Shown here: positions 1-25,829 of the stretch, piece after piece | How positions within the stretch are numbered: the first letter of the stretch is position 1 | Layout: every line of letters starts with the position of its first letter | Virus record (IMG/VR): IMGVR_UViG_2802429220_000017 | Source of the DNA: a virus | Taxonomy: Duplodnaviria; Heunggongvirae; Uroviricota; Caudoviricetes | Length of the DNA: 25,829 nucleotides | Direction: 5' to 3' (one strand) | Notes under the pieces: model-generated | Seen by the model: the letters and a program-made list of their open reading frames with translations, nothing else | Told to the model about the DNA's origin: nothing | Database searches by the model: none | Position numbers and translations under genes: made by a program

Positions 1-216
1 ATGAAATACATGGATAAGTTAACAACGGGTGTCGCCTATGGTACCTCAGCCGGTAGTGCCGGGTACTGGTTTTTACAGTTTCTCGATAAAGTCACGCCCT
101 CACAGTGGGCGGCAATAGGTGTGCTGGGTAGTCTGGTATTTGGCCTGCTGACGTACCTGACAAACCTTTATTTTAAGATTAAAGAAGACAGGCGTAAGGC
201 TGCGAGAGGAGAGTAA
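1..216 (+). CDS. S: Class II holin (pinholin, phage 21 S21-like); 71 aa with two hydrophobic segments and a charged C-terminal tail
   Basis: Protein closely resembles the recalled 71-aa S21 pinholin/EssD sequence (..[34 protein letters not shown]). Sits directly upstream of an endolysin. ORF begins at window position 1, so upstream context is missing. Confidence 0.85.
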
Positions 217-220
217 GACA

Positions 221-439
221 ATGACTAAAAACTATGAACTGATTGTGAAAGGGACCCGCAATTTTGAGAATAAAGTTACGGTAATCTTAACGTTACAGGA
301 CAAAGAACGTTTTGCCGGTGAAATTTTTGATCTGAACATCAACCTTGAGCGACTTGAAGGAGCTGGCTTGGATTATTATGAAGTTACTGCGGTAAAACAT
401 GCCAAACAGTTCTTGAGAGATTTGGCTGAAAAAATATAA
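221..439 (+). CDS. Hypothetical 72-aa protein inserted between holin and endolysin; no recognisable family, no TM segment
   Basis: Intact ORF in the track. Strong SD (GAGGAGAG) about 8 nt upstream of the ATG, 4 nt after the holin stop. Markedly AT-rich compared with flanking lysis genes. Confidence 0.6.
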   Translation: MTKNYELIVKGTRNFENKVTVILTLQDKERFAGEIFDLNINLERLEGAGLDYYEVTAVKHAKQFLRDLAEKI

Positions 440-458
440 AGCGGCATTACTGCCGCTT
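440..458. terminator. Putative bidirectional intrinsic terminator between the two convergent small ORFs
   Basis: Inverted repeat AGCGGCA-ttac-TGCCGCT immediately after the stop at 439, flanked by A/T-rich sequence on both sides. Confidence 0.45.
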
Positions 459-463
459 AGAAA

Positions 464-670
464 TTATTCAATGTCTGGTAGCTTATCAAAGATTTCGGAT
501 ACTCTTATATTTGTCATATAAGCAAATTGAGATTCTGCCAGCTCTTTGGGTGATTTTCCTGCTTTTTCTGAGCCGAAAATTGTTTCTAAAGCCAGCATGT
601 TATATTTGAGAACCTCTTCTCGAGTTTTACCTGATAATTTTGCGGTAACAGCAATATAAAAAGGCAACAC
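464..670 (-). CDS. Hypothetical small protein (68 aa from a GTG start; 44 aa if the internal ATG is used), convergent with the preceding ORF
   Basis: Track ORF on the reverse strand. An in-frame TAA lies just upstream of the GTG, so the start is ambiguous. AT-rich; no family recognised. Confidence 0.45.
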   Translation of the reverse strand: MLPFYIAVTAKLSGKTREEVLKYNMLALETIFGSEKAGKSPKELAESQFAYMTNIRVSEIFDKLPDIE

Positions 671-888
671 TTTATCCAGAAGTGTCGTCGTGTTTTATCA
701 GTTGTGGTAATACCACATCAAGTTGCTTACTGATTGGTTTGAATGGATCTATACCGTTCATAGTTACATTCCCTTATCAGAGGTAATCAGCCATCCCCCC
801 TTTATTACATACGCCAGTATCCACCACTGACGGGCTGAGTGCTTAACATATCTAGAGATTAGAAGCTGATAAATCCTGATAAATATCC

Positions 889-1422
889 ATGAATGCTAAA
901 ATCAAATACGGCCTGTCAGCAGCCGTTCTGGCGCTGATTGCTGCAGGAGCGTCTGCTCCTCAAATACTTGACCAGTTTCTTGACGAAAAAGAAGGTAACC
1001 ACACAACGGCATACCGTGATGGCTCCGGAATATGGACCATCTGTCGGGGGGCAACAATGGTTGATGGTAAACCTGTTATTCCAGGCATGAAACTGACGAA
1101 GGAAAAATGCGCCCAGGTTAACGCCATTGAGCGTGATAAGGCGCTGGCATGGGTGGAACGCAATATTAAAGTGCCACTGACAGAACCACAAAAAGCGGGG
1201 ATCGCGTCATTTTGTCCCTATAACATTGGCCCCGGTAAGTGTTTTCCGTCGACGTTTTATAAGCGGCTGAATGCCGGTGATCGTAAGGGCGCATGCGAGG
1301 CGATTCGCTGGTGGATAAAAGATGGTGGGCGCGATTGCCGCATACGTTCAAATAACTGCTATGGACAGGTTATTCGTCGTGACCAGGAAAGCGCATTAGC
1401 CTGTTGGGGGATAGATCAGTGA
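889..1422 (+). CDS. R: SAR endolysin, T4-lysozyme-like muramidase (GH24) with N-terminal signal-anchor-release domain
   Basis: N-terminal Gly/Ala-rich weakly hydrophobic segment ([16 protein letters not shown]). Catalytic E-x8-D-x5-T spacing visible in [16 protein letters not shown]. Overall resemblance to phage 21 R21-type lysozymes. Confidence 0.9.
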
Positions 1423-1886
1423 GCAGAGTCGCCGCGATTATTTATGCTCTGGTTATCTGCATCATCGTCTGCCTGTCGTGGGCGGTCAATCATTACCGTG
1501 ATAACGCCATCGCCTACAAAGAACAGCGTGATAAAAAAGTCAGTGAGCTGAAGCAGGCAACCGCCACCATTATTGACATGCAGCAGCGCCAGCGTGCTGC
1601 TGATGCACTCGATGCTAAATACACGAAGGAGTTAGCTGATGCGAAAGCTGAAAATGATGCTCTTCGGCGCAAGCTTGATAATGGTGGTCGGGTGTTCGTC
1701 AAAGGAAAATGCCCTGTGCCATCCTCAGCCGAAACCTCCAGCGCCTCCGGCATGGGCAATGATGCCACCGTCGAACTCTCTCCAGTTGCTGGACGAAACG
1801 TTCTCGGTATCCGGGACGGAATCATCAGCGACCAGACAGCACTGAGAACGCTTCAGGAATACATCAGGACGCAATGCCTTCGATGA
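1404..1886 (+). CDS. Rz: Rz i-spanin (inner-membrane spanin); true start may be the in-frame GTG at about 1419
   Basis: N-terminal TM segment ([19 protein letters not shown]) followed by a charged coiled-coil-like periplasmic domain. Overlaps the endolysin stop. Contains an embedded +1-frame lipoprotein gene. Confidence 0.85.
1639..1845 (+). CDS. Rz1: Rz1 o-spanin, outer-membrane lipoprotein encoded entirely within Rz in another frame
   Basis: Lipobox (LIMVVGC-SS) followed by a proline-rich sequence ([16 protein letters not shown]). Embedded in Rz exactly as in lambda. AAGGAG SD upstream of the ATG. Confidence 0.85.
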
Positions 1887-2519
1887 TAGCGATAATTTTA
1901 CTCATCATCCTTCACATCTGGCTCTGTAGAAAGGGTGGTGATTACTTCTGGAGTGAATCCAGATTAAACATCTCATTGCTGATGCTTGAGGTTAAACATC
2001 TGGCGCGCGGTAAGGGGCTGCGTTGAGATAAGAGCCAGTTCATTACAAAGCCTATCTACGGATGGGCTTGATAATGGTTTGTTAACCTCGCTTATCACGA
2101 ACGGCATTACCGCAGGCATTCACTGAGTGCCTGCGATAATACTTTTGATAGTCAGATTACAGGATAAAAATTAGATCGAAGTAATAACCTCCTTCCATTG
2201 TGATTTTTCCTTCACGGTATAACTCGCAAAGAGAATCGAAAGTTTCTTCATGATTATCGTTCTCAGGGAACCATGCTGGCTGGAAAGCAACTTTTCCTTT
2301 TTCATTCATTACTTTTAACATATAAGGGATAACATCTTATTTTTTCATAAAAACCTCTTATTTTGATTGAAAAGTTTTACGTGGCATTTAGAGTACTTGA
2401 AGTCACTTCTCATCTTTAACGCCCTCCGCAAATACATCGAAAATAATATTCACTTTGTGATTTGTAGTTACCTTGGAAAGGTACATGACTAACGAGAATT
2501 ACTTCATCATTGACGGGTC

Positions 2520-2570
2520 CTCCCGGTGGGGTGGCCTGCCACGGGGCGGGAGCGTCGCGGAAAAAGGCTA
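2520..2570. other. Putative cos site; cosN candidate GGGCGGGAGCGT at about 2544-2555
   Basis: GC-rich island (GACGGGTCCTCCCGGTG...ACGGGGCGGGAGCGTCGCGG) resembling the recalled lambda end sequence (ACGGGTCCTTTCCGGTG...ACG-GGGCGGCGACCT-CGCGG). Lies about 180 bp upstream of the terS start, as in lambda. Confidence 0.55.
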
Positions 2571-2729
2571 GTTTTTGCATTTTTATCGGCCACCATCATC
2601 TTTGCATCTTATTGATTATTAATGGTTGTTTGTTTTTTGTATGTCGAATTGAGTGTTTTTTGTTCGACATCGAACGCGTTTTCTTAAAGTTGTTCGCACG
2701 ATGCATGTTTAAAGCTCTCCGGAGGAAAT

Positions 2730-3221
2730 ATGGATCATGAGTTGAAAAACCTGGTGCTGAATATTAATCAACTGGCGGCTTTATCTGGTCTGCACCGCCA
2801 GACTGTCGTGGCAAGACTGAAAAACATTCGTCCCGCTGGTGGACATGACAAACTCAAGCTATACCGGTTGACCGATATTCTGACTGAATTTATGGGGTTA
2901 CCACCGCCGGTTGCTGAGGGCGAAATGGATCCACATGAGCGCAAAGCCTGGTATCAGTCTGAACGTGAGCGTCTTAAGTTCGAACAGGAAACAGCACAAC
3001 TCATTCCGGCCAGTGATGTCAGACGGGAGTTTGCCATCTGGGCAAAAGCGGTCGTGCAGGTGCTGGAGACATTACCGGATATTCTGGAACGCGACTGCGG
3101 TCTGCAGCCTGCCGCTGTGAGCCGTGTTCAGTCCATTATTGATGATCTGCGCGATCAGATAGCCCTGCGGGTGACCGAAGCAGGTGCGGATGATGAGGAG
3201 GAATTACAGCAGGAGGAGTAA
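2730..3221 (+). CDS. Terminase small subunit (DNA-packaging protein) with N-terminal helix-turn-helix
   Basis: HTH-like segment INQLAALSGLHRQTVVARLK and acidic C-terminus. GGAGGAAATATG start. Its stop overlaps the terL start (TAATG). Confidence 0.75.
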   Translation: MDHELKNLVLNINQLAALSGLHRQTVVARLKNIRPAGGHDKLKLYRLTDILTEFMGLPPPVAEGEMDPHERKAWYQSERERLKFEQETAQLIPASDVRREFAIWAKAVVQVLETLPDILERDCGLQPAAVSRVQSIIDDLRDQIALRVTEAGADDEEELQQEE

Positions 3222-5323
3222 TGCTGAATCAGGAAACCGCAAAGGCAGCACGAACCGATTCAGGTTATATCCTTCGCGCACCGAGACGAATGCGGGTTGC
3301 TGATGCCGTTGCTCAGTATATGCAGGTGCCCATGGGGGCCGGGAACTCAGTCCCGTGGGATCCGCTGGTCGCACCGTATGTTATTGAGCCGATGAACTGC
3401 CTGGCCTCGCGTGAATACGACGCAGTGATATTTGTTGGTCCGGCACGAACCGGCAAGACTATCGGCCTGATTGACGGCTGGGTGATTTACAACGTGATTT
3501 GCGATCCTGCGGATATGCTGATCATTCAGATGACGGAGGAAAAAGCCCGCGAACACTCCAAAAAACGACTTGCCAGAACGTTTCGCGTCAGCCCGGAAGT
3601 GGTCAGTCGCCTGAGTCCGAACAAAAATGACAACAACGTTTATGACAGAACATTCCTTGCTGGCAACTACCTGAAAATCGGCTGGCCATCAGTCAATATC
3701 ATGTCCTCATCAGATTATAAATGCGTCGCGCTGACGGATTATGACCGTTTTCCGGAAGATATTGATGGCGAGGGGGATGCCTTCTCTCTTGCCTCAAAAC
3801 GTACCACCACATTTATGTCCAGTGGTATGACGCTGGTGGAGAGTTCCCCCGGCAGGGATGTGAAGGATGTGAAATGGCGACGGACTTCACCGCATGAGGC
3901 TCCGCCAACCACGGGGATACTGTCGCTCTATAACCGTGGCGATCGCCGTCGCTGGTACTGGCCCTGTCCACACTGTGGTGAGTATTTTCAGCCCTGCGGC
4001 GATGTGGTTGCTGGTTTCCGTGATATTGCCGATCCCGTGCTGGCAAGTGAGGCGGCTTATATTCAGTGTCCTTCCTGTTCAGGACGGATTATGCCTGAAC
4101 AAAAACGTGAGCTGAACGGACGTGGGGTCTGGTTGCGGGATGGTGAATCCATCAATGCGGATGGCAGTCGTTATGGTGATCCCCGACGTTCACGTATTGC
4201 GTCATTCTGGATGGAGGGTCCGGCAGCTGCTTACCAGACACTCTCGCAACTCGTTTACAAACTGCTTACTGCAGAACAGGAATACGAGACAACCGGAAGT
4301 GAAGAAACACTCAAGACGGTTATCAATACCGACTGGGGATTACCTTATCTTCCCCGCGCCAGCATGGAGCAACGAAAAAGTGAACTGCTTGAGCAGCGGG
4401 CAGAGCCAGTTCCTTCCCGCAGTGTGCCGGATGGCGTTAATTTCCTTGTGGCGACAGTGGATGTGCAGGCGGGACGTCATCGCCGTTTTGTGGTTCAGGT
4501 AACGGGCTATGGCAGCCGTGGTGAACGCTGGATTATTGATCGTTACAACATCACGCAGTCATTGCGCGGTGACAGCGACGGGGAGAGCCAGCGAATTGAT
4601 CCGGCCAGCTATCCGGAAGACTGGGATGTCCTGCTGACGGATGTTTTTCATAAAAGCTGGCCGCTGGCCTCCGATCCTTCTCAACAAATGCGACTGATGG
4701 CAATGGCGGTGGACTCCGGCGGTGAAGACGGGGTCACTGATAATGCCTATAAATTCTGGCGTCGTTGCCGTCGTGATGGCCTTGGTAAACGTATTTACCT
4801 GTTTAAGGGCGACAGCATCCGGCGCGCAAAACTGATCACCCGTACATTCCCTGATAACACCGGACGAACGGGCCGACGGGCGCAGGCCGCAGGTGATGTG
4901 CCGCTCTGGCTTCTTCAGACGGATGCCCTGAAAGACCGGGTGAATAACGCGTTATGGCGTGACTCGCCAGGTCCCGGCTATGTGCATTTCCCTGACTGGC
5001 TGGGGAGCTGGTTTTACGACGAACTGACGTATGAAGAGCGGAGCAGTGACGGGAAATGGAGTAAGCCGGGTCGCGGTGCCAACGAAGCTTTTGACCTGAT
5101 GGTGTATGCCGAGGCTCTGGTCATTCTGCATGGATACGAAAAGATCCGCTGGCCGGATGCACCGGAGTGGGCGAGCCGGGAAACCTGGCTGGAGTGTGTC
5201 CCGGACAGTACCGAACCGTCACCCTCACCGGAACCGGTATCCACGCCTGTTAAAAAACAAAAACGGAAGAAAACAGTAACTGACGATGTTAACCCCTGGC
5301 TGACTTCCGGAGGATGGTTATGA
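3221..5323 (+). CDS. Terminase large subunit (lambda gpA family)
   Basis: Walker A motif GPARTGKT. Cys-rich segment WPCPHCGEYFQ resembles the recalled lambda gpA ACPHCGE motif. 700 aa, positioned between terS and W/portal. Confidence 0.9.
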   Translation: MLNQETAKAARTDSGYILRAPRRMRVADAVAQYMQVPMGAGNSVPWDPLVAPYVIEPMNCLASREYDAVIFVGPARTGKTIGLIDGWVIYNVICDPADMLIIQMTEEKAREHSKKRLARTFRVSPEVVSRLSPNKNDNNVYDRTFLAGNYLKIGWPSVNIMSSSDYKCVALTDYDRFPEDIDGEGDAFSLASKRTTTFMSSGMTLVESSPGRDVKDVKWRRTSPHEAPPTTGILSLYNRGDRRRWYWPCPHCGEYFQPCGDVVAGFRDIADPVLASEAAYIQCPSCSGRIMPEQKRELNGRGVWLRDGESINADGSRYGDPRRSRIASFWMEGPAAAYQTLSQLVYKLLTAEQEYETTGSEETLKTVINTDWGLPYLPRASMEQRKSELLEQRAEPVPSRSVPDGVNFLVATVDVQAGRHRRFVVQVTGYGSRGERWIIDRYNITQSLRGDSDGESQRIDPASYPEDWDVLLTDVFHKSWPLASDPSQQMRLMAMAVDSGGEDGVTDNAYKFWRRCRRDGLGKRIYLFKGDSIRRAKLITRTFPDNTGRTGRRAQAAGDVPLWLLQTDALKDRVNNALWRDSPGPGYVHFPDWLGSWFYDELTYEERSSDGKWSKPGRGANEAFDLMVYAEALVILHGYEKIRWPDAPEWASRETWLECVPDSTEPSPSPEPVSTPVKKQKRKKTVTDDVNPWLTSGGWL

Positions 5324-5532
5324 ACCAGAATGATATCGAAGCCATGATTCAGCGTTATACGGAAGCTGAAATGGCGGTGCTGGACGGAAAATCCGTCACC
5401 TTTAATGGTCAGCAGATGACCATGGAAAACTTATCTGAGATCCGGCAGGGACGGCAGGAGTGGGAGCGCCGCCTTGCGGCTCTGATTACACGACGACGGG
5501 GGCATCCCGGGTACCGGCTGGCGAGGTTCTGA
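5320..5532 (+). CDS. W: Head-tail joining protein W-like (gpW family)
   Basis: About 70 aa with a basic C-terminus (RRRGHPGY) resembling recalled lambda gpW. ATGA overlap with the terL stop; its stop overlaps the portal ATG. Confidence 0.7.
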   Translation: MNQNDIEAMIQRYTEAEMAVLDGKSVTFNGQQMTMENLSEIRQGRQEWERRLAALITRRRGHPGYRLARF

Positions 5533-7040
5533 TGGCAATTCTTGATGATGTGATTGGCGTTTTTTCACCAGGATGGAAAGCGGCAAGGCTGCGTTCCCGT
5601 GCGGTGATCCAGGCTTATGAGGCCGTAAAAACGACGCGGACACACAAAGCCCGGCGGGAAAACCGAACTGCCGACCAGTTAAGCCAGTACGGGGCCGTGT
5701 CGTTACGTGAGCAGGCCCGTTACCTTGATAACAACCACGATCTGGTTATTGGTGTATTTGACAAGCTGGAAGAACGGGTGGTGGGGAAAAACGGGATTAT
5801 TGTCGAGCCACATCCGGTATTACGCAATGGGGCCATTGCCCGTGATCTGGCAGCGGAGATACGCACCCGATGGAGTGAATGGTCTGTCAGTCCGGAAGTC
5901 ACCGGGCAGTTTACCCGTCCGATGCTGGAACGTCTGATGCTGCGTACCTGGCTGCGCGATGGTGAGGTGTTTGCCCAGATGGTTTCCGGGCGCATAAACA
6001 GCCTGACGCCTTCTGCCGGTGTTCATTTCTGGCTGGAGGCGCTCGAGCCGGACTTTATTCCCATGACCAGTGATGAGAGCAACAGGCTGAATCAGGGCGT
6101 GTTTGTTGATGACTGGGGGCGTCCCGAAAAATATCTGGTGTATAAAAGCCGTCCCGTATCCGGGCGGCAGATGGAAACCAAAGAAGTGGATGCAGAGCGA
6201 ATGCTGCATCTTAAATTTGTTCGCCGTCTGCACCAGATGCGCGGGACGTCTTTGTTGTCCGGTGTGCTGATCCGCCTCAGTGCCCTGAAAGAGTATGAAG
6301 ATTCTGAGCTGACTGCAGCAAGGATCGCCGCTGCTCTGGGGATGTACATCCGCAAAGGCGACGGGCAGAGCTATGAACCGGATGGTAATGGCAGCAAGGA
6401 GAATGAACGCGAGCTTACCATTCAGCCAGGCATTATTTACGACGATCTGAAACCCGGCGAAGAAATCGGAATGGTGAAGTCGGATCGTCCCAATCCTAAC
6501 CTTGAAACTTTTCGTAATGGTCAGTTGCGTGCCGTGGCGGCGGGCAGTCGTCTGAGTTTTTCCAGTACGGCACGCAACTATAACGGCACTTACAGCGCCC
6601 AGCGTCAGGAACTGGTTGAGTCTACTGATGGCTACCTGATCCTGCAGGACTGGTTTATTGGTGCCGTCACCCGCCCGATGTATCGTGCCTGGCTGAAACA
6701 GGCTGTGGCATCCGGTGTTATCAGGCTACCCCGCGATCTTGACCGTTCTTCACTGTATACCGCGGTGTATTCCGGACCAGTGATGCCGTGGATTGACCCT
6801 GTTAAGGAGGCTGAGGCCTGGAAAATCCAGATTCGTGGTGGAGCGGCGACAGAATCAGACTGGGTACGTGCTGGTGGTCGTAATCCGGATGATGTCAAAC
6901 GTCGGCGCAAGGCCGAAATTGATGAAAACCGCAAGCTGGATCTGGTATTTGATACTGATCCGGCCAGTGATAAAGGAGGCAGCAGTGCCGCAACGAAACG
7001 ACAGGAGCCGCAGCACACCGACGACCAGTCCGAAGAATAA
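5532..7040 (+). CDS. Portal protein (lambda-type portal family)
   Basis: About 500-aa protein immediately after W and before the protease/capsid gene, with an acidic C-terminus. Family assigned mainly from position and size; the sequence differs from recalled lambda B. Start taken at the ATG overlapping the W stop rather than the track's upstream start. Confidence 0.8.
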   Translation: MAILDDVIGVFSPGWKAARLRSRAVIQAYEAVKTTRTHKARRENRTADQLSQYGAVSLREQARYLDNNHDLVIGVFDKLEERVVGKNGIIVEPHPVLRNGAIARDLAAEIRTRWSEWSVSPEVTGQFTRPMLERLMLRTWLRDGEVFAQMVSGRINSLTPSAGVHFWLEALEPDFIPMTSDESNRLNQGVFVDDWGRPEKYLVYKSRPVSGRQMETKEVDAERMLHLKFVRRLHQMRGTSLLSGVLIRLSALKEYEDSELTAARIAAALGMYIRKGDGQSYEPDGNGSKENERELTIQPGIIYDDLKPGEEIGMVKSDRPNPNLETFRNGQLRAVAAGSRLSFSSTARNYNGTYSAQRQELVESTDGYLILQDWFIGAVTRPMYRAWLKQAVASGVIRLPRDLDRSSLYTAVYSGPVMPWIDPVKEAEAWKIQIRGGAATESDWVRAGGRNPDDVKRRRKAEIDENRKLDLVFDTDPASDKGGSSAATKRQEPQHTDDQSEE

Positions 7041-7053
7041 TTCCTGGTTCAGG

Positions 7054-9012
7054 ATGCAGGCTGGTCACCAGAGTGACGCGGATATTTATATTTATGACGA
7101 GATTGGTTTCTGGGGTGTTACAGCGAAGCAGTTTATCAGTGATCTGAATGCACTGGGCGATATCACCCACATTAATCTCCATATTAATTCACCGGGTGGC
7201 GATGTCTTTGAAGGCATCGCCATTTTTAATGCGCTGAAAACACATGGTGCGTCCATTACCGTTTATGTCGACGGTGTGGCGGCGTCAATGGCGTCGGTCA
7301 TTGCGATGGTGGGAAACCCGGTCATTATGCCGGAAAACACCTTCATGATGATTCATAAACCATTTGGCTTTACGGGCGGTGATGCGGAAGACATGCGCAC
7401 CTATGCCGACCTGCTCGATAAGGTTGAGGCGGTTCTGTTACCCGCTTATGCACAGAAAACCGGGAAAACCACCGATGAAATTGCTGCCATGCTGGCGGAT
7501 GAGACCTGGATGTCCGGTGCCGAATGTCTGGCACATGGATTTGCTGATCAGGTAACGCCAGCCGTTAAGGCAATGGCATGTATTCAGTCAAAACGTACAG
7601 AGGAATTTAAAAAGATGCCGGAATCCATTCGAAACATGATTACTCCGCCACGCAACAGTGCTCCACGCGTACAGGATAATGAACCTGTAGCCTCCCGGAC
7701 GCCAGTGCAGGCAGCAGCACCCGTGGTGGATGAAAACAGTATCCGTGCGCAGGTACTGGCAGAGCAAAAAGCGCGTGTAAACGGTATTAATGATTTGTTT
7801 GCCATGTTTGGCGGGCGTTATCAGACGCTGCAGGCTCAGTGTCTTGCCGATCCTGAATGTTCGCTGGAGCAGGCCCGCGAAAAGCTGTTGAACGAGATGG
7901 GGCGCGAGTCCACGCCATCCAATAAAAATACCCCGGCTCATATTTATGCCGGTAACGGTAATTTTGTGGGGGACGGGATCCGCCAGGCGCTGATGGCGCG
8001 TGCCGGATTTGAAAAAACCGAACGTGATAATGTCTACAACGGGATGACCCTGCGTGAATATGCTCGTATGTCACTGACTGAACGGGGGATTGGGGTTTCC
8101 AGTTATAACCCGATGCAGATGGTCGGTGCGGCGTTCACACACAGTACGTCTGACTTCGGTAATATTCTGCTGGATGTTGCGAACAAAGCCATTCTGCAGG
8201 GCTGGGAAGATGCCCCTGAAACCTATGAACAGTGGACGCGGAAAGGTCAGTTGTCTGATTTTAAAATTGCCCATCGTGTGGGTATGGGGGGCTTCAGTGC
8301 TCTGCGTCAGGTGCGTGAAGGGGCGGAATATAAATACGTCACCACCGGAGATAAACAGGCCACTATTGCACTGGCGACCTATGGCGAGCTGTTCAGTATC
8401 ACCCGTCAGGCCATTATCAATGATGATCTGAATATGCTGACCGATGTCCCGATGAAACTGGGTCGTGCGGCGAAATCCACTATTGCCGATCTGGTTTATG
8501 CCATTCTGACGTCTAACCCGAAAATATCCACAGATAATGTAAGTCTGTTCGATAAAGCGAAACATGCAAACGTACTGGAGAGCGCTGCAATGGACGTGGC
8601 ATCGCTGGATAAAGCCCGCCAGTTGATGCGTGTTCAGAAAGAGGGGGAGCGTCATCTGAATATTCGTCCTGCGTTCGTACTGGTACCGACGGCGATGGAG
8701 TCTGTTGCTAACCAGGTCATTCGCTCCTCAAGTGTCAAGGGGGCTGACATTAACGCCGGTATTATTAACCCGGTGAAAGATTTTGCGACCGTTATTGCAG
8801 AGCCTCGTCTTGATGATAACAGCCAGACCACTTTCTACCTGGCTGCGTCCAAAGGCTCCGATACGATTGAAGTGGCTTATCTCAACGGTGTGGATACGCC
8901 ATATATTGATCAGATGGAGGGCTTCAGTGTGGATGGCGTGACAACGAAAGTGCGTATTGACGCCGGTGTCGCGCCAGTTGATCACCGCGGTCTGGTGAAA
9001 TGTACGGCGTAA
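7054..9012 (+). CDS. Fused prohead protease (ClpP/S49-like) - scaffold - major capsid protein (HK97-fold), one 652-aa ORF
   Basis: N-terminal protease-like motifs (HINSPGGDVFEGIAIFNALK...VDGVAASMASVIAMVG). A central Ala/Gln-rich linker. A roughly 330-aa C-terminal region typical of major capsid proteins. Start taken at the in-frame ATG at 7054 just after the portal stop; the track ORF extends spuriously upstream. Confidence 0.75.
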   Translation: MQAGHQSDADIYIYDEIGFWGVTAKQFISDLNALGDITHINLHINSPGGDVFEGIAIFNALKTHGASITVYVDGVAASMASVIAMVGNPVIMPENTFMMIHKPFGFTGGDAEDMRTYADLLDKVEAVLLPAYAQKTGKTTDEIAAMLADETWMSGAECLAHGFADQVTPAVKAMACIQSKRTEEFKKMPESIRNMITPPRNSAPRVQDNEPVASRTPVQAAAPVVDENSIRAQVLAEQKARVNGINDLFAMFGGRYQTLQAQCLADPECSLEQAREKLLNEMGRESTPSNKNTPAHIYAGNGNFVGDGIRQALMARAGFEKTERDNVYNGMTLREYARMSLTERGIGVSSYNPMQMVGAAFTHSTSDFGNILLDVANKAILQGWEDAPETYEQWTRKGQLSDFKIAHRVGMGGFSALRQVREGAEYKYVTTGDKQATIALATYGELFSITRQAIINDDLNMLTDVPMKLGRAAKSTIADLVYAILTSNPKISTDNVSLFDKAKHANVLESAAMDVASLDKARQLMRVQKEGERHLNIRPAFVLVPTAMESVANQVIRSSSVKGADINAGIINPVKDFATVIAEPRLDDNSQTTFYLAASKGSDTIEVAYLNGVDTPYIDQMEGFSVDGVTTKVRIDAGVAPVDHRGLVKCTA

Positions 9013-9035
9013 ACGTCGCAGACAACAACTCTGAT

Positions 9036-9056
9036 GGCCCGTAAGGGCTTTTTTTG
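9036..9056 (+). terminator. Intrinsic terminator after the capsid gene
   Basis: GCCC-gtaa-GGGC hairpin followed by a run of 7 T, about 25 nt after the capsid stop. Confidence 0.55.
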
Positions 9057-9098
9057 TACCTGAAATCAGCCCCTGAACGGGGCTGTGCGGAGACAGTT

Positions 9099-9422
9099 AT
9101 GGCAAAGAATTTTGTAGAAGAAGGAAAAACGGTGGCGATTGTTGCCAGTGCAGCCATCAGCAGCGGAGATCTGGTGCAGGTGGGCGATGTTTTTGCGGTG
9201 ACGCTGACCGATATTCCACAGGGTGAAACAGGCGACGGCCTGACCGAAGGTGTGTTTATGCTGCCTAAGCTGAAAACGGATGACATGAAAACGGGTAAGA
9301 AGGTTTATCTGAAGTCCGGAAAAGTTCAGCTGACTAACAGCGGCTCTGATCCGCTGGTCGGGGTTGTCTGGGCAGATGCTGGAACCAGTGCAGAAGAAGT
9401 GCCGGTAAAACTCAATGTCTGA
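9099..9422 (+). CDS. Small head-associated protein (possible decoration/cementing protein), 107 aa
   Basis: GGAG SD 8 nt upstream of ATG 9099. Gly/Val-rich sequence. Position immediately after the capsid gene. Function assigned from position only. Confidence 0.45.
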   Translation: MAKNFVEEGKTVAIVASAAISSGDLVQVGDVFAVTLTDIPQGETGDGLTEGVFMLPKLKTDDMKTGKKVYLKSGKVQLTNSGSDPLVGVVWADAGTSAEEVPVKLNV

Positions 9423-9690
9423 TCCCTTTTCCCGGCTGGCAGCGCGTATGGATGCTATCACGGTCAGAAAGATGGGAAAGACAGCCTCGATTAATGATGT
9501 CGATATGACTGTGATCCTGGGAGAAACACTGGCAGAGCTGAATGCTCTGTCCGGACCTGCGGTCTCTCTGGTGGTGTTTTCTTCGGGATATCGCCCACGG
9601 CGCGGGGATCGCGTTGTTTATGACGAACAACAATGGACGGTCACACGGCATGAACGCTTTAACGGTAAGCCAATGATCTTTATTGAGTAA
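9415..9690 (+). CDS. Head-tail connector protein, lambda FII-like
   Basis: 91 aa, located just upstream of Z. Shares the RRGD-containing C-terminal pattern with recalled lambda gpFII. Start overlaps the previous stop (ATGTCTGA). Confidence 0.55.
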   Translation: MSDPFSRLAARMDAITVRKMGKTASINDVDMTVILGETLAELNALSGPAVSLVVFSSGYRPRRGDRVVYDEQQWTVTRHERFNGKPMIFIE

Positions 9691-9701
9691 AGAGGTGTGG
9701 G

Positions 9702-10280
9702 ATGAAGGGGCTTGAGAATGCCATCCGCAATCTGAACAGCCTTGATACCCGTATGGTACCACAGGCCAGCGCATGGGCGATAAACCGTGTGGCACAGAAA
9801 GCGGTCTCGGTTGCCACCCGGCAGGTTGCCGGGAATACCGTTGCGGGAGATAACCAGGTGAAAGGGATCCCCCTGAAACTGGTACGTCAGCGTGTCCGGG
9901 TGTTTAAAGCCAGTCCGTCAGGAAAAATGACGGCCAGGATCCGCGTTAACCGGGGCAATCTGCCCGCCATTAAGCTGGGGACAGCCCGGGTCAGACTGGC
10001 CCGGCGTGGTGGAAAACTGCAGTACCGTGGCAGTGTGCTGAAGGTGGGTAAATATCTTTTCCGGGATGCGTTTATTCAGCAACTGGCGAATGGTCGCTGG
10101 CATGTGATGCGGCGTATTGATGGCAAAAATCGTTACCCCATTGATGTGGTGAAAATCCCGCTGTCCGGACCGCTGACACAGGCATTTGAAGATGCCCGCG
10201 ACCGCATCATTGCTGCGGAAATGCCGAAACAGCTGGGGTATGCACTGAAACAACAACTGAGGTTATGGCTGACCCGATGA
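9702..10280 (+). CDS. Z: Minor tail protein Z (tail terminator/completion)
   Basis: Strong similarity to recalled lambda gpZ (MKGLENA..AINRVA..IRVNRGNLPAIKLG..QQLANGRWHVMRRIDGKNRYPIDVVKIP..LGYAL.QQLR). Confidence 0.9.
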   Translation: MKGLENAIRNLNSLDTRMVPQASAWAINRVAQKAVSVATRQVAGNTVAGDNQVKGIPLKLVRQRVRVFKASPSGKMTARIRVNRGNLPAIKLGTARVRLARRGGKLQYRGSVLKVGKYLFRDAFIQQLANGRWHVMRRIDGKNRYPIDVVKIPLSGPLTQAFEDARDRIIAAEMPKQLGYALKQQLRLWLTR

Positions 10281-10678
10281 ACCGACATACACAAATCCGC
10301 CAGGTCGTACTGGCACGCCTTCGGGAACAGTGTGGAGACAGCGCCACGTTTTTTGACGGGCTTCCGGCATTTGTTGATGCGCAGGAACTGCCTGCCGTGG
10401 CGGTGTGGCTGAGTGATGCTCAGTACACCGGAAAAATGACGGATGAAGATGACTGGCAGGCTGTTCTGCATATTGCTGTCTTCATCCGGGCACAGGCACC
10501 GGATTCAGAGCTGGATATGTGGATGGAGAGCACCATTTTCCCGGCCCTGAATGATGTACCGGCACTTTCCGGACTCATCGACACCCTGATCCCACTCGGT
10601 TTTAACTATCAACGTGATAATGAGATGGCCACCTGGGCGATGGCGGAAATCACGTACCAGATCACGTACACGAATTAA
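10265..10678 (+). CDS. U: Minor tail protein U (tail terminator)
   Basis: Strong similarity to recalled lambda gpU (ATFFDG.PA..D..PAVAV.L..A.YTG....D.WQA.LHI.VF..AQ.PDSELD.WMES.I.P...D.PALS.LI). Confidence 0.9.
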   Translation: MADPMNRHTQIRQVVLARLREQCGDSATFFDGLPAFVDAQELPAVAVWLSDAQYTGKMTDEDDWQAVLHIAVFIRAQAPDSELDMWMESTIFPALNDVPALSGLIDTLIPLGFNYQRDNEMATWAMAEITYQITYTN

Positions 10679-10688
10679 GGAGGTGGCA

Positions 10689-11432
10689 ATGACCACACCA
10701 AATCCACTGGCAAAGACGAAAGGTGCGGGGACGACGTTCTGGATGTATACCGGCAACGGCGACGCATTTGCGAACCCTTTGTCAGACACTGACTGGCTGC
10801 GTCTTGCGATGGTGAAGGATCTGCAACCTGGCGAAATGACCGCTGATGCAGAAGATGATACTTATCTCGATGATGAAGATGCAGACTGGAAAACGACAAC
10901 CCAGGGGCAGAAATCAGTCGGTGATACTTCGGCGACGCTGGCCTGGCGTCCGGGTGACAGCGGGCAGAAAAAACTGGTTCAGTTGTTCGACTCCGGTGAA
11001 GTCTGCGCGTTTCGTATCAAATATCCCAACGGTACTGTTGATGTTTTCCGTGGCTGGCTGAGTTCACTGGGTAAAACCATTGCCTCAAAAGACGTGATGA
11101 CCCGCACTGTGAAAATCAGCGGTGTGGGGCGTCCGTATCTGGCAGAGGAAGGCACTGAAACAGTGAGCGTTACCGGGCTGACGGTGGCACCGGCATCTGC
11201 CAGTGTAAAAGTGGGAGCAACCACCACGCTGACCTTTACAGTAAAACCTGACGGAGCCAGTGACAAAGCGATCAGTGTGCATTCGTCAGATCCACAGACT
11301 GCCACGGTGACCCTGAACGGGCTTGTGGCCACGGTGAAAGGCGTGAAGCAGGGCAGTGTCAGCATTGTGGGCATGACCGCTGACGGGAATTTTGTGGCTG
11401 TGGCTGCGGTGACTGTCAGCGCTGCAGGTTAA
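10689..11432 (+). CDS. V: Major tail protein V with C-terminal Ig-like (Big_2) domain
   Basis: Strong similarity to recalled lambda gpV (KGAGTT.W.Y.G.GD..ANPLSD.DW.RLA.VKDL.PGE.TA...DD.YLDDEDADW..T.QGQKS.GDTS.TLAW.PG). Track start at 10614 rejected in favour of the ATG at 10689 with SD AAGGAGG. Confidence 0.92.
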   Translation: MTTPNPLAKTKGAGTTFWMYTGNGDAFANPLSDTDWLRLAMVKDLQPGEMTADAEDDTYLDDEDADWKTTTQGQKSVGDTSATLAWRPGDSGQKKLVQLFDSGEVCAFRIKYPNGTVDVFRGWLSSLGKTIASKDVMTRTVKISGVGRPYLAEEGTETVSVTGLTVAPASASVKVGATTTLTFTVKPDGASDKAISVHSSDPQTATVTLNGLVATVKGVKQGSVSIVGMTADGNFVAVAAVTVSAAG

Positions 11433-11452
11433 CAGGACGATACTCATCATTT

Positions 11453-11477
11453 GCCCCGGTTATCCGGGGCTTTTTTG
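11453..11477 (+). terminator. Intrinsic terminator (probably partial) between V and G
   Basis: GCCCCGG-ttat-CCGGGGC 7-bp stem followed by TTTTTT, 20 nt after the V stop. Confidence 0.65.
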
Positions 11478-11489
11478 CAGGTGGAGAAC

Positions 11490-11879
11490 ATGATGTTTCT
11501 GAAACAGGGCACGTTTAATTATGAAAAACAGTCCGTGGTGCTCAGTGAGCTGTCCGGGCTGCAGAGAATTGAATATCTGGCGTTTGTTCAGCAGCGAACG
11601 GCAAAGTTTGATGCCGGTGAGGGAGAACTGCCGGAGGCTGAACGACAGATTGCTTTTCTGCGGATGGGGATGGATATCAATGCCTGGCTGGTTTCCCGCT
11701 CACTGTGGAATGCGGATCAGTCTAAGGATGTAGAGACGCTTTGCGCATCCGTTATTACAACATGGTCGTATGATGCCCTGGGTGCGGGGGCGGAGATGGT
11801 TCTGTCGCTGAGCGGTATGGGGGCCATTGATAATGCCGGGGATGATGAGCATGAGGCGCTGACGCCGGAAAAGTCCTGA
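11490..11879 (+). CDS. G: Tail assembly chaperone G
   Basis: Similarity to recalled lambda gpG (MFLK...VTLSELSALQRIE.LA). GGTGGAG SD upstream of the ATG pair at 11490/11493. Track start at 11451 lies inside the V-G terminator and is rejected. Confidence 0.85.
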   Translation: MMFLKQGTFNYEKQSVVLSELSGLQRIEYLAFVQQRTAKFDAGEGELPEAERQIAFLRMGMDINAWLVSRSLWNADQSKDVETLCASVITTWSYDALGAGAEMVLSLSGMGAIDNAGDDEHEALTPEKS

Positions 11880-12217
11880 CGCGGGAAATGCAGTTTGTCA
11901 TGCGGCTTGCCCGGGAGTTCCGGCGGGCAGACTGGCGGCGGATGCTGTCGGAAATGTCGGCCACTGAGCTTGGTGAGTGGGGCGATTATTTCCGGATGCA
12001 GAGCTTCAGTGATGTGTGGATGGATGCGCAGTTTGCCTCGCTGAAGGCATTGATCGTGAGAATGGTGTCCGGCAGCAGTGATGCTGCGGTGGCTGATTTC
12101 AGCCTTTTACCGGAAGAGAACGGGATACCGGAGCGAACGGACGAAGAACTGATGCATCTTGGGGAAGGTATTTCCGGAGGTGTGCGTTATGGACCAGATA
12201 GCCAACCTGGTCATTGA
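11490..12217 (+). CDS. GT: Tail assembly chaperone G-T fusion, made by programmed -1 ribosomal frameshift near the 3' end of G (slip around 11868-11873)
   Basis: The -1 frame opens at 11855 (after TGA 11852-11854) and continues to 12217. It encodes a gpT-like sequence (..FRRADWRRMLSEMSATE..GGVRYGPD). Candidate slip sequence CCG-GAA-AAG lies 4 nt before the G stop. Confidence 0.7.
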
Positions 12218-15200
12218 TTTGGGGATTGATGCGGCAGAGTTTAAAAATGAAATCCCCCGTATCAAAAACCTTCTGAATGGTGCAGCCAGCGATGCAGAAC
12301 GGTCTTCTGCCCGTATGCAGCGTTTTATGGAGCGTCAGACTCAGGCCGCCCGGCAGACAACGCAGGCGGCGTCTTCGGCTGCAACAGCCGCATCCGTCCA
12401 TGCGCAGACGGTGGAGAAGAACGCACAGGCTCATGAACGCATGGCCCGCGAGGTGGAGAAAACCCGCCAGCGCATGGAGGCGCTGAGCCAGAAAATGCGC
12501 GAGGAACAGGCGCAGGCCATGGCTCTGGCGGAGGCTCAGGATAAAGCGGCTGCTGCGTTTTATCGTCAGATTGACAGTGTGAAACAGGCCAGTGCGGGTC
12601 TGCAGGAATTACAGCGTATTCAGCAGCAGATCCGACAGGCCAGAAACAGTGGCGGGATTGGTCAGCAGGATTATCTGGCGCTGATTTCTGAGGTTACGGC
12701 GAAAACCCGTGTTCTTACACAGGCTGAGGAAGAGGCTACCCGACAGAAAGTGGCGTTTATCCGTCAGCTTAAAGAGCAGGCAACCCGCCAGAATCTTTCT
12801 TCTTCTGAGTTGCTTCGTGCTAAGGCTGCCCAGCTGGGGGTAAGCAGTGCTGCAGAAGTGTATATCCGCAAAATGGAGCAGGCAGGAAAAGCCACGCATT
12901 CGCTGGGGCTGAAAAGTGCAGCGGCCCGCCAGGAGATAGGCGTTCTGATAGGTGAACTGGCCCGCGGCAATTTAGGTGCGCTGAGGGGATCCGGGATAAC
13001 GCTGGCTAACCGTGCCGGGTGGATAGACACACTGATGTCACCGAAAGGCATGATGCTTGGCGGGGTTATTAGCGGTATTGCCGCGGCTGTCTATGGTCTG
13101 GGTAAAGCCTGGTATGACGGTCAGAAGGAGGGGGAAGAATTTAACCGCCAGCTGTCGCTGACGGGGCATTATGCCGGAGTCACTGCCGGGCAGCTGTGGA
13201 CGCTCAGTCGTGCTATTTCCGGGAATGGTATCACGCAACATGCTGCAGCCGGTGCGCTGGCTCAGGTGGTGGGTAGTGGTGCATTTCGTGGAAACGATAT
13301 CGGTATGGTGGCGAGAGCTGCCGCACAGATGGAGCGATCGGTTGGCCAGTCGGTCAGCGATACCATAAATCAGTTTAAGCGGCTGAAGGATGATCCTGTA
13401 AATGCCGCGAAGGCTCTGGACAATGAGCTGCATTTTCTTACTGCCACTCAGCTTGAGCAGATACGCGTCCTTGGGGAGCAGGGACGGTCCAGTGATGCTG
13501 CACGGATAGCCATGTCTGCACTGGCAGAGGAAACCGGTCGGCGTACTGCGGATATTGATAATAACCTCAATGCGCTTGGTAGTACGCTGAAGTATCTGTC
13601 TGATTTATGGAGTCGTTTCTGGGATGCGGCCATGAATATTGGTCGTGAAGACTCGCTGGATGAACAGATTGTCACTTTACAGGAGAAAGTGTCGCGGGCG
13701 AAAAGACTCCCCTGGACGGCATCATCTTCTCAGGTTGAATACGATCAGCAGCGTCTTAACGATCTTCAGGAGAAAAAACGCCAGAAGGATTTGCAGGATG
13801 CAAAAGAGCAGGCAGAGCGGAATTATCAGGAGCAACAGAAACGACGTAATGCTGAAAATGCTGCACTGAACCGGATGAATGAAACGGAAGCAGCACGACA
13901 TCAGCGTGAAATTGCGCGTATTAATGCCATGCAGTACGCCGACCAGGCTGTCAGGGATGCGGCGATACAACGTGAAAATGAACGTTACGAGAAAGCCCTG
14001 GCATCCGGTAAGAAAAAAACACGCGAAACCCGTAATGATGAGGCCACCCGGTTATTGCTGCAGTACAGTCAGCAACAGGCACAGGTGGAAGGGCAGATTG
14101 CTGCTGCAAGACAGTCAGCAGGCATTGCCACTGAAAAGATGACAGAAGCGCATAAACAGCTTCTGGCTCTGCAGCAGCGCATCAGCGACCTGGACGGGAA
14201 AAAACTGACGGCAGATGAAAAGAGTGTGCTGGCCCGTAAAGATGAACTGATTCAGGCACTGACGCTGCTGGATGTAAAACAGCAGGAGCTTCAGAAACAG
14301 ACGGCACTCAACGAGCTGAAGAAAAAAACAATTCAGCTGACCAGTCAACTGGCTGAAGAAGAGCGCGCTCAGCGTCAGCAACATGACCTGGATATCGCCA
14401 CGGTGGGTATGGGTGATCAGCAGAGGCAGCGATATCAGGTACAACTGAGTCTTCGCCAGAAATACCAGCAACAGCTGGAGCAGTTGAGGCGGGATAGTGA
14501 GCAGAAAGGGACATATAACACGGATGACTACAGAAAGGCCGAGCAGGCGCTGACGGAGAGCCTGAACCGACAACTGAATGAGAATCGCCGTTATTGGCAA
14601 CAGCTTGAAATTGCTCAGGGTGACTGGAAAAACGGAGTCCTGCGTGCACTCCAGAATGTCACTGAGAAAGCGGATAACACAGCCGGGACAGTGGAACAGT
14701 TGTTCACGTCTGCGTTCAGTAGCATGAGTGACTGGCTGGCGACATTCTGTACTACAGGCAAACTCAATTTCAAATCCTTCACCTCTTCTGTGCTGTCAGA
14801 TATGTCCAGAATCATGGCTCAGATAGCTTTAATGAAAGCGGTAAAAGGCATTGCTTCCGCGCTGCCTTTTGATTTTGTAGCCAATGCTGATGGCGGTGTT
14901 TATCAGTCGGCTGATTTGAGTCGCTACAGTGGCACGGTGGTTAACCGTCCGACGTTTTTTGCTTTTGCAAAAGGCGCGGGTGTGATGGGGGAAGCTGGAC
15001 CTGAAGCCATTCTGCCACTGCGTCGTGGTGCTGACGGTAAGCTGGGGGTTGTGGCGGATATTGGTGGTTCAGGTATGGCGATGTTTGCCCCGCAGTACAA
15101 CATCGAGATCAATAACGATGGCACGAACGGGCAGATAGGTCCGGCTGCCCTGAAGGTGGTTTATGACCTTGGGAAAAAAGCGGCAGCGGACTTTATGCAA

Positions 15201-15245
15201 CAGCAGGCCCGTGATGGTGGTCGGTTAAGTGGAGCATATCGGTAA
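12189..15245 (+). CDS. H: Tail tape measure protein H
   Basis: 1018 aa from ATG 12189. N-terminus (MDQIANLVIDLGIDAAEF) and C-terminus (INNDGTNGQIGPAALKVVYD...DGG) match recalled lambda gpH. Long coiled-coil-like central region. Confidence 0.92.
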   Translation: MDQIANLVIDLGIDAAEFKNEIPRIKNLLNGAASDAERSSARMQRFMERQTQAARQTTQAASSAATAASVHAQTVEKNAQAHERMAREVEKTRQRMEALSQKMREEQAQAMALAEAQDKAAAAFYRQIDSVKQASAGLQELQRIQQQIRQARNSGGIGQQDYLALISEVTAKTRVLTQAEEEATRQKVAFIRQLKEQATRQNLSSSELLRAKAAQLGVSSAAEVYIRKMEQAGKATHSLGLKSAAARQEIGVLIGELARGNLGALRGSGITLANRAGWIDTLMSPKGMMLGGVISGIAAAVYGLGKAWYDGQKEGEEFNRQLSLTGHYAGVTAGQLWTLSRAISGNGITQHAAAGALAQVVGSGAFRGNDIGMVARAAAQMERSVGQSVSDTINQFKRLKDDPVNAAKALDNELHFLTATQLEQIRVLGEQGRSSDAARIAMSALAEETGRRTADIDNNLNALGSTLKYLSDLWSRFWDAAMNIGREDSLDEQIVTLQEKVSRAKRLPWTASSSQVEYDQQRLNDLQEKKRQKDLQDAKEQAERNYQEQQKRRNAENAALNRMNETEAARHQREIARINAMQYADQAVRDAAIQRENERYEKALASGKKKTRETRNDEATRLLLQYSQQQAQVEGQIAAARQSAGIATEKMTEAHKQLLALQQRISDLDGKKLTADEKSVLARKDELIQALTLLDVKQQELQKQTALNELKKKTIQLTSQLAEEERAQRQQHDLDIATVGMGDQQRQRYQVQLSLRQKYQQQLEQLRRDSEQKGTYNTDDYRKAEQALTESLNRQLNENRRYWQQLEIAQGDWKNGVLRALQNVTEKADNTAGTVEQLFTSAFSSMSDWLATFCTTGKLNFKSFTSSVLSDMSRIMAQIALMKAVKGIASALPFDFVANADGGVYQSADLSRYSGTVVNRPTFFAFAKGAGVMGEAGPEAILPLRRGADGKLGVVADIGGSGMAMFAPQYNIEINNDGTNGQIGPAALKVVYDLGKKAAADFMQQQARDGGRLSGAYR

Positions 15246-15574
15246 TGGAGACGTTTCACTGGAAAGTGCGCCCGGATATGAATGTGGTATCAGAGCCGAA
15301 AGTGGTGACAGTGAAGCTGGGCGATGGTTATGAACAGCGTCGTGCGGCGGGACTGAATAACCAGTTGTCGATTTACAGCGTGACGATACGTGTTCGTAAA
15401 TGTGAACACCCATCTTTAAAAGCCTTTCTGGAACGGCACGGTGGCGTCCGCGCATTTCAGTGGACGCCACCTTATGACTGGAAACCGATTAGGGTGGTTT
15501 GTCGTAAATGGTCGGCAAGCGTGGGGGCGCTGTGGGTAACCATAACGGCAGATTTTGAACAGGTCGTGGCATAG
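15245..15574 (+). CDS. M: Minor tail protein M (tail tip)
   Basis: High similarity to recalled lambda gpM (M.TF.WKV.P.M.V.S.P.V..V..GDGY.QR...GLN..L..YSVT...FLE.HGG...F.WTPPY.W..I.V.C.KWS....FEQVV). ATG overlaps the H stop. Confidence 0.92.
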   Translation: METFHWKVRPDMNVVSEPKVVTVKLGDGYEQRRAAGLNNQLSIYSVTIRVRKCEHPSLKAFLERHGGVRAFQWTPPYDWKPIRVVCRKWSASVGALWVTITADFEQVVA

Positions 15575-15583
15575 GAGGCTCTG

Positions 15584-16282
15584 GTGCAGGATATTCCACA
15601 GGAAACACATCATGAGACGACACGCCTCAGTCAGTCAGCCCAGGTGGTGCTTTGGGAAATTGATCTGACAGAGGTCGGTGGTGAACGTTATTTTTTCTGT
15701 AATGAGCAGAACGAAAAAGGTGAGCCGGTTACCTGGCAGGGGCGTCAGTATCAGGCATACCCCATTCAGGGGACGGGATTTGAACTGAACGGCAAGGGCA
15801 GTGCTGCCCGTCCGACACTGACGGTTTCTAACCTGCACGGCATGGTCACCGGGATGGCGGAAGACCTGCAGAGTCTGGTCCGTGGAACGGTGGTCAGGCG
15901 TAAGGTTTACGCCCGTTTTCTGGATGCGGTGAACTTCGTCAACGGAAACAGCGAAGCCGATCCGGAGCAGGAGGTGATCAGCCGCTGGCGCATCGAGCAG
16001 TGCAGCGAACTGAGCGCGGTCAGTGCCTCTTTTGTACTGTCCACACCGACGGAAACGGATGGTGCCGTTTTTCCGGGGCGCATCATGCTGGCTAATACCT
16101 GCACCTGGACCTATCGCGGTGATGAGTGCGGTTATAACGGTCCGGCGGTCGCGGATGAATATGACCAGCCGACGTCCGATATCACTAAGGATAAATGCAG
16201 CAAATGCCTGAGTGGCTGTAAGTTTCGCAATAATGTCGGCAACTTTGGCGGCTTCCTTTCCATTAACAAACTTTCGCAGTAA
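15584..16282 (+). CDS. L: Minor tail protein L (tail tip)
   Basis: Near-identical to recalled lambda gpL along its length (VVLWEIDLTEVGGERYFFCNEQNEKGEPVTWQGRQYQ...KCSKCLSGCKFRNNVGNFGGFLSINKLSQ). GTG start. Confidence 0.95.
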   Translation: MQDIPQETHHETTRLSQSAQVVLWEIDLTEVGGERYFFCNEQNEKGEPVTWQGRQYQAYPIQGTGFELNGKGSAARPTLTVSNLHGMVTGMAEDLQSLVRGTVVRRKVYARFLDAVNFVNGNSEADPEQEVISRWRIEQCSELSAVSASFVLSTPTETDGAVFPGRIMLANTCTWTYRGDECGYNGPAVADEYDQPTSDITKDKCSKCLSGCKFRNNVGNFGGFLSINKLSQ

Positions 16283-16287
16283 ATCCC

Positions 16288-17031
16288 ATGACACAGACAG
16301 AATCAGCGATTCTGGCGCACGCCCGGCGATGTGCGCCAGCGGAGTCGTGCGGCTTCGTGGTGAGAACGCCGGAAGGGGAAAGATATTTTCCCTGCGTGAA
16401 TATCTCCGGTGAGCCGGAGGATTATTTCCGGATGTCGCCGGAGGACTGGCTGCGGGCAGAAATGCAGGGTGAGATTGTGGCGCTGGTGCACAGCCACCCC
16501 GGTGGTCTGCCCTGGCTGAGTGAGGCCGACCGGCGACTGCAGGTGCAGAGTGATTTGCCGTGGTGGCTGGTCTGCCGGGGGGCGATTCATAAGTTCCGCT
16601 GTGTGCCGCATCTCACCGGGCGGCGCTTTGAGCACGGGGTGACGGACTGTTACACGCTGTTCCGGGACGCTTACCATCTGGCGGGGATTGAGATGCCGGA
16701 TTTTCATCGCGAGGATGACTGGTGGCGTAACGGTCAGAATCTCTATCTGGATAATCTGGAGGCCACAGGGCTGTATCAGGTGCCGTTGTCAGCGGCGCAG
16801 CCGGGCGATGTGCTGCTGTGCTGTTTTGGTTCATCGGTGCCGAATCATGCCGCCATTTACTGCGGCGACGGCGAGCTGTTGCACCATATTCCTGAACAAC
16901 TGAGCAAACGAGAGAGGTATACCGACAAATGGCAGCGACGCACACACTCCCTCTGGCGTCACCGGGCATGGCACGCATCTGCCTTTACGGGGATTTACAA
17001 CGATTTGGCCGCCGCATCGACCTTCGTGTGA
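16288..17031 (+). CDS. K: Tail tip assembly protein K (JAMM/MPN + NlpC/P60 domains)
   Basis: JAMM-like motif (VHSHPGG...SEADRR) and NlpC/P60-like Cys/His region (GVTDCYTLF...H). Resembles recalled lambda gpK. Confidence 0.9.
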   Translation: MTQTESAILAHARRCAPAESCGFVVRTPEGERYFPCVNISGEPEDYFRMSPEDWLRAEMQGEIVALVHSHPGGLPWLSEADRRLQVQSDLPWWLVCRGAIHKFRCVPHLTGRRFEHGVTDCYTLFRDAYHLAGIEMPDFHREDDWWRNGQNLYLDNLEATGLYQVPLSAAQPGDVLLCCFGSSVPNHAAIYCGDGELLHHIPEQLSKRERYTDKWQRRTHSLWRHRAWHASAFTGIYNDLAAASTFV

Positions 17032-17576
17032 AAACGGGGGCCGAAGCCATCCGGGCGCTGGCCACGCAGCTTCCGTCGTTTCGCCAGAAACTGAATGAGG
17101 GCTGGTATCAGGTGCGCATTGCCGGGCGTGATGCAGGTGAAACCGAATTATCTGCCCGTCTTAATGAGCCGCTGGAAAATGGTGCCGTGATCCATATCGT
17201 GCCGCGTCTGGCGGGAGCTAAAAGTGGCGGTGTATTTCAGGTGGTGCTGGGGGCGGCGTTGATTGCGGTGGCATGGTGGAACCCTGTGGGCTGGCTGGGT
17301 GCCGCGGCTGTATCGGGCATGTATGCGGCAGGGGCCAGTATGATCCTGGGCGGTGTGGCGCAGATGCTGGCACCGAAAGCCAGGACGTCCACGGCAGCCA
17401 GTACAGATAACGGCAAACAGAACACCTATTTCTCCTCACTGGATAACATGGTTGCTCAGGGCAATGTTTTGCCTGTTCTGTACGGTGAAATGCGTGTGGG
17501 TTCGCGGGTGGTTTCTCAGGAGATCAGCACGGCAGACGAAGGGGACGGTGGTCAGGTTGTGGTGATTGGTCGCTGA
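16929..17576 (+). CDS. I: Tail tip assembly protein I
   Basis: Resembles recalled lambda gpI (MAATHTLPLASPGMARICLYGDLQRF...NTYFSSLDNMVAQGNVLPVLYGEMRVGSRVVSQEIS). Overlaps the 3' end of K in another frame. Confidence 0.85.
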   Translation: MAATHTLPLASPGMARICLYGDLQRFGRRIDLRVKTGAEAIRALATQLPSFRQKLNEGWYQVRIAGRDAGETELSARLNEPLENGAVIHIVPRLAGAKSGGVFQVVLGAALIAVAWWNPVGWLGAAAVSGMYAAGASMILGGVAQMLAPKARTSTAASTDNGKQNTYFSSLDNMVAQGNVLPVLYGEMRVGSRVVSQEISTADEGDGGQVVVIGR

Positions 17577-17595
17577 TGCAAAATGTTTTATGTGA

Positions 17596-17620
17596 AACCG
17601 CCTCCGGGCGGTTTTGTCGT
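17596..17620 (+). terminator. Stem-loop with T-rich tail between I and J (possible attenuator)
   Basis: AAACCGCC-tccg-GGCGGTTTT followed by GTCGTTT. Confidence 0.4.
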
Positions 17621-17636
17621 TTATGGAGCATGACGA

Positions 17637-20600
17637 ATGGGTAAAGGCAGCAGTAAGGGGCATACCCCGCGCGAAGCGAAGGATAATCTCAAATCAACGC
17701 AGTTGCTGAGTGTGATTGATGCCATCAGTGAAGGGCCGATTGAAGGTCCGGTGGATGGATTAAAAAGCGTGCTGCTGAACAGTACGCCGGTGCTGGACAC
17801 TGAGGGGAATACCAACATCTCCGGTGTCACGGTGGTGTTCCGGGCAGGTGAGCAGGAGCAGACTCCGCCGGAGGGATTTGAATCCTCTGGCTCCGAGACG
17901 GTGCTGGGTACGGAAGTGAAATATGACACGCCGATCACCCGGACCATCACGTCTGCAAATATCGACCGTCTGCGCTTTACCTTCGGTGTGCAGGCACTGG
18001 TGGAAACCACCTCAAAGGGGGACAGGAATCCGTCGGAAGTCCGCCTGCTGGTTCAGATACAACGTAACGGTGGCTGGGTGACGGAAAAAGACATCACCAT
18101 TAAGGGCAAAACCACCTCGCAGTATCTGGCCTCGGTGGTGGTGGATAACCTGCCTCCGCGCCCGTTCAATATCCGGATGCGCAGGATGACACCGGACAGC
18201 ACCACAGACCAGCTGCAGAACAAAACGCTCTGGTCGTCATACACCGAAATCATCGATGTGAAACAGTGCTACCCGAACACGGCACTGGTCGGCGTGCAGG
18301 TGGACTCGGAACAGTTCGGCAGCCAGCAGGTGAGCCGTAATTATCATCTTCGCGGGCGCATTCTGCAGGTGCCGTCGAACTATAACCCGCAGACGCGGCA
18401 ATACAGCGGTATCTGGGACGGAACGTTTAAGCCAGCATACAGCAACAACATGGCCTGGTGTCTGTGGGATATGCTGACCCATCCCCGCTACGGCATGGGG
18501 AAGCGTCTCGGTGCGGCGGATGTGGACAAATGGGCGCTGTATGTCATCGGCCAGAATTGCGACCAGTCGGTGCCGGATGGCTTTGGTGGCACGGAGCCTC
18601 GCATCACCTGTAATGCTTACCTGACCACACAGCGCAAGGCGTGGGATGTGCTCAGTGATTTCTGCTCGGCGATGCGCTGTATGCCGGTATGGAACGGGCA
18701 GACGCTGACGTTCGTGCAGGACCGACCGTCGGATAAGGTGTGGACCTATAACCGCAGTAATGTGGTGATGCCGGATGATGGCGCGCCGTTCCGCTACAGC
18801 TTCAGCGCCCTGAAGGACCGCCATAATGCCGTTGAAGTGAACTGGATTGACCCGAATAACGGCTGGGAGACGGCGACAGAGCTTGTGGAGGACACGCAGG
18901 CCATTGCCCGTTACGGTCGTAACGTCACGAAGATGGATGCCTTTGGCTGTGCCAGCCGGGGGCAGGCACACCGCGCCGGGCTGTGGCTGATTAAAACGGA
19001 GCTGCTGGAAACGCAGACCGTGGACTTCAGCGTGGGCGCAGAAGGGCTTCGCCATGTACCGGGCGATGTCATTGAAATCTGCGATGATGACTATGCGGGT
19101 ATCAGCATCGGCGGGCGCGTGCTGGCGGTGAACAGCCAGACGCGGACACTGACGCTCGACCGTGAAATCATGCTGCCATCCTCCGGAACCACGCTGATAA
19201 GCCTGGTTGACGGAAATGGCAATCCGGTCAGCGTGGAGGTCCAGTCCGTCACCGACGGCGTGAAGGTGAAAGTGAGCCGGGTTCCTGACGGCGTTGCTGA
19301 ATACAGCGTGTGGGGGCTGAAGCTGCCGACGCTGCGCCAGCGCCTGTTCCGCTGTGTGAGTATCCGTGAGAACGACGACGGCACGTATGCCATCACTGCC
19401 GTGCAGCATGTACCGGAGAAGGAAGCCATCGTGGATAACGGGGCGCACTTTGACGGCGACCAGAGCGGAACGGTGAACGGTGTCACGCCGCCAGCAGTTC
19501 AGCACCTGACCGCAGAAGTCACCGCAGACAGCGGGGAATATCAGGTGCTGGCGCGCTGGGACACGCCGAAGGTGGTGAAGGGCGTGAGCTTCCTGCTTCG
19601 CCTGACCGTGGCTGCGGATGATGGCAGTGAACGGCTGGTCAGCACGGCCCGGACGACGGAAACTACATACCGCTTCAGGCAACTGGCGCTGGGAAATTAC
19701 AGGCTGACAGTCCGGGCGGCAAATGCCTGGGGGCAGCAGGGCGATCCGGCATCGGTATCGTTCCGGATTGCCGCACCGGCAGCGCCGTCGCGGATTGAGC
19801 TGACGCCGGGCTATTTTCAGATAACCGCCACGCCCCATCTTGCCGTTTATGATCCGACGGTACAGTTTGAGTTCTGGTTCTCGGAAAAGCGGATTGCGGA
19901 TATCAGGCAGGTTGAAACCACAGCCCGCTATCTTGGCACGGCGCTGTACTGGATAGCTGCCAGTATCAATATTAAGCCGGGCCATGATTATTATTTTTAC
20001 GTTCGCAGTGTGAACACCGTTGGCAAATCGGCATTCGTGGAGGCTGTCGGTCGGGCGAGCGATGATGCGGAAGGTTACCTGGATTTTTTCAAAGGCCAGA
20101 TAACTGAATCCCATCTCGGCAAGGAGCTGCTGGAAAAAGTCGACCTGACGGAGGATAACGCCAGCAGACTGGATCAGTTTTCGAAAGAGTGGAAAGACGC
20201 CAACGATAAATGGAATGCCATGTGGGGCGTCAAAATTGAGCAGACCGAAGACGGCAGGCATTATGTCGCGGGGCTTGGCCTCAGCATGGAGGATACGGAG
20301 GAAGGTAAACTGAGCCAGTTCCTGGTTGCCGCTAACCGTATCGCGTTTATTGACCCGGCAAACGGGAATGAAACGCCGATGTTTGTGGCGCAGGGCAACC
20401 AGATATTCATGAACGAAGTGTTCCTGAAGTATCTGACGGCTCCCACCATTACCAGCGGCGGCAATCCTCCGGTATTTTCCCTGACACCGGACGGGCGGCT
20501 GACGGCGAAAAATGCCGATATCAGCGGTAACGTGAATGCGAACTCCGGGACGCTCAACAACGTCACGGTAAATGAAAACTGTACGATTAAGGGTATGCTG

Positions 20601-21050
20601 GAGGCGAACCAGGTCAGAGGTGACTTCGTTAAAACTGTCTCCAAATCATTCCCGAAACAGGCTGGTACGTGGGGTAACACGGAAACACCAAACGGGACGG
20701 TTACAGTCACCATCAGTGATGATCATAACTTTGACCGTCAAATCATTATTCCGCCCATTATCTTTAACGGAATAGCGTATAGCGATCCGGGAAGTGGTAA
20801 TAACCCGGGAGGTACAAGATACACGGGTTATGGTTTTGAAGTTCGCAAAAACGGTGTATTAATCGCATCCAGAGAAACTAAAGGGGCCATTCCCGGTAGC
20901 TACAGTGCGGTTATTGATATGCCGAGTGGCAGGGGAAGTGTCACTCTGGAGTTTAAGGTTTTCCATAAAGGCAATCAGTGGGCAGGTAATATCACCGACT
21001 GTACGGTGATTGTGACCAAAAAAGCCGCTTCCGGCATCAGTATTCGTTGA
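17637..21050 (+). CDS. J: Tail tip central fibre / host specificity protein J
   Basis: 1137 aa. Resembles recalled lambda gpJ along most of its length; the final ~130 aa diverge. GGAG SD 8 nt upstream. Confidence 0.93.
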
Positions 21051-21071
21051 AATTGTTATAACCCATATAAG

Positions 21072-21096
21072 GGCACCAGAAATGGTGCCTTTTTTA
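21072..21096 (+). terminator. Intrinsic terminator after J
   Basis: GGCACC-agaaat-GGTGCC stem followed by TTTTTT. Confidence 0.65.
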
Positions 21097-21119
21097 TTGC
21101 AGAATAGCGAGAGGTAATT

Positions 21120-21719
21120 ATGCGTAAAGTTTGTGCAGCAATTTTGTCCGCAGCCATTTGTCTGGCCGTATCCGGTGCGCCTGCATGGGCGTCTGAACAT
21201 CAGTCCACGCTGAGCGCGGGGTATCTTCATGCCTCGACCAACGTTCCCGGCAGCGATGATCTGAACGGGATTAACGTGAAATACCGTTATGAGTTTACGG
21301 ATACGCTGGGGATGGTGACGTCATTCAGCTATGCAGGAGACAAGAATCGCCAGCTGACCCGTTACAGCGATACCCGCTGGCATGAAGATTCCGTGCGTAA
21401 CCGCTGGTTCAGCGTGATGGCGGGGCCGTCTGTGCGCGTGAATGAATGGTTCAGTGCTTATGCGATGGCGGGTGTGGCTTACAGCCGTGTTTCGACGTTC
21501 TCCGGGGATTATCTCCGCGTAACTGACAACAAGGGGAAAACGCACGATGTGCTGACCGGAAGTGATGGCGGTCGCCACAGCAACACGTCTCTGGCGTGGG
21601 GGGCTGGCGTGCAGTTTAACCCGACCGAATCCGTGGCCATTGACCTTGCTTATGAAGGTTCCGGCAGTGGCGACTGGCGCACTGACGGTTTCATCGTGGG
21701 TGTCGGTTATAAATTCTGA
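21120..21719 (+). CDS. lom: Outer membrane protein Lom (Ail/Lom/PagC family beta-barrel), moron
   Basis: Signal peptide (AAILSAAICLAVSGAPAWA). C-terminal YEGSGSGDWRTDGFIVGVGYKF matches recalled lambda Lom. Own SD and flanking terminators. Confidence 0.92.
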   Translation: MRKVCAAILSAAICLAVSGAPAWASEHQSTLSAGYLHASTNVPGSDDLNGINVKYRYEFTDTLGMVTSFSYAGDKNRQLTRYSDTRWHEDSVRNRWFSVMAGPSVRVNEWFSAYAMAGVAYSRVSTFSGDYLRVTDNKGKTHDVLTGSDGGRHSNTSLAWGAGVQFNPTESVAIDLAYEGSGSGDWRTDGFIVGVGYKF

Positions 21720-21745
21720 TTAGCCAGGTAACACAGTGTTATGAC

Positions 21746-21773
21746 AGCCCGCCGGTTCAGGCGGGCTTTTTTG
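21746..21773 (+). terminator. Intrinsic terminator after lom
   Basis: AGCCCGCC-ggttca-GGCGGGCT stem followed by TTTTTT. Confidence 0.65.
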
Positions 21774-21783
21774 TGGAGTGGAT

Positions 21784-24168
21784 ATGGCAGCAGTAAAAAT
21801 CTCAGGTGTGCTGAAAGATGGTGCGGGAAAACCAATACAGAACTGCACTATTCAACTGAAGGCAAAGCGTAACAGCACCACGGTACTGGTGAACACGGTG
21901 GCCTCTGAAAATCCGGATGAAGCCGGGCGTTACAGCATGGATGTTGAGTATGGCCAGTACAGCGTCATCCTGCTGGTTGAAGGTTTTCCGCCTTCACATG
22001 CCGGGACCATTACCGTCTATGAAGGCTCCAGACCAGGTACGCTGAATGATTTTCTCGGTGCCATGACGGAAGATGATGTCATGCCGGAGGCATTGCGTCG
22101 TTTTGAGGCAATGGTGGAAGAAGCGGCACGCAACGCTGAAGCCGCCTCTCAGAGCGCAGCGGCGGCAAAGAAATCCGAAACTGCAGCGGCATCATCGAAG
22201 AACGCGGCGAAAACCTCAGAAACGAATGCAGCTAACAGCGCACAGGCGGCAGCGGCCTCGCAGACTGCATCGGCAAATTCCGCGACAGCAGCTAAAAAAT
22301 CAGAAACCAACGCGAAAAATAGCGAAACAGCCGCAAAGACGAGCGAAACCAATGCAAAGTCCAGCCAGACGGCAGCGAAAACCAGCGAAACGAATGCCAA
22401 AGCCAGTGAAACTGCGGCGAAAAACAGCCAGGCTGCAGCAGCTGAAAGTGAGAGCGCGGCAGCCGGTTCTGCGACTTCAGCAGCCGGATCAGCAACTGCT
22501 GCGGCTAACAGCCAGAAAGCCGCGAAGACGAGTGAAACTAACGCAAAGTCCAGCCAGACGGCAGCGAAGACCAGCGAAACGAATGCTAAAGCCAGCGAAA
22601 CTGCGGCGAAAAACAGTCAGGATGCAGCAGCCGAAAGCGAGAGTGCCGCAGCTGGTTCTGCAAGTGCGGCGGCTTCTTCTGCCACTGCATCAGCCAACAG
22701 TCAAAAAGCTGCAAAAACCAGTGAAACCAACGCAAAGGCGAGCGAGACTGCGGCTGCTAACTCGGCGAAAGCATCCGCTGCAAGCCAGACGGCTGCAAAA
22801 GCAAGTGAAGACGCAGCCAGGGAGTACGCAAGCCAGGCAGCAGAGCCGTATAAATATGTCTTACAGCCGCTTCCTGATGTGTGGATACCGTTTAACGATT
22901 CACTGGATATGATTACGGGCTTTTCGCCATCATATAAAAAGATTGTTATTGGTGATGATGAAATAACAATGCCTGGCGACAAGATTGTAAAGTTTAAACG
23001 CGCATCAAAAGCAACTTACATTAATAAATCTGGTGTGCTGACAGAGGCTGCAATCGATGAACCTCGCTTTGAAAAGTATGGATTGCTGATTGAAGGGCAG
23101 CGTACAAACCTGTTAATAAACAGCACAAATCCATCAAAGTGGAACAAGTCATCAAATATGATTTTAAATACATCAGGTGTAGATGATTTTGGTTTCCAGT
23201 ACGCAAAATTCACATTAAAACCAGAAATGGTGGGGCAAACCTCAGCCATTTCTATTGTCACAGTATCTGGAAGCAAAGGATATGATGTTACCGGCGATGA
23301 AAAGTATGTAACTATCTCATGCAGGGTACAAAGTGGGACTCCAAATTTAAGATGTCGATTACGATTTGAAGAATATGATGGATCTACCTACAAATTTCTG
23401 GGTGATGCTTACTTAAATATGACAGATTTATCGATTGATAAAACTGGCGGCGCTGCAAGTCGTATTACTGCAAGGGCTGTTAAAAATGAAGCAAGCAAAT
23501 GGATTTTCTTTGAGGCAACAATTAAGGCACTTGATACAGAAAATATGATCGGTGCGATGGTGCAATATGCACCACCAAAAGGGGGAAGCACTGGTGCAGA
23601 TGATTATATTTATGTTGCAACTCCTCAGGTCGAAGGCGGTTCGTGCGCTTCTTCGTTTATTATTACTGAGGCAACGCCAGTCACAAGAGCCAGTGATATG
23701 GTGAATATACCAACAAATAACAATATCGGTACACCACCTTTAACATTTCTAGCTGAAGTTCATACAAACTGGAACGAAACGCCAAATGCAGCACCACGAA
23801 TTTTTGATACCAGTGGTGGGAGCACAACTCCGGGTCAATATATAAGTGTTGCTATTAGTTCAACATTATTTCCTGGTGTTACGATGTACAATAAAAACGG
23901 TAGTACAGTAGCCGCCGTATCGCCAGTATTATTTGAACAAAAATCTGTTCTTGGATTTGTTTTAAATGAATCTGGTAATGTGCATTTCGTTAGCAATGCT
24001 CAGCATGGAACTCCTAAAACTACGGATCATGTCGGTGTTAAATCTGGTTATTTCTTCAGGATTGGTGGGCAGACTAATAGCGGCCTACGTCATCTTTTCG
24101 GTCACATTCGTAATTTTCGTATATGGCATAAAGAATTAACCGATGCGCAAATGGGAGAGGTAATATAA
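21784..24168 (+). CDS. stf: Side tail fibre protein (Stf-like): lambda-type N-terminal anchor, repetitive Ala-rich shaft, divergent AT-rich C-terminal receptor-binding region
   Basis: N-terminus MAAVKISGVLKDGAGKPIQNCTIQLKA..GRYSMDVEYGQYSVIL..GFPPSHAGTITVYE matches the recalled lambda Stf N-terminus. Shaft has tandem KTSETNAKxSxTAAK repeats. C-terminal end (..HLFGHIRNFRIWHKELTDAQM) suggests a lectin/jellyroll-type tip; this is low-confidence motif recognition. Confidence 0.88.
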   Translation: MAAVKISGVLKDGAGKPIQNCTIQLKAKRNSTTVLVNTVASENPDEAGRYSMDVEYGQYSVILLVEGFPPSHAGTITVYEGSRPGTLNDFLGAMTEDDVMPEALRRFEAMVEEAARNAEAASQSAAAAKKSETAAASSKNAAKTSETNAANSAQAAAASQTASANSATAAKKSETNAKNSETAAKTSETNAKSSQTAAKTSETNAKASETAAKNSQAAAAESESAAAGSATSAAGSATAAANSQKAAKTSETNAKSSQTAAKTSETNAKASETAAKNSQDAAAESESAAAGSASAAASSATASANSQKAAKTSETNAKASETAAANSAKASAASQTAAKASEDAAREYASQAAEPYKYVLQPLPDVWIPFNDSLDMITGFSPSYKKIVIGDDEITMPGDKIVKFKRASKATYINKSGVLTEAAIDEPRFEKYGLLIEGQRTNLLINSTNPSKWNKSSNMILNTSGVDDFGFQYAKFTLKPEMVGQTSAISIVTVSGSKGYDVTGDEKYVTISCRVQSGTPNLRCRLRFEEYDGSTYKFLGDAYLNMTDLSIDKTGGAASRITARAVKNEASKWIFFEATIKALDTENMIGAMVQYAPPKGGSTGADDYIYVATPQVEGGSCASSFIITEATPVTRASDMVNIPTNNNIGTPPLTFLAEVHTNWNETPNAAPRIFDTSGGSTTPGQYISVAISSTLFPGVTMYNKNGSTVAAVSPVLFEQKSVLGFVLNESGNVHFVSNAQHGTPKTTDHVGVKSGYFFRIGGQTNSGLRHLFGHIRNFRIWHKELTDAQMGEVI
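22180..22810 (+). repeat. In-frame tandem repeats in the stf shaft; two ~146-bp copies spaced 189 bp apart (about 22331-22476 and 22520-22665) plus degenerate flanking copies
   Basis: Direct comparison of the two blocks (GCCGCAAAGACGAGCGAAACCAATGCAAAGTCCAGCCAGACGGCAGCGAAAACCAGCGAAACGAATGC... versus GCCGCGAAGACGAGTGAAACTAACGCAAAGTCCAGCCAGACGGCAGCGAAGACCAGCGAAACGAATGC...) shows about 90% identity. Confidence 0.8.
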
Positions 24169-24449
24169 TGCGAGATTTAATTATCAAATTCACAGACAAG
24201 GCCGACTTTTCGGCCTTTATGGATAGCATTGGTTATTATGATGACGAGATGATGCAGAACGATGTTCTCATTGATGTAATAGGTGACGTATACAAAGAAA
24301 CAGGCGAACTTACTGAAGATGGCGAGCCGGTATGTGTTAAGGAAGACGGATATTTTGTAAACGTGCGCATCATTAATGATTCGCAAATATCGTCATTATT
24401 CGATGAATACGCGGTTGTAGTTGAACATCAACTTCGTGACTGGATGTGA
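24168..24449 (+). CDS. Hypothetical 93-aa acidic protein, translationally coupled to stf (possible fibre assembly/accessory protein)
   Basis: ATG overlaps the stf stop (TAATG). AT-rich. No family recognised. Confidence 0.55.
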   Translation: MRDLIIKFTDKADFSAFMDSIGYYDDEMMQNDVLIDVIGDVYKETGELTEDGEPVCVKEDGYFVNVRIINDSQISSLFDEYAVVVEHQLRDWM

Positions 24450-24458
24450 GGGAGACAA

Positions 24459-25499
24459 ATGGCTACATCGACCGTAATTCCTGATGACATCAAAACGCTA
24501 AAATCGGATGTTAGTAAATTAAAAACCGATCAAGGAAACTACGCAACAAAATCTTATGTAGACAATAAAACAACATGGAATGGTTATTGCAATGTAATCT
24601 ATGATCAAAAAACATTGCCAACAACTGGTACTATATTCAGCGGTAAGCTGCATTTGTCAAATAAGACTGGTGAAACGGAAAACGCTTATAGTGACATATA
24701 TACCAGAAAAAATATTGATGGTACTAAAGATACAATGACGAGGATCGTCACACATAACGGGACAAAAGGTATCTTTTGGGACTTTAGTGATCTTTACGGC
24801 GGAACATTAATTTTTCCAGGCAGTGATGGTTACCTCAAGATGGGGAACTGTCTCATGTCGTATGGTGTGCGGGGAAGTAACGCGCTTATTAAGTTTGATT
24901 ACACCGACTCCTTACAGATCAAATATGCCAATCATGGGTCGACCATGACATTAAACACACAGGGAACCGCTCACGCTGGCGTAACAACTCGACTATGGGG
25001 CAATTCTAGCCGTCCGGTTGTTTATGAAGTTGGTGTAGATGGTGAGGCTTTTATATTCTTCGGTCAAAAACAAACAGATGGCACATATGGATTTGCTGTT
25101 AATGGTGTATGTCAAGCGACCGCATTTAACCAGACCTCTGACCGAGACCTGAAAGATAATATTCAGGTGATCGATAATGCAACCGACCGCATTCGTAAAA
25201 TGAACGGCTATACATACACGCTTAAAGAAAACGGTATGCCTTACGCTGGTGTTATTGCACAAGAAGCCCTGGAAGCCATCCCCGAAGCCGTAGGGTCTAT
25301 GATGAAATATCCAGACGGTGGGAGTGGATTAGATGGAGAAGAAGGTGAACGGTATTACACTGTAGATTATTCTGGTGTTACTGGCTTGCTTGTTCAGGCA
25401 GCCAGAGAGTCAGACGACAGGATAACAGCACTGGAAGAAGAAAACGCAGAATTAAGACAAAGATTATCTGCAATTGAGGCGGCGCTTGCGTCTAAATAA
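24459..25499 (+). CDS. Tail fibre/spike protein with C-terminal intramolecular chaperone (peptidase S74-like) domain
   Basis: C-terminal region SDRDLKDNIQ...GYTY.LKENG...GVIAQEALEAIPEAV...YTVDYSGVTGLLVQAARESDDRITALEEENAELRQRL matches the conserved pattern of autoproteolytic chaperone domains of phage fibres and endosialidases. GAGGGAGA SD upstream. Confidence 0.75.
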   Translation: MATSTVIPDDIKTLKSDVSKLKTDQGNYATKSYVDNKTTWNGYCNVIYDQKTLPTTGTIFSGKLHLSNKTGETENAYSDIYTRKNIDGTKDTMTRIVTHNGTKGIFWDFSDLYGGTLIFPGSDGYLKMGNCLMSYGVRGSNALIKFDYTDSLQIKYANHGSTMTLNTQGTAHAGVTTRLWGNSSRPVVYEVGVDGEAFIFFGQKQTDGTYGFAVNGVCQATAFNQTSDRDLKDNIQVIDNATDRIRKMNGYTYTLKENGMPYAGVIAQEALEAIPEAVGSMMKYPDGGSGLDGEEGERYYTVDYSGVTGLLVQAARESDDRITALEEENAELRQRLSAIEAALASK

Positions 25500-25505
25500 T
25501 ATTAA

Positions 25506-25527
25506 GGGGCCGAGCGCCCCGTTATAT
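25506..25527 (+). terminator. Weak hairpin after the fibre gene
   Basis: GGGGC-cgagc-GCCCC stem followed by GTTATATT (poor U-tract). Confidence 0.3.
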
Positions 25528-25535
25528 TGGGTAGG

Positions 25536-25829
25536 ATGAAAATGGATATAACACCTTTCCTTCATGCTCTTTGTGCTGTGGCTGCGCAGCTACTGATTGG
25601 TCTTTTTACCGGGAACTGGGCTTACGGAGCGATAGCCGGTTGTACGTTCTTCATTGCGCGTGAACACACCCAGGCAGAATATCGCTGGATTGAAATGTTC
25701 GGGCATGGCAAGCGAATGAATATGCCGTGGTGGGGCGGTTTTGATCCACGTGCATGGGATGTAGCAAGCCTGATGGATTTTGCTGTGCCGGTGATAGCGT
25801 GTCTGCTGGTCTGGCTGGTATTTCGTTGA
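25536..25829 (+). CDS. Predicted multi-pass membrane protein, 3'-truncated by the window end
   Basis: ORF runs off the window. At least three hydrophobic segments (FLHALCAVAAQLLIGLF, AYGAIAGCTFFIA, FAVPVIACLLVWLVF). Start ambiguous (TTG 25527, ATG 25536 or ATG 25542). Confidence 0.5.
   Translation: MKMDITPFLHALCAVAAQLLIGLFTGNWAYGAIAGCTFFIAREHTQAEYRWIEMFGHGKRMNMPWWGGFDPRAWDVASLMDFAVPVIACLLVWLVFR

Follow-up and report, generated by a model that had tools for sequence, protein, structure and literature searches.

A probable head-shell gene of the Gifsy-2/mEp460 type joins a ClpP-like protease, a scaffold-like domain and the major capsid protein, and may be read from two in-frame starts

Introduction

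The question raised by this locus is how a phage can place its head protease, scaffold and shell protein in a single gene. An earlier note on the DNA had described one 652-aa ORF, from 7054 to 9012, in a stretch of 25,829 nucleotides of a Caudoviricetes virus (IMG/VR record IMGVR_UViG_2802429220_000017; this whole stretch is called the window here). Lambda encodes nested protease/scaffold starts (C/Nu3), and Effantin et al. reportedly described a tripartite capsid gene for Salmonella phage Gifsy-2 in 2010. We therefore asked whether the fusion is genuine, where the gene begins, which domains it carries, how it is related to the genes of Gifsy-2 and lambda, and from which starts it may be read.

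Results

The fusion and its start codon

The frame of the ORF is open from 6793 and ends with the stop codon TAA at 9010-9012. The features at its 5' end are the following:
5532..7040, plus strand: portal protein of the lambda gpB family, whose 3' end overlaps the start of the fusion (PF05136, E 6e-82)
6973..6979, plus strand: Shine-Dalgarno (SD) sequence AAGGAGG, 5 nt 5' of the GTG start, read from the sequence
6985..9012, plus strand: whole gene, a fusion of ClpP-like prohead protease, scaffold-like domain and major capsid protein (NF045540, 985 bits; PGAP start; N-terminal alignment; 70% identity with Gifsy-2)
7054..7056, plus strand: ATG chosen as the start in the earlier note and, for mEp460 and cdtI, in GenBank; this Met is probably internal (aa 24)

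The long ORF might be an artefact, with a protease gene and a capsid gene run together by a frameshift introduced in sequencing or assembly, an outcome that the earlier note had itself named as fatal to its reading. Public assemblies do contain single-base errors in this region, the databases include 1159-aa chimeras of portal, protease and capsid, and in the relative P0166 the protease and the capsid protein are separate genes in different frames. However, homologues are present in 2125 of 5426 complete E. coli genomes (about 39%), and the same uninterrupted ORF occurs in 1965 complete E. coli genomes at a coverage of at least 80% and in 25 phage records; at the 50% identity level, more than 100 protein clusters show the fusion as a continuous full-length match of 36-60% identity, and a curated full-length model is matched end to end (positions 2-651 of 652). 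Judged by these comparative data, the artefact is already refuted and keeps practically no probability, and the fusion is genuine. The chimeric proteins of 1159 aa, of which there are more than 10, are caused by scattered one-base deletions; a programmed frameshift from the portal frame into the fusion frame was considered for them and rejected, as the frame switch differs in site among the chimeras. Stand-alone scaffold–capsid genes were also considered as proof of an independent unit, and neither of the two instances is decisive: the apparent stand-alone gene of P0230 is a contig-edge fragment whose frame is open upstream, and the prophage carrying P0166 is oddly arranged and possibly decayed.

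The gene most likely starts at GTG 6985 and not at ATG 7054. GTG 6985 is the closest start codon 5' of ATG 7054, and we favour it because it follows a perfect AAGGAGG, because the PGAP annotation begins there, because AAGGAGG, 5 nt and GTG are kept in mEp213 and CP-1639, and because the N-terminal alignment agrees with it; the homologue of a Pseudomonas phage starts in a similar way, with GGAGG, 5 nt and ATG. The predicted product has 675 aa (73.6 kDa), with PQRNDRSRSTPTTSPKNNSWFR as residues 2-23, and the 5' end of the gene shares 56 nt with the end of the portal gene, whose stop codon lies at 7038-7040. A gene beginning at ATG 7054, with the upstream open frame non-coding, would have the commoner start codon, would lie just 3' of the portal stop and so overlap nothing, and is annotated in two phage records (mEp460 and cdtI). 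However, only an AGG abuts this ATG, with no spacer between them, and the residues N-S-W-F-R immediately upstream are conserved as protein, with the Ser encoded by TCC here and by AGC in Gifsy-2. The Met at 7054 aligns with I, M or L at an internal hydrophobic position of the conserved N-terminal motif W-[YF]-x-[IM]-x-A, at which neither Gifsy-2 nor the Pseudomonas phage homologue has a start codon, and distant homologues open with M-x(1-4)-K-x-W-[YF], 5' of this position. A start at 7054 is thus quite improbable, and while the ORF of the earlier note does measure 652 aa from that ATG, its start was placed 69 nt too far downstream.

Domain architecture and active site

Numbered from GTG 6985, the product is divided as follows:
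7078..7557, plus strand: ClpP-type (S14-like) head maturation protease domain, aa 32-191
7285..7287, plus strand: predicted catalytic Ser101 (TCA) in the motif AASMAS, invariant in 62 homologues of 35-96% identity
7354..7356, plus strand: predicted catalytic His124 (CAT) in the motif MIHKP, invariant in the 62 homologues
7558..7731, plus strand: indel-rich, Ala/Pro-rich linker, aa 192-249 (conservation and gap profile, model, composition)
7732..7929, plus strand: helical middle domain, presumed scaffold, aa 250-315 (model, conservation)
7930..7956, plus strand: short disordered joint, aa 316-324 (pLDDT below 50; variable and indel-bearing against Gifsy-2 and other homologues)
7957..9009, plus strand: HK97-fold major capsid protein domain, aa 325-675, about 38 kDa (Pfam core aa 377-672)

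The claim that protease, linker and HK97-fold capsid protein share one ORF was borne out by Pfam, by NCBIfam and by the fold model. Numbered from ATG 7054, the N-terminal Pfam match is CLP_protease at residues 23-168 (E 4e-36) and the C-terminal one is Phage_capsid_4 at residues 354-649 (E 1e-54), and the match to PHROG 133 spans the full length. NCBIfam NF045540 (ClpP-like prohead protease/major capsid protein fusion) scored 984.8 bits against a cutoff of 475 over profile positions 2-651 of 652, with an N-terminal protease carrying the predicted catalytic Ser and His and a C-terminal HK97-fold capsid domain, NF045542 (ClpP-related head maturation protease) scored 216 bits against a cutoff of 120, and the AlphaFold2 model of the fusion protein has a pLDDT of 83.

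In the PDB alignment, Ser101 falls in the conserved AASM motif of ClpP and His124 in its conserved MIHQP motif, and both residues are predicted to be catalytic; opposite the ClpP Asp, 58 of the 62 homologues have an acidic residue. The ClpP equivalog TIGR00493 scored 59.7 bits against a cutoff of 308.6 and other ClpP models were also far under their cutoffs, and by these profile scores the protease is ClpP-like and not ClpP proper. The protease had been called ClpP/S49-like, of which the ClpP/S14-like part stands and the S49 part does not, the S49/SppA models being far under their cutoffs (SppA 22 bits against 155).

The linker, earlier described as Ala/Gln-rich, is rich in Ala as stated, but its second abundant residue is Pro (13.8% each) and not Gln (5.2%); it is largely disordered in the model, with pLDDT below 50 at residues 221-247. 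The middle domain is moderately conserved, with R264 nearly invariant, and its helices at 250-273, 280-288 and 294-307 are modelled at pLDDT 80-91. The disordered joint behind it is the most likely place for the maturation cleavage. Compared by sequence with solved structures, the capsid domain had Mu gpT-like capsid proteins as its sole and weak match (55 residues, E 6e-4).

Neighbouring genes and relatives

Two features follow the stop codon of the fusion gene:
9036..9059, plus strand: terminator-like hairpin and then a T run, just 3' of the capsid stop (consensus scan)
9099..9422, plus strand: head decoration (cement) protein of 107 aa, the partner of the capsid protein (PF09956 Phage_cement_2, E 1e-19; 60% identical to the Gifsy-2 homologue)

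A rho-independent terminator is annotated at the same place as the hairpin in mEp460 and mEp213. A search of the cement protein against solved structures, by sequence, gave no match, and there are no tRNA genes in the window. Among seven contigs with distant homologues (38-45% identity), the fusion is followed by the cement gene in six, and the seventh ends just past the fusion; a called portal gene (PF05136) precedes it in four, and in the other three the upstream gene is cut by the contig end.

The earlier note had matched the gene to the tripartite capsid gene of Gifsy-2, and the alignment agrees: the product is 70% identical to STM1034.3n over residues 18-674, essentially full length, and the neighbours are the same, with a lambda-family portal upstream and the cement protein downstream as in a Gifsy-2-type head module. 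Much closer are the genes of phages mEp460, cdtI, PhiR47_1, Ayreon and Tritos, with 98.6-99.7% nucleotide identity to the fusion gene, and over 85% of its length the window is 97% identical to PhiR47_1.

In the pairwise comparison with lambda, all of gpA, gpB, Z, U, V, G and T have Pfam matches to their families, those of Z, U, G and T being lambda-type. The tail tube protein V is 55% identical to lambda V, whereas the terminase is 25% identical to gpA and the portal 21% identical to gpB, and no significant similarity was found to lambda gpC, gpE and gpD (BLASTP E 0.017, 1.3 and 1.1); that these lambda proteins are homologues of the protease, the capsid protein and the cement protein was accordingly rejected. 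These identities support the view, already put forward in the earlier note, that the head module differs in lineage from the lambda-like tail module and that the prophage is a mosaic. Because the terminase and the portal still belong to the gpA and gpB families, the head module is, by family membership, a distant relative of that of lambda and not unrelated to it throughout. When the middle domain was compared with lambda Nu3 by hhalign, it beat 20 of 20 shuffles (P 0.015) at an hhalign probability of just 3%, which is only a hint of resemblance.

A candidate internal start at the protease/scaffold junction

Within the linker lie the following:
7600..7604, plus strand: SD-like GAGGA inside the ORF, 10 nt 5' of ATG 7615
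7615..9012, plus strand: candidate nested in-frame gene from Met211, predicted to encode the scaffold-like domain and the capsid protein (465 aa, 50.7 kDa)

All 60 distinct ClpP-type fusions have an in-frame SD sequence with ATG in their linker, part of the junctions being inspected by eye, and so do seven of seven cousins from the sister family NF045541, which fuses an S78 protease to the same capsid type; strong examples among distant homologues are AAGGAGG, 5 nt and ATG, and AGAGGAG, 6 nt and ATG. Among linker ATGs, 39% have an SD-duplex dG of -5.4 or lower, a value reached at 11% of all codon positions in the linker; outside the linker, about 8% of ATGs have a dG of -5 or lower. The first Glu codon at the SD site is GAG in 29 of 29 distinct homologues, versus 42% GAG elsewhere, replacements of this Glu by Gln or Lys retain AG or AGGA, and the EE codons are present solely in homologues that also carry Met211. 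From -30 to +33 around 7615 the mRNA folds at -3.3 kcal/mol versus -14.8 ± 4.4 for the gene, which places it among the least structured 0.6% of the gene, and in 46 of 60 homologues the candidate start lies in the least structured 5% of their own mRNA. In homologues below 50% identity Met211 is not conserved, and the candidate start lies 20-60 residues further on. No promoter was found inside the fusion gene. The conserved SD and ATG, the synonymous constraint and the unstructured mRNA suggest a nested 465-aa scaffold–capsid product, although requirements of the protein could account for the retained E-[ED]-F motif, and A-rich Lys/Glu codons in the linkers for the low mRNA structure. The median per-locus permutation p of the internal-start test was a modest 0.13, and the combined p rests on partly related sequences.

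The gene could instead encode a pure polyprotein made from the 5' start only, in which protease, scaffold and capsid protein are made 1:1:1 and each subunit trims itself; the internal SD and ATG would then be either a relic left by an old fusion of genes or a by-product of conservation of the protein. The ORF is indeed continuous, the name and description of the family speak of a fusion protein, the per-locus statistics are modest, and the SD at 7600 is weak (GAGGA, 10-nt spacer, dG -6.0) next to the perfect one upstream at 6973-6979, which is the only strong in-frame SD sequence of the ORF. The polyprotein is also physically possible, as an internal mass of 415 copies of about 35 kDa would by our estimate take up about 30% of a T=7 procapsid. 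A relic would decay, yet the SD and ATG persist in 60 of 60 ClpP-type and seven of seven S78-type fusions although the linkers cannot be aligned; the synonymous constraint on the SD codon, the restriction of the EE codons to sequences with Met211 and the position of the site in the least structured mRNA of the gene likewise argue against a by-product. We regard the pure polyprotein as a possible but tentative reading, and lean slightly toward a gene read from two in-frame starts, GTG 6985 and ATG 7615. That these are two nested genes, with the 465-aa chain as the main building block and the 675-aa chain as a minor protease carrier, and that the device is common to the two known families of protease–capsid fusions, the ClpP type and the HK97/S78 type, has in our estimation an even chance.

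Discussion

We conclude, with a probability of about 0.85, that this is the head-shell gene of a lambdoid E. coli prophage of the Gifsy-2/mEp460 type, an explanation that takes in the assembly mechanism and the two starts; for the identity of the gene and the general mechanism by themselves, our confidence is very high. The fusion family is already known: it is curated (NF045540), of the Gifsy-2 type and very common, and the finding as the earlier note stated it is correct and ordinary. It adds nothing new to a family reported for Gifsy-2 in 2010 and carried by about 39% of the complete E. coli genomes. In the literature that we searched, we found no experiments that deal with this gene or with close relatives of it in E. 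coli, and a 2025 paper states that head proteins of the type of mEp213, a close E. coli relative, have not been studied.

The following mechanism may be proposed. Initiation at GTG 6985 would give the full 73.6-kDa protease-bearing chain, initiation at ATG 7615 (Met211) would give a 50.7-kDa scaffold–capsid chain without protease, and the ratio of the two starts would set the protease dose. Its covalent link to a capsid subunit would carry the protease into the procapsid. By analogy with HK97, lambda and Gifsy-2, the subunits would assemble together on the portal to form a T=7 procapsid that encloses their protease and scaffold parts, and the middle domain would act as an attached scaffold like the HK97 delta domain. 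The protease would then remove everything N-terminal to the capsid domain, with a cut probably near aa 316-324 that leaves a shell protein of about 38 kDa, its N-terminus predicted to lie between aa 310 and 330; the shell would expand as DNA is packaged, and the 107-aa cement protein would bind as trimers at the three-fold axes. Provided that the internal start is genuine, it accounts both for a much lower number of protease copies than of capsid subunits from one fused gene and for the targeting of the protease into the shell.

Among known systems, the E. coli phages mEp460, cdtI, PhiR47_1, Ayreon and Tritos carry essentially the same gene, with no difference of substance. Their public records disagree on two different start codons, for which the comparative evidence favours the upstream GTG, and on the product, which is variously named "Nu3", "protease C", "major head protein" and "protease/scaffold". 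Gifsy-2 shares the three-part architecture, the overlap with the portal gene end, the downstream cement protein, the lambda-like tail genes, and a Met-Pro at the junction preceded by GAGGAG. It differs in its host, in its annotated length of 696 aa (675 aa here), in the sequence and length of the N-terminal 20 residues and the linker, and in a record that starts at ATG, whereas the gene here most likely starts at GTG after a perfect SD. For Gifsy-2, citing papers describe maturation of the capsid protein by proteolysis and a T=7 shell whose three-fold axes carry trimers (PMC8814770; PMC8538268).

Lambda resembles this locus in the gene order after a gpB-family portal, in a protease gene that overlaps the portal end and starts with GTG, in a protease of the ClpP/SppA structural superfamily, in the strategy of a trimeric decoration protein and possibly in the logic of nested starts as in C/Nu3. 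Unlike here, its capsid protein E is encoded by a separate gene and its protease is S49 and not ClpP-like; C, E and D lack significant similarity, and the similarity of Nu3 is a weak hint. The proposed two-start scheme would be the C/Nu3 logic of lambda widened to take in the capsid protein. The predicted internal product, with an N-terminal part of 114 aa and a shell domain of 351 aa, is laid out like gp5 of HK97, but in HK97 the protease is a separate gene (gp4) of the S78 family, and the shell is held by covalent chainmail with no cement protein. In HSV-1 UL26/UL26.5 and in gp17/gp17.5 of the archaeal virus HFTV1, for which the nested protease/scaffold start was shown by Ribo-seq, the assembly protein made from an in-frame internal start lacks the protease and is abundant, and the full-length protease is rarer (bioRxiv 10.64898/2026.09.13.751334). 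The capsid protein lies outside the ORF in both systems, whereas it lies inside the gene here, where the internal start is a prediction; if that prediction is true, the nested-gene rule of lambda C/Nu3, HSV-1 UL26/UL26.5 and HFTV1 gp17/gp17.5 extends to genes that include the capsid protein.

Domain architecture and gene neighbourhood of the fusion gene

One ORF of the window carries a protease, a linker, a helical domain and an HK97-fold domain, with the predicted catalytic Ser and His conserved and the neighbouring genes fixed. The window, a lambdoid E. coli prophage, shows 97% identity to phage PhiR47_1 across 85% of its length and about 96-97% identity to mEp460, Ayreon, cdtI and Tritos.

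Head-to-tail gene order in the window (fusion gene listed from its probable start)
3221-5323: large terminase, gpA family
Between large terminase and portal: small ORF in the W position
5532-7040: portal, lambda family
6985-9012 (+): fusion gene, 675 aa, 73.6 kDa, overlapping the last 56 nt of the portal gene
9036-9059: terminator-like hairpin, GC-rich, then seven T, directly after the capsid stop codon
9099-9422: Phage_cement_2 protein, 107 aa
9415-9690: PF13856 "Gifsy-2" family protein, 91 aa
After the PF13856 gene: lambda-type tail genes in the order Z, U, V, G, T, H, M, L, K, I, J

The frame of the fusion gene is open from 6793 to the stop codon TAA 9010-9012, and translation bore out the earlier note's claim of a single 652-aa ORF from ATG 7054. 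Pfam profile searches located both a Clp protease domain (PF00574, E 4e-36, residues 23-168) and a capsid domain (PF25209, E 1e-54, residues 354-649) in this same ORF, counting residues from ATG 7054, together with a match to the Mu-like gpT model (E 4e-8), while a PHROG 133 match spans the whole length. The protein scored 984.8 bits (cutoff 475) against NF045540, the NCBIfam family of ClpP-like prohead protease/major capsid fusions, and 215.8 bits (cutoff 120) against NF045542 ("head maturation protease, ClpP-related"). An assembly frameshift as the source of the fusion, which would place protease and capsid in separate ORFs, was excluded: 1965 complete E. coli genomes contain the same unbroken gene, as do 25 phage records (matches covering at least 80% of the query), and a scan of 1.84 billion cluster representatives returned more than 100 clusters with a single continuous full-length match at 36-60% identity. 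The observation of a fusion is confirmed and its earlier interpretation supported; the feature itself is already known, curated and very common, and the finding is ordinary.

An AlphaFold2 model built on 62 homologues (mean pLDDT 83) has three confident parts, the protease (about aa 20-220), the helical middle domain (250-315) and the capsid domain (327-675), residues now being counted along the 675-aa protein. Across an alignment of 62 full-length fusions (35-96% identity), Ser101 (AASMAS) and His124 (MIHKP) are invariant, and Glu173, which aligns with the catalytic Asp of ClpP, is acidic in 58. The protease and capsid domains are gap-free and well conserved, residues 196-255 are insertion-rich and poorly conserved, and residues 256-375 are moderately conserved with near-invariant R264, L302, P311, R339 and G341. 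The linker had been described as Ala/Gln-rich, of which the Ala part stands and the Gln part does not; it is Ala/Pro-rich (13.8% each), with 5.2% Gln. Judging from its position, its helicity and the analogy with the HK97 delta domain, the middle domain (7732-7929) would be the scaffold. It gave a weak BLASTP match to residues 107-157 of lambda Nu3 (E 0.017), and in hhalign it beat 20 of 20 shuffles (P 0.015), yet with a probability of just 3%; this weak, repeatable likeness is a hint that the scaffold parts share an origin.

Several unusual relatives were also considered. More than ten database proteins of 1159 aa hold portal, protease and capsid in one chain, and a programmed frameshift was rejected for them because the frame switch is placed differently in each and stems from scattered one-base deletions, which are sequencing errors or prophage decay (P0006, P0007, P0009, P0011 and P0012; window 6784-7038, the portal/fusion overlap). 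Apparently "stand-alone" scaffold-capsid proteins were contig-edge fragments or came from a possibly decayed prophage. At one locus, L096 (51% identical), a ClpP-like protease (1857-2462) and the scaffold-capsid protein P0166 (2501-3832) are encoded by two genes that lie in different frames with 38 nt between them; the surrounding prophage region is oddly arranged, and the split reflects either decay or a genuinely unfused state.

Relationship to Gifsy-2 and lambda

The proposed match to the tripartite capsid gene of Gifsy-2 held on alignment, with 70% identity to STM1034.3n over residues 18-674; the cement proteins of the window and Gifsy-2 share 60% identity, and the cdtI homologue is cited within the Gifsy-2 record itself. 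Among seven distant homologue contigs (38-45% identity) the order portal, fusion, cement recurs, with the cement gene downstream in six and a called portal upstream in four; in the remaining contigs the end of the contig truncates the neighbouring gene. The comparisons with lambda likewise support the earlier view that the head differs in lineage from the lambda-like tail. The tail tube protein V is 55% identical to that of lambda (E 7e-98), versus 25% for the large terminase and 21% for the portal, and pairwise comparison found no significant similarity to the lambda protease (E 0.017), capsid (E 1.3) or decoration protein (E 1.1). Thus, the tail is near lambda and the head and packaging block comes from a distant lineage, although terminase and portal still fall within the gpA and gpB families of lambda.

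The mEp460 and mEp213 records annotate a rho-independent terminator at the place of the 9036-9059 hairpin, which may reduce expression of the genes downstream of the abundant capsid protein. No promoter-like site was found within the fusion gene and no tRNA gene in the window. The 91-aa PF13856 protein occupies the position of lambda FII (head closure) and is probably a head-tail connector; its database names, "ATP-binding sugar transporter from pro-phage" and "DNA breaking-rejoining protein", are misleading. Like lambda V, the V homologue (10686-11432) has a Big_2 Ig-like domain at its C-terminal end (residues 162-241), and the chaperone genes G (PF06894) and T (PF06223; together 11493-12217) follow the layout usual for lambda, implying a programmed G-T frameshift product. 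Towards the right end (about 23000-25829) GC content drops to about 0.40, from 0.52-0.60 over the structural genes, suggesting a different origin for this part, such as side tail fibre tips or cargo genes.

Start codon of the fusion gene

The true start is probably GTG 6985, 69 nt upstream of ATG 7054. At the upstream start the window reads gataAAGGAGGcagcaGTG, a perfect Shine-Dalgarno (SD) sequence at 5 nt spacing, versus AGG alone, directly abutting, at ATG 7054; no other in-frame ATG, GTG or TTG was found between them. Both mEp213 (amino-acid identity 74%) and CP-1639 (nucleotide identity 77%) also have AAGGAGG, 5 nt, GTG; at the matching place, the homologue of a Pseudomonas phage (56%) shows GGAGG, 5 nt, ATG. 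Gifsy-2 and the Pseudomonas phage both conserve, as protein, the residues N-S-W-F-R just before the Met of ATG 7054; for the Ser the window uses TCC and Gifsy-2 AGC, and neither of these two homologues has a start codon at the position matching 7054. In the 62-sequence alignment, the majority of distant homologues open with M-x(1-4)-K-x-W-[YF]-x-[IM]-x-A, and the Met of ATG 7054 is an internal hydrophobic residue of W-[YF]-x-[IM]-x-A. Because the SD, the N-terminal conservation and the motif alignment favour GTG 6985, we take 6985-9012, encoding 675 aa, as the likely gene, a refinement worth recording. In lambda, C overlaps B in a similar manner and likewise starts at GTG.

RefSeq/PGAP and the mEp213 record start at the GTG, and the mEp460 and cdtI GenBank records take the downstream ATG, so that public annotation is inconsistent (JQ182728, AB285204, JQ182733, NZ_CM168023). 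Product names in these records also conflict: Nu3, protease C, major head protein and protease/scaffold protein.

A candidate internal start in the linker

In the linker of many distant homologues the translation reads [KQ]-E-E-x-x-M, which at the DNA level is an in-frame SD plus ATG: AAGGAGG, 5 nt, ATG in L008, AGAGGAG, 6 nt, ATG in L010, and GAGGA or AGGAG 7-10 nt from the ATG in L007, L009 and L011-L013. Since these seven loci were picked by eye, an unselected set of 80 IMG/VR loci found using the alignment was added. It contains 60 full-length ClpP-type fusions whose linkers are distinct (34-100% identity), and in every one of them an SD-like core precedes an ATG of the linker. An SD of dG <= -5 precedes 64 of 160 linker ATGs versus 99 of the 1224 ATGs in other parts of these genes, and within linkers dG <= -5.4 was reached at 39% of ATG positions versus 11% of all codon positions. 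The per-locus permutation p for SD plus linker ATG was modest (median 0.13); Fisher-combined over these mutually related loci, it was 2e-10 overall and 2e-5 for the 20 loci below 50% identity. In homologues of at least 50% identity the internal site is the window's Met211 (ATG 7615, acaGAGGAAtttaaaaagATG), and among more distant ones it is shifted 20-60 residues beyond that position.

Codon usage and mRNA folding were examined as well. The SD-core Glu codon is GAG in 29 of 29 distinct sequences, versus 42% of Glu codons elsewhere in these genes; its replacements, Gln (CAG) or Lys (AAG), both preserve AGGA, neighbouring third positions vary freely, and the E-E/D pair is missing from homologues without Met211. 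From -30 to +33 around 7615 the mRNA folds at -3.3 kcal/mol versus -14.8 ± 4.4 for the gene, making ATG 7615 the least structured of all in-frame ATGs and placing it within the top 0.6% of codon positions; structure is low at the 5% level in 46 of 60 homologues. The sister family NF045541 carries an HK97-type Peptidase_S78 protease on the same capsid type, and all seven IMG/VR loci taken from it (L075, L077, L078, L088, L089, L091 and L093) have a strong SD plus ATG right after the protease domain, e.g., AGGAGG, 5 nt, ATG. One scaffold-capsid module is found with either an S78 or a ClpP-type protease; therefore, this capsid type has been joined to two different, unrelated proteases.

Proposed head assembly and comparison with known systems

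PMC8814770 includes Gifsy-2 in a listing as T=7, and a statement in PMC8538268 places a trimeric protein on each of its three-fold axes. By analogy with Gifsy-2, HK97 and lambda, the products of the fusion gene would assemble together on the portal, forming a T=7 procapsid whose interior contains the N-terminal parts, the protease would strip everything N-terminal to the shell domain, with a predicted cut near aa 316-324 leaving about 38 kDa, and the shell would expand during DNA packaging, with cement-protein trimers docking at the three-fold axes. We propose that two translation starts would determine how much protease is made relative to capsid protein and keep the protease attached to a subunit. 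As a second refinement, the conserved putative ribosome-binding site inside the gene (7600-7617) offers a cheap, testable hypothesis for protease-dose control in fused head genes.

The simplest reading of the internal SD plus ATG is a nested in-frame gene, whose predicted short product would run from Met211 to Ala675 (465 aa, 50.7 kDa). Lambda (C/Nu3) and HSV-1 are known to use nested protease/scaffold starts. For the archaeal virus HFTV1, a nested protease/scaffold start was recently demonstrated by ribosome profiling (bioRxiv 10.64898/2026.09.13.751334). With a 114-aa N-terminal part and a 351-aa shell domain, the predicted short product would share the layout of HK97 gp5.

Follow-up and report, generated by a model that had tools for sequence, protein, structure and literature searches.

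A three-gene module that probably encodes a two-part side tail fibre in a lambdoid prophage

In lambda, the side tail fibre gene stf is followed by tfa. In the temperate lambdoid prophage studied here, that place is taken by two other genes, the second of which encodes a fibre-like protein that ends in a chaperone domain and matches no attachment domain in the libraries. Where would such a protein sit on the virion, and what is the small gene in front of it for? Positions given below are those of the window, the whole stretch of 25,829 nucleotides, and all features lie on its plus strand.

Three closely spaced genes

The gene stf (21778-24168) encodes a side tail fibre of 796 amino acids, the proximal fibre. 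It is followed by p93 (24168-24449), encoding an acidic alpha+beta protein of 93 amino acids (pI 4.05; 22 acidic and 7 basic residues) that accompanies this type of fibre C-terminus in all cases, and by orf346 (24459-25499), encoding a probable distal fibre protein of 346 amino acids. The ATG of p93 lies within the overlap with the stf stop codon (TAATG), with GGGAGAGG upstream; orf346 comes after a spacer of 9 nucleotides, with GAGGGAG upstream. The arrangement described in an earlier note on this DNA, stf coupled to an acidic reading frame of 93 codons and then one of 346, is confirmed: these are real, closely spaced genes. A GC-rich hairpin, GGGGCCGAGCGCCCC (25506-25520), a weak terminator-like element also kept in Tritos, lies 3' of orf346. 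A Pfam scan of four proteins (Stf, p93, orf346 and the product of the downstream 100-aa reading frame) gave no match to the Tfa-type family Caudo_TAP; for orf346, Pfam returned Peptidase_S74 and two weak unrelated matches, and NCBIfam none.

The GC content is 0.396 in the Stf C-terminal body, 0.397 in p93 and 0.42 in orf346, against 0.55 in the N-terminus and shaft of stf and 0.51 in the gene after the block, which bears out the claim that both downstream genes share the AT-rich composition of the stf tip. Exchange of the block between families of phages is real: Nonagvirus ESCO3 shares 84.7% nucleotide identity across 34% of a 4.1-kb query. The further suggestion, that the block was acquired as one module, is too simple a picture. 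The Stf tip, the p93 gene with the N-terminus of the third gene, and the body of the third gene recombine as independent units.

Stf matches phrog_1419 over its full length. Residues 5-134 form a lambda-type N-terminal anchor (Pfam PF08400, phage_tail_N, E=8e-67), residues 5-97 matching the solved N-terminus of the lambda tail fibre (9e7m, E=1e-49). A repeat shaft rich in Ala, Ser, Thr and Lys (about residues 105-355) leads to the AT-rich C-terminal body (residues 356-796), in which residues 437-638 (23086-23691) form a spike-fibre domain of the type seen in the head spikes of gene transfer agents (GTA; NCBIfam NF048003, GTA_spike_fiber, with a score of 60.9 bits, cut-off 36, and E=2.2e-16). 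The last 40 residues, GYFFRIGGQTNSGLRHLFGHIRNFRIWHKELTDAQMGEVI (24046-24165), are the sole part of the tip conserved across all module variants, with 60-98% identity in 11 other modules; the 120 residues before them have 34-41%, IdasGreatGrand excepted. These last 40 residues are thus a candidate joint surface. The end of Stf also fits the pattern GGQT..G.RHLFGH[IV]RNFR[IV]WHK of proximal fibres of the type found in the T5-like phage IrisVonRoten (Bas32), with its lateral tail fibre module Gp22/Gp23/Gp24 (Humolli et al. 2025, PMC11990801).

The orf346 product corresponds over its full length to phrog_4563, 'tail fiber protein' (E=1e-200), and an identical sequence is deposited as WP_105282966.1, 'tail fiber domain-containing protein'. 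Its residues 227-346 (25137-25496) carry an S74 intramolecular chaperone with a Ser/Lys dyad, the motif GVIAQE and a C-terminal helix, modelled at residues 304-345. S74 domains work in cis, on the polypeptide that bears them: they drive trimer folding and afterwards cleave themselves off. The assignment, already proposed in the earlier note, is upheld by a match above cut-off to Pfam PF13884 (Peptidase_S74, residues 227-278, E=3e-14, 53.5 bits, cut-off 22), by the dyad, and by a match to the C-terminus of S16 gp37 (6f45), in which the dyad aligns with SSDRRIK. The motif SDRDLK, formerly placed at about 25135, occupies residues 227-232, exactly 25137-25154 (Ser227 at 25137-25139, Lys232 at 25152-25154). 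Of 26 relatives, 90% or more keep each of S227, D228, R229, D230, L231 and K232, and in the GVIAQE region A263, G264, I266, A267, Q268 and E269 are invariant. The predicted self-cleavage before Ser227 would turn the 37.9-kDa full-length protein into a mature fibre of 226 amino acids and 24.8 kDa. Directly before this predicted site, residues 170-226 (24966-25136) form a T4 gp34-like fibre repeat (WGN..VYEVG..F..NG) that matches T4 gp34 entries 4uxe and 5nxf with E=3e-8 in a profile search against PDB sequences.

Upstream of the repeat, residues 32-110 (24552-24788) are hypervariable: identity to Tritos is 35% there, versus 79-94% in the remaining parts of the protein. This segment probably sets the specificity of the fibre. 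The conserved parts have dN/dS of 0.08-0.15, that is, they are under purifying selection; with the gp34 repeat, this marks orf346, at the level of its sequence, as a fibre and not a remnant. The AlphaFold2 monomer is poor (pLDDT 67, about 45 in the chaperone region, and about 63-89 per 10-residue block in a beta-rich core at about residues 45-225), and a fold search with this weak model gave no significant match. Pfam and NCBIfam contain no enzymatic beta-helix or glycosidase domain that matches orf346, and the idea of a depolymerase-like tip finds no support in a mature protein of just 226 amino acids.

A conserved peptide at the start of the third gene

That orf346 has no recognisable attachment domain is true of domain libraries only: comparison of third genes reveals a conserved N-terminal peptide, the candidate docking motif MATSTVIPDDIKTLKSD at residues 1-17 (24459-24509). 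Eight of nine comparators have 53-100% identity to it, and VogelGryff shares 10 of the 17 residues after a one-residue offset, whereas the rest of the gene has 25-41% identity in non-homologous third genes. Indeed, the motif also begins the non-homologous third genes of IdasGreatGrand, IrisVonRoten, SIA3lw, VogelGryff, orkinos and KarlBarth, and DNA identity with IdasGreatGrand ends about 45 nucleotides into the gene. The common pattern, M-x-T-x-T-[VN]-I-P-x-D-I-x-x-L-K, reads MATSTVIPDDIKTLK here and MVTKTVIPTDITKLK in IrisVonRoten. A helix behind the motif is modelled with low confidence at residues 9-29, where relatives bear extra repeat segments.

The motif follows the company of the gene. 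We use p92 for the homologues of p93, which are 91-93 amino acids long. In IMG/VR, 76 loci could be read beyond p93; the third gene has the motif in 75 of them, and the exception (L045) has MAIST for MATST. Distant relatives that bear the motif have p92 and a fibre gene upstream in three cases out of three; for relatives with other N-termini, p92 stands upstream in neither of the two that were located, a third not having been located. In other architectures, the alignment of relatives to IrisVonRoten Gp24 starts only at residue 27 or 49, and DT57C LtfA aligns with the Gp24 body from residue 27 only.

The earlier note had proposed looking for the three genes in other phages. They are found in five phage groups, namely lambda-like (lambdoid), T5-like, T1-like, 9g-like and Dhillonvirus phages, and in at least 519 of 5426 complete E. 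coli genomes. Across these phages, third genes with the motif are always preceded by a p92 and by a fibre gene that ends in the same conserved sequence. Since the module spans phages with unrelated tail tips, the docking partner must travel inside the module. The cassette is common in coliphages and its PHROG families exist: the find is real but ordinary.

Docking of the distal fibre and the role of p93

From these comparisons, we consider it likely that orf346 is a second, small fibre protein of the tail and attaches to the end of Stf by its N-terminal peptide, making a two-part side tail fibre. Of the roles suggested earlier, that of a second receptor-binding protein docked on Stf fits best, given synteny, homology to IrisVonRoten Gp22/23/24 and the detection of the SIA3lw homologue in virions. 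Docking in this phage is likely; virion presence and modelled docking are known for homologues, from published work. In IrisVonRoten, multimer modelling attaches the distal fibre Gp24 to the proximal fibre Gp22, although the BASEL paper is inconsistent on whether the proximal partner is Gp22 or Gp23 (PMC11990801). In SIA3lw, ORF42/43/44 form a related module, and mass spectrometry identified ORF44, which bears the same N-terminal motif as orf346, as a virion component (20 peptides, 46% coverage); the gel bands are listed only above about 19 kDa and are thus silent on p92 (PMC12752171).

Assembly could proceed as follows. Stf trimers would be held on the tail tip by the lambda-type N-terminal domain and would bear the long repeat shaft, then a body made of the GTA-spike-fibre-like domain and a terminal domain (galectin-like in the IrisVonRoten homologue). 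orf346 would form a short trimer, its chaperone nucleating the folding of the gp34-like repeat and then removing itself by means of Ser227 and Lys232. The mature protein would dock on the distal end of Stf through the N-terminal peptide and the next helix, its contact being either the invariant last 40 or so residues of Stf or a complex of Stf and p93. The outcome would be a second, exchangeable receptor-binding tip on the virion. p93 would be needed with or without the distal fibre, and may also be part of the joint.

p93 is the module's one uncharacterised component. It belongs to phrog_1361 (E=2e-43), is 42% identical to IrisVonRoten Gp23 (tblastn, E=8e-18), and its gene is under purifying selection, with a median dN/dS of 0.19 over 78 loci. 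It matches no NCBIfam family and, up to E=0.1, no family in Pfam, and a fold search yielded no informative relatives and no chaperone match. Could p93 be a structural adaptor, a knee in the virion to which orf346 binds in place of Stf, much as T4 gp35 links gp34 to gp36? A p92 gene lies 2-12 nucleotides upstream of every motif-bearing third gene in the loci inspected, and the depositors of IrisVonRoten annotate Gp23 as 'tail fiber protein'. The p92 subtypes loosely follow those of the motif (MATSTVIP.DI.TLK in this phage, MVTKTVIPTDITKLKNE in the Iris type), but close linkage alone can explain this tracking. Lack of co-variation between p92 and the part of the Stf tip that varies is what a generic joint piece would show; it is no proof of a chaperone role and does not exclude one. 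Against the adaptor, none of 49 family clusters showed p92 fused to one of the fibre proteins, and phage 21, Lambda_2G7a and ev243 have stf, p92 and then directly a gene for a 97-aa membrane protein, without a third gene, while p92 is still kept under purifying selection in these lineages. In 4A7, p92 and the same membrane protein gene stand behind an IS-disrupted stf. Persistence of p92 without a third gene in phage 21 and ev243 thus ties p93 to the Stf tip and not to a dedicated adaptor function. The adaptor role raised in the earlier note is weakened, though a share in the joint may be left to p93, and we hold it rather unlikely that orf346 binds p93 instead of Stf. Most likely, p93 serves as an assembly factor for the C-terminal domain of Stf or belongs to that domain as a small subunit.

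Direct attachment of orf346 to the tail tip or baseplate, as an independent fibre, is very improbable: other lambdoid prophages (P0105) do have a single fibre of 596 amino acids right after J, with the same tip and chaperone and its own N-terminus, but the orf346 motif spans phages with differing tail-tip proteins, always behind the same fibre C-terminus and p92 in the loci inspected, and about 17 residues and a short helix are small for a direct tail-tip anchor. Least probable of all is a non-structural orf346, whether a trans-acting chaperone of Stf, as its place at the position of tfa and the annotations of homologues in ESCO3 and VogelGryff ('endosialidase chaperone', 'putative lateral tail fiber chaperone') would have it, or a decaying recombination remnant, as some truncated or IS-interrupted copies might suggest, since S74 domains are established to act in cis, orf346 itself contains a fibre repeat and, as is typical for receptor binders, a hypervariable segment, purifying selection opposes decay, the homologue in SIA3lw is part of the virion, and Stf homologues function without orf346 in phage 21.

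Returning to the two-part fibre docked on Stf, a bolder version of it can be put forward tentatively: p93, the last 40 or so residues of Stf and the peptide of about 17 residues may form a universal plug-and-socket joint at which at least five unrelated enterobacterial siphophage families swap distal fibres. p93 would then be a new small connector, or a dedicated chaperone of the lectin-like fibre end, without relative among known fibre assembly proteins.

A siphophage's reach among O-antigen types is decided by its side or lateral tail fibres. Many E. coli lambdoid prophages share the putative two-part cassette with virulent T5-, T1- and 9g-like phages, and not the textbook stf-tfa pair. Its junction (Stf C-terminus, p93 and the peptide), where distal tips are exchanged, is of practical use for retargeting delivery particles based on lambda and for reading host range from the sequences of prophages. 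The cassette does not reveal a new mechanism.

Comparison with known fibre systems

The locus resembles the Stf-Tfa system of lambda by its position after J and lom and by the N-terminal anchor of Stf, but Tfa is missing, Stf is of a different type over its C-terminal two thirds, and the two downstream genes are unrelated to tfa. K1F endosialidase, T5 pb1 and S16 gp37 have in common with orf346 the motifs S-D-R-x-x-K and GxIAQE, the terminal helix and a trimeric beta-fibre before them; there, however, the chaperone is found on large self-anchored fibres or spikes, whereas orf346 has 346 amino acids and a short peptide as its only putative anchor. In T4, the gp34-gp35-gp36-gp37 fibre also joins proximal and distal trimers via small connectors, and orf346 has the gp34 repeat; p93, however, has no homology to gp35 or gp36, and T4 fibre proteins rely on the trans chaperones gp57A and gp38 in place of an S74 domain.

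The LtfA/LtfB proteins of DT57C and DT571/2 form branched, L-shaped tail fibres (Golomidova 2016, PMC4728585; Ayala 2023, PMC10713586). Here also, an anchor-less second fibre rides on the first and adds O-antigen specificity. The docking peptide, as the paper describes it, sets LtfB apart, its first 45 residues resembling phiEco32 gp15, and ltfA and ltfB are consecutive (gp108, gp107), whereas p93 separates the two fibre genes of our prophage.

The module of IrisVonRoten differs in its element, a T5-like phage, in its proximal anchor, of T5 LtfA type against lambda Stf N-terminal type, and in its distal fibre, T-shaped, 574 amino acids long and with two binding domains, against a short single tip. 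It shares the three-gene order and close spacing; Gp22 is 48% identical to residues 133-796 of Stf over 748 aligned columns, with the same C-terminal end; and Gp24 begins with the same motif as orf346 (10 of 17 residues identical) and likewise ends in an S74 chaperone.

Layout and composition of the fibre genes

The window is taken from a lambda-like prophage and spans its late region, with genes for lysis, terminase, head and tail, and then J (17637-21050) and lom (21120-21719). Directly after lom come three closely spaced genes. The first, stf (21778-24168), encodes the 796-aa side tail fibre protein Stf; its stop codon overlaps the ATG (TAATG) of the gene for the 93-aa acidic protein p93 (24168-24449), which has GGGAGAGG upstream; after a 9-nt spacer follows orf346 (24459-25499), a 346-aa ORF with GAGGGAG upstream and a GC-rich hairpin on its 3' side (25506-25520). 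The earlier note had described these genes as part of an AT-rich block, and the description holds: the GC content is 0.55 in the N-terminus and shaft of stf, 0.396 in its C-terminal body, 0.397 in the p93 gene and 0.42 in orf346, and it is back up to 0.51 in the last gene of the window. Purifying selection acts on the p93 gene, with a median dN/dS of 0.19 over 78 loci, and on the conserved parts of orf346, with values of 0.08-0.15.

Immediately behind the fibre module, the last gene (25536-25829; the ORF is listed from a TTG at 25527, and its stop codon ends where the window ends) encodes a 97-aa membrane protein with two predicted transmembrane segments. The protein belongs to phrog_1443, a family of unknown function, and has no match in Pfam, NCBIfam or PADLOC. 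Its gene follows the module also in Tritos, IdasGreatGrand, phage 21, 2G7a, ev243 and 4A7, with or without a third gene, that is, a gene at the orf346 position. In three lambdoid phages without this third fibre gene, phage 21 (locus L006), Lambda_2G7a (L090) and 4A7 (L092), the sitABCD iron/manganese transporter operon comes right after it on the opposite strand. Strong terminator-like hairpins with T-runs are present in the J/lom gap (21069-21092) and in the lom/stf gap (21746-21767); for stf, p93 and orf346 to be expressed, antiterminated late transcription would presumably have to read through them.

From residue 133 to residue 796, Stf aligns with Gp22 of phage IrisVonRoten at 48% identity over 748 columns, with higher identity from about 360 to 700; the two proteins differ only in their N-terminal anchors. 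The shaft of Stf contains tandem repeats (22321-22748; a 189-nt unit in 2.3 copies with 82% matches, and sub-periods of 21 and 42 nt) that encode Ala/Ser/Thr/Lys-rich repeats, the same type as in the shaft of Gp22. Residues 437-638 (23086-23691) match NCBIfam NF048003, 'phage head spike fiber' (GTA_spike_fiber), with E=2e-16, which connects this domain of a coliphage side fibre with gene transfer agent head spikes.

The N-terminal motif of the third gene

No domain library recognises the N-terminus of orf346, and the earlier note considered that the protein had no anchor. This was its main error: a short N-terminal motif is common to third-gene proteins that are otherwise different. In phage IdasGreatGrand, stf and the 93-aa gene are nearly identical to those of the window (matched pieces of DNA average 96.6% identity), and the third gene encodes a different, 234-aa protein with its own S74 domain, which has only MATSTVIPgDItTLK in common with orf346. 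At the DNA level, homology is lost some 45 nt after the third gene begins, and returns downstream where the gene for the membrane protein starts.

The motif stands at the head of third genes in five phage groups: T5-like (IrisVonRoten, 574 aa, and SIA3lw ORF44, 580 aa), Seuratvirus (VogelGryff, 384-388 aa, by start codon), Nonagvirus (ESCO3, 351 aa), T1-like (orkinos) and Dhillonvirus (KarlBarth gp30/31, whose C-terminal domain is Phage_tail_C_2, not S74). Over residues 1-17, eight of nine comparators have 53-100% identity to orf346; VogelGryff has 18% when ungapped, and 10 of 17 matches with an offset of one residue. Beyond residues 1-17, the identity of non-homologous third-gene proteins to orf346 is 25-41%. 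In other architectures, relatives of the body of IrisVonRoten Gp24 begin to align only at residue 27 (Dhillonvirus single-chain fibres and LtfA of DT57C) or at residue 49 (SU10-like podophages), so that residues 1 to about 27 behave as a separate, exchangeable module. A helix after the motif is modelled, with low confidence, at residues 9-29, and several sequences in an alignment of 26 orf346 relatives have at this position extra repeat segments of type DISTAKTNITTLQNDVKTAKS, which may form a coiled-coil stalk of variable length. In the virulent phages orkinos (locus L087, 4292-5030) and KarlBarth (L088, 4270-5149), the annotation divides the third gene into two overlapping ORFs, one with the motif and stalk and one with the tip; a sequencing error, a frameshift or programmed slippage may lie behind the split.

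A tblastn search with p93 returned 181 phage records. In the 14 loci inspected, the match comes straight after the gene of a lateral or side tail fibre, with 4A7 as the only exception: its fibre gene has transposase genes in place of its end. In these loci, the fibre proteins upstream of p92, the 91-93-aa homologues of p93, all end with ..IRIGGQTxxGxRHLFGH[IV]RNFR[IV]WHKxLxDxQ.., the only divergent copy being that of the rV5-like EmilHeitz. A close p93 homologue is found in 80 IMG/VR loci (44 of the 346-aa type, 31 of the 234-aa type, 5 unclassifiable), with readable sequence after the p93 gene in 76: the next gene, 9 nt on, starts with MATSTVIP in 75 of them, and the remaining one (locus L045) has MAIST. 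Three distant relatives on T1-like contigs (39-42% identity) all have a 91-92-aa gene immediately upstream, itself preceded by a full gene of about 650 aa in two cases and, in the third, by a gene truncated at the contig end. Three other relatives combine the orf346-type tip and chaperone with other N-termini: neither of the two that were located has a 91-92-aa gene upstream, and one, encoded directly downstream of J, is a 596-aa single fibre with an N-terminus of its own (4001-5791 of L098, a human gut metagenome contig). Since phages that bear the motif have unrelated tail tips, the motif must have its partner in the module itself: the fibre C-terminus, p93, or both. What is said here of docking, self-cleavage and receptor specificity in this prophage is inferred from homology and synteny and from two studies of related phages.

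Chaperone, hypervariable region and mosaicism

That the C-terminus of orf346 is an S74-type chaperone, as first read from the sequence, is confirmed by Pfam: Peptidase_S74 covers residues 227-278 (E=3e-14, 53.5 bits for a cut-off of 22). SDRDLK occupies residues 227-232 (25137-25154), with Ser227 and Lys232 spaced as is typical of the family. In the alignment of 26 relatives, the stretch from Ser227 to Lys232 is at least 90% conserved and, at GVIAQE, A263, G264, I266, A267, Q268 and E269 are invariant. The solved C-terminus of the S16 gp37 fibre (6f45) also aligns with the chaperone region. Just upstream, residues 170-226 match the T4 gp34 fibre repeat (E=3e-8), so that the chaperone is preceded by a genuine trimeric fibre element. 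The predicted cut, before Ser227, would yield a mature protein of 226 aa and 24.8 kDa, and a 13-kDa fragment. An AlphaFold2 monomer built on the 26-sequence alignment has a pLDDT of 67, about 45 in the chaperone region, and a Foldseek search of the PDB with this weak model gave nothing at E<0.1; both are uninformative because orf346 is an intertwined trimer. The depolymerase-like tip once proposed was rejected, and so was a Tfa reading, as there is no domain evidence for either.

Acquisition of the block as one module, the earlier proposal, does not survive the comparisons: the block has at least three segments that recombine independently of each other. The first is the C-terminal body of Stf, of either a window/Idas type or a Tritos/ESCO3/Iris type; the second is the p93 gene together with the N-terminus of the third gene; and the third is the body of the third gene, with 346-aa types, a 234-aa type, and others. 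[quoted passage not shown] Nonagvirus ESCO3 matches 34% of a 4.1-kb query at 84.7% nucleotide identity, in pieces across 2.5 kb, and the comparison points clearly to a transfer of the block between phage families.

The role of p93 and the known systems

Searches of Pfam, NCBIfam, PADLOC and PDB sequences gave no meaningful match for p93. Among 1.84 billion representatives, searched exhaustively, its family forms only 49 clusters at 50% identity, none with p93 fused to a fibre protein. A hairpin of p93 (residues 38-63, window 24279-24356) weakly matches Ig-like repeats of two giant bacterial surface proteins, in 9 stretches of P0263 and 5 of P0283; the likeness, confined to these 26 residues, is probably a motif-level coincidence.

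In phage 21, Lambda_2G7a and ev243, stf is followed by p92 and then directly by the 97-aa membrane protein, without a third gene; the last two are also consecutive in 4A7. In lineages without the third gene p92 is still constrained (dN of 0.30 between phage 21 and ev243, with dS saturated), so its function does not depend on the distal fibre. No co-variation of p92 with the variable tip of Stf was found in the pairs compared: p92 and tip have respectively 86% and 46% identity between the window and Tritos, 38% and 75% between Tritos and Iris, and 93% and 45% between phage 21 and 2G7a. Of the fibre tip, only the terminal 40 residues are conserved everywhere. Since p92 is kept without a third gene and is uncoupled from the variable tip, we favour p93 as an assembly factor or small subunit on the conserved fibre end, possibly contributing to the joint as well. 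That p93 is a pure adaptor seems unlikely, given its persistence without a third gene: p92 does track the N-motif subtype of that gene, but the tracking is inseparable from linkage.

The module of the window belongs to an already known type. Exact copies of orf346 (WP_105282966.1, 'tail fiber domain-containing protein') and of p93 (BDI53801.1, 'hypothetical protein') are in NCBI, both from unclassified Escherichia; PHROG families exist for all three proteins; and the 1.7-kb region is present, at 80% coverage or more, in 519 of 5426 complete E. coli genomes. An IS3 element interrupts the orf346 homologue in some E. coli genomes (matches H31 and H32), and several NCBI entries for homologues are annotated as 254-aa, N-terminally shortened proteins. 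Searches under PHROG, FIG or VOG identifiers, or under phage Tritos, found no published study of these genes, and the Eligo paper on lambda-Stf engineering does not use this module.

In IrisVonRoten, Gp24 was modelled with AlphaFold-Multimer as a distal fibre on the proximal fibre Gp22 (Humolli et al., PMC11990801); the same paper describes the C-terminus of Gp22 as carrying a galectin-like domain that may itself bind the receptor, gives Gp23 little attention, and varies between Gp22 and Gp23 as the proximal partner. Phage SIA3lw has the same three genes, ORF42, ORF43 and ORF44. In its virions, ORF42 and the S74 protein ORF44 were found by SDS-PAGE with LC-MS/MS, ORF44 with 20 peptides and 46% coverage, and no bands below about 19 kDa were reported (PMC12752171). 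The branched fibre LtfA/LtfB of DT57C follows the same idea as the module of the window, but it docks through a different peptide and has no gene between the two.

What the first reader, a model, noticed from the sequence alone, without database searches (positions are those of the whole stretch)
25527..25829. Membrane protein gene immediately downstream of the fibre genes, cut off by the window end
Small inner-membrane proteins at this position in lambdoid prophages are often cargo, for example superinfection-exclusion or receptor-modifying proteins. The product has at least three TM segments and is not a family I recognise. The ORF is incomplete, so nothing can be said about its full length or partners.
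Basis: inference. Interest (0 to 1): 0.45.

Follow-up and report, generated by a model that had tools for sequence, protein, structure and literature searches.

The report
Complete small phage membrane protein gene
The last gene of this prophage's tail-fibre operon is a complete, not truncated, 95-residue inner-membrane protein from a widespread, strongly conserved family that nobody has characterised, and in many unrelated phages that family sits directly behind the receptor-binding genes.

Summary
The ORF is real, but it is not cut off. It ends with TGA on the last three bases of the window. The likely start is ATG 25542, which gives 95 aa. AlphaFold2 predicts three helices (pLDDT 93.6). Escherichia alleles are under purifying selection (pN/pS 0.11).

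It belongs to PHROG 1443, function unknown. It has no match in Pfam, NCBIfam, PADLOC or PDB sequences, and no specific fold match. It occurs in 1886 of 5426 complete E. coli genomes, in phage 21 and in many lambda-like phages.

The central loop and its flanks carry near-invariant residues (H8, R40, E41, Q44, E46, R48, R58, W72, D79, P83). The positive-inside rule places this loop in the cytoplasm.

No promoter-like site separates the gene from the fibre genes, so it looks co-transcribed with the late operon. The window has its own P21-type holin, endolysin and Rz/Rz1, so this gene is not the holin.

In at least ten phage architectures, homologues lie directly after the last receptor-binding gene. 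Non-phage chromosomal copies also exist in Aeromonas and sphingomonads.

Function stays unknown. My best guess, at about 0.3, is an exclusion or receptor-pathway accessory linked to the receptor-binding genes. Overall this is a catalogued but dark family of moderate interest.

The parts
25542..25829 (+). Complete CDS, 95 aa plus TGA stop, for a three-helix inner-membrane protein of PHROG 1443. Alternative in-frame starts are ATG 25536 and TTG 25527.
   Evidence: sequence, stop at the window end; homologues annotated from the same ATG; phrog_1443, E=1.9e-57; AF2 pLDDT 93.6; pN/pS 0.11
25533..25536 (+). Shine-Dalgarno-like AGGA, 5 nt before ATG 25542.
   Evidence: Phage 21 has AGGAGG 6 nt before the equivalent ATG and an annotated RBS.
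25506..25520 (.). GC-rich hairpin GGGGCCGAGCGCCCC between the S74 fibre gene and the membrane gene. It is terminator-like on both strands but weak. It is absent from the phage 21 arrangement, which lacks the S74 gene, so I infer it belongs to the S74-fibre cassette.
   Evidence: scan; dG -13.1 kcal/mol, z = -1.1, not exceptional; absent in phage 21
24459..25499 (+). Context: 346-aa tail-fibre protein with a C-terminal Peptidase_S74 intramolecular chaperone domain. It fills a variable cassette slot directly upstream.
   Evidence: An S74 ORF lies directly upstream in 28 of 80 Escherichia-like viral loci.
24168..24449 (+). Context: 93-aa acidic protein (phrog_1361). In Escherichia lambdoid phages it is the constant upstream companion of the membrane gene.
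   Evidence: It lies within 3 kb upstream in 78 of 80 Escherichia-like viral loci and is adjacent in phage 21. It is absent outside Escherichia.
21778..24168 (+). Context: side tail fibre (stf-like, phage_tail_N domain).

Best explanation
Identity, which I consider near certain: 25542-25829 encodes a complete 95-aa, three-helix inner-membrane protein. It is the terminal gene of the late, tail-fibre operon of a lambdoid (phage 21-like) prophage, and it is a member of the uncharacterised family PHROG 1443.

Mechanism, which is inferred and carries about 0.3: it is a non-structural accessory protein that travels with receptor-binding-protein genes. It is made from the late transcript rather than from its own promoter. 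It inserts into the inner membrane with its N-terminus in the cytoplasm. A rigid, near-invariant juxtamembrane module (H8, R40-E41, Q44-E46-R48, R58, W72, D79) then sits at the cytoplasmic face. Through this module it acts on a host inner-membrane component that is conserved across Proteobacteria. The suggested result is that the infected or lysogenic cell becomes refractory to further phage adsorption or DNA entry. That could work by interfering with an inner-membrane step of surface-glycan receptor assembly, or with the inner-membrane DNA-entry route.

Shown: gene integrity, family, conservation pattern, genomic linkage, and absence of a promoter-like site.

Inferred: topology, the target, and the exclusion phenotype.
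For: Complete ORF and real gene.

Confident three-helix model.

Conservation is concentrated in residues 37-83, with R40 invariant and H8, E41, Q44, A45, E46, W72 and P83 at 90% or more across 124 diverse members.

K+R counts are 5.65 on the N-tail plus loop side against 0.54 on the other side, so the loop is placed in the cytoplasm.

Late-operon coupling:
- No promoter-like site upstream.
- A 12-nt spacer with AGGAGG in phage 21.
- Start overlapping or abutting the upstream fibre or Tfa gene in phiHAP-1, Aeromonas and Leclercia prophages.

Position directly after the last receptor-binding gene in many unrelated architectures:
- Lambdoid with an S74 fibre (window).
- Lambdoid with a pectate-lyase spike.
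- HP1/P2-like prophages.
- phiHAP-1.
- P1-like plasmid.
- Salmonella multi-tailspike cluster.
- gpJ-like giant tip protein in Comamonas.
- Inside a DGR cassette, between the VR-bearing target gene and avd.
- Desulfovibrio S74 fibre.
- A degenerate remnant after the S74 tailspike of lytic phage HC6.

Known precedent, from my own knowledge: the exclusion proteins Llp (T5) and Cor (phi80, N15, HK022) are encoded next to receptor-binding genes.
Against: - No phenotype data exist.
- No PADLOC hit.
- Exclusion proteins are usually fast-evolving and narrow in range. This family is 57-65% identical between E. coli prophages and Aeromonas or Comamonas.
- Cellular copies lie outside prophages: Aeromonas Pirin-fam-RIO1, and a sphingomonad copy next to ligA.
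- If the loop is cytoplasmic, almost nothing faces the periplasm, where most known inner-membrane exclusion proteins act.
- The protein sequence stays constant while the neighbouring receptor-binding proteins differ completely. It therefore cannot mask a specific receptor.
- No evidence of expression in lysogens.
Confidence: 0.3

Rival explanations
1. A general cellular small membrane protein, either a tiny oligomeric enzyme or a regulator of a membrane process. Phages picked it up as an auxiliary gene, and its effect is on host membrane physiology during late infection, not on phage sensitivity.
For: - Non-phage chromosomal copies with conserved synteny occur in several Aeromonas species and next to ligA, CMAS or ftsZ in sphingomonads.
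- Near-invariant His/Arg/Glu/Gln/Asp residues cluster on one membrane face, as in an active site or ligand site.
- Purifying selection is strong.
- It is also present in lytic jumbo Aeromonas phages, away from tail genes.
Against: - No similarity to any enzyme or transporter family by HMM or fold search.
- The very consistent position directly behind receptor-binding genes is not expected for a generic auxiliary gene.
- The invariant polar residues could equally be structural salt bridges.
Confidence: 0.25
2. A lysis accessory protein, holin-like, antiholin-like or a lysis-timing regulator, expressed late.
For: - It is small, membrane-embedded and late-transcribed.
- In Comamonas testosteroni it is followed by two small multi-TM ORFs and a lysozyme-like 183-aa protein.
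- In a P1-like Leclercia plasmid it precedes a 104-aa ORF and LydB.
- One downstream neighbour in the genome set is a Phage_lysozyme.
- From my own knowledge, T4 t and T7 17.5 holin genes also follow fibre genes.
Against: - The window already has a full P21-type cassette 24 kb upstream: S21 pinholin, SAR lysozyme, Rz and Rz1.
- There is no charged C-terminal tail.
- Holins do not normally show this cross-class conservation or occur as stand-alone chromosomal genes.
- Only 1 of 124 members gives a sub-threshold holin Pfam hit, E=0.0036.
Confidence: 0.1
3. A factor needed for the receptor-binding proteins themselves, for example membrane-associated assembly or maturation of fibres or spikes, or a minor virion or ejection component.
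For: - It occupies the slot directly after fibre or spike genes, where fibre chaperones are normally encoded, and often overlaps the upstream stop.
- It recurs next to S74 self-chaperoning fibres in several lineages: lambdoid prophages, HP1-like prophages of Aeromonas and Leclercia, a Desulfovibrio prophage, and as a remnant in phage HC6.
Against: - Fibre assembly is cytoplasmic, and known chaperones are soluble.
- The neighbours are structurally unrelated receptor-binding proteins (S74, pectate-lyase, Laminin_G_3, gpJ-like, DGR target), so a shared assembly need is unlikely.
- It has decayed to a remnant in viable lytic phages of the HC6 type.
- Cellular copies exist without any phage.
Confidence: 0.07
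4. A chance ORF or pseudogene fragment at the prophage edge.
For: It lies at the very end of the window, behind a terminator-like hairpin.
Against: - 564 homologues in the word-indexed search and 448 clusters at 50% identity.
- Intact in 79 of 84 Escherichia loci, with pN/pS 0.11.
- High-confidence fold.
- An SD-like motif lies upstream.
Confidence: 0.01

Closest known systems
PHROG 1443 / phage 21 CPT_21_24 'putative membrane protein' / RefSeq WP_021568063, WP_001551179 'hypothetical protein'
   Same: Full-length match, 92-97% identity, the same length (95-97 aa), and the same position after stf and the 92/93-aa ORF.
   Different: Nothing essential differs. The last few codons diverge between the 95-aa and 97-aa allele types. 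No member has a known function.
Receptor-binding-gene-adjacent exclusion lipoproteins: Llp of T5 and Cor of phi80, N15 and HK022 (from my own knowledge)
   Same: A small non-structural gene placed directly beside the receptor-binding genes.
   Different: Those are outer-membrane lipoproteins that block one specific receptor, FhuA. This protein has no lipobox: C11 is preceded by H-A-L and is not conserved. It is a polytopic inner-membrane protein, and it stays constant while the neighbouring receptor-binding proteins vary.
Inner-membrane superinfection-exclusion proteins: T4 Imm, P22 SieA (PMC10883804, seen only as a title and abstract in the list), HK97 gp15 (from my own knowledge)
   Same: Small phage-encoded inner-membrane proteins. 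HK97 gp15 also sits within the tail-gene region.
   Different: No sequence relationship was detected in any library searched. This family is far more conserved and has cellular copies. Its conserved part is predicted to face the cytoplasm.
Holins and pinholins (S21, class I holins, P1 LydA)
   Same: Small, helical membrane proteins transcribed late. Some homologues sit beside lysis genes.
   Different: The window encodes its own S21 holin, lysozyme, Rz and Rz1. There is no holin Pfam match, no charged C-terminal tail, and the 34-residue loop is highly conserved.
Small three-helix membrane enzymes such as DgkA (analogy only, from my own knowledge)
   Same: About 100 aa, three helices, and conserved acidic and basic residues at one membrane interface.

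Membership tests
PHROG 1443 (uncharacterised phage protein family) | Full-length, significant match to the family HMM | tested here: met
   E=1.9e-57, residues 3-96 against profile 1-94 of 97
Any curated family in Pfam-A, NCBIfam or PADLOC | A score above the curated cut-off | tested here: not met
   none. The best is PhoR_N at 13.3 bits against a cut-off of 27.1. In one search, 124 diverse members give only sub-threshold noise.
Holin | Match to a holin family model | tested here: not met
   1 of 124 members hits Phage_holin_8 at E=0.0036, below threshold
Holin | Sole or cognate holin next to the endolysin gene | tested here: not met
   the P21 holin S at 1-216, lysozyme 889-1422 and Rz/Rz1 lie 24 kb upstream. 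The ORF under study is not adjacent to them.
Holin | Membrane hole formation that triggers lysis | not testable with these tools
   needs expression and lysis assays
Cor / Llp-type exclusion lipoprotein | Signal peptide ending in a lipobox ([LVI][ASTVI][GAS]C) with a conserved Cys | tested here: not met
   the only early Cys (C11) is preceded by H-A-L and is replaced by I, V or L in most homologues
Moron (autonomous lysogen-expressed cargo cassette) | Its own promoter upstream and a terminator downstream | tested here: not met
   no sigma-70-like site between the upstream gene and the ORF; a 12-nt spacer in phage 21; no terminator-like site after the gene in L002 or L003. These are consensus scans only, so weak promoters are not excluded.
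Inner-membrane superinfection-exclusion proteins (Imm, SieA, gp15 type) | Blocks DNA entry of superinfecting phage when expressed alone | not testable with these tools
   this class is defined by phenotype, and no shared sequence signature exists to test
Prolipoprotein diacylglyceryl transferase (Lgt), the name carried by one UniRef entry of the Aeromonas cluster | Homology to Lgt (about 290 aa, 7 TM by my own knowledge) | tested here: not met

The most novel reading that the evidence does not exclude
PHROG 1443 is a previously unrecognised, pan-proteobacterial class of phage accessory protein that is genetically welded to receptor-binding modules of every tail type, even sitting inside a DGR cassette. 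It acts from the cytoplasmic face of the inner membrane on a universally conserved host step. Candidates are initiation or recycling of undecaprenyl-linked surface glycans, or the inner-membrane DNA-entry route. The effect would be a receptor-independent form of exclusion or self-protection, and the cellular copies would be domesticated versions.
Probability: 0.15. Interest if true: 0.7.

Novelty: new member of a known kind. Interest (0 to 1): 0.4.

Why it matters
About a third of complete E. coli genomes carry this gene, with a median of two matching places per genome, and yet nothing is known about it.

Three features make it a cheap, well-defined target for discovering either a new exclusion mechanism or a new small membrane activity. 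Conservation is extreme. Charged residues are invariant at one membrane face. The gene follows receptor-binding genes faithfully across siphoviruses, myoviruses, P1-like plasmids and DGR cassettes.

The gene could also serve as a practical marker for the 3' boundary of swappable host-range cassettes.

For the scan itself, the main result is corrective. The ORF is complete, and the window simply ends at its stop codon.

Tried and rejected
- **Family and structure searches.** Pfam, NCBIfam, PADLOC and PDB sequence searches with the single protein and with a 124-member profile gave nothing above noise.
- **Exhaustive HMM search of 1.84 billion representatives.** All 150 listed hits (of 448 with E up to 0.001) are proteins of about 60-150 aa, and none of the listed hits shows an extra domain by length.
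- **Literature.** Searches by accession, PHROG id and topic found no paper on this protein.
- **Obligate partnership with Peptidase_S74 fibres.** Rejected as a rule: 28 of 80 Escherichia-like loci and 2 of 68 species-level loci have it. It does recur in several phage lineages.
- **Obligate partnership with the 93-aa phrog_1361 protein.** True only within Escherichia.
- **The holin reading.** Rejected because the window has its own lysis cassette.
- **The lipoprotein reading.** Rejected because there is no conserved lipobox.
- **The 'Lgt' name on one database entry.** Rejected.
- **The intergenic hairpin as a strong terminator.** Not supported, z = -1.1.

Full report
**1. The observation**

The window ends ...GTA TTT CGT TGA, and the TGA occupies 25827-25829. 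The ORF list gives 25527-25829 as a closed ORF of 100 codons, counted from the first possible start, TTG. The gene is therefore complete, and the statement that the window end cuts it off is wrong.

Two in-frame ATGs follow the TTG, at 25536 and 25542. ATG 25542 is preceded by AGGA at a 5-nt spacing. RefSeq uses this ATG in near-identical E. coli prophages, annotated as 95 aa in L001 and 97 aa in L002. The curated phage 21 record also uses it. The family alignment starts at M-D, with D2 invariant among close homologues. I take the gene to be 25542-25829, 95 aa.

No ORF of 40 aa or more overlaps it on the other strand.

The window begins exactly at the ATG of a P21-type holin gene and ends exactly at this stop codon. 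Many IMG/VR prophage contigs likewise stop 3-15 nt after the homologous gene. I infer that the window is a gene-boundary-trimmed prophage piece.

**2. It is a real gene**

- A word-indexed search of 5.8 billion proteins found 564 homologues.
- An exhaustive HMM search of 1.84 billion cluster representatives found 448 clusters at E up to 0.001. All 150 listed hits are proteins of about 60-150 aa.
- In 84 Escherichia-type loci, 79 carry an intact 95- or 97-aa ORF. Over 49 distinct alleles, pS is 0.128 and pN is 0.0145, a ratio of 0.11.
- DNA matching the gene and its upstream flank (window 25400-25829) occurs in 1886 of 5426 complete E. coli genomes, with a median of two places per genome.
- It is also found in phage 21, many lambda-like 'ev' phages and ECOR-derived phages.

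**3. What the protein looks like**

AlphaFold2, run on a 63-sequence alignment, gives a confident model with mean pLDDT 93.6. The three helices are at 4-23, 26-53 and 74-94.

Hydropathy shows two strongly hydrophobic segments, roughly 5-23 and 76-94, and a weaker one at 26-39. The weaker segment continues as an amphipathic helix, REHTQAEYRWIEMF.

Conservation is very uneven. The helices vary in sequence, apart from Gly positions. Residues 37-83 are almost fixed. Across 124 diverse members, R40 is invariant, and H8, E41, Q44, A45, E46, W72 and P83 are at 90% or more. Y47, R48, R58, P62 and D79 are also highly conserved.

K+R counts are 5.65 for the N-tail plus central loop, against 0.54 for the helix 1-2 turn plus C-tail. 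By the positive-inside rule, the N-terminus and the conserved loop are cytoplasmic and the C-terminus is periplasmic. This is an inference, not a measurement. The phage 21 record cites a different prediction, TMHMM with 2 TMDs.

On this topology, H8, R40/E41 and D79 all lie at the same membrane interface as the loop.

**4. Similarity to known families**

There is none.

- Pfam, NCBIfam and PADLOC gave no hit.
- PHROGs assigns it to phrog_1443, 'unknown function'.
- PDB sequences gave nothing, whether searched by the single sequence or by the profile.
- Foldseek against PDB and against viral models gave nothing significant.
- Scanning 124 diverse members individually against Pfam gave only sub-threshold noise. 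The commonest was the PhoR N-terminal region, in 5 members with a best E of 0.0015.
- Source names are all 'hypothetical protein'. One Aeromonas UniRef entry is called Lgt, which I reject on length and on the absence of any Lgt match.
- Four literature searches found nothing on this protein.

**5. Expression context**

The window is a lambdoid late operon:

- P21-type pinholin at 1-216.
- A DUF1327 ORF and a reverse ORF.
- Lysozyme at 889-1422, whose hydrophobic N-terminus suggests a SAR endolysin.
- Rz/Rz1.
- ORFs that I did not analyse but take, from position and size, to be the terminase-to-J structural genes.
- J at 17637-21050.
- Lom at 21120-21719.
- stf at 21778-24168.
- The 93-aa ORF.
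- The S74 fibre.
- The membrane gene.

Between the S74 fibre stop (25499) and the ORF there are 42 nt. They contain a 5-bp GC hairpin, which a consensus scan flags as terminator-like on both strands. Its folding energy is unremarkable, z = -1.1. No promoter-like site lies there.

In phage 21 the S74 gene is absent. There the membrane gene starts 12 nt after the 92-aa ORF, behind AGGAGG, with no promoter- or terminator-like site.

In phiHAP-1 and in the Aeromonas and Leclercia HP1-like prophages, the start overlaps or abuts the stop of the preceding fibre or Tfa gene.

The simplest reading is co-transcription, and often translational coupling, with the late genes. A self-contained moron is less likely. 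Weak promoters cannot be excluded by a consensus scan.

**6. Genomic linkage, the most informative result**

Phage-borne homologues lie directly after the last receptor-binding gene in many unrelated architectures:

- Escherichia lambdoid phages, in the order stf, 93-aa ORF, variable cassette, gene. The cassette is an S74 fibre in 28 of 80 loci.
- A Citrobacter lambdoid prophage, after a pectate-lyase tailspike.
- HP1/P2-like prophages of Aeromonas and Leclercia.
- Halomonas phage phiHAP-1, between Tfa and the sheath gene.
- A P1-like Leclercia plasmid, after the fibre genes and before a 104-aa ORF plus LydB.
- A Salmonella contig, between two tailspike genes.
- A Comamonas testosteroni prophage, after a 2520-aa gpJ-like protein and before a probable lysis cassette.
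- A Desulfovibrio MAG, after an S74 fibre.
- A Chelativorans prophage, after a 'tail protein'.
- A diversity-generating retroelement in Comamonas nitrativorans. There the gene sits between the target gene, whose 3' end carries the variable repeat, and avd, the template repeat and the reverse transcriptase. The 119-nt repeats are 89% identical.
- Lytic siphophages of the HC6 type, which keep only a frame-broken remnant after an S74 tailspike.

There are exceptions:

- Jumbo Aeromonas phages carry the gene next to a gene annotated as helicase/terminase.
- A P22-like Aeromonas phage carries it between the coat gene and gp10.
- In Aeromonas species the chromosomal order Pirin, gene, RIO1, lpxL-like is clearly cellular.
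- Sphingomonad copies lie beside ligA, a cyclopropane-fatty-acid synthase or ftsZ.

**7. Interpretation**

The protein stays constant while its receptor-binding neighbours differ in fold and specificity. It therefore cannot mask a particular receptor. Any target must be conserved from alpha- to delta-proteobacteria.

The predicted cytoplasmic location of the conserved module argues for action on the inner face of the membrane.

The holin reading fails in this window because a complete P21-type lysis cassette is present. The lipoprotein reading fails because no lipobox is conserved.

I rank the options as follows:

| Reading | Confidence |
|---|---|
| Exclusion or receptor-pathway accessory linked to receptor-binding genes and made with the late genes | about 0.3 |
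| General small membrane enzyme or regulator, borrowed as an auxiliary gene | about 0.25 |
| Lysis accessory | about 0.1 |
| Fibre-assembly or virion role | about 0.07 |
| Chance ORF | below 0.01 |

The remainder is unassigned. Only wet experiments can separate these readings. They are listed under next steps.

**8. Verdict**

The gene is a near-identical member of a catalogued but uncharacterised family. It is ordinary as a sequence. It is moderately interesting as biology because of its abundance, its extreme conservation and its linkage to receptor-binding modules.

Noticed in passing
window 1-216 and 25827-25829: The window starts exactly at the ATG of a P21-type pinholin gene and ends exactly at the stop of the last late gene. 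Many IMG/VR prophage contigs end 3-15 nt after the homologous gene. I infer that the window is a gene-boundary-trimmed prophage late region.
   Followed up: partly
window 221-670: About 670 nt separate the holin (1-216) from the endolysin (889-1422). This stretch holds a 72-aa DUF1327 ORF (221-439, +) and a 68-aa ORF on the opposite strand (464-670, no Pfam hit). It may be a small insertion inside the lysis cassette.
   Followed up: partly
window 24168-24449: In Escherichia lambdoid phages, the 93-aa acidic protein (phrog_1361, unknown function) lies within 3 kb upstream of the membrane gene in 78 of 80 loci. The slot between the two is a variable cassette, holding the S74 fibre, a 234-aa ORF, or nothing as in phage 21. 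No Tfa homologue was seen in this region.
   Followed up: partly
L040 4785-8054 (Comamonas nitrativorans): A diversity-generating retroelement carries the family gene inserted between the target gene (VR 5810-5928) and bAvd (6305-6691). The template repeat is at 6697-6815, 89% identical to the VR. A 354-aa ORF at 6990-8054 sits where the reverse transcriptase would be; I did not scan it. L041 (Pigmentiphaga) has the same ORF layout.
   Followed up: partly
L163 3461-3660 (Escherichia phage HC6; also ST1UNAM, ZCEC08, PBM-3): An unannotated, frame-broken remnant of the family gene (…RRRANIPWWGGFDWRAWDLPSLLD) lies directly after an 859-aa tailspike with an S74-like C-terminus. This suggests that the 3' end of S74 receptor-binding genes and this gene move together as one recombination unit.
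   Followed up: partly
L007 6300-7521 (Comamonas testosteroni): Downstream of the family gene are two small multi-TM ORFs (125 and 99 aa) and a 183-aa phrog_3108 protein with a lysozyme-like LQESRF…GFWQFE motif. This is probably an unannotated lysis cassette.
   Followed up: partly
window 22150-22900 (within stf): The side tail fibre has a long Ala/Ser/Thr/Lys-rich repetitive stretch (…AAKTSETNAKSSQTAAKTSETNAKASETAAKNSQ…). It generates spurious long ORFs in other frames and on the opposite strand.
   Followed up: no
L003 4386-7835 (phage 21): In phage 21 the gene is followed, on the opposite strand, by a sitABCD iron/manganese transporter cargo operon. In other E. coli prophages it is followed by DinI plus integrase at dusA, or by a P-loop NTPase next to thrS. 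The gene therefore marks the boundary between the conserved late operon and variable cargo or the att site.
   Followed up: partly
L014 (contig labelled Collinsella sp. MAG): A 2.8-kb contig binned as the Actinobacterium Collinsella carries a copy 96% identical to the E. coli gene. This is almost certainly a binning contaminant.
   Followed up: no
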